From Candidatus Saccharimonadales bacterium (GTDB lineage: Bacteria > Patescibacteriota > Saccharimonadia > Saccharimonadales > 2-12-FULL-41-12), in the NCBI GenBank assembly GCA_025451045.1, contig JANWLD010000001.1, positions 471,468 to 535,467 on the forward strand: a stretch of DNA of 64,000 nucleotides. Direction: 5' to 3'. How positions within the stretch are numbered: the stretch's first letter is position 1; every line of letters starts with the position of its first letter. Below are positions 1 to 64,000 of the stretch, piece by piece. Position numbers and translations under genes: made by a program. The notes below the pieces were generated by a model that saw nothing but the letters and a program-made list of their open reading frames with translations, was not told the origin of the DNA and made no database searches.

Positions 1-3000
1 CCGCTCAAAGCCCAAGTAGTTCTAACCAATCAAGTGACCGGCGAAGTTAAAGAACATGAGATTTATCTAGGCGACTTCCCATGGATGACCACTCGCGGTA
101 CCTTCGTAATCAACGGCGCCGAACGTGTCGTCGTAAGCCAGCTGATACGCTCAGCTGGCGTTTTTTTCACCAGCGAGCAGGCCTCTGCCGGGCACAACCT
201 GTACGGAGCGAAAGTTATTCCCGGCCGCGGCGCATGGCTGGAGTTTGAAACTGCTGCTAACGGCGCATTGTTCGTCAAAATTGACCGCAAGCGTAAGATT
301 CCGGTAACTACCTTGCTTCGCGCCCTTGGTATGAGTGAAGCCGAAATGAAAGAGGTCTTCAAGCATGTCGACCAAGCCGAAGTAAGCTATCTGGAAACTA
401 CGCTGGACAAGGATCCGTCAAAAACTTCCTCGGAAGCTTTGATTGAAGTCTACCGTCGCCTGCGTCCGGGTGATTTGGCAACCGTTGACAACGCCCGCAG
501 CCTGCTGGAAAACATGTTTTATAATTTCAAGCGCTTTGATTTTAGCCGGGTTGGCCGGTATAAGATTAACAAACGGTTGGACTTGGACGCGCCGAATACT
601 GTTGAAAACCGCGCCATGCGCCTTGAGGACTTAACTGCCATTATCAGCGAAGTCATCCGGCTAAACAACACGCAAGAACCAGCTGATGACATCGACAGTC
701 TGGCTAACCGCCGCGTAAAACTGGTAGGAGAACTGGTACAAAGACAGTTCCGTATTGGCCTGCTTCGTATGGAGCGCAATACGAAAGACCGGATGAGCAT
801 GAGTGAAATCGAAACTGTCACGCCCGGCCAGCTTATAAATGCCCGTCCGGTGGTCGCCGCGGTGCGCGAATTTTTCGCCAGCTCGCAACTATCTCAGTTT
901 ATGGACCAGATTAATCCGGTCAGTGAACTTGCCCACAAGCGTCGTCTAAGTTCTATGGGGCCGGGCGGGTTATCCCGTGAACGAGCCGGTTTTGAAGTCC
1001 GTGACGCGCATGCTACACATTACGGCCGTATCTGCGCCGTGGAAACACCGGAAGGCGCCAACATCGGCCTGGTACTAAACCTGGCCAACTATGCCCGTAT
1101 TAATGACTATGGTTTCATAGAAACCCCTTACCGAAAAGTTATAAGCGCCGTCACTCCAAAGGATGCGGCTGGACATATCGCCAGTATTGATTTGGAAGAT
1201 GAAAAAGGTAAAGTCATTGTCAAAGCCGGTTCAAAGATAAATGCCGCCGACGCCAAGAAATTGGCCGCCGTAAAAAGCCGGAAGACCTGGCCGGTCAAAT
1301 CCGTAGTAACTGACCAGATTGAATATCTTGATGCCGCCGAAGAAGACAAGGCAGTTATTGCCGGTGCTGGCAATGCTGTCGACGGCAAAGGCTATTTTGT
1401 TGATGAAAGGGTTGCCGCCCGTGTCCGCTTGCAGGTGGCTGAGACTGATGCCAACGACGCTACCCACATGGACGCTAGCAACAACCAGATTATTGGCTCA
1501 ATCGCCGGACTGATTCCGTTTATTGAAAGAGACCGTGTTGACCGTGCTTTGGTGGGTTCCAACCAGCAAAAACAGGCTGTACCGCTGGTCAGGCCTAAGG
1601 CGCCGATTATCGGTACCGGTCTTGAAGCCGCTGTTGCGCAAAACAGCGGACAGGTAGTTTATGCCGAAGAAGCCGGCGAAGTAGTCAAGGCTTCGGCTGA
1701 TGAAGTTGTCATTAACTACAAGAAACTAAAGAAAGTTACCTACAAACCGCTTCATTTTGTGCGTAGTAACGAGGGTACCTGTATCAACCAGCGGGTTGTT
1801 ATTTCAGCCAAGCAGAAAGTCAAAGCCGGCGATGTTTTGATAGAAGGCATGTCGATTGAGTCCGGCGAACTGGCCCTGGGCCGCGACTTACGAGTCGCCT
1901 TTATGCCGTGGGGCGGTTATAACTTTGAAGATGCCATAGTTATTTCAAGAAAACTGGTTGAAGACGATTCGCTGACTTCTATCCATATCGTTGACTACAT
2001 GACTGAAGTCCGCGAAACCAAATTGGGACCGGAAATAGTCACCGGAGATATTCCGAACGTATCCGAAGACGCCCTGCGTCATCTTGATGAAGAAGGCATT
2101 GTGCGAATCGGCGCTGAAGTGCATCCCGGCGATATTCTGGTAGGAAAGATTACGCCGAAAGGCGAACAGGAACTGTCAAGTGAGGAACGGTTGCTCCGAG
2201 CTATCTTTGGTGAAAAAGCCAAAGAAGTTCGTGATACTTCACAGCGCATGAGCAATGGCAAGCATGGCAAAGTCGTCGGCGTAAAGATATTCTCCCGCGA
2301 AAACGGCCACGAGCTCAAGGCCGGTGTGATTATGCAGATTCAGGTCTTCGTAGCGCAAATGCGCAAAATTCAGGTCGGTGACAAGCTGGCCGGACGACAC
2401 GGTAACAAGGGCGTTATTGCCCGTATATTGCCAGTCGAGGATATGCCATTTTCCGAAGATGGCGAACCGGTAGACATCGTGCTTAACCCTATGGGAGTAC
2501 CGTCTAGGATGAACTTGGGACAATTATTCGAAACGCACCTTGGTATGGCCGCCAAAGCCCTCGGTATGAAAGTCGCCACCCCCTCCTTCAATGGCTTACC
2601 GGTAAGCAAAATAAAGGAACTGTTAAAACAGGCAAAACTGCCGGAAGACGGCAAGCAGCAGCTTTATGATGGCCGGACCGGCGAAGCCTTTAAGGAAAAA
2701 ACAGTTGTCGGAAACATGTACATGCTGAAATTGACCCACATGGTAACTGACAAGATTCACGCTCGTTCGACCGGACCATACACTATGGTTACCCAGCAGC
2801 CGTTGGGCGGAAAAGCCCAAAACGGCGGCCAGCGCTTCGGTGAAATGGAAGTCTGGGCACTGGAAGCTTACGGCGCGGCCAATACGCTTCAGGAAATGCT
2901 GACTATCAAGTCTGATGATGTTTACGGTCGAAGCAAAGCTTACGAATCCATCATTAAACAGACCGAAATAGTCGGTCCTAAAGTACCGGAGAGTTTCAAC

Positions 3001-3264
3001 GTGTTGGTCAAAGAACTGCAAGGTTTGGGTCTGAAGGTTGATTTGATTGAAAAAGACCAAGTTGTTGACGCCGAAGACGTTCTAGCTGAAAACATCAAAG
3101 GTGAAGCCGAAGACCAGGCGGAAGTTGAAGTGCCGGCTCCGGAAGCCAGCAATGTCGACGTGTCTGAGGACGCGGCAGTGGATGAATATATGGTAATGGA
3201 ACTGGAAGATGATATTCCCGCAACAACCGCGGTATCTGATTCGGATGAAGGAGGAGAGGCTTAG
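1..3264 (+). CDS. rpoB: DNA-directed RNA polymerase subunit beta (5' end lies outside the window)
   Basis: Frame 1 is open from base 1, so the ORF-track Met at 34 is internal. The translation carries RpoB hallmarks (GTFVINGAERVVVSQL, HKRRLSSMGPGGL, GRHGNKGV, NPMGVPSRMN, RFGEMEVWALEAYGA) and ends in an acidic tail of about 70 aa. Confidence 0.97.
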   Translation, partial: PLKAQVVLTNQVTGEVKEHEIYLGDFPWMTTRGTFVINGAERVVVSQLIRSAGVFFTSEQASAGHNLYGAKVIPGRGAWLEFETAANGALFVKIDRKRKIPVTTLLRALGMSEAEMKEVFKHVDQAEVSYLETTLDKDPSKTSSEALIEVYRRLRPGDLATVDNARSLLENMFYNFKRFDFSRVGRYKINKRLDLDAPNTVENRAMRLEDLTAIISEVIRLNNTQEPADDIDSLANRRVKLVGELVQRQFRIGLLRMERNTKDRMSMSEIETVTPGQLINARPVVAAVREFFASSQLSQFMDQINPVSELAHKRRLSSMGPGGLSRERAGFEVRDAHATHYGRICAVETPEGANIGLVLNLANYARINDYGFIETPYRKVISAVTPKDAAGHIASIDLEDEKGKVIVKAGSKINAADAKKLAAVKSRKTWPVKSVVTDQIEYLDAAEEDKAVIAGAGNAVDGKGYFVDERVAARVRLQVAETDANDATHMDASNNQIIGSIAGLIPFIERDRVDRALVGSNQQKQAVPLVRPKAPIIGTGLEAAVAQNSGQVVYAEEAGEVVKASADEVVINYKKLKKVTYKPLHFVRSNEGTCINQRVVISAKQKVKAGDVLIEGMSIESGELALGRDLRVAFMPWGGYNFEDAIVISRKLVEDDSLTSIHIVDYMTEVRETKLGPEIVTGDIPNVSEDALRHLDEEGIVRIGAEVHPGDILVGKITPKGEQELSSEERLLRAIFGEKAKEVRDTSQRMSNGKHGKVVGVKIFSRENGHELKAGVIMQIQVFVAQMRKIQVGDKLAGRHGNKGVIARILPVEDMPFSEDGEPVDIVLNPMGVPSRMNLGQLFETHLGMAAKALGMKVATPSFNGLPVSKIKELLKQAKLPEDGKQQLYDGRTGEAFKEKTVVGNMYMLKLTHMVTDKIHARSTGPYTMVTQQPLGGKAQNGGQRFGEMEVWALEAYGAANTLQEMLTIKSDDVYGRSKAYESIIKQTEIVGPKVPESFNVLVKELQGLGLKVDLIEKDQVVDAEDVLAENIKGEAEDQAEVEVPAPEASNVDVSEDAAVDEYMVMELEDDIPATTAVSDSDEGGEA

Positions 3265-6200
3265 ATGAGACGATATACTAGCGGAACTAATATTGCGGAT
3301 TTTGACGCCGTAAGATTGGCCGTAGCCAGCGCCGACGATATATTGGACTGGAGTTACGGCGAGGTAACCAAGCCGGAAACCATCAATTATCGTACCCAGA
3401 AGCCGGAACGCGACGGCTTATTCTGTGAGCGCATCTTCGGCCCGGCTAAAGATATCAACCCGCATGACGCTAAATATAAGGGAGTAAGGTCGCGTGAAGC
3501 CGCTGTCGATAAGAACGGCGAGCTGGTGACCAAATCCATCGTCCGGCGTGAGCGCATGGGCCACATCAAACTGGCTAGTCCAGTCGCCCACATTTGGTTT
3601 TTACGCGGTACGCCGAGTGCCGTAGGCCTGCTTCTCGGCATGACCGTAAAGAGCCTAGAGCGCATAGCATATTTTGCCAGTTATATTATTAAATCTGTCG
3701 ACCGTGAAAAACGCGACAAACTGTTGGTTGACAAAGAAGCCGAGTTTGCTGCCGCCCAAGAGGCTATCAAAGCCCGCTATGAAAAAGAAGCCAAAGCCAA
3801 AGACGCCGATGTCAAAGCCTTGGCTGAGGCTCAGACCAAAGAGGTAGAAGAAGTCCAAGCGGCATTTGATGAATACAAAGAAATGGTTGTCGGGCTGGAA
3901 AAATTCCATCTGATAAGCGAGAACGATTATCGCGCGCTGCCTGACGAATTGCAAAGCCTGGTTACCGTCGGCATGGGCGGTTCTGCTCTGCAGGAACTTT
4001 TGGAAGAAATCGATTTAGCCAAGCTTATTAATAATCTGAATAAAGAAGCTGAAGAAGCCAAAGGCCAACGCAAGAAAAAAATTATGAAGCGTTTGCGCCT
4101 GCTTGAGAGCATGGAAAAGGCCGGTATCAAGCCGACCAGTATGTGCATCAGCGTCTTACCGGTTATCCCGCCGGACCTTAGGCCGATGGTGCAATTGACC
4201 GGCGGCCGGTTTGCTACATCCGACCTTAACGACCTCTATCGGCGTGTCATCAACCGTAATAACCGGTTGAAGAAACTTATTGACCTCAATGCTCCGGAAG
4301 TCATTCGGAGGAATGAACAGCGAATGCTTCAGGAAGCCGTTGATTCGCTAATTGACAACAGTAGCACCCGAAGCGGCCGTGCTGTTGCCGCTACCGGCCA
4401 AAGACGTCGTCTGAAGTCTTTGAGCGATATGCTAAAAGGCAAGCAAGGTCGGTTTCGACAGAACCTGCTTGGCAAACGTGTAGATTATTCCGGCCGTTCG
4501 GTGATTGTTGCCGGTCCGGAGCTTAAGATGTTCCAATGCGGCCTGCCAAAGATGATGGCTTTGGAACTGTTCAAACCTTTCGTTATCGGCCAATTAATTC
4601 AAAAAGAATTAGCGCACAATATCCGCAGCGCTACCAGGATGATAGAAATGAACGAAATTGCTGTCTGGGATGCTTTGGATGAAGTAATCAAAGACAAGTA
4701 CGTGCTACTTAACCGCGCGCCCAGTTTGCACCGCCTTTCTATCCAGGCTTTCCAGCCGGTATTGATTGAAGGTAAGGCCATTCAGCTGCACCCGTTGGTC
4801 TGTAAAGGTTTCAACGCCGACTTTGACGGTGACCAAATGGCGGTTCACCTGCCGCTTTCCAGCAAAGCGCAGGACGAAGCCCGCGATATAATGGCGGCTA
4901 ACAAAAACCTGCTCAAGCCGGCGGATGGTTCGCCGATTCTGCATATTGAACAGGACATAGTCCTGGGTTGTTACTACCTGACTTATGAAAGGCCCGACAG
5001 TAGCAAAAAAGTCAGAAACTACCAGAATATTGCTGAAGCCTTAATGGCATTCGATGGCGGCTACCTCAACCTCCAAGACCGCATAAAGATACGTTTCCGC
5101 GAAGAAGAAAAGGAAAGTACTTTCGGCCGTTTCCTATTCAACGAAATATTCCCGGACGATTTTAAGTTCCAGGATGAGGCTATGACTAAGAAGAAACTAG
5201 CCAACGTGATGGCTCAGGTTTATCAAAAATACGGCCAGGAAAAGAGCGCTGAAATAGCCGATGACTTAAAAACCCTTGGTTTTGAATACGCTACGCGTTC
5301 CGGCCTTTCAATGGGTATGAGTGACTTTGTCGATGTCAAGAACCTGCAAGAAACCTTGGATAAAGCCGAACAACGCGCGACTGCCGTTAGCGAACAGTAC
5401 GACGAAGGCTTTATTACTGATGATGAGCGTTACCGGTTGACGATTGAAACCTGGACTGATGCCGACTCGGAAATCCAGCAGGCACTTTCCAAACAGTTTA
5501 TCGGAGAAGACAATGCCATGTCGCTGGCAGTTACTTCCGGTGCGCGAGGATCAATCGTGCAGGTAAAACAGGTTATCGGTTCGGTCGGAATCCTTTCCGA
5601 TGCTACCGGACGAGCGATGGAATTGCCAATCAAGAGCAATTACCGTGACGGGCTTAACCCTCTGGAATACTTCACCTCAACTCGTGGTGCCAGAAAGGGT
5701 TTGATTGACACGGCACTAAAGACTGCCGACTCTGGTTATCTGACCCGAAGGCTTGTAGATGTCGCTCAAGACGTATTTACTACCGAGGAAGCCGCTGATG
5801 ACCCCGGATTTTCCATGTATAGGGCTGACGCTGCCGAAATCGGCGTAGATTACGCTTCACGGCTATATGGCCGTTATGCCGCGGAAACCATTGGCAGCTA
5901 TGTCAAAAAAGGCCAGCTTATCTCTGAAGAAGCCGCTAAACAGATTGAAGAAGATGCCAGCCTTGATGGCGTAAAGATAATGAGCGTACTGAGTTATGGC
6001 GGCGTACGAGGGGTTAATCCGAAGAGTTACGGCCTTGATCCGGCGACTGGCGAACTAGTGGCTGACCACAGCCCGATAGGCGTTATTGCCGCTCAAAGTA
6101 TCGGTGAGCCCGGTACCCAGTTGACGCTTCGTACATTCCACAGTGGTGGTGTTGCTGCCGCCGATGATATTACCCAGGGTCTGCCGCGTGTCGAAGAGCT

Positions 6201-7089
6201 TTTTGAAGTTCGCGTACCGAAAGGAAAAGCATTCTTATCGGACATACCCGGCAAAATCGAGGTTTCTGAGGAAAATGACCAATACGTTGTCCAGGTAACT
6301 GATGATGAAGCCAAAGCCGCTAAACTGACTATTGGCGATAGGAATGTCAATGTAGCTTCCGCCGGCGAAGTTGCCGTCGGCGATGTTGTAGCGTCCGGCG
6401 AAGGCGGTGAGAACCCGCTGATAGCACCGGTTGCCGGCAAGGTTTCCCTAACAAAAAAGAACATCACCATCACTCCTGCCGGTCAAAGCGTGGTCAAATA
6501 CGACATTCCAACCTACAAGCAATTGCAGGTCAAAGACGGTGATATCGTTGAACCTGGCGACCGTTTGACGAACGGTTCCATCAATCTTCATGATTTGATG
6601 CGGCTGAAGGGGGTCGAGGCTACCCAGCGTTACATCATGAACGAGATTCTTCGGATTTTTGCCAGCCAAGGTCAGAATATCGCCGATAAACACCTTGAAA
6701 TCATCGTGAAACAAATGTTTTCACGGGTTCAGATAGAAGACGCCGGCGATAGTGAGTTCGTAACTGGTGATATTGTCAGCAAACTGGCGGTAGTCGAAAC
6801 CAACGAAGCTTTAGCTAAAGCCAAGAAAAAATCGGCCGTATTCAACCAACTGTTGCTCGGCATAACCAAAGCATCCTTGAGTACTGACTCATTCCTATCT
6901 GCCGCATCCTTCCAGGACACCACGCGCGTGCTTATTGCGGCCGCGACTAGCGGAAAAGTTGACAGCCTGTTTGGACTGAAGGAAAACGTGATTTTGGGCC
7001 GCCGTATTCCGGTTGGTACAGGCGTTCTTGAAGACGAAGAAGAGGAGCTGGAAACGCAGGAGACAGTTAGTCTTGAGGAAAACAGGTAA
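3265..7089 (+). CDS. rpoC: DNA-directed RNA polymerase subunit beta'
   Basis: 1274-aa ORF whose ATG directly follows the rpoB TAG. It contains the catalytic [12 protein letters not shown] motif and RAPSLHRLS. Confidence 0.97.
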
Positions 7090-7174
7090 ATATGCTAAAG
7101 TTTACTCTTATGCAACAGATTAGAGACATATCTTCAGACCTCCTATACTTGAATTCGGCGAGGAGTGTCTGAAC

Positions 7175-7582
7175 GTGCCTACGATTAATCAGTTAGTTAG
7201 AAAACCACGAGCCAAAGCAAGCGGAAAAAGCAAATCGCCGGCTCTTCAGCGTGTAACCAATAACTTAAAGACTCGTCATTATGAAAAGCCCTCTCCATTC
7301 AAGCGGGGTGTTTGTGTCAAAGTAACCACCAAGACGCCAAAGAAACCTAACTCGGCTTTGCGTAAGGTCGCCCGTGTGCGCCTGACTAACGGTTATGAAG
7401 TTTGGGCTTATATCGGCGGCGAAGGCCACAACCTCCAGGAACACGCAGTCGTGCTTATTCGCGGCGGCCGAGTACCGGATTTACCCGGTGTGCGTTACCA
7501 CGTAGTCCGTGGCAATCTTGACTTGCAAGGCGTAGAGAACCGAAAACAGCGCCGTTCTAAATATGGAGCCAAAAAATCATAA
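7175..7582 (+). CDS. rpsL: 30S ribosomal protein S12
   Basis: GTG start with GAGGAG at 7160-7165. The translation [11 protein letters not shown]...[16 protein letters not shown] is unmistakably S12. Confidence 0.97.
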
Positions 7583-8061
7583 TGCCGCGGCATAAAACTA
7601 AATCTTTAGTAAGAGACATAGCACCGGACAGGGCCTATAACAGCGTAGCCGTACAGCGGCTTATTAACCGCGTAATGCAGGATGGCAAGAAACAGATGGC
7701 CGAACGGCTGGTTTACGGGGGTATGCAAAAAGCGGCCGATAAGCTGAAAGTCCAAAACCCGCTTGATGTATTTGAGCAAGCCATGGGTAATATTCGGCCC
7801 CATGTAGAAACCCGCTCACGCAGGGTAGGCGGTGCTAACTACCAGATTCCGTTCGAGGTCAAAGGCCAGCGACAAAACCACCTGACAACCATGTGGTTCG
7901 TCGAAGCCGCCCGAGCCCGAAAAGGTATGAGTATGGAAGACAGAATAGCCCAGGAATTGGTCGACGCTTATAACCAAACCGGCCCGGCAGTTAAGAAACG
8001 TGAAGATACCCACAAGATGGCTGATGCTAATAGGGCCTTCGCCCACTTCGCGAGGTATTAA
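7582..8061 (+). CDS. rpsG: 30S ribosomal protein S7
   Basis: TAATG overlap with rpsL. The 159-aa S7-like translation includes VETRSRRVGGANYQIPFEV. Confidence 0.97.
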   Translation: MPRHKTKSLVRDIAPDRAYNSVAVQRLINRVMQDGKKQMAERLVYGGMQKAADKLKVQNPLDVFEQAMGNIRPHVETRSRRVGGANYQIPFEVKGQRQNHLTTMWFVEAARARKGMSMEDRIAQELVDAYNQTGPAVKKREDTHKMADANRAFAHFARY

Positions 8062-8063
8062 GC

Positions 8064-8318
8064 ATGGCCTATTGTGAAGCTGCCCAAAAAGAGTGTCGTT
8101 ATCTAGATCAATTAGAGCTAATCAAAGAAAACACGGTTTTAATGCGTGCTACAAGTGATGGCGCTAAAGCTAAATCAGCTTCGGATGTCGAGAAGGGTCT
8201 TGATGGAGCAACTGACGAATTTATAGCAAATTGCTCGGACGACTATTGCGGTCTCGTAGGATTGGCTGTCGGTCGGGCCATGGTAAAACAAGCAGAGGCT
8301 ATTGGCCGAAGAATATAG
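8064..8318 (+). CDS. Hypothetical small acidic protein (84 aa), family C member 1, inserted between rpsG and fusA
   Basis: The ATG lies 2 nt after the rpsG stop, with GAGGT about 9 nt upstream inside the rpsG 3' end. By eye it is a paralog of ORF 19668-19961. GC looks lower than the flanks. No recognisable family. Confidence 0.55.
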   Translation: MAYCEAAQKECRYLDQLELIKENTVLMRATSDGAKAKSASDVEKGLDGATDEFIANCSDDYCGLVGLAVGRAMVKQAEAIGRRI

Positions 8319-8341
8319 TTTATTAATTAGGAAATCAAAAG

Positions 8342-10429
8342 GTGACAGAGAAGAAATATCCAATAGATAAAATCAGGAATATCGGTATCATTGCCCACAT
8401 TGACGCGGGTAAGACTACTACTACCGAAGGTATTTTGTACCGAACCGGACTGAAGCACAAAATCGGCGCTGTGCATGAAGGTGAAACTACCACCGACTGG
8501 ATGGCACAGGAGCGAGAGCGCGGTATCACTATCGTATCTGCCGCCGTGACCTGTTATTGGAAAGACCATCAGATTAATATTATCGACACACCCGGGCACA
8601 TTGACTTCACTGTTGAAGTCGAGCGTTCACTTCGTGTGCTGGATGGCGCGGTTACTGTCTTTGACGGCAAGATGGGCGTAGAGTCACAATCCGAAACAGT
8701 TTGGCGCCAGGCCGACAAGTACGGCGTACCGCGAATTTGTTTTATCAACAAAATCAACCAGACCGGCGGTGATTTTTATAAATCGCTTGATTCTATCCAT
8801 GCCAGACTTTCCAAGCATGCTTTTCCTATCCACTTGCCTATTGGTTTTGAGCAAAAGGTTAACGGTATTGTCGACTTGGTTAGCATGAAGGCTTACACCT
8901 ACAAAGAATTTACCGATAAGGAACTAACAGAAGGCGAAATTCCTGAGGATATGGCCGATAAGGTTAAAAAATACCGTTCACTTCTGATTGAAAATGCTGT
9001 GGCTGAAGATGAGCAGATGCTTGAAAAATACTTTGAAGTTGGCGAAGAAGGCCTATCCGAGGATGATGTCAAACAAGCTATCCGTACGGCTGTTTTAACC
9101 GGTAAGTTCTTTATCGTCAGCGGTGGTGACGGCCGGGGCGTAATCGTTGAAAAACTACTTGATATCGCCACCGAATATCTGCCAAGCCCAACCGACCGGG
9201 GAAGTACATGGGGAAAACATCCTAAAAACGATGATGAAGTTGAGCGCAAAGTTGACAGCGCGCAGCCGCTGGCTGGACTGGCCTTTAAGATTGCGACCGA
9301 CCCATTTGTCGGAAAATTGGCATATTTTAGGGTCTACTCGGGCAAATTAACAGCCGGCAGCTACGTCTTTAATAGCTCTACCGGTAATAAAGAGCGCATC
9401 GGCCGAATAGTTAGAATGCAGGCTGACAAACGTGAAGAAGTAAGTGAAGTCACTGCCGGTGATATTGCCGCTATCGTCGGACTTAAAGATACCACTACCG
9501 GACACACCCTTTCTGACCAGAACAACCCGATTGTGCTGGAAAGCATAACTTTCCCGGAACCTCCGGTGTCTATCGCGATTGAGCCAAAAACCAAAGCCGA
9601 CCAGGAGAAAATGAGCTTAGCATTGCAACGCCTGGCTGAAGAAGACCCGACTTTTAGAATCAAAGTGGATGAGGAAACTGGCCAGACTATCATCAGCGGC
9701 ATGGGTGAATTACACCTTGAAATTATCGTAGATAGGATGAAACGGGAATTCTCTGTGGAGGCTAACATTGGCCAGCCGCAGGTAGCTTATCGCGAGACTA
9801 TCCGCAAAGACGCCGTAGAAGTGCAGGGCAAATTTATTCGCCAATCCGGCGGCCGCGGACAATATGGCGATGTGTGGTTACGCCTTAGCCAGAATGAAGC
9901 TGGCCAAGGTTACGAGTTTATCAATTCCATTAAGGGCGGTGTTGTGCCGCAGGAATACATCAAACCGGTTGACGAAGGTATCAAAGAGGCCATGGCCAAC
10001 GGCGTATTGGCCGGTTATCCGGTAGTTGATGTTAAGGCAGAGCTTTATGACGGGAGTTACCATGATGTTGACTCTTCTGAGATGGCATTTAAAATAGCCG
10101 GTTCAATGGCGCTTCAAGAAGGCGTCAAAAAGGCCAACCCAGTGCTACTGGAACCAATCATGAAAGTTGTAGTTGTAACTCCGGAAGAGTTCATGGGTGA
10201 TGTTATTGGCGGCCTGAACTCTAAGCGGGGCAGGATCGAAACTATGGAGGACTTAGCCAATGGCATCAAGCAGATTACAGCTTTTGTACCATTAGGCGAA
10301 ATGTTCGGCTACACTACCGAGCTTCGAAGTTCGACCCAAGGGCGAGCCAGTTCCAGCATGGAGCTTGACCACTATGCCGACGTGCCGCCAAACGTAGCAG
10401 AAGCTATCATTGCCAAATCCGCAAAATAG
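8342..10429 (+). CDS. fusA: Elongation factor G
   Basis: GTG start. The translation carries the [10 protein letters not shown]-loop, DTPGHIDF and the full EF-G domain order across 695 aa. Confidence 0.97.
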
Positions 10430-10444
10430 TGGTATTTTATTGAC

Positions 10445-10732
10445 ATGAATGCTGAAAACAGTGGTGAACAAATGCGTATTTGTCCCTGGAAAGTAGCAAA
10501 AGCTCAAAAACCTCTAGTTATTGAAAATCCTTTAGCTGAATATCCTTCTATGAGAATGGTAGTTCCGGAAGGTGCCGATATAGCATGTGAATCGGACTGT
10601 CCTGGCGCGCGAAAAGAACGCAGGCACTTAGGCCCTATACCTTTGCCGATACAAAAAGAGATATGCCCTCTAAACGAAGTTATAGACGATGCAGGCGCGC
10701 ATAACGCCTCAATACTTAGCAGAAAAGATTAG
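10445..10732 (+). CDS. Questionable ORF (95 aa, 4 Cys) in the 300-bp spacer between convergent fusA and aroC
   Basis: Open frame only. There is no Shine-Dalgarno, the start sits inside a TTGACATG string, and the 3' end overlaps the aroC stop by 4 nt. No family recognised. Confidence 0.25.
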
Positions 10733-11811
10733 TTATTTTGGGCTTTGTGGCGCAGGTGATGGTCCATTATGACCAGGGCGCTCATCGCGTCGACTATGGG
10801 AATGGCACGGGGCAGGACACACGGGTCATGACGGCCGCGAGCTTCCAGCTCCACTGCATTTTCTTCCAAATCAATCGTTTCTTGCTTTTTTGCAATTGTT
10901 GAAACAGGTTTGATAGCTACGCGGAAGTAAATATCTTCGCCGTTGGTTATACCGCCTAGAGTGCCGCCAGCATAGTTGGTTTTGGTTTTGATTTTGCCTG
11001 AATCTACATAAAATTCGTCGTTGTGTTCACTACCGCGCATACCGACACCGTCAAAACCTGAACCAATTTCAAAACCTTTGACGGCATTAATGCTAAGCAT
11101 CGCTTTGCCCAGGTCTGCAGAAATTTTGTCAAAAACCGGCTCGCCAAGCCCGACTGGACAATTTTTAATAACTCCAAAAATAACACCGCCAATGGAATCA
11201 TCATCGGCTTTTACTTCTTCTATAAGTGCAATCATTTTTTTAGCCGCATCGCTATCAGGGCAACGGACGATGTTAGACTCTATCATATCCATAGTGATTT
11301 TTTTGTAGTCTATATCTGTCTTGATGTCACCGACTTGCTGGACAAAGCTTAATATCTCAATACCCAGTTTTTCCTTTAGGTATTTCTTGGCAATCGCCCC
11401 GGCGGCAACACGTGCTAACGTTTCGCGTGCGGAGGCTCGGCCACTGCCTCTCCAATCACGTATGCCGTATTTTTTCTGAAAGGTAAAGTCAGCATGACCC
11501 GGGCGATACAGTTTTTTAATTTCGGCGTAATCTTCCGGCTTTATATCCTCGTTATAGGCGATTAGCAGAATCGGCGTGCCGGTAGTAACGCCTTCATATA
11601 CGCCTGAGAGGATGCTTATTTTATCTTTCTCGGCTCGGGGAGTAGTGATTTTGCTCTGGCCCGGCTTGCGGCGGTCCAAATCTTTTTGGATCTCGGCCTC
11701 GGTTATTTTGATTCCGGCAGGGCAACCGTCAATAACACAGCCGACAGCACCGCCGTGCGATTCACCAAAGGTAGTTATTCTAAATAGTTGTCCAAAACTA
11801 TTTCCTGGCAT
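10729..11811 (-). CDS. aroC: Chorismate synthase
   Basis: 360-aa translation with an AroC-like N-terminus ([28 protein letters not shown]) and [12 protein letters not shown] near the C-terminus. TAATG overlap with aroD. Confidence 0.95.
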
Positions 11812-12485
11812 TATTTGCCTGCTCTTTCCATTATTTTTTCGAATTCAGTGCGGGTAATTTGGCCGGGTGCCGAAGCTTCTTCGCTACTTTCCGGTATAAA
11901 TATTAACTCGTTTCCCCACAGCGCGCCAAAAACTCGCGTAATTTCTCCCTCTTTACCCATACCCAGTACTATATGTTTTTGACCTGTTTCAAGGAAATCT
12001 TTTTTAATGTTAATAAGCCTAAGCGCGTCACTGGCTTGCTCACAGTATGTAGATAGCTTGCTGATATATGGTGAATACGACTTTATTTCTGAAACGATTT
12101 CCTGCAGCTTTGCGTCTGGCGGTGTGTTCTCATAGTTATGATAAGACCCGATTTTTTTGATATCTTTACCCTTTATATATGCCAAATCCTCAGTTTGGCA
12201 GGTTATGTCCAGGTCAACCAAGCAATCCTTCCCGGAAACTGCGTCTAAAACCTTAAATCTCTGCTCAGTCGGCATTTTAATCGGCTCCAGGTTTTGTCGC
12301 CGAAAGACTAAGACAACGCGGCCGGGAAATTTATAGACCAACTCTGGAGCAAAACTTGTTTCAAAAGCTTCTATATAATCAACCCAAACTTCGAAATAAC
12401 CATAGCTAGACTTGGATTGTTCGATAATGCTCAAAACTTCGGCTTTGCTTGGTTTTATAATCGGCAGGCAATACTTACTTTGCAT
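11811..12485 (-). CDS. aroD: 3-dehydroquinate dehydratase, type I
   Basis: 224 aa of AroD-like length and layout (SYHNYENTP, later [10 protein letters not shown]). It lies between aroE and aroC in one overlapping operon. Confidence 0.8.
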
Positions 12486-13308
12486 TCCTCAGCTCCATTA
12501 CGAAATTCCGCATCGCTTGCTCAGGCGCGTCATGTCCAGTGTAAAGTTTTACCTGCTCATAGCCCTGGCTCAAATACATTTCAATGCCGGAAATTGTCTG
12601 CGCGCCGACTTTTTCAGCCTCTTTAAGCAAAACAGTCTCAATTGGTGAATACACAGCGTCAAAAACTATTTGGTCGGGCGTAATGTCGCTAACATCAATA
12701 GGCATTTGATCTTCCTGTCCGACAAAGCCGACCGAAGTAGCATTGCAGACTATGTCTGCATTTTTAATATTTTCCTGCTCACTCAATGATGCATATTTGC
12801 AGTTGAATTTTTCGGCCAGAACCTTTGCTTTCTCAGGAGTACGGTTATAAATAGTTACGTCGCAGCCTTTGTGGGTTAGTCCATAGACAAAAGCCTTTGC
12901 CGCGCCGCCTGCACCGATTACCGCTACTTTTTTACCTTTCAGCTCGGTGATTGCCTCCAGAGGTTTAACCGCGCCGACCCAATCGGTGTTGTAACCGGTC
13001 AAAACCCCGTCATCATTAACCACCGTATTGACCGCGCCGATTGCTTGCGCGTGCTCATCAATTTTGTCCAGATATGGCATGACTATTTCTTTATGCGGCA
13101 TGGTGCAAGTAGCGCCGCGGATTCCCATAGCCCGAACGCCCTTTATAAAATCTTCAATGTTTTCTGCTTTAACCAAGCAGGAAAGATAAATAAACTGGTC
13201 GTCTATACCGAGCTCTTTATAGACTTTGTTATAAATAATAGGCCCGATAGATTGCTTTATTGGGTCGCCAATGCCCAGACAGATTTTTGTAGTCGAATTA
13301 ACTCTCAT
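12475..13308 (-). CDS. aroE: Shikimate 5-dehydrogenase
   Basis: 277 aa with the Rossmann motif VAVIGAGGAAKA and a TCTMPHK-type substrate motif. It overlaps both neighbouring genes. Confidence 0.9.
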   Translation of the reverse strand: MRVNSTTKICLGIGDPIKQSIGPIIYNKVYKELGIDDQFIYLSCLVKAENIEDFIKGVRAMGIRGATCTMPHKEIVMPYLDKIDEHAQAIGAVNTVVNDDGVLTGYNTDWVGAVKPLEAITELKGKKVAVIGAGGAAKAFVYGLTHKGCDVTIYNRTPEKAKVLAEKFNCKYASLSEQENIKNADIVCNATSVGFVGQEDQMPIDVSDITPDQIVFDAVYSPIETVLLKEAEKVGAQTISGIEMYLSQGYEQVKLYTGHDAPEQAMRNFVMELRNAK

Positions 13309-15002
13309 GCAATTTCCAATTTTTCCATTATCTCATCAATGGCTTGGTTTGGAGAAATGGCAGAGGTGTCAATAATGAAATCTGCGTTCCTATAATATTT
13401 ATCTTTTCTTTTCTCCCAGACTTCATCCAGCTCGCCCAGCAAGCTGGGCTGGGTACTTAACTCCGGACGGTTCTTGTCGGTCCTGATACGCTGGGACAGT
13501 ATTCCTGCGTCAGCTTTCAAAAGTATTGATATAGAGTCTGGTTTGAACAGTTCCACGTTAGCCTGGTCTAAAACTATCCCGCCGCCGGATGAAATAACTG
13601 AGTTTGTATGTTTGCTAAGTTGCCGACAAGCCGCGGTTTCCAATTTTCTGAAGTGTTCCCAGCCATTTTCGAGCACGATATCACGGACTTTTTGTCCGTG
13701 TTTTTTCTCCAGGTACAAATCCATATCAATAAAATCCATCTTAAGCCTCTGGGCCAGAATTCTGCCGACGGTGGTCTTGCCGCCGCCGCGCATACCAATG
13801 AGCAAAATGTTTGAAAACGATTTGCTCGTGCGTTTCACAGTCGCTATTTTGGCTAATTCGTCCCAGAAACCGGGGAAGGTTTTATTAACGACAGCCGGAT
13901 TCATAATTCGCATTCCGGGGATTTTTGTACCGGCAACGGCAAAAGACATAGCTATGCGATGGTCGCCATAAGGGTTGATTAATGCATTTTTGGGCTTTCC
14001 GCCAAGGATTGTCAGGCTGTCTTTAGTCGCCGAGGTTTCAATACCCATCTTGGCCAGTTCATTTTGTACGGCGACTACTCGCTCTGTTTCTTTGATGCGT
14101 AGCGAAGCTATACCGTCAATCGTTGTTACGCCCTCTGTGAAGGCGGCTAGGGCAGCCAGTGTCATCGCCTGGTCCGGAAAATCTTCGGCATTAATGTTGG
14201 CCGGTAACTTACCTCCGGTTAATAAATCGACAAATTTTTTATCTCCTTGCTTTGAATCGGGATTTAGCCCTTTGACTTTTGTTTTAGAATTCGTCAATGC
14301 ATTAATTGCAAAGAAATACGCCGCACTGGAATAGTCGTCCTCTACTTCGTAATCTTTCGCCTGGTATTTTTGCGGCTTAATCTCGTAGCGTTGATAATTG
14401 TCATTTTTAACCTTAACTCCAAAATAACCCATGATATCAATCGTCATATCAATATACGGTTTGGATATTTGTTTTCCTTTTACTTCTATGACCAAGCCCT
14501 TTTCAAGTTTCGGGGCAATTAACATCAATGCCGAAAGATATTGGCTGCTGACATCGCCTTTCAAAGTAACCTTATACTCAGTAGGTTCGGAGCTGATAAT
14601 TTTCAGCGGTAAAAACCCGTCTTTGCCGAGGTACTCGATGTTTGCTCCGAGCTGACGCAATGCATCAACCAAATCTTTAATCGGACGTTTTTGCAGGCTT
14701 GCCGCGCCGGTTATCGTTTGCACACCTGGAGAAATACATGCCAGAGCCGTCATGAACCTGGCAGTCAGGCCGGATTCATTAGCATCCAGCTTAGTATCAT
14801 TATTTTTTAATGCCATAAGACAGTTTTGCATCGCAACCGTGTCCTCGCTGTCGAGTAGGTTTTTAATCTCAAATTTATTTTCGCATAGCGTGGAAATCAA
14901 AAGAGCCCTAAGGCTGTAACTTTTCGACCCCGGAACTTTAACAGTCGTCTCAACCGGTTTGTCCAGCGGCGAGACGCTGATTATGTCCAAACTGTTTTTC
15001 AT
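13305..15002 (-). CDS. aroA: Bifunctional EPSP synthase (N-terminal ~390 aa) fused to shikimate kinase (C-terminal ~170 aa)
   Basis: The N-terminal part is AroA-like (VPGSKSYSLRAL, GDHRIAMSFAV). The C-terminal part carries the Walker A motif LIGMRGGGKTTVGR and a shikimate-kinase-like sequence. It is a single 565-aa frame. Confidence 0.9.
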   Translation of the reverse strand: MKNSLDIISVSPLDKPVETTVKVPGSKSYSLRALLISTLCENKFEIKNLLDSEDTVAMQNCLMALKNNDTKLDANESGLTARFMTALACISPGVQTITGAASLQKRPIKDLVDALRQLGANIEYLGKDGFLPLKIISSEPTEYKVTLKGDVSSQYLSALMLIAPKLEKGLVIEVKGKQISKPYIDMTIDIMGYFGVKVKNDNYQRYEIKPQKYQAKDYEVEDDYSSAAYFFAINALTNSKTKVKGLNPDSKQGDKKFVDLLTGGKLPANINAEDFPDQAMTLAALAAFTEGVTTIDGIASLRIKETERVVAVQNELAKMGIETSATKDSLTILGGKPKNALINPYGDHRIAMSFAVAGTKIPGMRIMNPAVVNKTFPGFWDELAKIATVKRTSKSFSNILLIGMRGGGKTTVGRILAQRLKMDFIDMDLYLEKKHGQKVRDIVLENGWEHFRKLETAACRQLSKHTNSVISSGGGIVLDQANVELFKPDSISILLKADAGILSQRIRTDKNRPELSTQPSLLGELDEVWEKRKDKYYRNADFIIDTSAISPNQAIDEIMEKLEIA

Positions 15003-15102
15003 CTATATCAATAATAATTCAAAAGTGTTGCCCGGAGAAGCTTTTAAGTCTTATGTGTCAATTGGTAACCAGATAACTACCGAACATAACGGAATTTAGA
15101 AC

Positions 15103-15131
15103 TTTACAAACTTCTTAAAATGCTCTAATAT
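15103..15131 (+). promoter_or_regulatory. Candidate sigma-70 promoter upstream of tuf
   Basis: TTTACA (15103-15108), a 17-nt spacer, then TAATAT (15126-15131), located in the 213-bp divergent spacer between the aro operon and tuf. Confidence 0.4.
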
Positions 15132-15215
15132 ACTTTGGTAATTCGCGTGGGTACTGTTCTGTATTCATGTTAAATATCGTTAAGTATCAATTTTACACAG
15201 GAGAATAAATAAAAG

Positions 15216-16397
15216 ATGGCAGACTTTGACAGAAGTAAACCGCACATTAACGTAGGTACCATGGGTCACGTTGACCACGGTAAAACCACACTGACAGCAG
15301 CTATTACAGCTGTACTTGCTAAGAAATTACCAAGTGACGTTAACAAACCTATCGCCTATGACCAGATTGACAACGCACCGGAGGAAAAGCAACGCGGTAT
15401 TACCATTGCGACCTCTCACCAGGAATATGAGAGTGAAAAACGCCACTACGCGCATGTTGACATGCCCGGACACGCCGACTACGTCAAGAACATGATTACC
15501 GGTGCCGCCCAGGTTGACGGTGCTATATTGGTCGTATCTGCCGCTGACGGCCCTATGCCTCAGACCCGCGAACACGTCTTGCTTGCCAAGCAGGTTGGCG
15601 TACCAAGTATTTTAGTCTTTATGAACAAAATGGACTTGGCTGACCCTGAGCTGGTGGAGCTTGTCGAAATGGACATCCGAGAACTGCTGAAGAAATATGA
15701 TTTTGACGAGAACGCTCCAATTATCAAAGGTTCCGCCACCAAAGCTCTTGAAGGTTCCGCCGATGACGAAAATGCCATTATGGAACTGGTTTCCAAGATG
15801 GACGAATACGTTCCGGAGCCAAAACGCGATTTGGACAAGCCGTTTTTGATGCCTATTGAAGATGTATTTTCTATCAAGGGCCGTGGTACCGTTGCTACCG
15901 GACGTATTGAAACCGGTGTAGTAAAGCTTAACGAAGAAGTAGAAATCGTCGGTGTCCGCGATACCAAAAAGACCGTTGTTACAGGGATTGAAGCGTTTAA
16001 GAAGAACCTTGACCAAGGCCAAGCTGGTGATAATGCCGGACTTTTGCTTCGAGGTATCGAACGAGATGACATCGAGCGAGGACAAGTACTTTGCAAACCG
16101 GGTTCCATTACCCCTCACACCGAGTTTGATTCCGAAGTTTATGTTTTGACAAAAGAAGAAGGCGGCCGACATACTCCGTTCTTCAAAGGCTACAAACCGC
16201 AATTTTACTTCCGAACCACTGACGTAACCGGAGAAGTCGAACTTCCGGCTGACAAAGAAATGGTCATGCCCGGTGACACCGTAACTTTCAAAGTTAAACT
16301 TCTTGCTCCTATCGCTATGGACCAAGGACTTCGATTCGCTATCCGCGAAGGCGGCCGAACTGTCGGCGCCGGCGTGGTCACTAAGATCAATAAGTAA
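15216..16397 (+). CDS. tuf: Elongation factor Tu
   Basis: 393 aa with [18 protein letters not shown] and NKMD. AGGAGA lies upstream. Confidence 0.98.
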
Positions 16398-16400
16398 TAC

Positions 16401-16736
16401 ATGGCAACATCATCCGAAACAAAAAATGACCCGAAACAGCGGATAAGAATCCGTCTAAAGGCTTATGACCACAAGGTAATTGACCAGTCTGCCAAACAGA
16501 TTGTCGATACCGCCATCAGAACCGGTGCTACCATTTCCGGTCCAGTACCATTGCCGACCCGTCGAAGCACTTTTACGGTAGTCAAGAGCCCTCATGTTTA
16601 CAAAAAAGGCCGGGAACAGTTTGAAATGCGTGTCCATAAACGCCTGATAGATGTGCTTGAACCTACCCCGAAGACGATTGATTCACTCATGAATCTCAGT
16701 TTACCCGCAGGGTGTGATGCTGAGATTAAGATGTAA
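16401..16736 (+). CDS. rpsJ: 30S ribosomal protein S10
   Basis: 111-aa S10 translation ([17 protein letters not shown]...). Confidence 0.97.
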
Positions 16737-16849
16737 TAGCTGCGACCCAGCACCAAAATCTTTAAATTCCATAATCTGATTACAGACTACTTCATTCAGG
16801 ATTTGGTGCTAGACAGGCGCCGAAATAAAGATGTAGAATTTACATCGCA

Positions 16850-16879
16850 TTGACAGAGGTTAGCGTAACGTGCTAATCT
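16850..16879 (+). promoter_or_regulatory. Candidate internal promoter ahead of rplC
   Basis: TTGACA (16850-16855), an 18-nt spacer, then TAATCT (16874-16879), inside an unusually long 262-nt rpsJ-rplC spacer. Confidence 0.4.
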
Positions 16880-16998
16880 GTAATGACTGTTAATAAAACA
16901 TCGCGCATGGCGCGTCATGGAAGGTCGCCTCTAACAGGGGTAGAAACCACCGACCGCCATGATTTTATTGTCAGCTTAAATTAAAGGAGCAAGTAAGC

Positions 16999-17610
16999 TT
17001 GAAAGCACTCATTACTCGAAAAATCGGTATGACCAGTATTACTGCCGAAGATGGCGGCGTAGCCGCTGTTACTCTGCTTTCAGCATCTGATAATGTCGTA
17101 ACTCAGCTAAAAAATACCGAATCCGACGGCTATCAGGCGGTCCAGCTCGGCTTTGAAGAGTCAAAGAAGCTCAGCAAGTCCTTACTTGGCCATCTCAAGC
17201 CAGCGAAAATGAATGCCAAGGTGACGAGAGAAATCCGCGTGGATGAAATTCCTGAAGAATTGAAGGTCGGCGAGAAAATCAGCGCCGACCTTTTCAGTGT
17301 AGGAGACAAAGTCGACGCTGTCGGTACCTCCAAAGGCAAGGGTTTTGCCGGCACTATCAAGCGCCATAACTTCCACCGCGGCCGCAAGACACACGGTGGC
17401 CGCAGCTATCGACGGCCGGGTTCCATCGGTTCGATGTATCCGCAAAAGATTTTCAAAGGCAAGAAAATGTCCGGCCACATGGGGGATGAGCGCGTAACCG
17501 TAAAGAACCTTAACATTGCGCTGGTTGACAACGAGAATAATGTCATTGGTGTTTACGGAGCTATACCCGGTCCTAAAAAGGGCGTAGTAGTGCTGAAAGG
17601 AACTGCCTAA
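16999..17610 (+). CDS. rplC: 50S ribosomal protein L3
   Basis: TTG start with AAGGAG at 16984-16989. The translation is L3-like (GKGFAGTIKRHNF). Confidence 0.95.
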   Translation: MKALITRKIGMTSITAEDGGVAAVTLLSASDNVVTQLKNTESDGYQAVQLGFEESKKLSKSLLGHLKPAKMNAKVTREIRVDEIPEELKVGEKISADLFSVGDKVDAVGTSKGKGFAGTIKRHNFHRGRKTHGGRSYRRPGSIGSMYPQKIFKGKKMSGHMGDERVTVKNLNIALVDNENNVIGVYGAIPGPKKGVVVLKGTA

Positions 17611-17611
17611 A

Positions 17612-18271
17612 ATGGCCAGCGTTACGTCTTATACTGCCGCAGGAGTCAAGTCTGGTGCTAAAGCTGCCTTGGATAAGAATGTATTTGGCCTAGAAGTCAA
17701 AAACCACGACCTGCTTGGATATGCCTACCAGTCTTATCTGGCTAATGGTCGGGTAAATCTCGCCAAGACTAAAACCAGAGGTGAAGTTGTCGGTAGTACC
17801 AAAAAGCCATGGAAGCAAAAAGGTACGGGCCGGGCACGTTTTGGTTCCCGATATAACCCTATCTGGCGCGGCGGAGGTATCACTTTCGGCCCGACCGGCA
17901 ATGAGAATTACACCAAGAAACTTAACCTTAAAGCCAAGCGTCTGGCTACCAAACAGGCTTTGAGTTTGGCTGCTACCGAAGATAGAATCAAAATTATCGA
18001 CAAATTTGACGGCGGCGATGGCAAAGTCAAGAAAACGGCGGCCCTGCTGAGTAAGATTGAAGCTAAAGGCAAGGTGTTGTTGGTGGTGGATAGCAAAGAC
18101 AAAATGATAAATCGCTCTACCGGTAATATCGCGGGCGTTAAAGTAACAACTGGAAAATATTTGAACGTTTACGACATTCTTAATTCAGACAACGTAGTTA
18201 TTACCAAGAAATCACTTGATGCCATTTCTGAGTGGCTGGCTGACAAGACCAAGAAAGCGGAGGCCAAATGA
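17612..18271 (+). CDS. rplD: 50S ribosomal protein L4
   Basis: 219-aa L4-like translation (KPWKQKGTGRAR) in the conserved operon position. Confidence 0.95.
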   Translation: MASVTSYTAAGVKSGAKAALDKNVFGLEVKNHDLLGYAYQSYLANGRVNLAKTKTRGEVVGSTKKPWKQKGTGRARFGSRYNPIWRGGGITFGPTGNENYTKKLNLKAKRLATKQALSLAATEDRIKIIDKFDGGDGKVKKTAALLSKIEAKGKVLLVVDSKDKMINRSTGNIAGVKVTTGKYLNVYDILNSDNVVITKKSLDAISEWLADKTKKAEAK

Positions 18272-18807
18272 GCAAAATCATGGCCTTAAAACCGCGGATG
18301 AGTGAAAAGACCTATGCGCAAAGCCATGCGACTAACACCTATACTTTTGATGTCCCTAAAAACGCTAATAAGCTAGAGGTTAGCCGAGCAGTGGCTGTGC
18401 AGTTCAAAGTAACTGTTGAAGACGTGCGGATTGCTATCCTCAAGGGTAAGCAAGCCCGTTCTATAAGGATCGGCGGTACCCGTAAAGTTATTACCGGTAA
18501 ACGTCCTGATATCAAGAAAGCTTATGTCCGGATAAAAAACGGTGAAACAATTCCTATTTTTGCCAGTATCGACGAAGCCGAGGAAAAGGCCAAAAAAGCC
18601 GAGGCTAAAGCAGCCAAGAAAGATTCGTCTGATAAACCGGCTAAAACTCCTGATAAATCTGCTGCAAAGGCTAAAACAGCAGCCGCTAAGAAGCCTGAAA
18701 AAACGCCTAAGAAAAACACCAAGCCGACTAAGACTGTCGTTGAAGAAAAGAAAGAAGAAATCCTGAAGCCGAAATCCCGATTCAATTTCCTCCGGAGGGG
18801 TAAATAG
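18268..18807 (+). CDS. rplW: 50S ribosomal protein L23 with ~80-aa K/A/E-rich C-terminal extension
   Basis: The first ~97 aa are L23-like and in the conserved position. The tail from about 18559 is low-complexity (AEEKAKKAEAKAAKK...). Confidence 0.9.
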   Translation: MSKIMALKPRMSEKTYAQSHATNTYTFDVPKNANKLEVSRAVAVQFKVTVEDVRIAILKGKQARSIRIGGTRKVITGKRPDIKKAYVRIKNGETIPIFASIDEAEEKAKKAEAKAAKKDSSDKPAKTPDKSAAKAKTAAAKKPEKTPKKNTKPTKTVVEEKKEEILKPKSRFNFLRRGK

Positions 18808-18809
18808 AT

Positions 18810-19664
18810 ATGCCGATTAAGACTTACAAACCGACTACTCCCGGCCGACGAGGCATGACTACGCAGGATTTTGACACCATTACCGCTAAAAAGCCGATCA
18901 AGTCACTTTTGGCTGTCAAAAAGCAAAAAAGCGGGCGCAATAACCAGGGCCGGATAACTACCCGGCACAAAGGCGGCGGCGCTAAGAAATTTTATAGGAT
19001 TGTCAATTTTAAATTGGCTGAGGAAGCAAAACTAAAGGTTGAGCAGATTGAGTACGACCCGAACCGCAGCGCCCGTATAGCACGAGTAAAGGACGAAAAT
19101 GGCGCATACCATTACATCTTGGCTTCTTCCAAGATGAAGCCGGGTAAGACCATCAAAGTCGGCGAAGAAGCGCCGATTGACAGCGGTAACCGTTTGAAAC
19201 TGGCTAATATCCCGATGGGCAGCACTGTCCATGCTATTGAGCTTGAACCGGGCCGCGGTGCGCAACTCGTCAGAAGCGCTGGCGCCAGCGCCCAGCTGAT
19301 GGCCAAAGACAATGGACAGGCACAACTACGTTTGCCAAGCGGCGAAGTAAGATTGGTGAACCTTAACTGTATGGCTTCTATTGGTGTAATTGGCAATGAG
19401 CAGCACCAGAACATCAAGGTTGGCAAAGCTGGCCGTAGCCGGCACAAAGGGATCCGTCCAAGCGTACGAGGTGTAGTAATGAATGCGGCCGACCACCCGC
19501 ACGGTGGTGGTGACGGCGGGCGTCACGGTATTGGCGGCGGTAAGAACCACGGCGCAGCTCCGAAAACGCCTTGGGGCCAGAAAACTCTCGGCTTTAAGAC
19601 CAGGCGCCGAAAGAGCACAACCAAATACATTCTAAAGAGTCGCCATGCGAGCAAGAGGAGATAA
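18810..19664 (+). CDS. rplB: 50S ribosomal protein L2
   Basis: 284 aa with L2 hallmarks (VMNAADHPHGGGDG). Confidence 0.97.
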   Translation: MPIKTYKPTTPGRRGMTTQDFDTITAKKPIKSLLAVKKQKSGRNNQGRITTRHKGGGAKKFYRIVNFKLAEEAKLKVEQIEYDPNRSARIARVKDENGAYHYILASSKMKPGKTIKVGEEAPIDSGNRLKLANIPMGSTVHAIELEPGRGAQLVRSAGASAQLMAKDNGQAQLRLPSGEVRLVNLNCMASIGVIGNEQHQNIKVGKAGRSRHKGIRPSVRGVVMNAADHPHGGGDGGRHGIGGGKNHGAAPKTPWGQKTLGFKTRRRKSTTKYILKSRHASKRR

Positions 19665-19667
19665 ATT

Positions 19668-19961
19668 ATGAACGGTGACTATACTTCTATTCATGAAATT
19701 GCTAGGTTGCATACAGAACCTTTTGTAAAGGGATTGGATGCTGGTTTAGAAGCAATAAAGCAGCGTGAAGAATTAAGCAGTCCTATTACTTTTGATGATG
19801 TGTCAGCTAGGTCAGATGTTTTTCACATTGCTACTAATAGATTGGCAATGAGCGACGAAATACCCGAGTCTTACGGGCAGACTAAATACGAAATCATGGG
19901 TATGGGAGTTATATCTGCTCTTGAAGAAGCCGCTATAAGAAGTAAAGGAAATGTAGGGTAA
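19668..19961 (+). CDS. Hypothetical small acidic protein (97 aa), family C member 2, inserted between rplB and rpsS
   Basis: AGGAG lies 8 nt upstream, inside the rplB 3' end. The ATG is 3 nt after the rplB stop and the stop is 4 nt before the rpsS ATG. By eye it is a paralog of ORF 8064-8318. Confidence 0.55.
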
Positions 19962-19965
19962 AGAA

Positions 19966-20241
19966 ATGAGCAGAAGCTTAAAAAAAGGACCGTTTGTAGA
20001 CCCGAAACTTGCTAAGAAAGTTGATGCCTTGGGCAAGGAAGACCGAACCGTGATTAAGACCTGGGCGCGATATAGCGCTATTCCTCCGGAATTCGTTGGG
20101 CGAACCATCGCCGTACATAACGGGAAGACCCATGTACCGGTGTTTATTACTGAGAATATGGTTGGACACAAACTGGGTGAATTCGCTCCGACCCGCAAAT
20201 TCCGAAGCCACGGCGGTAAGCTCGCGAAAGGACAAAGTTAA
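19966..20241 (+). CDS. rpsS: 30S ribosomal protein S19
   Basis: 91-aa S19 translation ([11 protein letters not shown]...HNGK). Confidence 0.97.
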
Positions 20242-20243
20242 TC

Positions 20244-20624
20244 ATGGTGATTAAAGCCAGTGCTAAAGGAGTTCGTATGAGCCCGCGCAAAGTCGGGGTC
20301 GTTGCCAGCTTGGTTCGCGGCAGAACCGTTGCCGATGCCGTTACTATCCTGGAACACACACCAAGGCGTTCCAGCTTGCCAGTTAAGAAGTTGATTGAGA
20401 GTGCAAAAGCTAATGCGACCAATAACCATAATTTGCAAGCTGAAGGCTTGAAATTGACCAGTATCACGGTAACTCCCGGTCCCCGGATTAAACGAATAAG
20501 ACCGGCTGCCCATGGCCGAGCCTTGCCTTTTGAAAGAAAATCCAGCCATATATTCGTAGAAGTTGAAGGCCAAGAGAAACCAGTCAAAAAACCAGCCGAC
20601 AAAGCCAAGAAGGAGGCCAAATAA
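20244..20624 (+). CDS. rplV: 50S ribosomal protein L22
   Basis: 126-aa L22-like translation in the conserved position. Confidence 0.95.
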   Translation: MVIKASAKGVRMSPRKVGVVASLVRGRTVADAVTILEHTPRRSSLPVKKLIESAKANATNNHNLQAEGLKLTSITVTPGPRIKRIRPAAHGRALPFERKSSHIFVEVEGQEKPVKKPADKAKKEAK

Positions 20625-21253
20625 TGGGCCAGAAAGTAAATCCGATTAGTTTCCGTCTTCAGGTAAACAAACACTGGAAGAGCAAATGGTTCGCTAATAA
20701 AAAAGACTATGCGGAGTATCTGACACAAGATTTGACGGTCAGGCGGATGATAGTCAAAGAACTGGGCTCCCGCGCGGCTATAAACAAAGTTGACATTGAA
20801 CGCTCGCCTAACTTGGCCACTGTTACCATCACCACGGCCAAAGCCGGTGTTGTTATCGGCAGAGGCGGTACAGGCGCCCAAATACTAAAAGACCGAATTG
20901 AGAAAATCTACGGCGTACCGGTCAGGATTAACATTGAAGAAATCAAAAAAGCGGAACTTTACGCGAAGCTTGTCGCTGAGAATATTGCCCATCAGCTGGA
21001 AAGAAGAATTTCCTTCCGCCGGGCTATTAAACAATCTGCGGCCGCGACCATGCGGGCTGGAGCAAAGGGTGTACGTATCGAAGTAGCCGGCCGTCTTAAT
21101 GGCGCGGATATGAGCCGCCGCGAAAAAGTGGTTGAAGGCAGCGTGCCATTACACACTTTGCGTGCCGATATCGATTACTCGGGTGTCAGGGCCCGCACTA
21201 ATGCCGGTATCATTGGCGTGAAAGTTTGGATTTATAAAGGAGAGGTGCTCTGA
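20624..21253 (+). CDS. rpsC: 30S ribosomal protein S3
   Basis: 209-aa S3 translation (MGQKVNPISFRL..., a KH domain, GRLNGADMSR). Confidence 0.97.
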   Translation: MGQKVNPISFRLQVNKHWKSKWFANKKDYAEYLTQDLTVRRMIVKELGSRAAINKVDIERSPNLATVTITTAKAGVVIGRGGTGAQILKDRIEKIYGVPVRINIEEIKKAELYAKLVAENIAHQLERRISFRRAIKQSAAATMRAGAKGVRIEVAGRLNGADMSRREKVVEGSVPLHTLRADIDYSGVRARTNAGIIGVKVWIYKGEVL

Positions 21254-21378
21254 TGTTCCGCTTCACTACACACCAGGTTATAGGTTACAGGTTACAGGTT
21301 ATAGTTAAGACAAACCATCTAGCCCCTTGCACCTATAGCCTGATCCCTAAAGCGACCGAAGGGAGCTTTCCATGCTGA
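21253..21378 (+). repeat. Family A structured repeat, copy A1 (divergent), containing an open 41-codon mini-cistron
   Basis: The ATG overlaps the rpsC TGA (TGATG). The frame is open to a TGA at 21376-21378, overlapping the rplP ATG (21372) by 7 nt. Peptide: [41 protein letters not shown]. It is homologous to the copies at 24072, 25606 and 29631. Confidence 0.85.
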
Positions 21379-21788
21379 TTCCGAAACGCCAGAAGCACCG
21401 ACGAGTGATGAAAGGTCGTATCAAAGGCCCTGCTACCAGTGGCAATACCATTGCCTTTGGCAGCTATGCGCTGCAGTCTATGGGCCAAGACCGGGTTACC
21501 AGCCGCCAGATAGAATCAGCTCGCCAGGCGATGACCCGCTATATCAAACGAGGCGGTAAGATCTGGATAAGGATTTTCCCTCATACTCCTGTTACTAAAA
21601 AACCGCTGGGCCTTAAGATGGGCGGCGGCAAAGGCTCTCCTGAATACTTTGTAGCAAAGGTACGCAAAGGTACAGTATTGTTTGAAATGCAAGGCGTTTC
21701 CGAGGAAACAGCCCGCGAAGCCATGAGGCTGGCTGCCCACAAATTACCGATAAAGACCAGGTTTATTGTCAGAGAGGGCGAAACATGA
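21372..21788 (+). CDS. rplP: 50S ribosomal protein L16
   Basis: 138-aa L16 translation ([11 protein letters not shown]...). Confidence 0.97.
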
Positions 21789-21919
21789 ATCCCGTAGTAG
21801 ATCTCCTAGAACTGAAGTTGAGCAAGCTGTTTTTGTATGGCCGAGTGTCGGTACGTTATTCAGTTTTGTATATTTTTAATCTTCCTTATGGAATAACTAG
21901 GAGGCTCACTACAGGATGA
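21785..21919 (+). repeat. Family B structured repeat, copy B1, containing an open 44-codon mini-cistron
   Basis: ATGA overlap with the rplP stop and ATGA overlap with the rpmC start. Peptide: [44 protein letters not shown]. Terminal arms 21791-21809 and 21897-21915 are complementary, and the 3' arm contains the rpmC AGGAGG. Confidence 0.85.
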
Positions 21920-22116
21920 AAATAGCCGAGATACGCAAATTAGAGACCAATCAACTGATAAAAAGCGTGGATGAAGTAAGGGTTGAAATAGCCAAACTGC
22001 GACGCAGTATCCATATGGGTGAAACCAGCAATGTCCGGATGATACGCGCCAAGCGCAAACAGCTAGCTCGTATGCTAACCGTTATGAGCGAACAACTTGA
22101 GAAGGAGAAAGTATAA
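21916..22116 (+). CDS. rpmC: 50S ribosomal protein L29
   Basis: 66-aa L29-like translation in the conserved position. Confidence 0.93.
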   Translation: MKIAEIRKLETNQLIKSVDEVRVEIAKLRRSIHMGETSNVRMIRAKRKQLARMLTVMSEQLEKEKV

Positions 22117-22509
22117 ATGGGTAAGACATTAGTAGGGACTGTAAGTTCAGTCGCGCCGAATAAGACCATAGTAATTGCTGTTAGTACCCGAAAAACCCAT
22201 CCTATTTACAAAAAACAGTACAAAGTCACTACTAAATTCATGGCTCATGACGAAGAAAATTCGTGTAAAGTCGGTGACCTTGTCAGCATTGTCGAAACGC
22301 GGCCGATTTCTGCTAGAAAACGCTTCAAATTGGAAAAGATTTTGGAACACGCAAGGTTGAGCAAAGATGATTTGAAGGTTATGAATACGGACGAACCCGA
22401 AAAGAAAGCAGACAAGCCGTCAGAAAAAGTGGAGAAGAAGGATTCAACCGAAAAAACTGAGGATAAAGCGGATAAAAAGGCTTCATCGGACAAGGAAAAG
22501 GGCAAATGA
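22117..22509 (+). CDS. rpsQ: 30S ribosomal protein S17 with K/D/E-rich C-terminal tail
   Basis: S17 core (GTVSS...KTIVIAV...YKKQYKV), followed by a low-complexity tail of about 50 aa. Confidence 0.93.
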
Positions 22510-22874
22510 TACAACAGGAATCCCGAGTACTGGTTTGTGATAACAGCGGCGCGAAAGAACTATTGTGCATTCGTGTACTTGGTGGCACTAAACGCCGCTA
22601 TGCCCGAGTTGGCGATATTATCGTAGCCACCGTGAAACAGGCCAACCCCAGCGGTAATGTCAAGAAAAAGACGGTCGTGAGGGCGGTAATCGTGCGAACC
22701 AAACATTCTATCAAGCGTAAAGATGGCTCGACCATTTCTTTTGACGATAACGCCGCGGTGATAATAGGTGAAGATAGACTACCGAGAGCTACCCGTATCT
22801 TTGGTCCGGTACCGCGTGAACTGCGGGACCAAGGCTACAGCAAGATAATTAGCTTAGCGCCGGAGGTACTATGA
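22506..22874 (+). CDS. rplN: 50S ribosomal protein L14
   Basis: 122-aa L14 translation ([17 protein letters not shown]). Confidence 0.97.
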
Positions 22875-23215
22875 GTAAGCTAATAGCTAATAAGGTGCAT
22901 AAAATCAGGCTGAAAAAAGGCGACAAAGTAATAGTATTGTCCGGTAAGTACAAGAGCGAAACTGGTACTGTCCAAGCTACCCACCCCAAAGAGAACAAAG
23001 TAACCGTCGAAGGTATAAATATCGTCAAAAAAGCAGTCAAGCCAAACCGTCAGCATCCGCAGGGAGCTATAGTTGAAATCACCAAACCGCTGTGGGTTAG
23101 CAAAGTAGCGATTGTCGAACCAACTAGCAAGAAACCCAGCCGCATCGGCTATAAGCTGTCCAAAGCGGGCGAGAAAACCCGCGTGTTTAAACGAAACGGA
23201 AAGGAGATAAAGTAA
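22871..23215 (+). CDS. rplX: 50S ribosomal protein L24
   Basis: 114-aa protein with a KOW-containing L24-like translation ([14 protein letters not shown]). Confidence 0.93.
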
Positions 23216-23796
23216 TGGCTGAAGCAACTAATACTACCGCACAAGATACTGTCCGCTTGAAAAAACTTTATAACGAGCAGATCTCCTCTGAGCTAAAAGA
23301 AGAACTTGGCCTTAAAAACATCCACCAAGTACCAAAACTGGAGAAGATAGTAGTTAACATCGGGCTTGGCAAGGCCAAGGACGACAAACGGATGTTTGAA
23401 GTAGCTAACAATACGCTTTTGAAAGTTACCGGCCAAAAAGCCCAGGAAACTTACGCCCGGATGAGCATCGCGACATTCAAACTGCGCGAAGGTAACAAAG
23501 TCGGCCTTAAGGTAACTTTGCGCGGAGAGCGGATGTACGAATTTTTAGACCGGCTTATCAACATCGTGTTACCGAGACTGCGTGATTTCCATGGAGTCAG
23601 CAATAAATCTTTCGATGGCCAGGGCAATTACAGTATCGGAATCGTTGAACAATCGATTTTCCCGGAATTATCCTTTGAAGAAACATCGGTACCGCACGGT
23701 ATGCAGTTGATAATCGTCACCGATTCGCATAACGTAGAGCACAATAAACAGCTATTAATTAAATTCGGTATGCCTTTCGAGAAAGGGGACAAATAG
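23215..23796 (+). CDS. rplE: 50S ribosomal protein L5
   Basis: 193-aa L5-like translation in the conserved position. Confidence 0.95.
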   Translation: MAEATNTTAQDTVRLKKLYNEQISSELKEELGLKNIHQVPKLEKIVVNIGLGKAKDDKRMFEVANNTLLKVTGQKAQETYARMSIATFKLREGNKVGLKVTLRGERMYEFLDRLINIVLPRLRDFHGVSNKSFDGQGNYSIGIVEQSIFPELSFEETSVPHGMQLIIVTDSHNVEHNKQLLIKFGMPFEKGDK

Positions 23797-24066
23797 ATGG
23801 CTAAGAAATCAATCGTTAACAGGGACGAAAAACGTAAGAAGATGATAGCTAAATATGCCAAAAAACGAGCTGAAATGAAACAGGCTGGAGACCTTGTCGG
23901 CCTTCATCTTCTGCCTCGTAATTCATCCCCTACCCGGTTCAAGAACCGCTGTAGTGAGACCGGCCGCCCGCGAGCCTACATGCGCACCTTCGGCTTATCG
24001 AGGATTTCTTTTAGGGAACACGCGTCAAAAGGTGAAATACCCGGAGTAACGAAAGGAAGTTGGTAA
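23797..24066 (+). CDS. rpsN: 30S ribosomal protein S14 (long, Cys-less form)
   Basis: 89-aa S14 translation ending ...GVTKGSW, with no CxxC pairs. Confidence 0.95.
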
Positions 24067-24071
24067 TATAG

Positions 24072-24191
24072 ATGTTCCGCTTCACTACACATCAGGTTAC
24101 AGGTTATAGGTTACAGGTTATAGCCAAGATAAACTTTCTAACCCCTAGCCCCTATAACCTAACCCCTAAAGCGACAGAAAGGAGCACCTAA
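24072..24191 (+). repeat. Family A structured repeat, copy A2, containing an open 39-codon mini-cistron
   Basis: The ATG lies 5 nt after the rpsN TAA, and the TAA at 24189-24191 abuts the rpsH ATG. Peptide: MFRFTTHQVTGYRLQVIAKINFLTPSPYNLTPKATERST. There is a perfect 10-bp stem between 24101-24110 and 24151-24160. Confidence 0.88.
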
Positions 24192-24587
24192 ATGGTATCC
24201 ACAGATCCAGTTTCAGACATGCTGACCAGGCTGCGCAATGCGATTGCCGTTGGCAAGGCTGATGTCAGTTTGCCACATTCGAACATCAAGCAGTCGGTCG
24301 CTGAACTGCTAAAGAAAAGCGGCTTCATCGACGAAGTAAAAGTTGACGGAACCGGCATTGATAAGAAAGTGCTGATAAAAATTAATCCAAAGAGCGAAAA
24401 CGCGCGCATTACCGAGATAGCGCGACTGAGCCGTCCCGGCCGGCGCTTGTACGCCAAGGCCAAGGACATTCCAGTGGTCATGCAGGGCCGCGGACTGGTC
24501 ATAATTTCTACCTCCAAAGGTATTATGACCGGTGAAGAAGCTAAAAAAGCCAAAATCGGCGGAGAGTTAATCTGCAAGGTTTATTAA
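24192..24587 (+). CDS. rpsH: 30S ribosomal protein S8
   Basis: 131-aa S8 translation (DPVSDMLTRLRNA). Confidence 0.97.
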   Translation: MVSTDPVSDMLTRLRNAIAVGKADVSLPHSNIKQSVAELLKKSGFIDEVKVDGTGIDKKVLIKINPKSENARITEIARLSRPGRRLYAKAKDIPVVMQGRGLVIISTSKGIMTGEEAKKAKIGGELICKVY

Positions 24588-25120
24588 TGAGTAGAATTGG
24601 AAAACAACCAGTCAAAATACCGTCAGGCGTCACAGTGGATGTGAAAGACGATGCGATAACTGTCAACGGTTCAAAGGGTTCGTTGACCCAATTCACTATG
24701 CCCCAGGTTAAGGTAGTTCAGGAAAATGATGAACTGGTTTTTCAGCCGAACGATGACGAGGCTCGCTCGAAGCAGGGTTTGATGCGGACACTTGTCCAAA
24801 ATATGGTTACCGGTGTTAGCGAAGGTTTCGAAAAGAAGCTGGAAGTCAACGGCGTCGGCTTTAGGGTCAACCTTGCCGGCCAAGATCTGAAGATGTATCT
24901 TGGATATTCGCACGAGGTTGTCTACAAGATCCCCGAAGGCATCAATGTCAAAGTCGAACAGAACATCATAACCGTCAGTGGTATCAGCCGCCAACAGGTC
25001 GGACAGGTTGCCGCCGAAATACGGTCATTGAAAAAGCCAGAACCCTACAAAGGCAAAGGCATAAAGTACGTAGACGAACGGATTATCCGAAAAAGCGGTA
25101 AGTCAGGCAAGGAAAAATAA
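24587..25120 (+). CDS. rplF: 50S ribosomal protein L6
   Basis: 177-aa L6 translation (MSRIGKQPVKIPSGV). Confidence 0.97.
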   Translation: MSRIGKQPVKIPSGVTVDVKDDAITVNGSKGSLTQFTMPQVKVVQENDELVFQPNDDEARSKQGLMRTLVQNMVTGVSEGFEKKLEVNGVGFRVNLAGQDLKMYLGYSHEVVYKIPEGINVKVEQNIITVSGISRQQVGQVAAEIRSLKKPEPYKGKGIKYVDERIIRKSGKSGKEK

Positions 25121-25255
25121 ATGAGTCCCGTAGTAGATCTCCAAGAACATTCGTTGAATAAACTGTATTTAACTGATAAGCTGTCTATCCATAGTCCAGC
25201 TTTATTAATTTCTAATGCTCTTTGCGGAGCAACTTGGAGGCTCACTACGGGATGA
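25121..25255 (+). repeat. Family B structured repeat, copy B2, containing an open 44-codon mini-cistron
   Basis: The ATG directly follows the rplF TAA, and the TGA overlaps the rplR ATG (ATGA). Peptide: MSPVVDLQEHSLNKLYLTDKLSIHSPALLISNALCGATWRLTTG. Terminal arms 25126-25145 and 25233-25252 are complementary. Confidence 0.85.
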
Positions 25256-25605
25256 GTAGATTAGTGTCAAAGCGTAATAACATAACCAGGAGAAAGAACC
25301 GGGTCAGAACCATGATCCGGACTAATTCAGGGCATCCCCGCTTATCCGTTAATATCAGTAACCGGCATATCCTAGCCCAGGTGATAGATGACAGCGCCCA
25401 TAAGACATTGATATCAGTCTCAACCGAAAAGCAGGCCTATAAAGGCAATATGACTGAAAAAGCCGGCTTGGTGGGCAAGGAAATTGCTGAAAAAGCCAAA
25501 GCCAAGAAAATCAAACAAGTTGTTTTAGACAGGGGCTCTAGACTGTATCATGGCCGTATCAAAGTCCTGGCAGACGCGGCCCGCGAGGAAGGATTGGTAA
25601 TATAG
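25252..25605 (+). CDS. rplR: 50S ribosomal protein L18
   Basis: The L18 translation starts MSRLVSKRNNITRRKNR. The ATG at 25252 is preferred over the track start at 25222 because it sits 11 nt after GGAGG, matching the homologous B1/rpmC junction. Confidence 0.93.
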   Translation: MSRLVSKRNNITRRKNRVRTMIRTNSGHPRLSVNISNRHILAQVIDDSAHKTLISVSTEKQAYKGNMTEKAGLVGKEIAEKAKAKKIKQVVLDRGSRLYHGRIKVLADAAREEGLVI

Positions 25606-25725
25606 ATGTTCCGCTTCACTACACATCAGGTTACAGGTTATAGGTTACAGGTTATAGCCAAGATAAACTTTCTAACCCCTAGCCCCTATAACCTAACCCC
25701 TAAAGCGAAAGAATGGAGCGCATAA
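25606..25725 (+). repeat. Family A structured repeat, copy A3, containing an open 39-codon mini-cistron
   Basis: The ATG directly follows the rplR TAG, and the TAA overlaps the rpsE ATG (TAATG). Peptide: MFRFTTHQVTGYRLQVIAKINFLTPSPYNLTPKAKEWSA. A 115-nt stretch is identical to A2. Confidence 0.88.
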
Positions 25726-26330
25726 TGGCTGAGATGAACAGAAGAAAAGATATTAAGCCGCTAGAGCTGGAAGAGAAGCAATTTGAAGAAAGGGTCGTGC
25801 ATATCGACCGCGTGGCCCGCGTGGTCAAAGGCGGACGGCGCTTCCGGTTCCGTGCCCTCGTGGTGGTAGGTGACAAGAAGGGACGGGTAGGCGTAGCTAC
25901 CGCCAAAGGCGCGGATGTTACCGCGGCCGTAGCCAAAGCAGTCGACGTGGCCAAGAAGAACCTGACTACTTTAGTACTTTATAAAGGCACTCTGCCGCAT
26001 GAAGTTCAGGCCAAAGTTGGCGGTTCGAACATTCTGTTGAAGCCTGCCAGCCCCGGAACCGGTATTATCGCCGGCGGCGTGGTACGTACGTTACTTGAAG
26101 TCGGCGGTGTCAGCAATGCCCTCTCCAAATCTCTCGGTTCGAGTAACAAGGTCAATACCGCCTATGCGACGCTGAAAGCGCTCAAAAGCGTAGTGCCAGC
26201 AGACAAGTGGATTACCAGAATCCAGACAAAAGCCAATAGTCCCAAGCTAAAAGCTAAAATAGAAAATCCGGAAAAGAAGACAGAGAAGAAAGTAACTGCC
26301 AAACCGAAAAAAACGGAAAGTAAGAAGTGA
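25725..26330 (+). CDS. rpsE: 30S ribosomal protein S5 with K-rich C-terminal tail
   Basis: S5 translation (VVHIDRVARVVKGGRRFRFRALVVVGD). The ATG at 25725 is preferred over the in-frame ATG at 25713, by analogy with the other family A junctions where GGAG precedes the start. Confidence 0.93.
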   Translation: MAEMNRRKDIKPLELEEKQFEERVVHIDRVARVVKGGRRFRFRALVVVGDKKGRVGVATAKGADVTAAVAKAVDVAKKNLTTLVLYKGTLPHEVQAKVGGSNILLKPASPGTGIIAGGVVRTLLEVGGVSNALSKSLGSSNKVNTAYATLKALKSVVPADKWITRIQTKANSPKLKAKIENPEKKTEKKVTAKPKKTESKK

Positions 26331-26803
26331 AATACAACCAGCTTAAGACCACCAGCAATAAACAACCAAAACGTTCTGGCCGCGGTATTGCTGCCGGTCG
26401 TGGCAAGACAGCCGGTCGTGGCACCAAAGGCCAGGGCGCACGCAAAAGCGGAGGTGTCCGACCAGGCTTCGAAGGCGGCCAGATGCCTCTTTATATGAGA
26501 CTTCCCAAGCTACGCGGCTTCAAATCGCACCGTCCGGCTACAGCCGTGGTTTATACCGGACAGCTTGAAAGTCTTGGCAAAGCCAAAGTGGACAGTAAAG
26601 TCTTAGCAGAAGCCGGTTTGATTGAAAATCCTTACCAAAAAGTAAAACTTGTAGTTAACGGTAAGATTTCCAAAAAAGTCGAAGTAAAGCTGTTTTCCGC
26701 CAGTAAGACGGCAGTTGATATGGTCAAGAAAGCCGGTGGCAGTTTCGCTCCAACCGAACAGCTGAAACGCCCAAAGAAACCTACAAAAGAGCCTGCCAAG
26801 TAG
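26327..26803 (+). CDS. rplO: 50S ribosomal protein L15
   Basis: GTG start overlapping the rpsE stop (GTGA). The translation is L15-like (RSGRGIAAGRGKTAGRGTKGQ). No L30 gene lies between S5 and L15. Confidence 0.95.
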   Translation: MKYNQLKTTSNKQPKRSGRGIAAGRGKTAGRGTKGQGARKSGGVRPGFEGGQMPLYMRLPKLRGFKSHRPATAVVYTGQLESLGKAKVDSKVLAEAGLIENPYQKVKLVVNGKISKKVEVKLFSASKTAVDMVKKAGGSFAPTEQLKRPKKPTKEPAK

Positions 26804-26850
26804 CCTACCGTCGGATAGGCTAATACTGTATACTAGTAACCAAATCATTT

Positions 26851-28320
26851 ATGAATTGGAAACTGATTTGGAAATCACTGGCAGATATCGACATGCGCAA
26901 AAAAGTCTTTGCGGTGCTCGGAATTATTGTCGTTTTTCGAATATTGGCCCACATTCCTATTCCGATAAGTAACCCTCAGGACGTACGCCAATTTCTTGAT
27001 TCGCTGTTCACGTCGGAGAATACGCCGCAGTTTTTAAGTTTCTTGAACGCCTTATCTGGCGGCGCGTTAGCGAAATTTTCCATCATGCTGGTAGGCTTGG
27101 GGCCCTATATTAATGCCAGTATCATTATGCAACTGTTGACCCGCGCCATCCCAAGGCTTGAAACCCTTAACAAAGAAGGCGAATACGGCCGCAAGAAAAT
27201 AAACCAAATGACCCGTATGCTGACCTTGCCGCTGGCAATAATCCAGTCCATCGGCGCAATTTACATCGTCAAACAGCAGGCCAGCCAGGTTTCGGGACTG
27301 GGTGATATCACAGCCAATGCCTCTCCTATGCAATGGGTGCTGATGGTGGCGGCGCTGACAGGCGGTTCTATGATTCTGATGTGGCTGGGCGAGCTGATTA
27401 CAGAGCAAAATATCGGCAATGGAATTTCTCTTTTAATTACGGTAGGCATAGTCAGCACTCTGCCGGGTCTGGCCGCGGGATTAGTTGGCGGTATTTTCAA
27501 TGGGGATAATAAATATGCCTTGCTAGGCCATCAGATACCGATTGATTACCACGCCTTAAAAATATTCGCTATCGTCACGGCCTTTGTAATACTTACCATC
27601 GTGATTGTCGTGAAGCTTAACGAGGCAGCGCGCAAGCTTACGGTGCATTATGCCAAACGGGTTCAGGGTAACCGGACTTATGGCGGCGTGACGACGGTGT
27701 TGCCGGTCAAGCTGATTGGCGCTGGTGTTGTGCCAATTATTTTCGCGGTGGCTTTTTTAAGCGTTCCAAGCTTTGTCGGGCAGATTTTTTCTTCCAGTCA
27801 TTCAGAAAATCTACAGCATATAGGGGCTACTCTCCTCCAGTGGTTCCAAACGCCGTCCGCCCAGACCTTTGCTAGCGGGGATTGGCATTCATATATCTAT
27901 CCTGCAACTTATTTTATCCTGGTTTTCCTCTTTACCTTCTTCTATACCAATATAACTTTCAATGCCAAGGAAATCGCCGAAAATCTGCAAAAACAAGGAG
28001 GTTTCATAGCCGATATACGTTCTGGCCCTCAGACCGAGAAATATCTCTCTCAGGTTGTAAATCGCCTGACGCTGTTTGGCGGTATAGCCATTGGTGTTTT
28101 GGCGGTAGTACCAATTGCCGCTGAGATATTCTTTGGCAACAACCTCGCCATCGGCGGTACCAGCGTATTGATTTTGGTATCAGTATCTCTTGAAACACTG
28201 CGGAAGGTCGAATCACAGGCACTGATGGTCACTTATAGCCAATATGACGGCGGTGACTTCTTCCAGCAAGTAGAGACGGAAGAAAAGAAAAAACGCCGCT
28301 TTTCCCTAAGAAGAAAATAA
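26851..28320 (+). CDS. secY: Preprotein translocase subunit SecY
   Basis: 489-aa polytopic membrane protein with SecY-like sequence (SGGALAKFSIMLVGLGPYINASIIMQLL). Confidence 0.96.
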   Translation: MNWKLIWKSLADIDMRKKVFAVLGIIVVFRILAHIPIPISNPQDVRQFLDSLFTSENTPQFLSFLNALSGGALAKFSIMLVGLGPYINASIIMQLLTRAIPRLETLNKEGEYGRKKINQMTRMLTLPLAIIQSIGAIYIVKQQASQVSGLGDITANASPMQWVLMVAALTGGSMILMWLGELITEQNIGNGISLLITVGIVSTLPGLAAGLVGGIFNGDNKYALLGHQIPIDYHALKIFAIVTAFVILTIVIVVKLNEAARKLTVHYAKRVQGNRTYGGVTTVLPVKLIGAGVVPIIFAVAFLSVPSFVGQIFSSSHSENLQHIGATLLQWFQTPSAQTFASGDWHSYIYPATYFILVFLFTFFYTNITFNAKEIAENLQKQGGFIADIRSGPQTEKYLSQVVNRLTLFGGIAIGVLAVVPIAAEIFFGNNLAIGGTSVLILVSVSLETLRKVESQALMVTYSQYDGGDFFQQVETEEKKKRRFSLRRK

Positions 28321-28333
28321 ACTGTAAAAAATG

Positions 28334-28362
28334 TTGCAATTCTGACCGGTGTTTGATATGAT
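28334..28362 (+). promoter_or_regulatory. Candidate promoter for infA-rpmJ-rpsM...
   Basis: TTGCAA (28334-28339), a 17-nt spacer, then TATGAT (28357-28362), with TG at 28354-28355 (extended -10 type). Confidence 0.4.
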
Positions 28363-28382
28363 GTGTGTCTAGTTATAGATTT

Positions 28383-28604
28383 ATGGCCAAAAACAAGGAA
28401 GTTATTGAACTCACCGGAAAGATAGTAGAAACCTTGCCCGGAACACAGTTCAAGGTTGAGCTTGAAAATGGCCATCAAATTATAGCTCACGTCGCCGGCA
28501 AGATGAGGAAGAATTACATCCGAATCGTCCCCGGAGACAGCGTTACGGTCGAGTTGACCCCTTACGATCTTACTAAGGGCAGAATCACCTACCGCAAAAC
28601 TTAA
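28383..28604 (+). CDS. infA: Translation initiation factor IF-1
   Basis: [31 protein letters not shown]... is canonical IF-1. The ATG at 28383 is preferred over the track start at 28365. Confidence 0.93.
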
Positions 28605-28670
28605 ATAATTTAAGCAGTGTGTTCGCTTTCGCTATACAGCGAACAGCGAATCCGTACGAAGGAACTTATA

Positions 28671-28787
28671 TTGAAGGTACGTGCTAGCGTTAAGAAAATC
28701 AGCCCCGACGACAAAATTGTCCGTCGCAAGGGGCGTTTATACGTTATTAATAAATTTAAGCCAAAGCATAAACAGAGGCAAGGCTAA
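28671..28787 (+). CDS. rpmJ: 50S ribosomal protein L36 (Cys-less variant); absent from the ORF track because it is under 60 aa
   Basis: TTG start with GAAGGA upstream. The translation is [38 protein letters not shown]. The TAA overlaps the rpsM ATG (TAATG). Confidence 0.9.
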
Positions 28788-29173
28788 TGGCTAGAATCGC
28801 CGGAGTCACCATCCCTAACGAAAAACAAGTTCAGATTGGCTTGCAGTATATTTACGGTATAGGCAAGAAGCATGCCGCGGATATCCTAGCTAAAGCCAAG
28901 ATTGATCCGACTGTACGAGTAAAGAATCTAACCGACAGCGAAGTCGGCAAAATTTCAGAGGTTATTGGCAATGATTACGTGGTTGAAGGCGAGCTTCAGC
29001 GCATAGTCACCGGCAATATCAAGCGCCTGAAAGACATCAACGCCTATCGTGGCCTGCGTCACAAAGCCAACCTGCCTAGCCGAGGGCAAAGGACTAAGAC
29101 TAACGCTAGGACCAGACGAGGCAAAAAAGTGACCGTCGGCGGCACGGCGAAGAAAGTAGCGGCAAAGACTTAA
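28787..29173 (+). CDS. rpsM: 30S ribosomal protein S13
   Basis: 128-aa S13 translation ([15 protein letters not shown]). Confidence 0.97.
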   Translation: MARIAGVTIPNEKQVQIGLQYIYGIGKKHAADILAKAKIDPTVRVKNLTDSEVGKISEVIGNDYVVEGELQRIVTGNIKRLKDINAYRGLRHKANLPSRGQRTKTNARTRRGKKVTVGGTAKKVAAKT

Positions 29174-29177
29174 GATT

Positions 29178-29630
29178 ATGGCAGAAACTGATACCAAAAC
29201 TAAGGAAGAAGTAACTACCGAAACTACGGACGTTGAAGCTAAACCGGCGGCCAAGCCGAAGAAGAAAAAGGTTAAACGCAATGTACCGCTGGGCCAAGTT
29301 CATGTACTGGCGACCTTCAATAACACCATCGTTACAGTTACTGACTCAAACGGCGGCGTGTTGACAAATTCTAGTGCCGGCGCTTGTGGCTTTCGCGGCA
29401 GCAAAAAAGGCACGGCTTATGCCGCGCAGGTTGCTGCTGAAAAAGCAGTTGAAGAAGCAAAACAACGTTTTGGACTTAGCAAAGTACATGTCTTTATCAA
29501 AGGTATCGGTCTGGGGCGCGAGGCAGCTGTCAGAGTTTTAGGTTCAGCTAACATCGCCGTCGAGTCCATACAGGACGTTACCGGCGTGCCGCATGGCGGC
29601 GTACGGCCGAGAAAGGCAAGAAGAGTCTAG
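29178..29630 (+). CDS. rpsK: 30S ribosomal protein S11 with ~30-aa charged N-terminal extension
   Basis: S11 core (GQVHVLATFNNTIVTVTD...GFRGSKKGT). Confidence 0.95.
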   Translation: MAETDTKTKEEVTTETTDVEAKPAAKPKKKKVKRNVPLGQVHVLATFNNTIVTVTDSNGGVLTNSSAGACGFRGSKKGTAYAAQVAAEKAVEEAKQRFGLSKVHVFIKGIGLGREAAVRVLGSANIAVESIQDVTGVPHGGVRPRKARRV

Positions 29631-29753
29631 ATGATGTTCCGCTTCACTACACATCAGGTTACAGGTTATAGGTTACAGGTTATAGCTAAGACAAACCCTC
29701 TAACCCCTAGCCCCTATAACCTAACCCCTAAAGCGACCGGAGGGAGCTTCTGA
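29631..29753 (+). repeat. Family A structured repeat, copy A4, containing an open 40-codon mini-cistron
   Basis: ATGATG directly follows the rpsK TAG, and the TGA overlaps the rpsD ATG (TGATG). Peptide: MMFRFTTHQVTGYRLQVIAKTNPLTPSPYNLTPKATGGSF. Confidence 0.88.
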
Positions 29754-30367
29754 TGGCTAGAGATACTCATTCGATAGTCAAGATGAGCCGCCGCGAAGGC
29801 TATGCATTGCATCCGAAGGCTCACAAGGCTTTGGTAAAGCGTTCTACTCCCCCGGGCCAACAAACCAGGGGTTACCGGAGCAAACCCAGCCAGTATTCTC
29901 TGCAGCTTCGTGAAAAACAGAAAGTGAAACGGCTCTACGGGTTGCTGGAAAAGCAGTTCAGAAACCTGATGAAAGAAGCATCCCGCAGCCAGGGCCAATC
30001 CGGCGAGGTACTGCTTAGACTGCTTGAACAACGGGCTGATAATGCTGTTTATAGGGCCGGATTTGCACCGAGCCGCCGAGCAGCCCGGCAGCTGGTCACC
30101 CACGGACATTTCATGCTTAACGGCACCCGCGTGGATGTACCTTCCATAAGGTTGAAAAGCGGCGATGTGCTGGTGCTGCGCGATAAATCGAAAAAATCTG
30201 AGTATTTCAAACAGTTTGATGATGTTAGCCCAGCGCCCGCCGAGTTTCCCGGCTGGCTCAAGGCCGATAGGAAGAAGTTTGAGATTAAAATAACCGGCGT
30301 ACCGGCTCGCGAGGAAGCCGAACCGGATATAGACGAGAAATTAATAGTCGAGTTTTACTCACGCTAA
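29753..30367 (+). CDS. rpsD: 30S ribosomal protein S4
   Basis: 204-aa S4 translation with an S4 domain (RADNAVYRAGFAPSRRAARQLVTHGH). Confidence 0.96.
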   Translation: MARDTHSIVKMSRREGYALHPKAHKALVKRSTPPGQQTRGYRSKPSQYSLQLREKQKVKRLYGLLEKQFRNLMKEASRSQGQSGEVLLRLLEQRADNAVYRAGFAPSRRAARQLVTHGHFMLNGTRVDVPSIRLKSGDVLVLRDKSKKSEYFKQFDDVSPAPAEFPGWLKADRKKFEIKITGVPAREEAEPDIDEKLIVEFYSR

Positions 30368-30386
30368 GAAGGAGATAACAGAACAA

Positions 30387-31334
30387 ATGTCAAAATCAAT
30401 ACACGTACCAGGAGTAGTCAAGACCGAGGAACATGGCAATAATCAGGCTACTTTCGTCATAGAACCACTACACAGTGGGTATGGCATGACCTTGGGTAAT
30501 AGCTTGAGACGCGTCTTGTTGTCTTCTATCGCCGGAGCGGCCGTTACGGCCTTTAAGGCCGAAGGTGCCAGCCATGAATTCACAACTTTGCCGGGAGTCA
30601 AAGAAGACATTGTAGAGATAATCTTAAACCTTAAAGGCGTGCGTTTCCGCGTTTTCTCCGATGAACCGCAGACTATCCGTTTGAGTAAGAAAGGCACTGG
30701 CACAGTCACTGCCAAAGATATCGACATCAATGCTGATGTAGAAGTTGTCAACAAAGACCAAGTTATTGCGCATGTTGATAGTGCTTCGTCCAGCATCAAC
30801 ATGGATATCATAGTCGAAAAAGGCCGTGGTTACCGTGCGATTGACGAATCCAGTAGCAAGAAAGTCATTTCGGACATGATCGCTATAGATTCAATTTTCA
30901 GTCCGGTCTTGAGGGTGCGTTACAAGGTGGAAAACACCCGTGTCGGCCAGATGACTGACCTCGACAAGCTTATTATAACTATCGAGACCGACGGCACGAT
31001 TACGCCGCGCGATGCTTTTGAAGAGGCTTCTGCTATTTTGGTAAACCAATATACTGCGCTAGCCGGACAGACTACCGTTGAACAGGGTACTCCACTAAGT
31101 GCAGGCACAGAAACTGCTGTCGAACCCGGCTCGTCCGATGATGCGCCTGCTCTGATGACTTCTATTGAAGATTTGAACCTGTCGGCTCGAACCACTAACG
31201 CTCTGGTTAATAATGACATCCACACGCTTAAGGATTTGTTTGCGCTTAGCGACATTGAGCTGAAAGAGCTAAAGGGCTTTGGCAGCAAAGCACTTGATGA
31301 AGTCAAAGAGAAAATGGCGGAGATGGAATTTTAA
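30387..31334 (+). CDS. rpoA: DNA-directed RNA polymerase subunit alpha
   Basis: 315-aa RpoA-like translation (GMTLGNSLRRVLLSS; a C-terminal domain with LSARTTNAL). Confidence 0.96.
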   Translation: MSKSIHVPGVVKTEEHGNNQATFVIEPLHSGYGMTLGNSLRRVLLSSIAGAAVTAFKAEGASHEFTTLPGVKEDIVEIILNLKGVRFRVFSDEPQTIRLSKKGTGTVTAKDIDINADVEVVNKDQVIAHVDSASSSINMDIIVEKGRGYRAIDESSSKKVISDMIAIDSIFSPVLRVRYKVENTRVGQMTDLDKLIITIETDGTITPRDAFEEASAILVNQYTALAGQTTVEQGTPLSAGTETAVEPGSSDDAPALMTSIEDLNLSARTTNALVNNDIHTLKDLFALSDIELKELKGFGSKALDEVKEKMAEMEF

Positions 31335-31337
31335 CAA

Positions 31338-31793
31338 ATGCATAGACACGGATACAAAGGTCGGAAATTCGGTCGGGAACGCGACCAGAGACAGGCGCTA
31401 ATGAAGAGCCTGGCCGATTCTTTGATTATCCATGAATCCATAGAAACGACTGTTGCCAAAGCTAAAGAGCTGGTTCCGTATACGGAAAAATTGATAACCA
31501 AGGCCAAAAAGGGCGACTTACACAGCCGTCGGCTGATAATCACTAAACTTCAGACTATTGGATCCGCCCATAAGCTGGTTGATGACATCGCCCCAAAGTT
31601 ATCAGGCCGCACCAGCGGACATTTGAAAATATCAAAGACAGTATCCCGGCGCGGTGATAATGCCCAGTTGGCAAAAGTGAGTTTTGTGGATGACTTGAAA
31701 GCCGTAAAGACATTACCAAAGCCATCCGTAACTCCTAAGAAAAAAACACCTGCCAAAACAGCGTCAAAGAAAACGGGAGCTAGCAAGAAATAA
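31338..31793 (+). CDS. rplQ: 50S ribosomal protein L17 with K/P-rich C-terminal tail
   Basis: L17 translation (MHRHGYKGRKFGRERDQRQALMKSLA). Confidence 0.95.
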   Translation: MHRHGYKGRKFGRERDQRQALMKSLADSLIIHESIETTVAKAKELVPYTEKLITKAKKGDLHSRRLIITKLQTIGSAHKLVDDIAPKLSGRTSGHLKISKTVSRRGDNAQLAKVSFVDDLKAVKTLPKPSVTPKKKTPAKTASKKTGASKK

Positions 31794-31795
31794 TT

Positions 31796-32236
31796 ATGAA
31801 AACTTATTCCGCTAAACCAACTGAAGTTACACGAAAATGGTATGTTTTGGATGCCAGCAAGCTTAACCTTGGCAGATTATCCACTCAGGCTGCCCAGTTG
31901 CTGATTGGCAAGGGCAAACCGATGTTTACCCATCATATCGACTGCGGCGATTATGTTATCGTTATCAATTCCGATAAGCTCAAAGTAACCGGCGATAAAC
32001 TGGATAAGAAAAAGTATTATCGCCATTCCGGCTATCCGGGCGGACTGCGCGAAGATACTTTGAAAGAAAAGATTGAAAAAGATTCAACCTGGGTTATAGA
32101 AAATTCCATCCGCGGTATGCTTCCGGTTAATAAATTGCGGGCTGGCAGGCTTGCCCGGCTTAAGGTTTACAAAGACGAAAACCACAACCATGCCGCACAG
32201 CAACCGGAAGTTTTTAATACAGAGAAGGCTAAATGA
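31796..32236 (+). CDS. rplM: 50S ribosomal protein L13
   Basis: 146-aa L13 translation (RKWYVLDASKLNLGRLST). Confidence 0.96.
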   Translation: MKTYSAKPTEVTRKWYVLDASKLNLGRLSTQAAQLLIGKGKPMFTHHIDCGDYVIVINSDKLKVTGDKLDKKKYYRHSGYPGGLREDTLKEKIEKDSTWVIENSIRGMLPVNKLRAGRLARLKVYKDENHNHAAQQPEVFNTEKAK

Positions 32237-32625
32237 AAGATTATTTTTACGGATTAGGAAGGCGCAAGAGTTCAACTGCCAGAGTCCGCGTCAAAAAGGG
32301 TAAAGGTGTAATCACGGTCAATGATAAGCCGGCGGAAGAGTATTTCGCGACCAGCCAGCTATTACTTCATGAGCTGGACAAGCCGTTTATTGCTCTTCAG
32401 CAGGAAAACAAGTATGACATTTCCGCCAAAGTCAGCGGCGGCGGCCATTCGGGGCAAATCGGGGCTATTCGCCTAGGTATTGCCAAAGCTCTTGTAGAAA
32501 TGAACACCGAGTTCAAAAATACACTTAGAAGGGCTGAATTACTTGGACGCGACCCGCGTGAGAAAGAACGCAAGAAATTTGGCCTCAAGGGTGCCCGCAA
32601 AAAACGACAGTTCACCAAGCGTTAG
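32233..32625 (+). CDS. rpsI: 30S ribosomal protein S9
   Basis: 130-aa S9 translation ending ...ARKKRQFTKR. Confidence 0.96.
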   Translation: MKDYFYGLGRRKSSTARVRVKKGKGVITVNDKPAEEYFATSQLLLHELDKPFIALQQENKYDISAKVSGGGHSGQIGAIRLGIAKALVEMNTEFKNTLRRAELLGRDPREKERKKFGLKGARKKRQFTKR

Positions 32626-32838
32626 CTTCTCGCATCCATGTCGCACTAATCTGTTGTTTGGCAAAGCCAAACATGCCATTAGTGCTTTCAAGCACATTAC
32701 TTTGTCAGCTTTTCCAGTGCTCGTGCATCGTACCATTTGTACGATTTACTCCGCGCTTCAAAGCTTTCGTGTACTGCACTTAAACATGAATCCGTGAAAC
32801 CAGGTTTTAGATAAATTTGAGGTATAATTAAGAAAAAT

Positions 32839-33864
32839 ATGAGTAAAAAACCAGTAATTCTAACCGGACTTAGGGCTAATAATGAACTTCATATTGGCAA
32901 TTACTTCGGCGCTCTTTTGCCGATGGTTGATATGGCAAAAAGCAAGTCGAGTGAGTACCAAATAAACTTATTTGTCCCTGACCTACACAGTATCACTACG
33001 GAAATAGATTATTCCAAACTACAAAAACAGATTTTAACTAACCTTAAAGTTTTTGTAGCCACAGGCCTGCCATTAGATGATTCTGATGTACACATTTACC
33101 GTCAAAGCCGTATTTCTGCGCATTCTGAATTAACTTGGATTTTGGATTGTTTCACCGGCTTTGGTGAGATGAGCCGCATGACCCAATTCAAAGACAAGAA
33201 AGATGAATCAAATGAAGTATCCGTAGGTTTGTTTAACTACCCTGTGATGATGGCGGCGGATATTTTGCTTTATGGAGCTGAGTACGTTCCCGTCGGCGAT
33301 GACCAAACCCAGCATTTGGAGTTTACCCGCGACATAGCCCAAAGAATAAACAACAAATTTGGCGATATTTTTGCCGTCCCGAAGCCTGTAGCCGAACAGC
33401 ATAAATTCTTTGCCAAAGATCAAGGCCTTAGAATAAAAGACTTGGCTAATCCGGACAAGAAAATGAGCAAAAGCGCCGATTCAGACAAAGGCGTGATATT
33501 TTTGCAGGATAGTCCGGACGCCGCAAAAGGTAAAGTAATGTCAGCTACAACCGACAGCCTTAATAAAGTCCAATATGATACCGAAAACCAACCCGGTGTA
33601 TCTAATTTGCTTGAAATTTATGGACTTATCAAGGGCAAAACCGCCAAAGAGGCTGAAGCAGATTTTGCCGGCCAGACTCAGTACGGCGAGTTCAAGCAAG
33701 CTGTTGCTGATGAAGTTGCTTCATTCTTGGAGAATTTCCAATCGAAACTGGCTGAAGTTAACGAACAGGCTATTATGGACAAGCTCGAAGCATCTGAAAC
33801 GGAGATGAATACTCAGGCTAGCCAGACTCTCCTAAAAGTGCAAAAAGCTATCGGTTTAAGGTAA
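32839..33864 (+). CDS. trpS: Tryptophan--tRNA ligase
   Basis: Class I motifs HIGNYFGA and KMSKS. The 341-aa length is TrpRS-like. Confidence 0.92.
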   Translation: MSKKPVILTGLRANNELHIGNYFGALLPMVDMAKSKSSEYQINLFVPDLHSITTEIDYSKLQKQILTNLKVFVATGLPLDDSDVHIYRQSRISAHSELTWILDCFTGFGEMSRMTQFKDKKDESNEVSVGLFNYPVMMAADILLYGAEYVPVGDDQTQHLEFTRDIAQRINNKFGDIFAVPKPVAEQHKFFAKDQGLRIKDLANPDKKMSKSADSDKGVIFLQDSPDAAKGKVMSATTDSLNKVQYDTENQPGVSNLLEIYGLIKGKTAKEAEADFAGQTQYGEFKQAVADEVASFLENFQSKLAEVNEQAIMDKLEASETEMNTQASQTLLKVQKAIGLR

Positions 33865-33868
33865 GGAT

Positions 33869-34726
33869 TTGGACAGACAAAGGCTAGATTATCTGGTTGC
33901 GCGGAAATTGGGCGTTAGTCGCTCGTTGGCTGTGAATCTGATTGAGGCGGGCAAAGTAAGAATTGACGGCCAAATAAAAAACAAGACGAGCGTCAAAATA
34001 AGCCAAGACGCGAATCTTGAAATTGAAGAAACCGTCCAGCCTAAGTCCGCCGGTTTAAAACTCGAAACAATTTTTGAAGATGATAATTGCGTAGTGATAA
34101 ATAAACCGGCCGGCATTCTGGCTCATTCCAAAGGGGCTTTTTCTACTGAAGCCACGGTTGCTTCCTGGCTTTTGCCAAAGACCCAAGGTTTTGAAAAGAA
34201 TAATAACCGAGCTGGTATAGTCCATAGGTTAGACCGTGGTACCAGCGGGGTTATGTTGTGTGCTAAGAACCCGGAAGCTTTGGCATATTTACAAAAGCAA
34301 TTTTCGACCCGCAAGGTCAATAAAACCTATATAGCCTTGATTAAAGGAATAATTGAACCGGCGGAAGCGGTTATCGACATACCAATAGAGCGAAACCCCA
34401 AAGACCCGAAACGGTTTAAAGCCGGCAGTAACGGCAAGCCAGCGTTAACTCGGTACAAAGTTATCAAGAGGTTTTCAAAGAATAGTACTGAATTTAGTCT
34501 ACTTGAACTGGCTCCGAAAACCGGCCGGACACATCAGCTGAGAGTACACATGGCCTATATGAAACATCCTATCCTCGGCGATGATTTTTACGGCGGCCTA
34601 AATGCCGACAGATTGTACTTGCATGCGTCTGAGCTTGAGATAACTTTGCCGGGTGGTAATCGGCAAAGTTTTACTTCACCCTTGCCGCCCGCGTTTTCTG
34701 CGCCTAAAATATCAAGCAATGGATAA
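33869..34726 (+). CDS. RluA-family pseudouridine synthase with N-terminal S4 domain (RluD-like)
   Basis: TTG start. The translation has the HRLDRGTSGVM catalytic motif and RTHQLRVH. Confidence 0.88.
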   Translation: MDRQRLDYLVARKLGVSRSLAVNLIEAGKVRIDGQIKNKTSVKISQDANLEIEETVQPKSAGLKLETIFEDDNCVVINKPAGILAHSKGAFSTEATVASWLLPKTQGFEKNNNRAGIVHRLDRGTSGVMLCAKNPEALAYLQKQFSTRKVNKTYIALIKGIIEPAEAVIDIPIERNPKDPKRFKAGSNGKPALTRYKVIKRFSKNSTEFSLLELAPKTGRTHQLRVHMAYMKHPILGDDFYGGLNADRLYLHASELEITLPGGNRQSFTSPLPPAFSAPKISSNG

Positions 34727-35573
34727 ACTTTTGTCACATCCGTCTACGAAGGACGGAATTAAGCGGATTATTAACAGTCCTCCTCACGGGATAGGGATTG
34801 AGGGCGCTTCCGGCAGCGGTAAGAAATATCTTGCTAAATATATCGCCGCTGAGTTGCTTGGGATAGCTGATATTGACTCTCACCCCTACAGCAGGATAAT
34901 CAATTCGGCTGACAAGATAGGTATTGAAGAAATCCGCGAAGCTATAACTTTTTTATCGCTCAAAATTCCCGGAGAAAGCAGGTACAAAAGATGCCTGATG
35001 TTCTGGTCATTCGAAAAATTAAGCCGGCCTGCCCAGAACGCACTACTCAAATCCTTAGAAGAGCCGCCAGCGGATACTCTGATAATAATTACTACCGATT
35101 CCAAAAGTAATCTTCTGCCAACCACAGCTTCACGGCTTTCTTGGCTTAGCGTATTGCCGGTTTCGGAAGATGAAGCTATCAGCTATTTTGCTACGGATTT
35201 TGACAAAAGCCTTATTAAAAAAGCCTGTGCGCTCAGCGGCGGCAAGCCGGGAATGTTAAGCCAGCTTTTAAATGATTATGACAAGCATCCGTTCGCGCAA
35301 TCGATAGAATCGGTGAAAGAAATGCTGAAGCTGGATCGGTTTGAACGCATAGCGGAAGTTAATAAACTTACCAAGGATAAGGAATTCGATGTTAATCTTT
35401 ATCTGTTGTCATTATCAAAAGTCTTGGAAGCTATGATGAAAAAGCGTCTGGATAACGGCCGTATAGACCGCAAAATGCTTGGTGATTTGAAAAAGGTGCT
35501 GACCGCGGAGAAATTCCAAAAATACAATACCAACCAGAAACTGCTTTTGACTGATATATTCTATAACTTATAA
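34719..35573 (+). CDS. holB: DNA polymerase III delta'-like clamp-loader subunit
   Basis: The ATG at 34719 overlaps the upstream gene by 8 nt; the track start at 34653 is unlikely. The sequence has a GASGSGKK P-loop-like motif, SRPAQNALLKSLEEPP and TASRL. Confidence 0.7.
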   Translation: MDKLLSHPSTKDGIKRIINSPPHGIGIEGASGSGKKYLAKYIAAELLGIADIDSHPYSRIINSADKIGIEEIREAITFLSLKIPGESRYKRCLMFWSFEKLSRPAQNALLKSLEEPPADTLIIITTDSKSNLLPTTASRLSWLSVLPVSEDEAISYFATDFDKSLIKKACALSGGKPGMLSQLLNDYDKHPFAQSIESVKEMLKLDRFERIAEVNKLTKDKEFDVNLYLLSLSKVLEAMMKKRLDNGRIDRKMLGDLKKVLTAEKFQKYNTNQKLLLTDIFYNL

Positions 35574-35600
35574 AGCTCTCGGATGCTATAATTAACAGGT

Positions 35601-36260
35601 ATGTATGAATTAATCTTGCTCGTGGCCTTCGCGGCTGTAGCTTACCGGGCTTACACCATTGACGAAACCGAAACCGAAGACTTGCCCCACAAGATAAGTA
35701 CCAGGGTCGGACGGCTTTGGGATGTTGTTCATCAAGGTATGCGCGAAAACCGCTTGGTTCGGGCCGAAAAAGCCCTGTTGGCGATTCTTAAGATAGACGA
35801 AAAAAACGCGGCGGCTTATAACCGTCTTGGTATTCTCTATGCCAAACAAAAAGAGTATAAAGACGCCATTGATTGTTTTGAGATTGCCTGCAGTATTGAG
35901 CCTTCGCCCTCAAGCTTGCACAACCTAGGGTTGATTTATTATGAAACTGAAAATTACGAACGCTCGGTAACAGCATTTGAAGAAGCTTTGAAGCTAGATG
36001 ACACTATGGCCGCCAGGCACATAGCACTGGCCAAGGCTTTGGAGTACATGGGACATGACAAGCTTATGGTCACGCACCTGGAAAAAGCTGTTGAAATGGA
36101 GCCGACCAAAGAATCATATAAGTTGCTAATAAACGGCTATCGCAAGATAAGCGAACCGGAAAAAGCTGACATGCTTGAAGACAAGCTTTCAAAACTAATC
36201 ACTTCTTCTTCAACCAAGAAGCGTTTCCGGGTACAGCGGGCTAAAAGAGTAGTTATCTAG
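35601..36260 (+). CDS. TPR-repeat protein with N-terminal membrane anchor
   Basis: 219 aa with a hydrophobic N-terminus and TPR-like repeats (AAAYNRLGILYAKQKEYKDAIDCFEIA...). Confidence 0.8.
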   Translation: MYELILLVAFAAVAYRAYTIDETETEDLPHKISTRVGRLWDVVHQGMRENRLVRAEKALLAILKIDEKNAAAYNRLGILYAKQKEYKDAIDCFEIACSIEPSPSSLHNLGLIYYETENYERSVTAFEEALKLDDTMAARHIALAKALEYMGHDKLMVTHLEKAVEMEPTKESYKLLINGYRKISEPEKADMLEDKLSKLITSSSTKKRFRVQRAKRVVI

Positions 36261-36271
36261 TAAAACTCATT

Positions 36272-36535
36272 TTAGCCCATCCACTTCCAAAGAGGCAGCA
36301 TGTATCTAGACCAACTCCTGGCAGTCTTTCTGCGGATTAAACCGAAGCTTATAGCGACACCGGGAACAAATAAATAAAGGCCGATTAAAAAAGTTATATA
36401 AAACGCATAAGCCGGCAAAGCGAATAACACTACGCCGCTAATTATCAGTATCAAACTGCCAGCTATACAGTGAAACAGGGCGGCCAACTTTATCAAAGTA
36501 TAGTCCACATATCTTGGACGTGTTTTATCGCGCAT
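36272..36535 (-). CDS. Small membrane protein (87 aa, ~3 TM segments)
   Basis: The ORF has hydrophobic segments but no family was recognised. It is the only sizeable ORF in this interval. Confidence 0.55.
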   Translation of the reverse strand: MRDKTRPRYVDYTLIKLAALFHCIAGSLILIISGVVLFALPAYAFYITFLIGLYLFVPGVAISFGLIRRKTARSWSRYMLPLWKWMG

Positions 36536-36641
36536 CTTAGCTACATTATACCCGATGAGTGTTGCGGATTAACCATTTAATATCATATAGGTTATAGTTT
36601 TATAATTTTTATCTCGTTGTATTTATTTTATGCTTATTTTT

Positions 36642-36670
36642 TTGACACTTAATTCAGTTATGGAATAAAT
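36642..36670 (+). promoter_or_regulatory. Candidate promoter for the glutamine synthetase gene
   Basis: TTGACA (36642-36647), a 17-nt spacer, then ATAAAT (36665-36670), in an AT-rich 167-bp divergent spacer. Confidence 0.4.
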
Positions 36671-36702
36671 TAAGCTTGTTAAGCTAACGAGAGGGTTTAA
36701 AT

Positions 36703-38127
36703 ATGCAAGAACAAACAAATTTAAAAAAATTCTTAAAGCTATCTTATGGCGAGCTTGAACAGCGGAACCTGAAAGCACGTTTGATAACCAACCCCTCTCA
36801 AGCTCAGAAAGAACACACAGCTACCCTTAAAAAAGAAGAAAGCATAAAAGCTGTTACTGTTTATTTCTGTAACATAGAGGGTCGGTTGCATATGCTGGAT
36901 TACGACAAAAAGTTTCTGCTTAAATCAATGGATAACCTGACGTTTGACGGCTCGTCTATCAGGGGTTTTAGCGAGCTTCATGAATCCGATCTGCGTTTGT
37001 CCATAGACTGGACAAGTTTTACTTATCTGCCTACGGACGTATTCGGCCCGGGCAAAGTGGCTGTTTTTGCCAATATTGCCGATAAAGACGGCAAGGCTTA
37101 TGTCTCGGATTTTAGGGGTAGGTTACAAGATTATGCTAGGAAAATTAAATCAAGTAAAGGCCTAGAAGGCTTCATGGCTCCAGAGATAGAAGGGTTCGTG
37201 CTGGAAGGCGTTGACGTCGAGCAATCCTACAACAACCCGGAAGGTTTCAAGCCGATAACTACAGGCGGATACTATCATACGCTTCCTTTGGACAAGCTGC
37301 GTGTTTTCATAGATAACGTTGGAGAAGTATTGCGAGCTATGGGTTTTCAAAACGAAAAAGACCATCCGGAAGTTGCTCCGTCGCAGTTTGAAAGCAACTT
37401 TTCCTACACCGACATAGTAAGGGCTTGCGACCAAGTGTTGCTTTATAAGCTTGTTTGTCGCCAGATAGCCCACACCATGGGTATGACTGCTACTTTTTTG
37501 CCCAAGCCGATACAAGGGCTGAACGGAAATGGTATGCATATCAATTTTTCTCTGGCAAAAAAAGGCAAAAATATACTATACGACAAAAAAGGTTCGGACA
37601 ATCTTTCGAAAGAAGGCTGGGAGATTATCAGCAAAATACTCAACCGGGCGACGGAAATATCTCTTGTACTCAATTCAAGCGTGAACTCATACCGCCGGCT
37701 GGATCCAAACTATGAAGCGCCAAACCAAATTAAAGTTTCAGCTAATGACCGCGGTTCGATGGTGCGCGTTCCACTTGGCAACGAGCGCTCCGCGCGGATT
37801 GAAATTCGTTCGGTTTCCCCCGATGCCAATCCTTATCTGCTGCTTTATACTGTCATGAAAATCGCAACAGAGGATAAGACTCCGCAGGCGAGTGACCGCC
37901 GCCAAAGATTGCGGGTACTGCCGGGTAACATCAATGACGCTATCCGTCAGTTTAGAGCCAGCGAATTTACTACTAATTTGATGGGCCGCGAAACTAAAGA
38001 TAAATATTTGGAGTACAAGGTTGCTTCCGCCTATCGCAATCCGAAAGAACTCGGCGAGATTATAAAAGAAGCAGAAATCTTATACCACCACGAAGTTACC
38101 AACCAGTACATTTGGAGCAAATTCTAA
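36703..38127 (+). CDS. glnA: Glutamine synthetase family protein
   Basis: 474 aa with GS catalytic-domain sequence (HPEVAPSQFE, KPIQGLNGNGMHINFSL, NSYRRL, R[IV]E.R). Confidence 0.85.
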   Translation: MQEQTNLKKFLKLSYGELEQRNLKARLITNPSQAQKEHTATLKKEESIKAVTVYFCNIEGRLHMLDYDKKFLLKSMDNLTFDGSSIRGFSELHESDLRLSIDWTSFTYLPTDVFGPGKVAVFANIADKDGKAYVSDFRGRLQDYARKIKSSKGLEGFMAPEIEGFVLEGVDVEQSYNNPEGFKPITTGGYYHTLPLDKLRVFIDNVGEVLRAMGFQNEKDHPEVAPSQFESNFSYTDIVRACDQVLLYKLVCRQIAHTMGMTATFLPKPIQGLNGNGMHINFSLAKKGKNILYDKKGSDNLSKEGWEIISKILNRATEISLVLNSSVNSYRRLDPNYEAPNQIKVSANDRGSMVRVPLGNERSARIEIRSVSPDANPYLLLYTVMKIATEDKTPQASDRRQRLRVLPGNINDAIRQFRASEFTTNLMGRETKDKYLEYKVASAYRNPKELGEIIKEAEILYHHEVTNQYIWSKF

Positions 38128-38181
38128 TCTAAAAACTAATATATAAAGCAAAACAGCAATACTTATGGTAAAAATAGAGTA

Positions 38182-38904
38182 ATGCTGCCTAAAAAATGTC
38201 CTGCTTGCAAGCAAAAAACTTTATCTTACGACAATGAATATGTATTTTGCACTAGCTGCAGCATCTATAAAAAGCCGCTGAAAATTACTCAAAAACCTTT
38301 AGCTTGGGCTAATAAACGATACTGGTGGTGGCGTCTTCCAATTTTTGCGTGGTTTATCGTAATGTTCATAGATAACTTACACAATCTCGAATTTGCGTTT
38401 AACCGATTAGGCAACCCATTTTCTGCACTAGATTTTGGTATTCATGAACTCGGACACATAATTTTCTCGCCTTTCAGTGAATTTATGCACATACTTGGCG
38501 GCTCGCTGTTCCAATGTCTTTTCCCTTTGCTCTGGCTAATTGGTTTCTTACAAAAGAAGTGGTATTTTGCTGCTGCGATGTGCTGGTGCTGGCTTGGACT
38601 AAACTTATTTGATGTTGCTATTTATGTAGCCGATGCTCGCGCAAGGTTACTGCCTTTATCTATAGGTCTCGGGATTTTTGGCATAGACCCAACGGATACA
38701 GACGCAGCCTATGACCATGCTCATGATTGGTATCAGCTACTCAGTAGAACTAATCATCTAAATTCAGATTTGGCAATTGCCCATGGCCTTCGTATAGCCG
38801 CTTCGATAGTTTTCATAATTGGGTTGACGCTAGGAGGTATCCTGCTCCTTCAGATGTTAATTAGCTCAATTCAGAGACTATCAAAGAGTGCTAAAAAACT
38901 GTAG
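38182..38904 (+). CDS. Polytopic membrane protein with N-terminal zinc-ribbon (CPACK...CTSC) and an HELGH motif (possible intramembrane metalloprotease)
   Basis: 240-aa ORF with CxxC...CxxC at the N-terminus, GIHELGHIIF in a hydrophobic context, and several TM segments. The functional call is tentative. Confidence 0.75.
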   Translation: MLPKKCPACKQKTLSYDNEYVFCTSCSIYKKPLKITQKPLAWANKRYWWWRLPIFAWFIVMFIDNLHNLEFAFNRLGNPFSALDFGIHELGHIIFSPFSEFMHILGGSLFQCLFPLLWLIGFLQKKWYFAAAMCWCWLGLNLFDVAIYVADARARLLPLSIGLGIFGIDPTDTDAAYDHAHDWYQLLSRTNHLNSDLAIAHGLRIAASIVFIIGLTLGGILLLQMLISSIQRLSKSAKKL

Positions 38905-38934
38905 AATACAATTAACACCTTAAGCATAAAAACT

Positions 38935-40383
38935 ATGGAACCAAACTCAAACCTACCCGAAACTAATAATAATCCTGTTTCTAATCCATCAGAGCATGCC
39001 AACCATTCTGCTAATCCTCAGGCATTTAGCCATGAAAAAATCATCACGCCAATCAACAGTGATATTAAGCCTGAAGAACCAACAACTCCTGTTGGAGTTG
39101 CCCCGGTACCGGCAAACAATTTGCCATCAACCACGCCAGCTCTTACGCAGCCTGCACAGCCTTCAACAGCGGCTGAACCCATGCCGCCCACTAACTCTGC
39201 TCAGCAGGAGCCGGAGTGGAAGCCGACAAATTCTTTGCGTAAAAACTTACTGGAAGCTCTATTTGTTTTTACTATAGCTGCCGCTGCAGGTGCCGTATTT
39301 CATCTTTGGTACAGATTAGTTGTCAAAATATTGCCCAACTCAGTATCTTTCTGTAGTAATACCGACCATAATGCAATCAGTTTCGCATGTCACGGAACGC
39401 TATTCGGCAACTTTTTTACCTTTATTACGCTGTTCTCGTTCGCTAGTTATTTAAGTTATCGCTTGCTCAAGAAAAGTAACACGCTAGCTTTTTACTATGG
39501 CGGTTTTTTCGTTGCCTCGTTGTTTTTTCTTGAAACGGCTTTGGTTTTTGACTTCCAGGCAACCTACAAATTACGCTGGCTGTTTGTGAATAGCCCCCTT
39601 TGGAATAATTGGCTAACTCCTGCGTTGGTGTCAGGTATATTCACGCTGGCTTTTTATGCACTCATTAAATACACGGTGCCCTTAGTCAAAACGATACTTG
39701 GCTTTCTATACGTTGGGATAATTGCTTTGTCATTAATATTCATGCCCAGCTTAGTTAATAATTTTGTTAGCCAGCAAAGCAATAAAGGCAGCCAGGAAGT
39801 CGAAAATCAGGTTATTGAAAATGTCAAAAATTCTGACATTAAGCTCTACGCACCAAAAAACTACCCCGGCCCATTAAAATTGAGCTCTGTGCAGGCTTTG
39901 ATTGCCAATCCTGATTTAATCCCGCGTTATGAGCTTTTTTATAATTTTTCAAACCTGCATTCGAACCAGTCCTGGGACACAATTGTGCATATCTATAAAG
40001 GGTCAGCGAATGACTTTAACCCACCGGCTAATTGTGGTGACGGTTCGCCAAGTTCTGAAAAATATAAATCAACGCTTACATATCCTTGTAAGGTCGTATT
40101 AAAAACAAAACGAGGCCGTGCGGTATACGGTTATCTGTCACCATCTAAGCTGCAATATTATAAAATTGACCCAAATTCAGATGACATTAAGAAAATACAG
40201 CCAGATATTTTCTATATTCCCATGGGTGAGGATGTAATTAGCTTTAGTGACCCAGCTAGCAATGAAGATGATAAAAGTCCGCTTACACCGGCAGTTATTA
40301 AAGAATTTGTTGATAGCCTCGAGCCTTTAACTAGCACTGAGCTCGAGCAGTTTATTAATCACTACATATTGCTGAAAAGTTAG
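38935..40383 (+). CDS. Hypothetical membrane protein with Pro/Thr/Asn-rich N-terminal region
   Basis: 482-aa ORF with a low-complexity N-terminal region of about 100 aa, then 5-6 hydrophobic helices and a C-terminal soluble domain. No family recognised. Confidence 0.8.
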   Translation: MEPNSNLPETNNNPVSNPSEHANHSANPQAFSHEKIITPINSDIKPEEPTTPVGVAPVPANNLPSTTPALTQPAQPSTAAEPMPPTNSAQQEPEWKPTNSLRKNLLEALFVFTIAAAAGAVFHLWYRLVVKILPNSVSFCSNTDHNAISFACHGTLFGNFFTFITLFSFASYLSYRLLKKSNTLAFYYGGFFVASLFFLETALVFDFQATYKLRWLFVNSPLWNNWLTPALVSGIFTLAFYALIKYTVPLVKTILGFLYVGIIALSLIFMPSLVNNFVSQQSNKGSQEVENQVIENVKNSDIKLYAPKNYPGPLKLSSVQALIANPDLIPRYELFYNFSNLHSNQSWDTIVHIYKGSANDFNPPANCGDGSPSSEKYKSTLTYPCKVVLKTKRGRAVYGYLSPSKLQYYKIDPNSDDIKKIQPDIFYIPMGEDVISFSDPASNEDDKSPLTPAVIKEFVDSLEPLTSTELEQFINHYILLKS

Positions 40384-40463
40384 TGTTACGAAGACCTATA
40401 GTTCTTCGAGCGTATTCACAGAAATAAACAAAAGCACCTTTTCTATAAACTTAAAAGCTCGAA

Positions 40464-40500
40464 CCAAACTAAAAACACCCTAACGGGTGCTTTAGTTTGG
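40464..40500. terminator. Long perfect hairpin (candidate bidirectional terminator) overlapping the tRNA-Tyr CCA end
   Basis: CCAAACTAAA (40464-40473) pairs with TTTAGTTTGG (40491-40500), with an inner CACCC/GGGTG stem. It lies between the convergent membrane-protein gene and tRNA-Tyr. Confidence 0.55.
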
Positions 40501-40583
40501 TGCAGGGTGTAGGATTCGAACCTACGAAGGCATAAGCCATCAGATTTACAGTCTGACGTGTTTGACCGCTTCACTAACCCTGC
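40498..40583 (-). tRNA. tRNA-Tyr (anticodon GTA), CCA encoded
   Basis: A hand fold of the reverse complement gives acceptor GCAGGGT/ACCCTGC, anticodon arm TCAGA-CTGTAAA-TCTGA, a long variable arm, T-arm GTAGG-TTCGAAT-CCTAC, and ACCA at the 3' end. Confidence 0.9.
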
Positions 40584-40656
40584 CCAGTAGTAGACTTTTG
40601 AGTATAATTGCTTTAAGCAATTATAAAGTAAAACTTTTCAAAAGCTCACTACTGGG
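40583..40656 (+). repeat. Family B-type imperfect hairpin, copy B3 (non-coding), in the tRNA-Thr/tRNA-Tyr spacer
   Basis: The 5' arm CCCAGTAGTAGACTTTTGA (40583-40601) and 3' arm TCAAAAGCTCACTACTGGG (40638-40656) reproduce the B1/B2 stem core GTAGTAGA / CTCACTAC. The interior carries the palindrome TATAATTGC...GCAATTATA. Confidence 0.75.
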
Positions 40657-40681
40657 CCTGCTAGTTATTAACTTGTTAATA

Positions 40682-40758
40682 TGGAGCCACCTGTCGGATT
40701 CGAACCGACGACCTACTGTTTACAAAACAGCCGCTCTAACCAACTGAGCTAAGGTGGC
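40682..40758 (-). tRNA. tRNA-Thr (anticodon TGT), CCA encoded
   Basis: The reverse complement GCCACCTTAGCTCAGTTGGTTAGAGCGGCTGTTTTGTAAACAGTAGGTCGTCGGTTCGAATCCGACAGGTGGCTCCA folds as a canonical cloverleaf. Confidence 0.92.
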
Positions 40759-40805
40759 AAATTCAATTTATAACAGTTGTAAATTGTAGCAAAAACAGCA
40801 AATTA

Positions 40806-40835
40806 TTGCTAGATTAATGGGTAAAGCACTATACT
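40806..40835 (+). promoter_or_regulatory. Candidate promoter for the LAGLIDADG-like ORF / tRNA-Thr(GGT)
   Basis: TTGCTA (40806-40811), an 18-nt spacer, then TATACT (40830-40835). Confidence 0.3.
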
Positions 40836-40859
40836 GACTTGGGGTATGCTATATCAATA

Positions 40860-41444
40860 ATGATAACAAGAAATACTTTAATTAAACTATATATCGAAGA
40901 TAAACTATCAATGACGGAGATAGCTAAAAAGCTTGGCTGTTCGGTTCACAAAATTACCTACTGGATGGATATTTACGAAATAAAAAGAAGAAGCATAAGC
41001 GAAGCCATTTATCAGAAAAATAATCCAAATGGCGATCCATTTAAAATTGCTACAATTAAATCCATAAAAAAAGCAAAATTATATGGGCTGGGTATAGGTT
41101 TATATTGGGGTGAAGGTACTAAAGCAAGTAAAAATTCTGTTAGGCTGGGGAATTCCGACCCTATGTTGTTGAATATTTTTATCAAATTTCTTCAAGAATG
41201 TTTTAATGTTGATAAAAAAGATTTAAGATTTGGACTGCAGATTTTTTCTGATATTGATCCAACCGATGCGTTAAAATATTGGTCAAGTGAGCTTGACGCA
41301 AAACTTTCACAATTTTATAAGGTTCACGTTACTATATCGGGGTCTGTTGGCACCTATCGTCACAAAAGCAAGTATGGAGTCGTTACAATTTATTTTAATA
41401 ATAAAAAGCTACGGGATATACTTGTGGGCATGTTGCCGCGATAG
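40860..41444 (+). CDS. HTH + LAGLIDADG-like homing-endonuclease-family protein (free-standing)
   Basis: The N-terminal sequence LSMTEIAKKLGCSVHKITYW is HTH-like. LYGLGIGLYWGEGTK resembles a LAGLIDADG motif, followed by an LLNIFIKFL-type helix. The ATG at 40860 is chosen over the track TTG at 40839. The stop lies 10 nt inside tRNA-Thr(GGT). Confidence 0.65.
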   Translation: MITRNTLIKLYIEDKLSMTEIAKKLGCSVHKITYWMDIYEIKRRSISEAIYQKNNPNGDPFKIATIKSIKKAKLYGLGIGLYWGEGTKASKNSVRLGNSDPMLLNIFIKFLQECFNVDKKDLRFGLQIFSDIDPTDALKYWSSELDAKLSQFYKVHVTISGSVGTYRHKSKYGVVTIYFNNKKLRDILVGMLPR

Positions 41445-41511
41445 CTCAGTTGGTAGAGCGTTTGCATGGTAAGCAAAAGGTTCCCGGGTTCAAATCCCGG
41501 TCGCGGCTCCA
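41435..41511 (+). tRNA. tRNA-Thr (anticodon GGT), CCA encoded
   Basis: GCCGCGATAGCTCAGTTGGTAGAGCGTTTGCATGGTAAGCAAAAGGTTCCCGGGTTCAAATCCCGGTCGCGGCTCCA folds as a cloverleaf. By my hand fold there is one extra nucleotide in the variable region. Confidence 0.85.
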
Positions 41512-41555
41512 TTGTTTACAGATAAGCATTAATCTGTTAAACTTTTAAACTCAAT

Positions 41556-41759
41556 ATGGCAAAAAGCGACAAACGAAAACTTGTTGGTATGGTGTCCGAA
41601 GAAACCGGACACAGGACTTACTATACCCGCAAAAATGTCGTTAATACTCCCGACAAGCTTGAATTGCGCAAATACGACCCAATTGCCCGAAAACATGTTT
41701 TATACGTTGAAACCAAGAAAAACTTAGGCCGCAACGAAGTTAAACCCCGCAAGAAATAA
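41556..41759 (+). CDS. rpmG: 50S ribosomal protein L33 (Cys-less form, basic C-terminal extension)
   Basis: The L33 pattern is present: ...[35 protein letters not shown]. Confidence 0.88.
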
Positions 41760-41770
41760 TTCGAATTTAC

Positions 41771-42514
41771 CTAAACGCGCTGAGGATTTGTGTCGTGTCC
41801 CAGCTCGGATAATGTTTCAATGACCTCTTCTTTGTCCAGATTTTCAAGCTTTAGGTGGTCTTTAAGCGCTATCACGTAACCCTGTATCATGTGTTTCATA
41901 TGTATGGCATCTTTACGCCAAAGATAATTGACAGAGAAGTGATCTTGGCTAGTCAGACCCCTAATAGCTATATGAAGCGAACCGAAAAACGGCCCCACGT
42001 TAGCTGTTATATTCAATATTTCTTCAACCTGTATACTCAGCGTTTTACTAGACCAAAAAAAATTCCTTTGAGTAAAGGTCAGTTTTCTTCTATCGAGGGT
42101 TATGGTATCGGGGAAGAGGGTCAAAGGGAAGATAGTAGTCGCTTCAGCCATTATCTCATGGGATTGTCTGACTATAGTTTTTATTTCCTCGCGCGTTGCT
42201 TCATTAGGGTCGGTACTTTGAATGACAGGTTTGTTTTGGTCGTCAGTAGAATTAATAGTATAAGGCCAAGCTATCGATTCGGCGGAGCCATCGGACATTT
42301 CAGTACGTGCCGACAAGCCAATCTCTTTTGTCAGTAATTCTCTGACTTGGAAAAAACTACGGGTTGCCAAGTTGCCAATTTTCTTTCTGGCACCTGGGAC
42401 TTTCAAATAATAATTAAGCGAACGAGGGCTCAAGTGGGCGCGCAGCCTAGTGTGTCGGCTCTTGTTTACAGTTTGTTTACTGTTCATCGCTACTGCCCTC
42501 CGCAATACATACAT
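41771..42514 (-). CDS. Hypothetical protein, possible bacterial PH-like (DUF304-type) C-terminal domain
   Basis: 247-aa ORF. The segment DTITLDRRKLTFTQRNFFWSSKTLSIQVEEILNI...GSLHIAIRG resembles bPH-domain repeats, which is only a weak call. The start may instead be the internal MNSKQ. Confidence 0.6.
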   Translation of the reverse strand: MYVLRRAVAMNSKQTVNKSRHTRLRAHLSPRSLNYYLKVPGARKKIGNLATRSFFQVRELLTKEIGLSARTEMSDGSAESIAWPYTINSTDDQNKPVIQSTDPNEATREEIKTIVRQSHEIMAEATTIFPLTLFPDTITLDRRKLTFTQRNFFWSSKTLSIQVEEILNITANVGPFFGSLHIAIRGLTSQDHFSVNYLWRKDAIHMKHMIQGYVIALKDHLKLENLDKEEVIETLSELGHDTNPQRV

Positions 42515-42573
42515 TATACCCTATTTAATAGGAATTTAAGAATAAAGTCCTATAAATTGATTGCGCGCCTTTT

Positions 42574-42650
42574 TGGCAGGAGTGGAGGGAATCGAACCCC
42601 CGACCTACGGTTTTGGAGACCGTCGCTCTAGCCAACTGAGCTACACTCCT
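42574..42650 (-). tRNA. tRNA-Trp (anticodon CCA), CCA encoded
   Basis: The reverse complement AGGAGTGTAGCTCAGTTGGCTAGAGCGACGGTCTCCAAAACCGTAGGTCGGGGGTTCGATTCCCTCCACTCCTGCCA folds as a canonical cloverleaf. Confidence 0.92.
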
Positions 42651-42765
42651 ATCAAAAAAACACGAGCCAAGACTGAGCCTAAATTCATTAACAATTGTAT
42701 CAGACCGCCCGAGCGGCCCGTTTAAATTGTGTTAATTCCTCTGATTTGTTATAAAATAACTTAAT

Positions 42766-43434
42766 ATGCAGAGCAAGACGCTGGCAAAAAAGCCATTTTT
42801 ATTGATTTTGTACGGATACCCGGGTTCAGGAAAATCCACTTTTGCCCGGCAGTTCGCTGGCGAAGTTCAAAACACCATCCATATCAACACTGACAAAGTT
42901 CACAAGGAACTGGGCCGCGAATTGAAAAGAAAAGGCGTTGATAACTTGGATATTTACGACCCTTTGGTTGAATACATGACTCGAGAGTATGTAAAAAGCG
43001 GTTTTAATGTCATTTTGGATATGCCGATGAGCAAGAAATCCGAGCGTCGCCGGATCCAAAACCTATCCAAAGACTTGAACGTTAAAATAGTGATGGCTTG
43101 GTTGCAGATAGACGCGGATAGCGCCTTTGATAGGCTGAAAAAGCGCGATAAACGAAAGATAAACGACAAATACGCCCGAAATTATACTCGAAGTGAGTTT
43201 GAGTCCGCGGTTAATTCCAGCCAGAATCCTAACGGCGAAGATTATGTTGTTATTAGCGGCAAGCACGCCTTTAATACCCAGAAGCTGGCAGTCACGAAAC
43301 GGCTGCGGGAAATGGGTATTGTCGGTTCCGAGTTCGCGATAAATAGAAGTATTAAACCGGAGCTGGTAAATCTTATTCCGCAAACATTGCGCGGCCGAGG
43401 TGATATCAAGCGCCGCGATATTTCAATTCGTTAA
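42766..43434 (+). CDS. P-loop kinase (AAA_33 / zeta-toxin-like fold family)
   Basis: Walker A motif LYGYPGSGKSTFARQF. The 222-aa length is typical of small nucleotide or metabolite kinases. Confidence 0.75.
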   Translation: MQSKTLAKKPFLLILYGYPGSGKSTFARQFAGEVQNTIHINTDKVHKELGRELKRKGVDNLDIYDPLVEYMTREYVKSGFNVILDMPMSKKSERRRIQNLSKDLNVKIVMAWLQIDADSAFDRLKKRDKRKINDKYARNYTRSEFESAVNSSQNPNGEDYVVISGKHAFNTQKLAVTKRLREMGIVGSEFAINRSIKPELVNLIPQTLRGRGDIKRRDISIR

Positions 43435-44134
43435 AACTGTGGCCTCTTCTGAAGTAATTGTAAAAAATATCGGCACGGTAAAGATTTTTCGCCGCAAGGG
43501 GCTTAAAAATATCAGGCTAACGCTGGGCCATGACGGCATTATCCGGCTTAGTATCCCTTGGTATGTACCCCGTTCAGCTGGCCTCAGGTTTTTAAACTCT
43601 AAGCACGAGTGGATAAAGAAACATCAAAAACAACCGCCAGCTGGCTGGCAGGACGGCCAAAAGCTGGCCAATACCTACACTCTGAAAATTATCAATACGG
43701 ACAAAAAACTGGCCGGCACGGCTTTGCTCAATGATACTTTTGAAGTCCACGTACCTAAAAACTTAAGCGAACTCCAGACCCGCCAGCTTATAGACAAGCG
43801 GGTAGTCGCTTTCTTAAAGACCCAGTGTGAGCTTAACCTTGTCCCGACGCTGAAAGATATAGCTGCGCAAAACGGCCTCAAGGTAAACGGGGTACGGATA
43901 AAAAAGCTTAAATCACGCTGGGGCAGCTGTAATCAGAATAAGATAATTAACCTGAACGTCATGCTGGTCAACCTGCCGGCTGATTTGGCCAAATACGTAT
44001 TGGCGCATGAACTGGCTCACACTAAACATTTGAACCATGGAAAAGAGTTCTGGCAGATGGTTGAAAAAATCTTTCCCGACTATCAAAACCGCCGCAAACT
44101 TCTTAAACAGTACAATCCTGCCGGATTTTTCTAA
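43400..44134 (+). CDS. YgjP/DUF45-family zinc metallohydrolase (HExxH)
   Basis: The sequence WGSCNQNKIINLNVMLVNLP...LAHELAHTKHLNHGKEFW...PDYQNRRKLL matches the DUF45 pattern. The true start may be the GTG at 43439 rather than 43400. Confidence 0.8.
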   Translation: MISSAAIFQFVKTVASSEVIVKNIGTVKIFRRKGLKNIRLTLGHDGIIRLSIPWYVPRSAGLRFLNSKHEWIKKHQKQPPAGWQDGQKLANTYTLKIINTDKKLAGTALLNDTFEVHVPKNLSELQTRQLIDKRVVAFLKTQCELNLVPTLKDIAAQNGLKVNGVRIKKLKSRWGSCNQNKIINLNVMLVNLPADLAKYVLAHELAHTKHLNHGKEFWQMVEKIFPDYQNRRKLLKQYNPAGFF

Positions 44135-44176
44135 AGCTTAAGCTATAATAAGCTTAAGTGAATTGAACTAACTTGT

Positions 44177-45802
44177 ATGGACCCGGAAAAATTATTTTTT
44201 TTAGATAAAAAAGTAGTCAAAAGCGATCGTACGGTCAGCTTGCTTTTTTCGTTGGCGATTACGGTACTGTTGGTATTAGTAGAGCGTGGTACCGTAGAAA
44301 CCTATTCTTTTTCTTATCCGATATTTTGGTTTAACGCGGTTGTCTTTACCTGTCTCGGCATTGTCCAGTTTTTTTGGAACCCTTATAGCAAGAACAAGGT
44401 GCTGGCCTATAGTTTTATTTACGCGATTTGTGGCGCGCTGACCAGTGTATTCATCATTGGTTTTTTGACCCCCTTGGTTTTCTTGGCTTGGCTGTTTTTG
44501 GTTATAACTACCTCAATTTATTTCAAACATTCGGTCTGGTATAGCATGTACGGGGTGTTTGTCTTGAGCGTAGCCGCGTGGGTCATAAAAGAATATGACA
44601 AATTATCTTACGGCAACATCGTGATTGTTGTCTGCGCGGCCGCATTTGTTGGCCTTATCAGCTCTTTTGTTGCCTCAATCTGGGATTTGTATAATCGAGG
44701 GGCCAAACAGCTAAGCACTACTCAAGCCAGCGAAAAATTGGTTTCCGAGCGCCTGGGCAGCCTGATAAACAGTATGATTGACGGCGTGATTGCTACGGAT
44801 GAAGAAGGGCGCATAGCCATTTATAATGGCGCGGCGCTTAACATTTTAGACCTCAACATTGATTTGCATAACAAGACTTTTGCCGCTGCCGGACAGTTTG
44901 TGGACAATAATAATCAAAACATCGATATAGACAATTTCATCAAGAACACTAAGGTACAGGTTATAAATCGAGATTTAAGGCTTAAATATGCCGATGGCAG
45001 CTTGATAAACCTGTATATAAGTATTTCCCCGGTTCATCTTGGCTTCGGCAGAACCGGCGCAAAAGGTTTCGTCGTACTGTTTCGCGACATCACGCGCGAA
45101 AAATCACTGGAAGAAGAAAGGGATGAATTTATCAGCGTGGTTAGCCATGAACTGAGGACGCCTATCGCCATAGCTGAAGGCGAAGTCGGCAATGCCGAAT
45201 ATCTGGCGGATGACAAGTCTGGTAAATCCATACAGATGAAAGACGCGCTTAAACAAGCGCATGATCAGATACTTTTTCTTAGCAATATGATAAACGACCT
45301 GTCTACATTATCCCGCGCGGAACGAGGGGCTCTTAATTTAGATGTTGAAGCTGTGGATTGCAATGAACTTATCAAAGAACTTGAGGTTGACTATACCCCG
45401 GAGGCCGAGAAAAAGGGCCTGAAACTGGAAGTCAGGACTGATTCTGCCGTTGGCAAGCTTAAATCAAGCAAGCTTTATGTTCGGGAAATTTTGCAGAATT
45501 TTATAACCAATGCCATAAAATACACCGAAAAAGGTTCGGTCAGCCTGATAGTGAAACCATATGAAAAAGGCGTGCTTTTTGAGGTAACAGATACAGGTAT
45601 AGGTATCAGTCGAGGCGACCAGGAAAAAGTTTTTGACAAGTTTTTTAGAAGCGAAGATTTTCGTACCCGGGCAACCAACGGCACCGGATTAGGGCTATAT
45701 GTAACCATGAAGCTGGCCCGCCTAATCAAAGCCAAAATTGAACTGAAAAGTGAAATAAACAAAGGCTCGACCTTTTCAATCAGGATTCCCCACCTTGATT
45801 GA
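44177..45802 (+). CDS. Membrane sensor histidine kinase (TM region, PAS-like, HisKA, HATPase_c)
   Basis: H-box VVSHELRTPI, an N-box/G-box region (NAIKYT, DTGIGIS, GTGLGL), and an N-terminal multi-TM region. Confidence 0.9.
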   Translation: MDPEKLFFLDKKVVKSDRTVSLLFSLAITVLLVLVERGTVETYSFSYPIFWFNAVVFTCLGIVQFFWNPYSKNKVLAYSFIYAICGALTSVFIIGFLTPLVFLAWLFLVITTSIYFKHSVWYSMYGVFVLSVAAWVIKEYDKLSYGNIVIVVCAAAFVGLISSFVASIWDLYNRGAKQLSTTQASEKLVSERLGSLINSMIDGVIATDEEGRIAIYNGAALNILDLNIDLHNKTFAAAGQFVDNNNQNIDIDNFIKNTKVQVINRDLRLKYADGSLINLYISISPVHLGFGRTGAKGFVVLFRDITREKSLEEERDEFISVVSHELRTPIAIAEGEVGNAEYLADDKSGKSIQMKDALKQAHDQILFLSNMINDLSTLSRAERGALNLDVEAVDCNELIKELEVDYTPEAEKKGLKLEVRTDSAVGKLKSSKLYVREILQNFITNAIKYTEKGSVSLIVKPYEKGVLFEVTDTGIGISRGDQEKVFDKFFRSEDFRTRATNGTGLGLYVTMKLARLIKAKIELKSEINKGSTFSIRIPHLD

Positions 45803-45811
45803 GATGACCGG

Positions 45812-45840
45812 TTGACAGGGGCTGTATGGTGGTGTATATT
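45812..45840 (+). promoter_or_regulatory. Candidate promoter upstream of secE
   Basis: TTGACA (45812-45817), a 17-nt spacer, then TATATT (45835-45840). Confidence 0.45.
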
Positions 45841-45855
45841 GACTAGACAACGGAC

Positions 45856-45879
45856 AGCTACCTTTATAGGTAGTTTTTT
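45856..45879 (+). terminator. Intrinsic-terminator-like hairpin plus T6 (HK terminator and/or secE leader attenuator)
   Basis: CTACCT (45858-45863), loop TTAT, AGGTAG (45868-45873), then TTTTTT (45874-45879). Confidence 0.55.
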
Positions 45880-45894
45880 AAATTTAGAGGATGT

Positions 45895-46296
45895 ATGGCC
45901 GCCCCAAAGAAGAAGCCAGCCAGTAAAAAATCGACCAAGCCAACCATGCGAGAGTTGGCTAAGTCGAGTAGTTCGCCAAAAAAGCGGACGCTAAAGGAGA
46001 AAAGTTCATCAAGTCTTCGCCCCCTGAAACGTCTTAGGAGGAAGTCAGACAAAAAGCGCAAGTTGCCAAAACTACCGGATAACCGCCTTGGCCGGATATT
46101 GGATAAAATACTGTTTGCTTTACCTCGCTATTTTAAGAATTCCTGGAAAGAAATCCGCCTGACTACATGGCCGGGCCGCCGTGAAACCATCCGATTGACC
46201 TTTGCGGTCTTTATTTTTTCAACAGTCTTCGCGGTTTTTGTAGCTGTCCTGGATTTCGGGCTCGATAAATTGTTTAAACATCTGGTAACCAAATAA
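45895..46296 (+). CDS. secE: Preprotein translocase subunit SecE with ~70-aa K/S/R-rich N-terminal extension
   Basis: The C-terminal segment FKNSWKEIRLTTWPGRRETIRLTFAVFIFSTVFAVFVAVLDFGL is SecE-like, and the gene lies immediately upstream of nusG. Confidence 0.88.
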   Translation: MAAPKKKPASKKSTKPTMRELAKSSSSPKKRTLKEKSSSSLRPLKRLRRKSDKKRKLPKLPDNRLGRILDKILFALPRYFKNSWKEIRLTTWPGRRETIRLTFAVFIFSTVFAVFVAVLDFGLDKLFKHLVTK

Positions 46297-46308
46297 GAAA
46301 GGCGCAAT

Positions 46309-46851
46309 ATGGCTAAACGATACGACGAAACAAAGAACTGGTACGCGATACACACTTACAGCGGCTATGAAGAAAAAGTGGCCGAAAGTATCCGCCAGCG
46401 GGCAGAAAGCCTTGATATGGCTGACAAGATTTTTGAAGTGCTGGTACCCAAAGAAAAAATGATTGAGATTAAAAACGGCAAGCGCAAAGTCGTTGAAAAA
46501 CGAATTTTCCAAGGTTACGTACTGGTACATATGAAGTTGACTGAGGATGCTTGGTATATCGTGCGCAACACGCCAAATGTTACCGGCTTTGTCGGTACCG
46601 GAATCGACCCTACGCCTATAAGCGAAGACGAGCTGGAAAAAATCCACAAACGAATGGGTCTAGACCAGCCAAAGCACAAAATCGACCTTAAAAAAGGCGA
46701 AGTTGTCAGTATTGTCGACGGGCCGTTCAAAGGTTTTGACGGTTCTATCAACGAAATTGACGAAACTAAAGGCAAACTTAAGGTGCTGGTCAACATGTTT
46801 GGCCGCGAAACCCCGGTGGAACTTGATACATTGCAGGTAAAGAAGGTCTAG
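46309..46851 (+). CDS. nusG: Transcription termination/antitermination factor NusG
   Basis: 180 aa, starting WYAIHTYSGYEEKV and ending in a KOW domain (GEVVSIVDGPFKGFDGSI). Confidence 0.95.
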   Translation: MAKRYDETKNWYAIHTYSGYEEKVAESIRQRAESLDMADKIFEVLVPKEKMIEIKNGKRKVVEKRIFQGYVLVHMKLTEDAWYIVRNTPNVTGFVGTGIDPTPISEDELEKIHKRMGLDQPKHKIDLKKGEVVSIVDGPFKGFDGSINEIDETKGKLKVLVNMFGRETPVELDTLQVKKV

Positions 46852-46852
46852 G

Positions 46853-47059
46853 ATGAAGGGAGAGATACTAGAAACACTAAAGCAGATAGAAGTAAAACCT
46901 TTGGGAGACAGCATGATAGTCTGCGCAGCCGGAGGAGCCGGCATTGTCGGAGAAACCACGGGTAGTACTCTCGCCACGGTATTCGGCGCTTTAGGAGGCG
47001 CAGCCATTGGGGCTAAATTTGAAATTAGTAGACAAAGGAGTTATATCTATGGCAGATAA
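46853..47059 (+). CDS. Small glycine-zipper hydrophobic protein (68 aa) between nusG and rplK
   Basis: The ATG lies 1 nt after the nusG TAG, with GAAGG about 9 nt upstream. The stop overlaps the rplK start by 11 nt. The core CAAGGAGIVGETTGSTLATVFGALGGAAIGAKF has repeated GxxxG. Confidence 0.55.
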   Translation: MKGEILETLKQIEVKPLGDSMIVCAAGGAGIVGETTGSTLATVFGALGGAAIGAKFEISRQRSYIYGR

Positions 47060-47477
47060 GAAAGTAATAAAAGCGAACTTAAAAATGCGCATCCCGGCCG
47101 GCAAGGCTAGCGCTGCGCCTCCCGTCGGTAGTACATTGGGACAATATGGTGTAAATATGATGGACTTTATAACCCCTTTCAATGACCAGACCAAGGAGAT
47201 GAAAGGCGTTTTGACAGCTCATATCACTATTTATGACGACCGAAGCATGGATTTTAGGGTTGTCAGCGAAGCAGTTGACGAGCAAATCCGTGCTAAGTTG
47301 AATATACAAAAAGGCTCCGGCAAGCCCAATACCGAGAAAATTGCCAAGAAACTGTCCGATGCCGATTTAACCGCAATTGCCGAGAACAAGGCCAAAGACA
47401 TGAATACCGACGACATTGACGCGGTTAAAAAGATGGTCGCCGGCACCGCCCGCAGTATGGGCGTAGAAATAGGATAG
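47049..47477 (+). CDS. rplK: 50S ribosomal protein L11
   Basis: MADKKVIKANLKMRIPAGKASAAPPVGSTLGQYGVNMMDF is canonical L11. AAGGAG lies at 47034-47039, so the track start at 47007 is rejected. Confidence 0.95.
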   Translation: MADKKVIKANLKMRIPAGKASAAPPVGSTLGQYGVNMMDFITPFNDQTKEMKGVLTAHITIYDDRSMDFRVVSEAVDEQIRAKLNIQKGSGKPNTEKIAKKLSDADLTAIAENKAKDMNTDDIDAVKKMVAGTARSMGVEIG

Positions 47478-47534
47478 TAAATAAATTTGTGGGAGTCCGC
47501 CGTGGCGGACGCAAGCACCACGAAAGGAGAAACC

Positions 47535-48596
47535 ATGGCGGAAGCCAAAAAGACAGCTAAAAGCGGACAGCTAAAAGCGGACAGTAAAAAAACTAAAAAG
47601 ATAGAGAAGTTAAAACCCGGAGCAAAAGAAAAACTAAAGAAAGCCTCGGGAAAAGTAGAAACCTCTGTTAAAGAAGAAAAGCTAACAGATAAGGCCGTAA
47701 AAAAAGCAGTAGTATCTGACACCGCAGAGGCAGAAAAACTCGCCACAGAGCCTGAAAACCCGCCAAAAACGGCAAAGGCGGGCAAAAGAAGCGCTAAATC
47801 CATAGCTGATGCAGAGGAAAAACAGGCTAAAGAAGAACGAAAGAAAGAAGATACGCCCGAAGAACTCTCCAAGCTTAAAATCCAGCAGAAACCGCCGCGT
47901 TCAAAACTGGAACGCCGCAGTAAGAATTATCGTGAAAAAGCCAAACTTATAGATAAGTCCAAAGATTATAAGCTTGAGGAAGCACTGGATTTAGCCTGTA
48001 AAACTTCTTCGGTCAAATTTGATGCCACAATTGAGCTGCACATCAGGTTGAATGTCGATCCTAAGCAAGCTGACCAGAACATTCGTGACAGTATAGTCCT
48101 GCCTGCCGGCAGCGGCAAAAGTGTCCGGATTGCAGTTTTTGCCGACGAGATAAATGCCAAAAAAGCCAAATCGGCCGGTGCTGAGATAGTCGGCGAAGAT
48201 GAGATCACCAATCTTATAGACAAAGGCCAGATTGAATTTGACGTTTTAATAGCTATGCCTAACCTGATGGTTAAACTGGCTAAGTACGCCAAAGTCCTGG
48301 GGCCTAAAGGCTTAATGCCCAATCCGAAAAGCGGCACCGTCACAGCGGATGTAGCCAAAGCGGTCGAGCAAGCCAAGGCCGGCAAGATTGAATACCGGGT
48401 AGATGGCGGCGGCATAATACACACCGGTATCGGCAAAGTCAGTTTCGGGACAAAAAAACTGCAAAATAACGCTCAAGTGCTAATAAGCTCGATTAAGCAA
48501 AATAAACCGGCATCCATTAAAGGCAGTTATATGCTTTCGATTTATGCGACGACAACCATGGGACCGTCGATTCCGGTCGAACTTTCGGGTTTGTAA
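47535..48596 (+). CDS. rplA: 50S ribosomal protein L1 with ~125-aa K/E/A-rich N-terminal extension
   Basis: The L1 core begins near ...RSKNYREKAKLIDKSKDYKLEEALDL...DPKQADQNIR. The ATG at 47535 follows AAAGGAG, and the GTG at 47487 is the track alternative. Confidence 0.9.
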   Translation: MAEAKKTAKSGQLKADSKKTKKIEKLKPGAKEKLKKASGKVETSVKEEKLTDKAVKKAVVSDTAEAEKLATEPENPPKTAKAGKRSAKSIADAEEKQAKEERKKEDTPEELSKLKIQQKPPRSKLERRSKNYREKAKLIDKSKDYKLEEALDLACKTSSVKFDATIELHIRLNVDPKQADQNIRDSIVLPAGSGKSVRIAVFADEINAKKAKSAGAEIVGEDEITNLIDKGQIEFDVLIAMPNLMVKLAKYAKVLGPKGLMPNPKSGTVTADVAKAVEQAKAGKIEYRVDGGGIIHTGIGKVSFGTKKLQNNAQVLISSIKQNKPASIKGSYMLSIYATTTMGPSIPVELSGL

Positions 48597-48651
48597 TAAT
48601 TACATTACGGTAGCTGGACGATAAACGGTACAATTGTAAATAGCCGATATT

Positions 48652-49368
48652 ATGGGAGTTTATAGCAATACAGAAATCAGACAGGCTTTGAAAGAGGGGC
48701 ATATACTTTGCACGCCCTTTGATCCGAAACATGTATCCCATGCCAGCTTGGACGTCACGCTAGGCTATTATTACTACCGTACTGAACGGATGAGCGGCAA
48801 GCTAATGTATAACCCTTTTGATGAAGTCGACGTCGCGCGCTACTTTGACGGCGCGCTCAAGGCCGTACCGCACGGCGATTGGTGCGTTAAAAACGGTTTT
48901 GCCCCGCAAAAAGGCATTCCAAAAAACCACCCGGTTATCCCGATAAAGCCGGGCGAGCGGATACTTGCCCATACGCATGAGTTCTTCGGTATCAAACCGC
49001 CCGGGGCTTATGAGATAAAATCTCGCTCCAGTTGGGGGCGCAATGGCATAGCCGTTTGTTTTGATGCCGGCTGGGTAGACCCCGGCTATATCAACCGCCT
49101 GACACTTGAGATTTTCAACCTGAACCAGAACGAACTGGTTTTACTGCCGGTTGGCGAACGCATTGGCCAAGCGATATTTCATCATACCGGTGAAGTTGAC
49201 GGGAACTACGGCGAAGGCCGGCACGGCGGTTTTAGCGGTAAATACCAATCCGGTACAAATTTGGATAAATTGATAAAAAACTGGAAGCCGGAGCTGATGT
49301 TGCCGAAGGCTTATTTGGATAAGCGGTCGCTACCGCAGAAGATAAAAGGCCTAAACTCATATGAATAG
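48652..49368 (+). CDS. dcd: dCTP deaminase / dUTPase-superfamily protein
   Basis: The N-terminus NTEIRQALKEGHILCTPFDPKHVSHASLDVTLG is dCTP-deaminase-like. At 238 aa it is longer than typical Dcd proteins. Confidence 0.75.
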   Translation: MGVYSNTEIRQALKEGHILCTPFDPKHVSHASLDVTLGYYYYRTERMSGKLMYNPFDEVDVARYFDGALKAVPHGDWCVKNGFAPQKGIPKNHPVIPIKPGERILAHTHEFFGIKPPGAYEIKSRSSWGRNGIAVCFDAGWVDPGYINRLTLEIFNLNQNELVLLPVGERIGQAIFHHTGEVDGNYGEGRHGGFSGKYQSGTNLDKLIKNWKPELMLPKAYLDKRSLPQKIKGLNSYE

Positions 49369-49576
49369 AAGCCATACCGATATTCTATTGCCGACTGCAA
49401 ACTGCAATTTACGGACTGCAAAGTCATCACTGTTCGTCAATGTAACTACTGTTATACTTCCTCTCATTGCTGGCTTTTCGTCACATAACTTGAAGTTTTC
49501 GCAAAGGAAAAGAATACCGGATGACTCCTAGACTTCTCCCCGCAAAAGCCAGTAAAATGGGTGGGAGGAGTTAGTT

Positions 49577-51877
49577 ATGGCGGAAAAAAAGGGAACATTC
49601 ATCGTCTTGGAAGGTACCGACGGTGCCGGCAAGTCTACCCAATTTCGTTTGCTTTCGGATAAACTCAAGAAAAACGGCTATAAGGTCGAGCAGTTCCAAT
49701 TTCCGCAGTACGACGAGCCGTCCAGCTACTTTATAAAACAGTATTTAGCCGGCAATCTTGGCTCATCCGAAGAGATTGGCCCGTATACCGCTTCTATGTT
49801 TTTCGCGCTTGATAGGTTCCGGGCGGCTGTAAAAATTCAAAAGGCATTAGACGAGGGTAGGGTCGTCATTGCCGATCGCTTCACCGGCTCCAACATGGCT
49901 CATCAGGGGGTATTGTTTGATAATGCCGAGCAACGCCGAGGCTTTTTCATTTGGCTGGATCAGATAGAGTTTGAAATGTTTAAAATACCGCGGCCTGACA
50001 TATCACTGGTGCTTCGAGTACCGGCCGAAGTCGCGGCTAAGAATGTCGACAAACGCGGTAATAAAAAGGATATCCATGAGCGCAGCCTGAAGCATATGCA
50101 AAGGTCTGTAGAGGTTTATGATAACCTTTGCCAGTTGTTTCCCAAAGACTTCAAACAGATTGACTGCGCGCGCTCCGGCGAGATATTGGACGAAAAACTG
50201 ATAAGCGACCGGGTTTGGGAAACAGCTTTGGCTTACATTCCAGACGGTGAAAAATTAAAAAAAAAGATAAACGGAAATATTAAACAAGATAATGCTTATT
50301 TATCAAAAGACGGCGGCGTTACAAGGATTACCGAAGAAGGGCATCGTTATCTTGAACCGCTGCTGACTAACAGTAGGAGCGATGTCTACGCTTTTACCGA
50401 CAAGCTATCATCCCAGACCATTGCCGCCGCCATGGCCCGGCTGAGCCGCCGCGGTGATGATATGCGCGTAACCTTGTTGGATGAGTTCGCAAGCGTAGCC
50501 GGCAAGGACGAGCAGCTGCTTAAACGCGTAATTACCGCGTACGGCGATGATTCCGTGCAACAACTGGTCGGCCAGCATGTAGTGGTAGAAAATGCGAGTA
50601 ACTTGCTGACCAAGAAGCTTGAATGGGGCCGCCTAGCCGCTTATCTGGAACAATCAACCCGCTATATCTATTTTGATAAGAAAAATGAGCTAGGGAACTA
50701 TCGATACCATCGCCTGCCCTACCTCAAAAAAGACATCGAGAAAACTTATAACGCTACGCTGGACAGGATTTTCGATATTTACTCAAATATGGTAGCAAAA
50801 TTGACTGATTACGTTCGTCAACATTCGTCTGTCCCGGAGGATGAGCGTGATATCGCTTGGAAAGGCGCGACCCGTGCCCAAGCCTGCGATGCTGCCCGCT
50901 CGGTTTTGCCTGTCGCTACGACTGCCACAGTTGGTATATTTGCTTCAGGCCAAGCCCTGGAAAGCTTGATTATGCACCTGCTCAGCGATGAATTGGCCGA
51001 ATCCCACGAAGTCGGACGACTGCTTTTAGCCGAAGGGCGTAAAGTCGTCCCGGCCTTTTTAGAGCGGGTTGATATTAACGAACGCGGCGTTCTGGCCATG
51101 GGCTACCGTGCCTTCACCCGAGAAAATACGAAAGATATAGCCAATGAACTTTTGCCAAACAAGATAAGCGGCGATTTTGACAGTGTCAATTTATCAGATG
51201 TCTGGCCAAAGAATGAGCTGGATATAGTCCCTGATATCTTATACGAACACAGCTCGCTTTCACTGAATGAGATAAAAGACGAGGTAGAAAAGCTATCGAT
51301 TGCCAAGAAGAAAAAAGTCATTCAAAGCTACATTGGCGAGCGATATAACCGCCGGCACAAACCCGGCCGGGCGTTTGAAAAAATACATTATTCGTGGGAT
51401 ATCCTGTGCGATTACGGTATTTTCCGTGATTTGCAAAGGCATCGTATGGTTGACGACCTCGAGTGGCAAATGTTGACGCCGCGCTATGGCTATGAAGTCC
51501 CTGAGCTGGTCGTTGACGCGGGACTAACAGAAGCGTTTGAAAAATGTTTTGACCTAAGCCTTTCGCTTTATAGCCTGATGCAGAAGAATGGCTATGAGCA
51601 GGAAGCGCAGTACGCGACTCTGCTAGGCCACCGGATGCGCTGGAAAATGACTTTCAACGCCCGTGAGGCGTATCATTTTATAGAGTTGCGAAGTAGTCCG
51701 CAGGGACATCCGGCTTACCGCAAAATTGCCCAACAAATCTATGAAAAAATCGCCGAAGTCCATCCGATAATCGCCGACGGGATGAAGTTTATCAATCAGG
51801 ACGAAAACGCCGAATTAACCCGTTTGGCCGCCGAACGCTACACCCAGAAAAAACTCGCCCAACTCGATATGGGTTGA
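49577..51877 (+). CDS. Fusion protein: thymidylate kinase (N-terminal ~215 aa) + flavin-dependent thymidylate synthase ThyX (long, ~550 aa)
   Basis: The Tmk part carries FIVLEGTDGAGKSTQ and DRF. The ThyX part carries LQRHRMV...TPRYG, ELRSSPQGHPAYR, and an upstream degenerate ThyX-like half (...EQSTRYIYF). It is one uninterrupted 766-aa frame. Confidence 0.85.
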   Translation: MAEKKGTFIVLEGTDGAGKSTQFRLLSDKLKKNGYKVEQFQFPQYDEPSSYFIKQYLAGNLGSSEEIGPYTASMFFALDRFRAAVKIQKALDEGRVVIADRFTGSNMAHQGVLFDNAEQRRGFFIWLDQIEFEMFKIPRPDISLVLRVPAEVAAKNVDKRGNKKDIHERSLKHMQRSVEVYDNLCQLFPKDFKQIDCARSGEILDEKLISDRVWETALAYIPDGEKLKKKINGNIKQDNAYLSKDGGVTRITEEGHRYLEPLLTNSRSDVYAFTDKLSSQTIAAAMARLSRRGDDMRVTLLDEFASVAGKDEQLLKRVITAYGDDSVQQLVGQHVVVENASNLLTKKLEWGRLAAYLEQSTRYIYFDKKNELGNYRYHRLPYLKKDIEKTYNATLDRIFDIYSNMVAKLTDYVRQHSSVPEDERDIAWKGATRAQACDAARSVLPVATTATVGIFASGQALESLIMHLLSDELAESHEVGRLLLAEGRKVVPAFLERVDINERGVLAMGYRAFTRENTKDIANELLPNKISGDFDSVNLSDVWPKNELDIVPDILYEHSSLSLNEIKDEVEKLSIAKKKKVIQSYIGERYNRRHKPGRAFEKIHYSWDILCDYGIFRDLQRHRMVDDLEWQMLTPRYGYEVPELVVDAGLTEAFEKCFDLSLSLYSLMQKNGYEQEAQYATLLGHRMRWKMTFNAREAYHFIELRSSPQGHPAYRKIAQQIYEKIAEVHPIIADGMKFINQDENAELTRLAAERYTQKKLAQLDMG

Positions 51878-51982
51878 GTCGCAAGGCCAAAGGTGTTAAA
51901 ATATTGATAGTTACCCGAAGACAGCGACGTTGTGAAAACACTTGAAAAAGTCGCCGAGGCGAATAAATAAGCTCTCAATAAG

Positions 51983-52008
51983 TCTTTGGTTTACGCCAAA
52001 GATTTTTT
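51983..52008 (+). terminator. Hairpin plus T6 in the rplJ leader (candidate L10-leader attenuator)
   Basis: TCTTTGG (51983-51989), loop TTTACG, CCAAAGA (51996-52002), then TTTTTT (52003-52008), located 65 nt upstream of the rplJ ATG. Confidence 0.55.
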
Positions 52009-52072
52009 AATGGTAACTGCTTTTGACCAAGGTCGAAGTCACAAGTTAACAGATAAAAGGAGAAGCCGCACT

Positions 52073-52603
52073 ATGGCTTTAACTAAGCTCAAAAAAGAAG
52101 AGGTTGTGCGTGAAGTCAGCGAATTGCTGGATTCTTCAAAATTGACGGTAATTGCCAACTATCAAGGCACCAGCGTCAAACAGCTTCAAACCTTAAGAAA
52201 AGATGCGAAAGACGGCGGCACGAAGGTAAAAGTGCTCAAAAACCGCTTAGTCATCAAGGCCTTGCAGTCCCAGGATAAATACAAAGCGATTGATACGGTG
52301 AAGTTTAACCAACAGCTTATTTATGCTTTTAACTCTGAGGATGAAGTCGCACCGGCTCAAGCTTTTGCAAATTTTGCGAAGAAGCACCAAAGCTTGGAAT
52401 TCGTGGGCGCAATCTCAGAAGACGGCCAGTTTATGGAAGCTGGCGATGTCAAACAATTGGCGGCATTGCCAAGCAAGGATCAGTTGCGCGGACAGCTGGT
52501 GGGGCTATTTAGCGCTCCGCAAAGAGGACTGGTAACAGTCCTTTCCGGCAATATCCGCGGTGTTTTAAATGTATTAAACGCACGTTCGGAAAATATAAGT
52601 TAA
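52073..52603 (+). CDS. rplJ: 50S ribosomal protein L10
   Basis: The ATG at 52073 follows AAAGGAG, and the L10-like translation begins MALTKLKKEEVV. The track start at 51986 is rejected. Confidence 0.93.
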   Translation: MALTKLKKEEVVREVSELLDSSKLTVIANYQGTSVKQLQTLRKDAKDGGTKVKVLKNRLVIKALQSQDKYKAIDTVKFNQQLIYAFNSEDEVAPAQAFANFAKKHQSLEFVGAISEDGQFMEAGDVKQLAALPSKDQLRGQLVGLFSAPQRGLVTVLSGNIRGVLNVLNARSENIS

Positions 52604-52620
52604 TCAAATAAGGAGAAAAT

Positions 52621-53082
52621 ATGGCAGACGAAGAAGTAAAAACTGAAGAAAAAAAGGCCGAAGAGCCGAAAAAGGACTCTGCGAAAGTAGAAGTTCCAAA
52701 AGAATTCGCAGATATTACCAAGCAGCTTGACAAGATGAGCGCGTTGGAAATCAGCAAATTCGTAAAGTTTTTAGAAGAATATTGGGGTGTCAGTGCCGCA
52801 GCTCCTGCTGCAGCGGTTGCCGCAGCTCCTGCTGGCGGCGGTGAAGGCGAAGGCGCGGCTGAGGAAGCCAAGAATGAATATGACATCAACCTGAAAGATG
52901 CCGGCGCCCAAAAAGTCGCGGTTATCAAGGCTGTTAAAGATATCACCGGTCTAGGATTGGGTGAGGCCAAAGCCATGGTTGATGGCGCGCCAAAGGTAAT
53001 CAAAGAAAAAGCACCAAAAGATGAAGCCGAAGCAGCCAAGAAGACCTTGGAAGAAGCCGGTGCTACGGTAGAACTTTCTTAA
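52621..53082 (+). CDS. rplL: 50S ribosomal protein L7/L12 with charged N-terminal extension
   Basis: The C-terminal domain [32 protein letters not shown]... and an Ala/Gly hinge are canonical. Confidence 0.95.
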
Positions 53083-53221
53083 GATTTAAAATATTGTTTA
53101 TTTTTCCACAGAATTTAGTGTTGACACTTTGACTTCTATGGTCTAAAGGTGCTACTGTAACCACAGTAAGTGGGGATAAAAAACGAAGTAAAATAGAGGC
53201 CCAGAAACAAACGGTAAAGAA

Positions 53222-53731
53222 ATGGCGGACGTACCTGACAAACAAGTAAAAAGATTGCGTTCCTTGATATCCGAGGCTGAGACAAGCTTGGCAGCGGCAA
53301 AGGAGCTTATATTGAGTTTGCTCGGCGATGACGTCGAAGCTACTACCGCTACGGTAGAAGAAAACATCGGCAAGATTATCGAAGGAGTTTTCGACGGGCA
53401 GAATATGGTCGGCAGTGACGGCAAGACATATCCCGTACCGGCTAACTACGCCAGTAAATCCAAGCTTGTTCAGGGCGATATCTTGAAATTGACCATTGCC
53501 GATGACGGAACCTTTCTTTACAAGCAGATCGGGCCGATACCGCGCAAACAAGTGGTTGGCAAGCTGGAACTTCAAGAAGGACACTATTTTGTCAAAGTAG
53601 CCGATAAGCAGTACAGAGTGCTTTTGGCCAGTGTTACTTATTTCAAGGCCAAGCCCGGCGATCAAGTTAGCGTCAACGTGCCCCAAGATGACAAAGACGC
53701 CGAGTGGGCCGCGCTGGAAGCCGCTTTATAA
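53222..53731 (+). CDS. Hypothetical protein (169 aa) downstream of rplL
   Basis: A same-strand ORF with non-repetitive, protein-like composition. The Shine-Dalgarno is weak and no family was recognised. It is preferred over the antisense ORF at 53063-53686. Confidence 0.6.
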   Translation: MADVPDKQVKRLRSLISEAETSLAAAKELILSLLGDDVEATTATVEENIGKIIEGVFDGQNMVGSDGKTYPVPANYASKSKLVQGDILKLTIADDGTFLYKQIGPIPRKQVVGKLELQEGHYFVKVADKQYRVLLASVTYFKAKPGDQVSVNVPQDDKDAEWAALEAAL

Positions 53732-53777
53732 CCTTTTTACAACAGCGTAAAAATACTAAAAGTTTATAATAGGTTCT

Positions 53778-55169
53778 ATGTCATCAGGGACCCTGTATAG
53801 GAAATACCGTTCAAAAACTTTCGCTGAGGTTATCGGCCAGGAACATATAACTACTACTCTTGAAAATTCTATAAAAAACAGTTCGTTTGCCCACGCTTAT
53901 CTTTTGACAGGCCCGCGCGGGGTCGGCAAAACTTCCGTGGCCCGCTTGTTCGCTTACGCTATTAACAATATAAGCTACGAAGATGGCGGGCAGACCTATA
54001 GCGATATTATAGAAATTGACGCGGCTTCTAACCGCCGTATTGACGAAATTCGTGAACTCAGGGAAAAAGTAGCCATCGCGCCATCGGCGCTGAAGTACAA
54101 AGTTTATATCATAGACGAAGTTCACATGCTGACCAAAGAAGCTTTCAACGCGCTGCTTAAGACGCTCGAAGAACCCCCGGAATATGTCGTTTTTGTTTTG
54201 GCTACCACCGATTTCCATAAAGTACCGGATACTATAACCAGCCGCTGCGTTAGATTCGCGTTTTCTTCGATAACCAAGGAAAGCATAAAGAAACACTTAA
54301 CTGGAATTGCCAACAAAGAAAAAATAGACATAGACCCGGAAGCGCTTGATATTATCGCTGATAATTCCGACGGTAGCTTTCGCGATGCTATTTCGCTTTT
54401 AGACCAGTTTAAAAACAGCGGTAAAAAAATCAAAGCTGATTATGTTGCCAAAGTCCTGGGCTTAAGTCCAAAAAAAGAAATTGCCGCCTTGATAAAACAC
54501 GTTGAAAATTCACAAGCCAAAAAAATTGTCGAAAGCTTGGCTGGGCTAAAGCAGGGCGGCGCAAATGACGACCAGATAGTAAAACAGCTTATTAACTATC
54601 TGCGACTATGCTTATTAAATGAGGAAAAAACTGTACTTGATAGGCCTACGATACTTAGCTTGATAGAAAATCTGCTTAAAATCGATAGTTATTCGAATAC
54701 TGCGCTTGCGACAGAAATCATCCTGATAGAAGCTTGTAAATACGAGCAACCCGCCAAGAATGATTCAATAAAAATCTCTGCTCAAGACAAAACAGATGAT
54801 ATTATCCTAGACCCACAAAAGACAAAAACAACAAAACCCGCGAAAGCCGTGCCAAAAGACGATTTTTGGCAGTCAGTGCTGGAAAACTTGAAGGAAAACA
54901 ACAATACGTTGTACGCGATTGCCCGTATGGCTGACGCTAAAATTGACGGTGATAGCTTGGAACTTTATTTTAAATTTCCCTTCCACTATAAACAAATGAA
55001 ACTAGAGAAGAACTTCCTGCAGATGGAAAAAAGCGTCAAATCTTTGGATAGCAAAATTGCCAAGTTGACAATCCATCTAAACGCGTCCGGCGAAGCCCCT
55101 GAAAGCTCCGAGGACTCAATAAACAGCATAAGCAATATTTTCGGGCCCAGTGAAGTGTTAGAATCTTAA
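53778..55169 (+). CDS. dnaX: DNA polymerase III subunit gamma/tau
   Basis: GPRGVGKTS Walker A motif, DEVHML, the SRC motif (TSRCVRF), and AAA+ clamp-loader layout. Confidence 0.93.
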   Translation: MSSGTLYRKYRSKTFAEVIGQEHITTTLENSIKNSSFAHAYLLTGPRGVGKTSVARLFAYAINNISYEDGGQTYSDIIEIDAASNRRIDEIRELREKVAIAPSALKYKVYIIDEVHMLTKEAFNALLKTLEEPPEYVVFVLATTDFHKVPDTITSRCVRFAFSSITKESIKKHLTGIANKEKIDIDPEALDIIADNSDGSFRDAISLLDQFKNSGKKIKADYVAKVLGLSPKKEIAALIKHVENSQAKKIVESLAGLKQGGANDDQIVKQLINYLRLCLLNEEKTVLDRPTILSLIENLLKIDSYSNTALATEIILIEACKYEQPAKNDSIKISAQDKTDDIILDPQKTKTTKPAKAVPKDDFWQSVLENLKENNNTLYAIARMADAKIDGDSLELYFKFPFHYKQMKLEKNFLQMEKSVKSLDSKIAKLTIHLNASGEAPESSEDSINSISNIFGPSEVLES

Positions 55170-55177
55170 AGTACGAA

Positions 55178-56545
55178 ATGGCCACACCCAACGACCCGAA
55201 AATACCACCTCAAAATACTGATGCCGAAGCAAGTTTGCTCGGCTCGATATTGATTGACAGCGACGCGATTGTCAAAGTCGCCGATATTATAAATGAAAAT
55301 GATTTTTATGATGAACGCCACCAAGAAATCTACAAAGCTCTTAAGACGCTTTATGCCAACCACAGCCCGATAGATGTCTTGACGCTGTCCAACCAGCTGA
55401 AAAACAGCGACAGTCTCAAATCGGTCGGCGGAGCCGAATACCTTACTGAACTTACTAATTTTGTTCCATCGGCCGCCCACGCCGTGGAATACGCCCAAAT
55501 TGTTTCATCTAAAGCTATACGGCGGCGGATAATTAAGGCTAGCCAGGAGATTATAGAGCTAGGTTTTTATGAAGACGATTCTATCCAGAGCCTGATTGAA
55601 ACGGCTGAGAGCAAGCTATTTAATGTCAGCTCCGATCACATTAAACAGGATGTAGTCAGCTTGGAGAATATATTAAGCGAAAGTTTCGAGCGGCTTGATG
55701 AACTCCATAAAGACAAAGGCACTATCCGCGGTATTCCGACCGGCTTTAAAGATTTGGATAATATACTTGCCGGCTTTCAACGCAGCGATTTATTTATTTT
55801 GGCGGCTCGTCCAAGCATGGGCAAAACCGCGCTATCGCTTAACCTCGCCCATAACGTCGCTGTTAAATCATCCCAGCCAGTGCTGTTGTTTAGCTTAGAG
55901 ATGAGCAAGGAACAGCTGGTTGACCGCCTGTTGGCCGCGGAAGCTGGCGTTGACGCGTGGAATTTGCGAACCGGTAATCTCGCGGATGCGGATTTTGAAA
56001 AAATCGGGCATGCAATGGGCACGCTTAGCGAAGCGCCAATTTACATTGACGACAGTCCCGGAATAACGGTCAGCGATCTCAGGACCAAAGCCCGCCGGGA
56101 AGCCCATAAACGGCCGCTTGGCTTGGTTATTGTCGACTATCTTCAGCTAATGAGCGGCGGCACCCGGTTCTCCGGCGATAGCGGCAACCGCGTGCAGGAA
56201 ATTTCGGAAATTTCCCGCGGCCTCAAAGGGATTGCCCGCGAACTTAACGTTCCGTTGTTAGCCATTTCCCAGCTTAGCCGTTCTGTAGAAAGCCGCCACC
56301 CGCAGATACCGCAATTAGCCGATTTGCGTGAATCAGGCTCTATTGAACAAGATGCTGATGTCGTAGCCTTTATGTACCGCGAAGAATATTACAATCCCGA
56401 AACGGAGAATAAGAAAAATATCGCGGAAATTTTTATTAAAAAACACCGAAACGGGCCAACGGGAGCCATAGAACTTATTTTTGACCGGCAAAAGCAACGA
56501 TTTAGAAGTATTGATAGGAAACACTCGACGCCTTTTGATGCATAA
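55178..56545 (+). CDS. dnaB: Replicative DNA helicase
   Basis: PPQNTDAEASLLGSIL at the N-terminus, the Walker A motif ARPSMGKTA, and SQLSR. Confidence 0.95.
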   Translation: MATPNDPKIPPQNTDAEASLLGSILIDSDAIVKVADIINENDFYDERHQEIYKALKTLYANHSPIDVLTLSNQLKNSDSLKSVGGAEYLTELTNFVPSAAHAVEYAQIVSSKAIRRRIIKASQEIIELGFYEDDSIQSLIETAESKLFNVSSDHIKQDVVSLENILSESFERLDELHKDKGTIRGIPTGFKDLDNILAGFQRSDLFILAARPSMGKTALSLNLAHNVAVKSSQPVLLFSLEMSKEQLVDRLLAAEAGVDAWNLRTGNLADADFEKIGHAMGTLSEAPIYIDDSPGITVSDLRTKARREAHKRPLGLVIVDYLQLMSGGTRFSGDSGNRVQEISEISRGLKGIARELNVPLLAISQLSRSVESRHPQIPQLADLRESGSIEQDADVVAFMYREEYYNPETENKKNIAEIFIKKHRNGPTGAIELIFDRQKQRFRSIDRKHSTPFDA

Positions 56546-56581
56546 GCCAAGCCAAAGTTCTGATACAATAAATTAATATTT

Positions 56582-57958
56582 ATGACTAAAAATCAAAAAA
56601 AACCGACAGTTTTAAGTATGGGCGGCGTACTGCCAAAAAAATCCAAATTACCCCATACGCCAACAAAAACTATTGTCGAGTCCCAAGATGTTAGACCGAC
56701 CCGATTAAAAAGGCCAAACCTGCGCGAACATACAAAAACCGGTACCCAGATTCTCAAAAACCTATCAAGAAAACCCAAACGCGGTTTTAAATTTAAGATT
56801 TCCTCGACGCTGTCATATATAAAGGACCGGATTTTTTATATCCTGATACCGCTTTTTATTGCGGGGCTTTATCTATTTAATATTAATCATTTCCCGCCTT
56901 TTCGACCTTCGGATGCCGCAGTTGACTATAATTCGCTCTCTGACATTACCTCAGTGCTGTTTTTGCCGGTTAAAGTTTGTCTGTTCTTGCTTTACAAGCT
57001 TCATAGTGACTTCCAAATGAATACCCGATTGCTGTCCGCGGCTTTGATGCTTATATCGGTCTTTTGTTTTTACAAACTGCTAAGTTCTTGGGTCAGTTGG
57101 CGAATGTCGGTTCTTGCTACATTGCTTTATTCCACTTCAAGCTGGGCGTTGTTTCAAGTTAGACAAGATGAAAGCTCGGCTTTTATGCTCGCGTTTATCC
57201 CTGTTTTGCTTTATTTAGGCCAGTGGTTTATTCGCACTGATTCAAGAATTGCCAGGATTTTTATTGCTATCGCGCTAGTCCAATTTATCTTTATCCCCGG
57301 TGCTATCTGGTTTCTGCTGGTTTCGGTAATATTAGGCGCTATTTATTTTGGCAAAAACCTGCCAGTTGGCATTTTTATACTGCCTTTGCTGGCAGTGTCG
57401 GCAACTCTTGCCGGATACGCCTGGTTGATATATGTATTATCACTAGACAGTATTTCACTGTTTGCCAAAACAGCCGGCCTTGGAATCGGTGGTTTACCCT
57501 CGTTAAGCATTATTAAGGCTAATATCGTTGAGCTACCCAGCCAGCTATTTTATGGAGGGCTGAATGACAGTTCGATGTGGCTGCCGACAACCCCAATAAT
57601 CGACTGGGTATCGGCAGTTTTTCTGCTGGCTGGCTTTGTTTATCTTTATAGATCAGTCGTAAACCCCGTTAGAAAAACAATCATGTCCTTGTTTTTCCTA
57701 TTGGCGCTTGTACTTATTTTTATCAACGGGGCACTGTACATCTCGCTGTTATTGCCGTTGGTTTATATTATGATGGCCCTGGGAATCACCTATCTGACAG
57801 ATCGATGGCTATCGATATTTCCTAACAACCCGTTAGCCCGAGCATTTGGCCTGGCTTTAGTTTTTGCAATTGTGTTTTTAGTCTGTGCTTACCATGTCGA
57901 AAGATATTTTATCGGCTGGCCAAAAACCGATGACTACCACCAAATATACAAAAGTTAA
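56582..57958 (+). CDS. Polytopic membrane protein (possible GT-C-type glycosyltransferase) with basic N-terminal region
   Basis: 458 aa with about 10 hydrophobic helices. The family call is tentative. Confidence 0.75.
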   Translation: MTKNQKKPTVLSMGGVLPKKSKLPHTPTKTIVESQDVRPTRLKRPNLREHTKTGTQILKNLSRKPKRGFKFKISSTLSYIKDRIFYILIPLFIAGLYLFNINHFPPFRPSDAAVDYNSLSDITSVLFLPVKVCLFLLYKLHSDFQMNTRLLSAALMLISVFCFYKLLSSWVSWRMSVLATLLYSTSSWALFQVRQDESSAFMLAFIPVLLYLGQWFIRTDSRIARIFIAIALVQFIFIPGAIWFLLVSVILGAIYFGKNLPVGIFILPLLAVSATLAGYAWLIYVLSLDSISLFAKTAGLGIGGLPSLSIIKANIVELPSQLFYGGLNDSSMWLPTTPIIDWVSAVFLLAGFVYLYRSVVNPVRKTIMSLFFLLALVLIFINGALYISLLLPLVYIMMALGITYLTDRWLSIFPNNPLARAFGLALVFAIVFLVCAYHVERYFIGWPKTDDYHQIYKS

Positions 57959-57990
57959 TCTGTTACAATTAAAGGCGTAAAGGAGACAAT

Positions 57991-58284
57991 ATGAACAGAT
58001 TTGATCAAGCTAAAATGCTGATGAAGGTTAAAAAAATGCAAAAAGAATTGCAGAAAGAAATTATTACTGTTTCAGCAGGCGATGAAGCCGTGACAGTCGA
58101 GATTAATGGCGAACAGAAAATCAAAAAGATACATATTAACCCGGACAAAGTCGACTTGGATGATATAGGCGAGCTTGAGAAGTGGGTGGAAGAAGCCGTG
58201 AAAAACGCTATTTCCAAAAGCCAAAAATACGCGGCCGAAAAGATGCAGCCGATGATGGGCATGTTGGGAAACCTGGGACTCTAA
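57991..58284 (+). CDS. ybaB: YbaB/EbfC nucleoid-associated protein
   Basis: 97 aa with a YbaB-like pattern (MQKELQKE...VTVEINGEQKIKKIHINP). Confidence 0.88.
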   Translation: MNRFDQAKMLMKVKKMQKELQKEIITVSAGDEAVTVEINGEQKIKKIHINPDKVDLDDIGELEKWVEEAVKNAISKSQKYAAEKMQPMMGMLGNLGL

Positions 58285-58307
58285 ACTGTCGGAGATAACC
58301 CGCTAAC

Positions 58308-58907
58308 ATGCTTCCTAAAGCCTTGACCAATCTAGTTGACGCACTTTCACAGCTACCCGGAGTAGGGCCGCGCACAGCTGAGCGCTACGCGTATTATCTG
58401 TTCAAAACCCAGAAAAAAGCGGCTTCGGATATTGTCGAAGCGCTCTCAGGGCTCAAGGAAGGTATTACCGTCTGCCCGGTTACTTACGAATTAATATCTA
58501 GTGATCGAAAATTATCGCCGATTTATGATGATAAAAATCGGGACAAAACAACCGTAGCCATAGTAGAAGATATGTTTGATGTAGTTGCGCTGGAACAGAC
58601 CAAGGCATATTCGGGCACGTACCATGTACTGGGCGGATTGATTTCGCCGATAGACAACATGACGCCTGAAATGCTACATATCCCAGAGCTCGTAAAAAGG
58701 GTTATCGCGGACAAGGTCAAAGAAATTATTATCGCGACTAATGCCACCATTGAAGGAGAATCAACCGCGCACTACATTCAAAAACAGTTGGAAGGCAAAA
58801 AAATTAAAATTACCCGGCTGGCCCAAGGATTGCCGATAGGCTTGGATATCGAATATGCCGACCAGATAACTCTATCCCGGGCACTAGAAGGCAGAAGGGC
58901 CGTATGA
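58308..58907 (+). CDS. recR: Recombination protein RecR (zinc-finger cysteines largely absent)
   Basis: An HhH N-terminus (LSQLPGVGPRTAERYAY) and a Toprim region (VAIVEDMFDVVALE). Only one Cys remains where the C4 finger normally sits. Confidence 0.9.
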   Translation: MLPKALTNLVDALSQLPGVGPRTAERYAYYLFKTQKKAASDIVEALSGLKEGITVCPVTYELISSDRKLSPIYDDKNRDKTTVAIVEDMFDVVALEQTKAYSGTYHVLGGLISPIDNMTPEMLHIPELVKRVIADKVKEIIIATNATIEGESTAHYIQKQLEGKKIKITRLAQGLPIGLDIEYADQITLSRALEGRRAV

Positions 58908-59902
58908 AAACACTCCAATCATTAATTAATGAAGCCAAGAAGATAGTCGTTTTGCAGGCTGACAATCCGGATGGCGACAGTTTGGCTTCGTCTTTGGCTT
59001 TGGAGGCGATTTTGTCCGATATGGACAAAGACGTAATCCTTTATTGCGGCGTGGATATGCCGGGATATTTACGCTATATGAAAGGCTCAGACCGGGTGGT
59101 CAAGATTCTGCCGAAGACTTTTGACTTGTCAATAATCGTTGATACCAGCTCGCTCTTACTACTGGAAACTTTGCAAAAATCAAATGAGCTCGGCTGGCTC
59201 AAAACTAAACCATGCATCATCATCGACCATCATGCTACGGAAAGTACTATAGACTTCGCGGCTGTTGAGCACATCAAACCGGCCGTGTCGACCGGGGAGT
59301 TGATTTACGATTTGTGCAAAGATAACGATTGGCCGCTGCCCTTGGACGCGGCTGAACATATCGCCAGTTCAATCATGAGCGATAGCCTCGGGTTCATCAG
59401 TGAAAGCACGTCTGCTGACAGCATGCGGATAATTGCCGAATTGATGGATAAGGGCGTAAGCCTGGCCAAGCTTGATGCCGCGCGCCGTGAGTATCAGAAA
59501 AAACAGCCGGAGTTACTCACCTACAAGTCTGAATTATTGAAAAGAGTAAAATATTCCGAAGACAAAGCGGTGGCTTACATAACTATACCTTGGAAAGAAA
59601 TCGAAAAATACAGCCCGCTTTATAATCCCTCGATGCTGGTAATTGACGAAATGCGGCAGGTAATAGGCGTAAAGGTAGCAGTCGCGCTTAAAAGCTATCC
59701 GGACGGCAGAGTTACAGCCAAGCTAAGAGCAAATTATGGCTTTCCAGTTTGCGACAAAGCGGCAGAACAATTCGGCGGTGGCGGACATCCTTATGCCAGC
59801 GGCTTTAGGGTAACCGACGGTTCATCGACAGATGATGTATTGGCTAAATGCCTGCAGGCTATTTCCGATGAATTGGCCAAAGCCAAAAAGGATAATCAGT
59901 GA
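58904..59902 (+). CDS. DHH/DHHA1 phosphoesterase (NrnA-like oligoribonuclease/pAp phosphatase)
   Basis: DNPDGDSLASSLAL, IIIDHH and the GGGHPYASG motifs are present. Confidence 0.85.
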   Translation: MKTLQSLINEAKKIVVLQADNPDGDSLASSLALEAILSDMDKDVILYCGVDMPGYLRYMKGSDRVVKILPKTFDLSIIVDTSSLLLLETLQKSNELGWLKTKPCIIIDHHATESTIDFAAVEHIKPAVSTGELIYDLCKDNDWPLPLDAAEHIASSIMSDSLGFISESTSADSMRIIAELMDKGVSLAKLDAARREYQKKQPELLTYKSELLKRVKYSEDKAVAYITIPWKEIEKYSPLYNPSMLVIDEMRQVIGVKVAVALKSYPDGRVTAKLRANYGFPVCDKAAEQFGGGGHPYASGFRVTDGSSTDDVLAKCLQAISDELAKAKKDNQ

Positions 59903-61272
59903 AACTCTATAATAGTTTGGCCAAAAAGATAGAAGAGTTTAAGCCAGTCAAAGACGGTTTTATTAGCATTTACACCTGTGGGCCGACAGTGTATGAACGG
60001 GCGCACATAGGCAATCTGGCTTCATTTATCTATGTCGATACACTGCGACGAGCGCTATCGGCTGCGTTTCCAAATTCAAAGATTAAGCACGTTATGAATA
60101 TAACTGACGTAGACGACAAAACCATCAAACGAAGCCAGGAAGAATATCCTAGCTTAGAACCAATGGCAGCGCTGAAAAAGCACACTAAACACTACGAAGA
60201 CTTATTTATGCAGGACATGCAGGCAGTAGGCGTTGATTTGGAAGATATAAAATTTGTCCGGGCTACTGAATATGTCTCACAAATACAACAATTAATCCAG
60301 CAGCTACTCGACGTAGGCGTGGCCTACGTTTCCGATGATGGTATTTACTTTTCAATTGCTGAGTATAAAAAATCCGGAAAAACCTACGGACAATTAGTAG
60401 AGATTACAGTCGAGAGTATTGGCGAATCGCGGATTGACAACGACCAGTATGATAAAGATAATGCGCATGATTTTGTGCTATGGAAAAAACAAAAAACCGG
60501 TGAGCCTGCCTGGGACTTTGACATAAACGGCCAAAATATAGTTGGCAGGCCGGGTTGGCATATAGAGTGCTCGGCAATGAGTACGGGTGAGTTGGGTCAG
60601 CCCTTTGATGTCCATACCGGCGGTGTTGACCTAAAATTTCCGCATCACGAGAACGAGATAGCCCAAAGTACCGCCGCAGCCAACAAAGAGCATCTAGCCA
60701 AATTCTTCATCCACAACGAACACATACTGGTGGATGGCAAAAAAATGGCTAAGTCAGAAAACAATTTTTACACTTTAGAAGACATTAAGAAAAAAGGCTT
60801 TGACCCCTTAGCTTTCCGTTTAATGGTACTTCAGTCGCACTATCGTAGCCAGATGCATTTTAGCTGGGAGAACCTTGAAGCCGCCCAAAACCGCCTAAAC
60901 TATTTGAGGGCATGGGCCGACTTATCATATCAGCATGATGTCATACGACAGATTATGTCGGCATCAGCCCAGGACTACGCTAGTGAAACCAACGACGACC
61001 TTAGAGCTTATAACATTTTTCTACTAATTGAATCTAATGCTGATAAAGCGCCGAAAGTTGAGCTGTTGCATAAAGCAGACGCATTGTTGAGCTTAGGACT
61101 TTCTGGCAGCACGGACATCACTGACGCGCAAAAGAAACTTATAAATGAACGCGAGAAAGCCAGGGATAGCCAAGATTGGACCCACTCTGATGAGCTCCGC
61201 GATGTTTTGAAAAACCAAGGCATAGGTATTAAAGACACTGATAATGGCACTATCTGGTTCAGGACTGTCTAG
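59899..61272 (+). CDS. cysS: Cysteine--tRNA ligase
   Basis: CGPTVYERAHIGN (HIGH-type), KMAKS, and WHIECSAM. Confidence 0.93.
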   Translation: MKLYNSLAKKIEEFKPVKDGFISIYTCGPTVYERAHIGNLASFIYVDTLRRALSAAFPNSKIKHVMNITDVDDKTIKRSQEEYPSLEPMAALKKHTKHYEDLFMQDMQAVGVDLEDIKFVRATEYVSQIQQLIQQLLDVGVAYVSDDGIYFSIAEYKKSGKTYGQLVEITVESIGESRIDNDQYDKDNAHDFVLWKKQKTGEPAWDFDINGQNIVGRPGWHIECSAMSTGELGQPFDVHTGGVDLKFPHHENEIAQSTAAANKEHLAKFFIHNEHILVDGKKMAKSENNFYTLEDIKKKGFDPLAFRLMVLQSHYRSQMHFSWENLEAAQNRLNYLRAWADLSYQHDVIRQIMSASAQDYASETNDDLRAYNIFLLIESNADKAPKVELLHKADALLSLGLSGSTDITDAQKKLINEREKARDSQDWTHSDELRDVLKNQGIGIKDTDNGTIWFRTV

Positions 61273-62351
61273 TTATCGGTTTTAGCCGCGCGGTTTGAAT
61301 AATAGTTCGATAACAGTATTCTTATACAGCCGGCTACCGGGATAGCGACAAACGCTCCCATAATACCGCCCAAGCTAGCGCCTATTAGTGCCGCTACAAA
61401 GACCGTCAAAGGCGTTAAACTGTTAGTTTTTGATTGTACGTAAGGTTGAATGGTGAGATTTTCAACTTGCTGGTAGACGACAAAAAATATGCCCATGGTA
61501 ATCGCCAGAGGCAGTGATACCAAAAGACAGGCCAACACCACGATTACCGCGCCTATAGTGGCTCCAATAAGAGGCAGCAAGCCGAATAACATGATAATGC
61601 CGGCCAAAGCTACGGCGTTTATGGATACGTTGAATATATTGCTTGCCACAAGCAGGCCTATTAATGCGAAGAAGCCGGCAATGAAGGCCACTATGACCTG
61701 GCCGTTTACATAATTCGTAACAACCCTATACATTTTTTTTGCCAGTTCTTTGCGCGGATGCCTTTTGTCCTTCGGTTGGATAGCGATGATTTTATCAAAC
61801 CAAGCCGGACCTTCGATAAGCATCATAAAAGTCAGTACCAGTACCGTGATGGTAGAAATAACCGCTGTTCCTACGGCTCCGGCTGTTGAAAGAACCGGCT
61901 GGCCGACATCTTTGAATTTATTGCTAAAATCCTCTGTCAGGCTATCAACCTGATCATTAAGGTGGTTTCGGTCAATAAAGCGGCTAAATGCTGAGTCATC
62001 GGCCGTAAAATTCTGTACGGTCTGCGGCACGTCCTTAATAAAATCAGCTGTCTGCCTTACCAGCGGTGGAATTACCAAAGCAAAAAATGTAATTAGAAGC
62101 GTCAATACTATCACGTATGCGATACCGGTAGCGCGTACCCGGCTGCCGCTTTTTAACTGCTTGGATATCCAGCTAACAGCAGGGTTAAGGGCAAGCGCCA
62201 AGAAAAAGGCTATGAAGATAAGAATAAGCGCTGATGATATGGCTTTTATTAAACCTATCAGGATAATGGCTAAGAAAACTATAACTATCGTCCGGACAAT
62301 CGTACGCGAATCAACGCTAATTCTGACGTGTTTGTCTTTGTCTCCGTTCAT
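61269..62351 (-). CDS. AI-2E family transporter (PerM/UPF0118)
   Basis: 360-aa polytopic protein with typical family sequence features. It is convergent with cysS, overlapping it by 4 nt. Confidence 0.85.
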   Translation of the reverse strand: MNGDKDKHVRISVDSRTIVRTIVIVFLAIILIGLIKAISSALILIFIAFFLALALNPAVSWISKQLKSGSRVRATGIAYVIVLTLLITFFALVIPPLVRQTADFIKDVPQTVQNFTADDSAFSRFIDRNHLNDQVDSLTEDFSNKFKDVGQPVLSTAGAVGTAVISTITVLVLTFMMLIEGPAWFDKIIAIQPKDKRHPRKELAKKMYRVVTNYVNGQVIVAFIAGFFALIGLLVASNIFNVSINAVALAGIIMLFGLLPLIGATIGAVIVVLACLLVSLPLAITMGIFFVVYQQVENLTIQPYVQSKTNSLTPLTVFVAALIGASLGGIMGAFVAIPVAGCIRILLSNYYSNRAAKTDN

Positions 62352-62397
62352 TTGTTAATATTTTGACCCATTGGTCTGATTAGTGCAAGTGGTGTGG

Positions 62398-63522
62398 TCA
62401 ATCAAGGTATATCTCAAGTAGCTTGGAGCCGATAATGTCTACGTCAAAAGCTTTTACCAGTTCTTGTTGCTCGGCATGTATTTTGCTGGCAAGAGTCTTA
62501 TTCTTGATTAGTTTGTCGAGCTTGTCGCTTAGCTCTATTGGATTTTTCGGGTCGAATAGGCAATCTTCTAATCCAGCGAGTACGCTAGAATAACCGGGGT
62601 TATTTCCGGCAAGTACTACACCGGCGTTCGCCGCCATCGCTTCAATCAGGACTATACCAAAACTTTCACCGGACAGGGCAGGAAAGACTGCGAAATCAGC
62701 CAAGTTTAAGAACTTCACTTTGTCTTTTTCACTAACAAAACCATGCATGGTAGTGATATTTTTCAACTTTGTCGAATTTATAAAATCCTCTAGTTTTTTC
62801 CGCTCAGTGCCATCACCGCAAATATGCAATTTTATATTCGAAGGACCATTTTCTTCAACGAGGTTGTTCACAGCTTTCAACAGCTCCATACAGCCTTTGC
62901 GCGGTACTAATCGGCCCAGGAATACAATATTTATAACCCCATCGTCTTTTTTGCCCTCGCTTTTAAATTTGGACAAGTCGACCGGATTTGGCAAAACTTG
63001 ACTGTCTATGCCATAAACCTGTTTGGCAAATTTTTGCGCCGGAGCTGAAACGCTTAAAAATTTATCAAACTTCTTTAGGCTAAATCTAAGTGTTTTAGCG
63101 AGTAATTTGTTGCCAAAATATTGTAGTTTGCCTACTGGCAGTACATGAAAGGTTGCTATTATCTTTGTCTTATCATCTGCAAAACGCACTACTCTTCCTG
63201 CTAAAAACGGGCTGTATGGCATCTGGACATGCAAAATATCAAACTTTTCTTTCAGTAAAACTCGTTTTATCTCAGTTTTAGAAGCAGGCAAAGGAGTCGA
63301 GAGAGTGTTTCCATTAAAACGAACCTTTAAGTTTTTAGACAGCGGAAGGAGGCCTTTTATATCAGTTCTGGTCGTCTGACCCGTTAGATAACGTACTTCA
63401 TGCCCCTGCTTTTTAAGCCACCCGCCAAGAGTAAGGACATATTGTTGTACACCGTCAGGCTTATCCATTCCGTCATCGATTATAAAGCCTACTTTTAAGC
63501 TCTTATTGGTGCTTTTTTTCAT
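62398..63522 (-). CDS. Glycosyltransferase family 4 (GT-B)
   Basis: 374 aa with the C-terminal ESFGIVLIEAMAANAGVV motif typical of GT4. Confidence 0.88.
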   Translation of the reverse strand: MKKSTNKSLKVGFIIDDGMDKPDGVQQYVLTLGGWLKKQGHEVRYLTGQTTRTDIKGLLPLSKNLKVRFNGNTLSTPLPASKTEIKRVLLKEKFDILHVQMPYSPFLAGRVVRFADDKTKIIATFHVLPVGKLQYFGNKLLAKTLRFSLKKFDKFLSVSAPAQKFAKQVYGIDSQVLPNPVDLSKFKSEGKKDDGVINIVFLGRLVPRKGCMELLKAVNNLVEENGPSNIKLHICGDGTERKKLEDFINSTKLKNITTMHGFVSEKDKVKFLNLADFAVFPALSGESFGIVLIEAMAANAGVVLAGNNPGYSSVLAGLEDCLFDPKNPIELSDKLDKLIKNKTLASKIHAEQQELVKAFDVDIIGSKLLEIYLD

Positions 63523-64000
63523 AAGCCAGCTGATAAAGTTTTACATACTGGGCCACTATATTACTGTAGCTGTATTTTTCCACTTCATTTTTGGCCCAAT
63601 TCAACCAATGTTCGCGCAAGCCGTCGTCCGAAGCCATCAATAGCAAGCGCCGGGCAAATTCCTTAGTATCTTTGGGGCTAACCAATGAAATCTGGCCGCT
63701 GCCGGTCAGCACGCTTTCATAACCGGCGTTAGAACCTGCTACAGTTACACAGCCGGCGGCCATCGCTTCGAGCAGGACTATACCGAAGCTTTCACCGTAC
63801 ATTGCCGGAGAACAAAAAACATCGGAAGTCTGTAACAACCGGATTTTTTCAGCGTCGTCAATATGGCCTAAAAAGTCAATATTGCTAATCTTAGCTTGTT
63901 TTATCTGCTCTTTCAGATTGTCCTTTTCCGGGCCTTCGCCGACTATCAGCAGACGGTACTGTTTGTGGACTTGATTGATTATCCCGAAAGCTTCTATCAG
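63503..64000 (-). CDS. Glycosyltransferase family 4, paralog (5' end outside the window)
   Basis: The frame stays open to base 64000, upstream of the track Met at 63838. It carries the GESFGIVLLEAMAAGCV motif and overlaps the downstream GT4 gene by 20 nt. Confidence 0.85.
   Translation of the reverse strand: MIEAFGIINQVHKQYRLLIVGEGPEKDNLKEQIKQAKISNIDFLGHIDDAEKIRLLQTSDVFCSPAMYGESFGIVLLEAMAAGCVTVAGSNAGYESVLTGSGQISLVSPKDTKEFARRLLLMASDDGLREHWLNWAKNEVEKYSYSNIVAQYVKLYQLAYEKKHQ

Follow-up and report, generated by a model that had tools for sequence, protein, structure and literature searches.

The S10/spc/alpha ribosomal-protein cluster occupies 16.4-32.6 kb of the window (the whole 64-kb stretch of DNA that was analysed) and lies on its + strand. 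An L30 gene is missing between S5 and L15, which is also the case in other CPR bacteria. The L18 protein encoded here has its best matches in Candidatus Saccharimonadales: a protein homologue search returned one identical entry, found on one contig only, after which the next best homologues have 66-74% identity. Six junctions between genes of the cluster are occupied by copies of two repeats that are unrelated in sequence, termed family A (four copies) and family B (two copies) (Table 1). Small ORFs are also present at the L2/S19 and S7/EF-G junctions; these have no Pfam match and resemble neither each other nor the ORF at the same position in L012.

Table 1. Genes, repeat copies and shared block in the window, and family A copies in other assemblies. 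Positions are those of the window; junctions are given as upstream gene/downstream gene.
Feature	Position	Strand	Junction	Remarks
rplR (L18)	25252..25605	+		117 aa, C-terminus GLVI; length and ending as in the closest homologues
rpsN (S14)	23797..24066	+		89 aa, C-terminus VTKGSW as in relatives
A1	21253..21371 (repeat search 21241-21372)	+	rpsC/rplP (S3/L16)	Most diverged window copy; mini-ORF 21253-21378
A2	24072..24191 (repeat search 24060-24191)	+	rpsN/rpsH (S14/S8)	
A3	25606..25724 (repeat search 25594-25725)	+	rplR/rpsE (L18/S5)	Mini-ORF 25606-25725
A4	29634..29752 (repeat search 29622-29753)	+	rpsK/rpsD (S11/S4)	Mini-ORF 29631-29753, TGATG overlap
B1	21785..21915	+	rplP/rpmC (L16/L29)	131 nt, terminal inverted repeat, 44-codon bridging ORF
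B2	25121..25251	+	rplF/rplR (L6/L18)	131 nt, architecture as in B1
115-nt block, probable donor side	25594..25708	+	rplR/rpsE	Last 12 nt of native rplR (TTG GTA ATA TAG) and first 103 nt of A3
115-nt block, probable recipient side	24060..24174	+	rpsN/rpsH	Copy A2
Probably rplR-derived 12 nt (TTGGTAATATAG) at the rpsN end	24060..24071	+	rpsN/rpsH	From comparison with relatives
Probably unconverted, older 3' end of A2 (CAGAAAGGAGCACCTAA)	24175..24191	+	rpsN/rpsH	Carries the rpsH Shine-Dalgarno sequence
A copy in L012			S3/L16	Peptide profile
A copy in L008-L011			Hypothetical gene/MBL-fold gene	Peptide profile
A copy in L013			gyrB/next gene (probably gyrA)	Peptide profile
A copy in L014			rpoA/L17	Peptide profile
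Two A copies in L135, 1.75 kb apart			L23/L2 and L22/S3	DNA pattern
A copy in L138			L22/S3	DNA pattern
A copy in L139			S3/L16	DNA pattern
A copy in L144			S8/L6	DNA pattern
A copy in L143			L35/L20	DNA pattern
A copy in L136			Upstream of rfbA-like gene	DNA pattern
A copy in L137			One further locus	DNA pattern
L140-L142			As L008	Three repeats of the L008 locus; DNA pattern

The four window copies of family A, all between ribosomal-protein genes, were found by a DNA repeat search, and a family HMM detected no further full copy in the 64-kb window. A profile of the four mini-ORF peptides matched four small 'hypothetical proteins' in other assemblies, each of which sits exactly between two co-directional genes. 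A DNA pattern made from the family-conserved parts, and hence independent of ORFs, added ten more metagenome stretches. In all, the family comprises 16 distinct copies on Saccharimonadales-type contigs, eight of them (in L135-L139, L143 and L144) recognized by the DNA pattern alone. The L22/S3 junction is used twice and S3/L16, the slot of A1, three times (also in L012 and L139). The family member with a named taxon, L047, belongs to the Saccharimonadales. The genome contigs searched have no exact match to a 22-mer taken from the 5' end of the element.

All 16 A copies are in sense orientation and directly follow a start codon, and the distance from ATG to ATG is 115-125 nt (typically ~119). 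The order of parts is constant: the start codon, ~20 moderately conserved nt, four near-invariant GGTTAYA heptamers, a variable loop, a 3' arm with ACCT periodicity, a box AAGCGAC.G.A.GGAG, 5-7 nt, and the downstream start, mostly as TAATG. The heptamer array lies ~85 nt upstream of the downstream start in the 16 copies, and every copy has its own Shine-Dalgarno sequence and an imperfect hairpin. Where relatives have a single ATG, filled sites have the form ATG-element-ATG; a 3-nt duplication is indistinguishable from an element that brings its own ATG, and L008, L012, L014 and L143 have ATG at one of the two positions and GTG at the other. Comparison with empty sites places the element after the native start codon, so that the mini-ORF takes over the native initiation context, be it an abutting upstream stop or a native Shine-Dalgarno sequence (L136, the second copy of L135, and L138), and the downstream gene receives its Shine-Dalgarno sequence and start codon from the element.

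In each of the 16 copies one frame bridges the upstream stop and the downstream start without a single stop codon (38-42 codons), whereas the other two frames contain 45 and 42 stops over the same copies. Shuffles of matched composition have this frame open in 9-19% of cases per copy. The bridging frame ends at an offset of 0-1 nt from the downstream start in 12 of 16 copies; in A1, L012, L136 and L143 it extends 4-14 nt into the downstream gene. Among the window copies, the A2 mini-ORF has 39 codons and a TAA stop directly before the rpsH ATG, and the stop of the A3 mini-ORF overlaps the rpsE ATG (TAATG). Codon differences are mostly non-synonymous (non-synonymous to synonymous, 10:4 for A1 versus A2 and 7:1 for the two L135 copies), from which it follows that the openness of the frame is conserved and not the peptide.

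Folding of single sequences gives a long interrupted hairpin in which the heptamer array pairs with the 3' arm. The corresponding z-scores lie between -0.6 and -5.5 in other genomes and are weak (-0.5 to -1.5) in the four window copies. When the L144 structure is counted on the alignment, 80% of cells in the inner helix are paired versus 27-46% in slid controls, but true covariation is sparse (one pair has CG in eight copies, UA in four and GC in one). RNAalifold returned no consensus structure for the 16-copy alignment because heptamer registers shift between copies. The complementarity of A is internal: its 5' end pairs with its 3' end or Shine-Dalgarno sequence no better than shuffles do (z from +1.2 to -2.1, mean about -0.3, 16 copies). 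The idea that codons 3-5 of the A mini-ORF mask the Shine-Dalgarno sequence failed the shuffle test and was kept for family B only. Neither A nor B matched an Rfam covariance model at the gathering score or at E <= 1, and none of their copies has a promoter-like or terminator-like pattern; the A hairpin is followed by AAGCGAC..GGAG and does not have the form of an intrinsic terminator or attenuator, i.e. a GC-rich hairpin and a T-run. Among the window ORFs scanned with Pfam there was no transposase or Y1-transposase domain, and no mobilising enzyme was found in the window.

Family B is known from its two window copies, and a protein search with the B peptides found only the window's own ORF. 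Both copies have an open frame of 44 codons with ATGA or TAAATG junctions at both ends; in B1 the overlap is ATGA at each end. Direct repeats flank both copies, ATGAA in B1 and ATGAGT in B2; at these places relatives have ATGA or ATGAGT just once. The ends of the element, CCCGTAGTAGATCTCC and GGAGGCTCACTACGGG, pair strongly (dG -21 and -27 kcal/mol, z = -5.2 and -6.1), forming a terminal stem of ~18-nt inverted ends that includes the GGAGG of B. That two unrelated repeats in one operon have the same bridging design argues that this design permits survival there.

Base-by-base comparison of 24060-24174 with 25594-25708 gives an identical run of exactly 115 nt, as an earlier note on this DNA had reported, bounded by 24059 G versus 25593 A on the left and by 24175 C versus 25709 A on the right. 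The block is read in different frames at its two sites, again as described there: the rpsN end reads AGT TGG TAA (...GSW-stop) and the rplR end GGA TTG GTA ATA TAG (...GLVI-stop). The mutual likeness of A1 to A4 begins at the ATG, whereas the identity of A2 and A3 reaches ~12 nt further 5'. Within the element A2 and A3 have 0/103 differences up to ..AAGCGA and then 4/17 (Fisher p = 3e-4); over the same 103-nt segment A4 has 4 differences from both copies and A1 has 14. The identity of A2 and A3 is therefore far above chance and above the family background, and the contrast between 0/103 and 4/17 marks the shared block as a mosaic segment and not simply a young duplicate.

Which gene, then, is the native home of the 12 nt that precede the element? 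We compared the DNA of six related lineages (L001/L002, L003-L005, L006, L007, L145 and L146), which have no insertion at any of the six junctions occupied in the window; at all six their genes abut or overlap. In these lineages L18 ends GL-V-I/V, encoded by GGA TTG GTA ATA TAA/TAG, and the rpsE ATG follows directly. The rplR ends are ggattggttattTAAatg (L001), ggattggtaataTAAatg (L003/L005), ggattagtaataTAG (L006), ggactggtaataTAAtg (L007), ggattggtagtaTAGatg (L145) and ggattggttataTAGatg (L146). At the protein level the 16 closest L18 homologues, nearly all of 117 aa like the window protein, end in GLVI, GLVV, GLTI or GLKI; such endings occur in 24 of the best 120 homologues, and GLEF in 75 of them. 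Since relatives without the element already have GLVI or GLVV, TTGGTAATATAG directly before the next ATG is the native rplR end of the clade, and L18 was not rewritten. The earlier note had held that its last residues and stop were replaced, and had suggested comparing L18 C-termini and the rplR/rpsE junction in element-free relatives; that comparison returns GLVI or GLVV as the native ending, an outcome that the note had itself listed as refuting, and overturns the claim.

The rpsN side gives the complementary picture. In relatives this gene ends AGC TGG and a TAA or TAG stop, after which either a spacer that contains GGAG (TAA ggagtagcc, TAG gaggagcgc, or ggagtaatt) or just one t (TAA t) leads to the rpsH ATG. 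The window has AGT TGG TAA TATAG ATG; AGT occurs in the window only, all relatives having AGC TGG. Compared with the relatives, the 12-nt rplR tail in rpsN changes the Ser codon from AGC to AGT, supplies TGG TAA and puts the 5-nt TATAG in place of the GGAG spacer. At no rpsN junction of a relative is there an equivalent of the T of AGT or of the TATAG spacer, and both match the rplR tail, so the transfer is best read as having run from rplR/rpsE to rpsN/rpsH: A3 was, from these junction sequences, the probable donor, and 12 nt of rplR tail would have hitchhiked into the rpsN/rpsH junction with what is now A2. The transfer is silent for both proteins, L18 keeping GLVI and S14 keeping GSW. Thus the recent copying between junctions with flanking coding bases that the earlier note had proposed stands, but not its direction, and the bases it had taken for 7 or more nt of rpsN coding sequence carried to rplR are seen from the relatives to be rplR tail.

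The 3' end of A2 bears on how the copying took place. In this stretch (GCGACAGAAAGGAGCACCTAA / GCGACAGAAAGGAGCACCTA) A2 agrees with the family consensus AAGCGAC.G.A.GGAGC and is similar to the L008 copy (GGAGCACCTAG), and it is A3 that is the deviant copy here, with GCGAA and TGGAG. Because the A2 end is of family type and unlike A3, an A copy appears to have been present already at S14/S8 and to have been mostly overwritten. We accordingly consider it likely that the 115-nt identity arose by recent non-reciprocal transfer, i.e. gene conversion, from A3 to a pre-existing A2, both being copies of a ~119-nt non-autonomous repeat that resides in operons of Saccharimonadales. On the left the conversion tract would extend past the element by the 12 nt that end rplR, and would have been resolved where the rplR end (GGATTGGTAA) briefly matches the rpsN end (GGAAGCTGGTAA) through chance similarity (GGAAGGA-TTGGTAA in rplR, GAAAGGAAGCTGGTAA in rpsN); on the right it would end inside the element. 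The old GGAG spacer after rpsN would thereby have been replaced by TATAG. The features that mark gene conversion are present: 0/115 against 4/17 differences, sharp borders, and a donor known from the native rplR tail. Resolution of the left end across a match of 6-7 nt is unusual for homologous recombination and counts against conversion. A pre-conversion state of A2 was not seen, the nearest relatives having only 66-74% L18 identity.

An unlikely alternative, though the strongest of those considered, is that a new copy derived from A3, with an imprecise 5' boundary, integrated de novo at rpsN/rpsH. Movement of the rplR tail along with the element is what imprecise copy-out or a template switch would produce, and the native spacer has indeed been lost at the rpsN junction. 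A one-step copy of A3, however, fails to explain why the 3' 17 nt of A2 have four differences and one indel relative to A3 when the preceding 115 nt have none, or why these 17 nt make a good family-type end. The mosaic thus points to gene conversion between two resident copies over a fresh insertion, as far as sequence comparison can tell. Taken this way, the event shows recombination between copies and not transposition; the earlier note had taken it as direct evidence of mobility, and it is weaker evidence for that than was claimed.

Are the elements mobile at all? They could instead be vertically inherited cis-regulatory RNA structures of ribosomal-protein operons, acting for example as processing sites, stabilisers or protein-binding sites, with the identity of A2 and A3 due to concerted evolution only. 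The uniform sense orientation is in keeping with such roles, as are the filling of the S3/L16 slot in three lineages, the frequent U-G wobble pairs in the outer helix, and the conservation of the heptamer array and AAGCGAC box beyond what pairing needs. But the copies occupy more than 14 different junctions, including non-ribosomal ones (gyrB/next gene, hypothetical/MBL-fold, and upstream of an rfbA-like gene), the nearest relatives lack the family at all six junctions, and comparison with Rfam gave nothing even at E <= 1. We therefore regard strict immobility as improbable.

More improbable still is an artefact of assembly or polishing, by which similar copies were homogenised or a junction mis-threaded. 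The contig is metagenome-derived and is the only one with this L18, and an exact repeat of 115 nt is prone to bubble-popping or to polishing with multi-mapped reads, both of which erase small differences; the perfection of the internal identity could be inflated in this way. The gene order and both flanks are nevertheless intact, and the block boundaries coincide with biologically meaningful positions. Moreover, only ~6 nt are common to the rpsN flank and the rplR-derived block, far less than an assembly k-mer, so the junction in which GGAAG is directly followed by TTGGTAATATAG should occur in reads. Least tenable of all is copying from rpsN/rpsH into rplR/rpsE with rewriting of the L18 end and stop codon: the TGG TAA in the block is the obligatory S14 ending and most bacterial L18 proteins end GL-x-F, but the closest L18 homologues and the element-free lineages have the supposedly new ending already at a junction without the element, and neither the AGT codon nor the TATAG after the rpsN stop has an rpsN origin.

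What would allow such elements to persist between ribosomal-protein genes? Element-free relatives would achieve tight translational coupling through abutting or overlapping genes, and an insertion of ~120 nt would be expected to break it. We suggest that the copies that persist restore coupling by a translated bridge and a stop-start overlap: ribosomes finishing the upstream gene would translate the mini-ORF, unwinding the hairpin as they go, then terminate at the overlap and re-initiate on the downstream gene. In family B the ribosome-binding site may be opened only by translation of the bridge. For family A a version of the model in which the Shine-Dalgarno sequence is masked is unsupported, as its pairing is no better than that of shuffles.

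Coupling of translation through termination-reinitiation where stop and start codons overlap has been reviewed (PMC12548453). The TAATG, TGATG and ATGA overlaps between mini-ORF and downstream gene, the abutment of the mini-ORF start on the upstream stop and, in family B, the locking of the Shine-Dalgarno sequence in the terminal stem are all of this kind; the difference is that the device is on a repeated, apparently transferable cassette and has not evolved in place.

Among known repeats, Correia/NEMIS, ERIC/IRU, RUP, BOX and REP/BIME elements are similar in size (~120-130 nt), in having several diverged copies per genome and in forming hairpins. Repeats of the MITE and REP types also lie within transcription units, are not coding in the usual sense and exchange sequence between copies. 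Family A is MITE-like in being small (119 nt), without a transposase, with the 38-42-codon frame as its sole ORF, and present in several copies (four in 64 kb), but it lacks the terminal inverted repeats of MITEs, or at least any convincing one. It differs further in being strictly sense, in lying exactly at a start codon, and in supplying a Shine-Dalgarno sequence and a start codon of its own together with a bridging frame that is open in every copy. A partner transposase is not known. Family B comes closer, with terminal inverted repeats of ~18 nt and a flanking direct repeat of 4-6 nt. The REP/RAYT system is characterized by a palindrome of ~35 nt preceded by GTAG and by a RAYT gene in the genome; the 5' end of B (CCCGTAGTAG) contains GTAG, at an element length of 131 nt, and A has no GTAG.

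Rickettsia palindromic elements are likewise palindromic and survive in compact genomes through compatibility with translation of the host locus. Their insertions lie in frame within coding sequences and add to the host protein, whereas family A stands between two genes as a mini-cistron of its own, and neither protein is affected. As to the conversion, the exchange between tufA and tufB, between rRNA operons and between IS copies also leaves blocks of perfect identity with sharp borders in diverged paralogues. The present tract differs in being only 115 nt long and in having one border outside the repeat, in a chance match of 6-7 nt between two genes that are unrelated.

Within the limited library searched, no paper was found that describes a repeat carrying a bridging ORF or one lying in operons of Saccharibacteria, and family A is apparently undescribed. 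We tentatively propose, as a less likely possibility, that A and B are previously undescribed, operon-resident selfish cassettes that are aimed at a start codon or ATGA overlap of tightly coupled genes and would remain harmless there by carrying an open bridging frame, a Shine-Dalgarno sequence and a new stop-start overlap, with GGTTAYA and AAGCGAC as recognition sites for a trans-acting factor. Conservation of the heptamer array and of AAGCGAC in excess of the demands of pairing suggests such sequence-specific recognition.

The family architecture is of more interest than the conversion event, which altered no ribosomal protein and whose outcome is a correction, namely a silent conversion in the opposite direction. 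The most conserved and tightest operons of a reduced CPR genome tolerate repeated insertions, and the design shared by A and B suggests that translational coupling decides which insertions survive. If this is confirmed, the cassettes would be natural insulator-like or coupling parts, and would mark recombination in genomes that are thought to be very static. In practice they also give rise to spurious small 'hypothetical proteins' and to breaks in the assembly of MAGs from Saccharibacteria.

The heptamers of family A have parallels of their own. Cyanobacterial STRR sequences are tandem repeats of heptanucleotides. Direct repeats of the heptamer TAACTGA lie a short way ahead of start codons and are patchily distributed among phyla, with examples in Beggiatoaceae, Cyanobacteria and Bacteroidetes; they are intergenic and mostly in 'forward' orientation, and their function is not known (PMC4679880). 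Family A shares with both the head-to-tail units of 7 nt in intergenic DNA near a start codon, but differs in that its array is fixed at four units inside a defined 119-nt cassette with conserved flanks. The heptamer pattern by itself was rejected as a family marker, being generic and present in many phyla: more than 120 contigs have four GGTTAYA units in a row, in many cases with a second heptamer array, partly complementary to the first, behind them; flanks of the A type are lacking, and only L047 among these contigs was a true family member. Their hosts include Acidobacteriota, Chloroflexota, Cyanobacteria, Bacteroidota, Vibrio and several CPR groups, among others; the full-length A cassette was found only on Saccharimonadales-type contigs. 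Given similar arrays in so many phyla, the putative trans-acting factor might be widespread. In the literature the same heptamer also appears as the telomere unit of fission yeast.

Members of family A, the repeat of about 119 nt that lies between co-directional genes, occupy the S3-L16 junction in three lineages: L012 (1897-2025), L139 and the window itself (21253-21378). Because this slot is filled in all three, and because L012 is the closest relative as judged by S3 (92.8% identity), the S3-L16 copy may be the oldest of the family, passed down by vertical descent, from which the other copies arose. In other contigs of Saccharimonadales type, small ORFs have likewise been inserted at the L35-L20 junction (L008, 17755-17901; L143, 4538-4659). 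The insert in L143 is an A-family copy, with a bridging frame that opens with GTG and extends 11 nt into rplT.

The copy at the L18-S5 junction (A3) deviates at its 3' end, where GAAAGGAGC is changed to GAATGGAGC (25713-25727). This change weakens the Shine-Dalgarno sequence, and it also yields a new ATG at 25713, in the rpsE frame and 12 nt upstream of 25725; the rpsE start backed by homology is 25725.

Arrays of four GGTTAYA heptamers, such as family A carries, are also found on more than 120 contigs from widely differing phyla (the genome_contigs matches L015-L134). In these matches a second, partly complementary heptamer array (for example cctgtcccctgtcccct) often follows the first. The arrays are hairpin-only relatives of the family A core.

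A second repeat, family B, was seen only in the genome to which the window belongs. The inverted repeats at the ends of both copies are strong (CCCGTAGTAG...CTACGGG), and a direct repeat, ATGA(A/GT), flanks each copy. The bridging ORF has 44 codons, and a GGAGG is locked within the terminal stem.

Other gaps beside ribosomal-protein genes are listed in the table. The ORF between L2 and S19 fills a gap that is missing in relatives; it matches no Pfam family and does not resemble the ORF that L012 has at the corresponding position. The ORF between S7 and EF-G, which takes up most of a 280-nt gap, has no Pfam match either, nor is it similar to the L2-S19 ORF. At the S10-L3 slot, relatives carry an unannotated gene (217 aa in L001, 606 aa in L005), so that this slot looks like an insertion hot spot.

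Additional features of the window
Feature	Window positions	Strand	Size	Remarks
ORF, S7-EF-G gap	8064-8318		84 codons	begins 2 nt past S7 stop
Shikimate-pathway genes	10729-15002	-		between fusA and tuf
S10-L3 stretch	16737-16998		262 nt	no long ORF
ORF, L2-S19 gap	19668-19961		97 codons	gap absent from relatives
Family B, L16-L29	21785-21915		131 nt	
Family B, L6-L18	25121-25251		131 nt	
L1 ORF	47487-48596		369 aa	TTG start as listed
Thymidylate kinase ORF	49577-51877		766 aa	also two ThyX (Thy1) stretches

CPR genomes are expected to lack shikimate-type biosynthesis, which makes the block encoding chorismate synthase, type I dehydroquinase, shikimate dehydrogenase and an EPSP synthase-shikimate kinase fusion unusual. 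The 766-aa ORF is apparently a fusion of thymidylate kinase with ThyX. In the L1 ORF the L1 domain is confined to residues 172-360; either the protein is extended at its N-terminus by a long segment, or the true start lies downstream of the listed one.

Follow-up and report, generated by a model that had tools for sequence, protein, structure and literature searches.

What occupies the spacer between the tRNA-Thr and tRNA-Tyr genes of this Saccharimonadales (TM7) segment? The 64-kb stretch of DNA that was analysed, referred to here as the window, carries an rpoA with 70 to 89% identity to the rpoA of 80 MAGs, almost all of them named Saccharibacteria, Saccharimonadales, or Patescibacteria. A preliminary description had read the hairpin in the tRNA spacer (B3) as the third copy of a REP-like family that is also found at two gene junctions of the ribosomal-protein operon (B1 and B2). 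We asked whether B3 is a REP element spread by a RAYT transposase, a structured RNA that serves the tRNA transcript, a different kind of mobile element, or a chance hairpin.

Hairpin B3 and its two relatives in the window

The tRNA genes lie on the minus strand in one putative transcription unit, which comprises a promoter-like site (40857-40828), tRNA-Thr (TGT; 40682-40758) as the upstream gene, tRNA-Tyr (GTA; 40498-40583), and a terminator-like hairpin (40493-40472). The spacer between the two genes is 98 nt long and contains B3, a short-type hairpin element that was placed on the plus strand at 40583-40656 by its sequence, its fold, and the covariance model R1 (see below). As proposed previously, positions 40583-40601 pair with positions 40638-40656. 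RNA folding yielded -34.2 kcal/mol for the plus strand and -36.2 kcal/mol for the minus strand (z of about -8), and none of 200 shuffled sequences folded as well. From the outside inward, the hairpin is made up of the outer stem CCCA/TGGG, the core, the inner stem CTTTTGAG/TTTTCAAAAG, and a single inner hairpin. The 5' half of the core, GTAGTAGA (40587-40594, plus strand), was located by pattern match, and the pattern used for the metagenome search held its alignment columns constant; the 3' half, CTCACTAC (40645-40652, plus strand), was located by pattern match and in alignment A3. The inner hairpin P2 (40603-40625, plus strand), evident from sequence and fold, consists of the palindrome noted earlier, TATAATTGC (40603-40611) and GCAATTATA (40617-40625), around the loop TTTAA. 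B3 has thus kept P2, whereas P3, the other inner hairpin that family members typically carry, is absent or has degenerated. The short-type element contains no ORF, and B3 is not translated.

The claim that B3 adjoins the 5' end of tRNA-Tyr proved exact, with an overlap of a single base: G1 of the tRNA (40583) is the terminal base of B3. B3 had also been called antisense to the tRNAs. This is right for the strand on which the element was placed, but the label means little because the element is near-palindromic and the other strand, the one present in the tRNA transcript, forms a slightly more stable fold. On the far side of tRNA-Thr, a 201-amino-acid ORF (40839-41444, plus strand) shows a weak N-terminal helix-turn-helix (Pfam E of about 1e-3); a LAGLIDADG-like motif (LYGLGIGLYWGEGTK) was noted on visual inspection. 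This ORF had no Pfam family at 1e-3, and its 3' end shares 10 nt with the beginning of a tRNA-Thr(GGT) gene (41435-41511).

B1 (21790-21916) and B2 (25126-25252) are long-type copies on the plus strand, located at the rplP/rpmC and rplF/rplR junctions, respectively, and each of them reads as a mini-ORF of 44 codons. Counted singly, GTAGTAGA occurs three times in the window and CTCACTAC four times. The combined pattern GTAGTAGA...GCTCACTACNGG retrieved B1 (21794-21915), B2 (25130-25251), and B3 (40587-40655) and nothing else, confirming the core that had been described as common to the three copies; 0.00 matches were expected in shuffles of the window. The shortness of the shared core is the only point in favor of a hairpin that arose by chance and resembles B1 and B2 over 8+8 nt by coincidence. 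This explanation can practically be dismissed, and chance similarity of the three copies is already refuted by the pattern expectation (three matches observed), by the more than 100 homologous copies found elsewhere, and by the covariance-model E value of 2e-16.

Two details of the stem had to be redrawn. The pairs flanking the core are complementary, as had been stated; what had been taken for a paired insertion in B3 consists instead of two compensatory substitutions, one at position 4 (C:G to A:T) and one, from T:A to C:G, in the pair lying outside the stem. Likewise, the A-C/G-U/A-C triple belongs to a conserved core, although its drawing as three mismatches is not the sole option. It can be redrawn as two Watson-Crick pairs (A10-U88 and G11-C87) between one-base bulges on opposite strands, and this two-bulge form was preferred by RNAalifold in an alignment of 107 copies.

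Size, architecture, and covariation of the family

Metagenomes were scanned for further copies with the pattern GTAGTAGAYYT-N(37-97)-ARGYTCACTAC. At least 120 loci were recovered, and about 115 of the 120 matches listed were genuine hairpins of 60 to 130 nt with one architecture, which bears out the view that B1, B2, and B3 belong to a single dispersed family. Its consensus reads CCCR-GTAGTAGA-CTTTCG(A/C)G, hairpin P2, hairpin P3, C(T/G)CGAAAG-CTCACTAC-YGGG. Most copies measure 67 to 93 nt, and a few long types measure 113 to 160 nt. The terminal inverted repeats of about 20 bp are imperfect, and their ends are asymmetric in a fixed way (AGA opposite CTC). The core takes the conserved two-bulge (or triple-mismatch) form, and both strands are able to form the same two-bulge core. 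In all copies, GTAG (40587-40590 in B3) is paired with CTAC (40649-40652 in B3).

In the alignment columns outside the search pattern, 97.4% of the cells of the 107 copies were paired, compared to 30 to 51% in slid controls, and 146 cells carried double changes, compared to 39 in shuffles. The variable interior consists of exactly two hairpins, forming a three-way junction, in 97 of the 107 copies (median z of -3.6). The invariance of the core in alignment A3 is partly built in, since the search pattern fixed those bases; copies retrieved by the covariance model alone kept the core with single-base changes. The odd core is thus retained while the flanking pairs covary, as the preliminary description had claimed from three copies, and a ligand that reads both the sequence and the shape of the hairpin is therefore plausible. 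Covariance model R1, which was built from the 107 copies with B3 among them, gave B3 68.1 bits at an E value of 2e-16, B2 42.9 bits, and B1 36.5 bits; copies in loci L051 and L013 of related genomes scored 48.7 and 42.2 bits, respectively.

The family did not match known entries. Rfam searches of B3, the B1/B2 region, and 20 element-bearing loci returned only tRNAs and noise at both gathering and permissive thresholds. A consensus-like copy had no blastn match in plasmids and phages, the core pattern had 0 matches in viral contigs, and our literature search found nothing relevant on the hairpin family. For the two top-scoring metagenome copies, the homologs of the neighboring genes were named almost entirely Saccharibacteria, Saccharimonadales, or Patescibacteria; judged from these names, their hosts are Saccharibacteria.

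Some copies deviate in size or arrangement. Minimal elements were seen in L172 (452-490), where 39 nt comprise the closing stem and one short hairpin, and in L039 (11369-11396), where the cores stand nearly back to back within 28 nt. One copy in L193 (165-249) has GTAGTAGA as its left and CTCACTAC as its right flank; from this arrangement, it appears to be a nested insertion within the core of a second element.

Target-site duplication and mode of transposition

The element inserts with a 4-bp duplication of the loosely palindromic target G|YWWR|C. With the outer stem boundary fixed at CCCR/YGGG, 98 of 119 copies were flanked by direct repeats of 3 to 5 nt (exactly 4 nt in 73, 5 nt in 12, and 3 nt in 13), compared to about 9.5 expected with permuted flanks. 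The rebuilt target is palindromic: among 70 copies, G preceded the duplication in 38 and C followed it in 40, and the duplication started with Y in 65 and ended with R in 68. Such symmetry would be expected if a symmetric transposase complex made a staggered cut. B3 is flanked by CCTG on the left (40579-40582, the complement of tRNA-Tyr nucleotides 2 to 5) and on the right (40657-40660), both repeats being assigned from the sequence and the family-wide duplication statistics. For B1, TGAA is duplicated at 21786-21789 and 21917-21920, and for B2, TGAG is duplicated at 25122-25125 and 25253-25256.

Three pairs of filled and empty sites were exact, the empty site consisting of the flanks plus one repeat. 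The rplP/rpmC junction reads ...ATGAAA... in L006 and L008 and ...A TGAA, B1, TGAA AAT... in the window; the rplF/rplR junction reads TAA ATGAATAG in L003 and TAAA TGAG, B2, TGAG TAG in the window. The third pair lies downstream of tilS, with CATCTGTTATAAT in L201 and CATC TGTTA, element, TGTTA TAAT in L104. At the B3 site, it is absence of the element that is shown in L003 and L004, the spacers being too diverged to align. Among the metagenome loci, no empty alleles were found. The insertion downstream of tilS (L104, 1915-2020; L201, 2540-2560) lies in an extended -10-like sequence, TGTTATAAT, and the 5-bp duplication TGTTA rebuilds the -10-like motif on the right side.

B3 entered its site as an insertion with a 4-base duplication; it is therefore a jumping-gene remnant and neither a REP/RAYT element nor a dedicated tRNA signal. 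Most likely, it is a copy of a small nonautonomous transposable element (MITE) that is widespread in Saccharibacteria (TM7). The terminal inverted repeats, the duplication of fixed length, and the presence or absence at orthologous sites agree with this assignment, as does the small size (60 to 160 nt overall) without a transposase of its own, the short type being free of ORFs. A MITE copy is ordinary in kind; the family itself appears to be undescribed and unusually structured. A DDE-type transposase acting in trans would bind the conserved ends in a symmetric complex and make a cut with a 4-bp stagger. At this locus, B3 went into the very start of the tRNA-Tyr gene, with duplication of CCTG. 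The gene is intact despite this position because the terminal base of B3 (G1) and the duplication rebuild its 5' end, an example of how an insertion at a tRNA gene start can be harmless; B1 and B2 show the same rebuilding at ATGA gene junctions. B3 would then be transcribed passively on the minus strand, as a stable hairpin in the tRNA-Thr/tRNA-Tyr precursor, and would be removed by normal tRNA end processing.

A parent element or transposase bounded by these ends was not found in the approximately 2.2 Mb of loci examined. Solo arms or pairs of arms 0.14 to 4 kb apart yielded only random one-mismatch matches and a few long or mini variants. Pfam analysis of 129 neighboring ORFs showed no transposase family among the best 25 families. 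IstB matches did occur among these ORFs, alongside three DnaA matches, and they probably reflect the shared AAA+ ATPase domain.

Hairpin-forming MITEs of bacteria include Correia/CREE of Neisseria, ERIC/IRU of enterobacteria, and RUP of pneumococcus. Like these, the B family is noncoding, about 60 to 150 bp long, bounded by terminal inverted repeats and a target-site duplication, intergenic inside transcription units in both orientations, and variably present between relatives. It differs from Correia and RUP, which duplicate TA, in its 4-bp duplication at G|YWWR|C, and from all three in its end sequence, its covarying two-hairpin junction interior, its Saccharibacteria host, and the absence of an identified partner IS. 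The Rickettsia palindromic elements (RPE) persist within expressed regions because they retain an open reading frame. B1 and B2 are similar as palindromic mobile elements that are tolerated in expressed regions and open for translation; unlike RPE, they lie between genes at ATGA overlaps as separate mini-ORFs and not in frame within proteins.

A possible source of the transposase is suggested by IS1380/piggyBac-type DDE transposons, whose duplications of 4 to 5 bp and A/T-rich palindromic, TTAA-like target core resemble those of the B family. The left inverted repeat (IRL) of ISEcp1 was confirmed as CCTAGATTCTAC, and its CC(C/T)AG start equals the start of the B-family ends. The ends resemble each other over no more than about 5 bases, the ISEcp1 left end being the only IS1380 end compared, and a tblastn search with the ISEcp1 transposase against all loci examined (about 2.2 Mb) found nothing. 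An IS1380/piggyBac-type enzyme may be taken as a tentative lead.

The duplication also bears on the earlier assignment of B3 to the REP/REPIN elements, according to which a RAYT (IS200/IS605-type Y1) transposase recognizes the hairpin as a folded single strand that bears a GTAG head and spreads it. The resemblance is real, in that the element is an extragenic, imperfect palindrome containing GTAG, usually just after stop codons, with stem irregularities that are conserved while the stem covaries. However, the GTAG does not form an unpaired 5' head but is paired inside the stem, and REP-type insertion leaves no duplication, whereas the B family shows a 4-nt duplication, a palindromic target, and exact empty sites. 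HUH/Y1 enzymes, including the hairpin-reading transposases, are not known to make such a target duplication. The elements are also longer than REPs (60 to 130 nt versus the usual 20 to 40 nt), and their density is low, with 3 copies in the 64-kb window and 3 full copies plus one mini-copy in 1.3 Mb of relatives. No inverted doublets were seen in the window or in these 1.3 Mb. In line with the earlier statement that the window has no RAYT gene, no Y1_Tnp match was present among the matches listed for the ORFs of the 64-kb window, nor was there one in the best 25 families of the 129 neighboring ORFs. With GTAG in the stem, a target duplication, and no Y1 transposase found in these listings, the REP/RAYT reading fails, and we regard it as very unlikely.

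Besides the lack of a parent element or transposase in the approximately 2.2 Mb examined and the partly built-in invariance of the core, two observations argue against the MITE reading. First, the strong covariation of the stem and the conserved two-hairpin interior go beyond what simple recognition of double-stranded DNA ends explains and hint at a single-stranded phase (RNA or single-stranded DNA [ssDNA]) or a second function. Second, the L013 copy sits at the same nucleotide as B3 but lacks a right-hand repeat. A rival reading would be transposition via a folded ssDNA hairpin by an undescribed enzyme that makes a 4-bp duplication, with the two-bulge core and the inner hairpins as the recognition structure. 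The ability of both strands to form the core, the covarying stem, the inner hairpins that are kept regardless of orientation, and the lack of a classical transposase among the best 25 families of the 129 neighboring ORFs would fit this route; yet there is no enzyme candidate, hairpin-reading Y1/HUH transposases are not known to leave a duplication, and ordinary DDE complexes would account for a palindromic target. We consider this route improbable. Taken more broadly, the fact that the core and three-way junction are kept on either strand and whatever the orientation could point either to folded-strand transposition with a 4-bp duplication or to a portable RNA/DNA structural module that has been co-opted, a reading that we hold to be unlikely but not negligible. 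If true, recognition of a folded strand by an enzyme that leaves a 4-bp duplication would amount to a mode of transposition not yet described, and a co-opted module could, for example, provide tRNA and operon transcripts with a hairpin for processing or insulation.

Distribution, orientation, and neighboring inserts

Among relatives of the window (80 loci, 1.3 Mb), the motif is patchy and was found only in L013, in L051, and as the mini-copy in L039. The L013 copy lies at the tRNA-Tyr 5' end and has arms nearly identical to those of B3 and an unrelated interior; the L051 copy adjoins tRNA-Trp. The tRNA-Tyr gene is without an element in L003 and L004, the closest relatives of the window, and in L008, which is among the closest to L013. 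Copies are mostly intergenic, often 4 to 30 nt after a stop codon. Relative to codirectional neighboring genes, 26 copies were in the opposite and 13 in the same orientation (p = 0.053).

This distribution allowed us to weigh a functional structured RNA, that is, a processing, insulator, or stability hairpin (e.g., an RNase III-type site) in the tRNA precursor and operon transcripts, for which mobility would be secondary. The covariation in P1, the three-way junction conserved in 97/107 copies, the position of most copies 4 to 30 nt past a stop codon, and the shared tRNA-Tyr 5' position of B3 and L013, with conserved arms and unrelated interiors, speak for such a role. In contrast, copies occur in both orientations, and the better-folding strand is independent of the direction of transcription (no difference between the orientation groups; p = 0.53). 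Wobble pairs, counted from the RNAalifold output, have about the same frequency on either strand, there is no Rfam family match, none of the 59 tRNAs in the metagenome loci abuts a copy, and the closest relatives do without the hairpin at tRNA-Tyr. We give this explanation little credence and retain the MITE assignment.

Saccharibacteria genomes are tiny and tightly packed. Our literature search found no description of Saccharibacteria mobile DNA at this scale, and we know of none. The core pattern or the covariance model provides an easily searched marker with which insertion polymorphism between strains could be followed, the responsible transposase sought, and odd spacers in compact operons accounted for. 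For annotation, such hairpins should not be read as regulatory RNAs or REPs.

The long B subtype of B1 and B2 was also seen in L111 (7965-8091 and 4100-4226), L195 (3681-3804), and L089 (2164-2284). Its site is always TGAA/TGAG (or TTCA) within an ATGA stop/start overlap, and both orientations occur. Its gene-sense frame is always open and encodes the mini-ORF MNPVV(D/S)L...R(L/S)TTG*, and the terminal A of the element together with the duplicated TG rebuilds the downstream ATG.

Other inserts were noted between ribosomal-protein genes. Four of these in the window (21254-21371, 24067-24191, 25606-25712, and 29631-29752), termed family A, are about 115 to 125 nt long and 77 to 97% alike. The closest relatives lack them and have junctions of -4 to +15 nt. 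Each has an ATG at or just past the upstream stop, a mini-ORF starting with MFRFTTHQ..., a G.U-rich hairpin of GGTTA/TAACC repeats, and a 3' end at which GGAG and a stop closely precede the next ATG. Comparable N termini (M-x-R-F/Y-x-x-H-Q) were found in inserts of L044, L051, L054, and L013. Inserts of about 100 to 300 nt that look unrelated occur at other ribosomal-protein junctions of other Saccharimonadales MAGs, namely, L051 (at least 11 junctions), L019 (8 junctions), L005, L015, L029, L037, L038, L041, L072, and L073. Several of them end in a GGAG Shine-Dalgarno sequence, and some share the module GAGCAGCC(C/A)GAG...GATTCATTC...CGCGNTGAGNNNNNA.

Variation was also observed next to the tRNA genes of relatives. 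In L051, an incomplete second copy of the 3' end of tRNA-Trp (GGTACCAGGATTCG...; 19251-19326) lies between the B-like element and tRNA-Trp, which points to a rearrangement or to integration long ago. L009, L010, L011, L012, L020, L022, and L042 share another spacer module, about 100 nt long, upstream of tRNA-Tyr. It contains hairpins, e.g., CTACC-N-GTGAG-N-GGTAG, followed by an extended -10-like sequence (TGTTACAAT/TGTTATAAT) about 20 to 35 nt before tRNA-Tyr.
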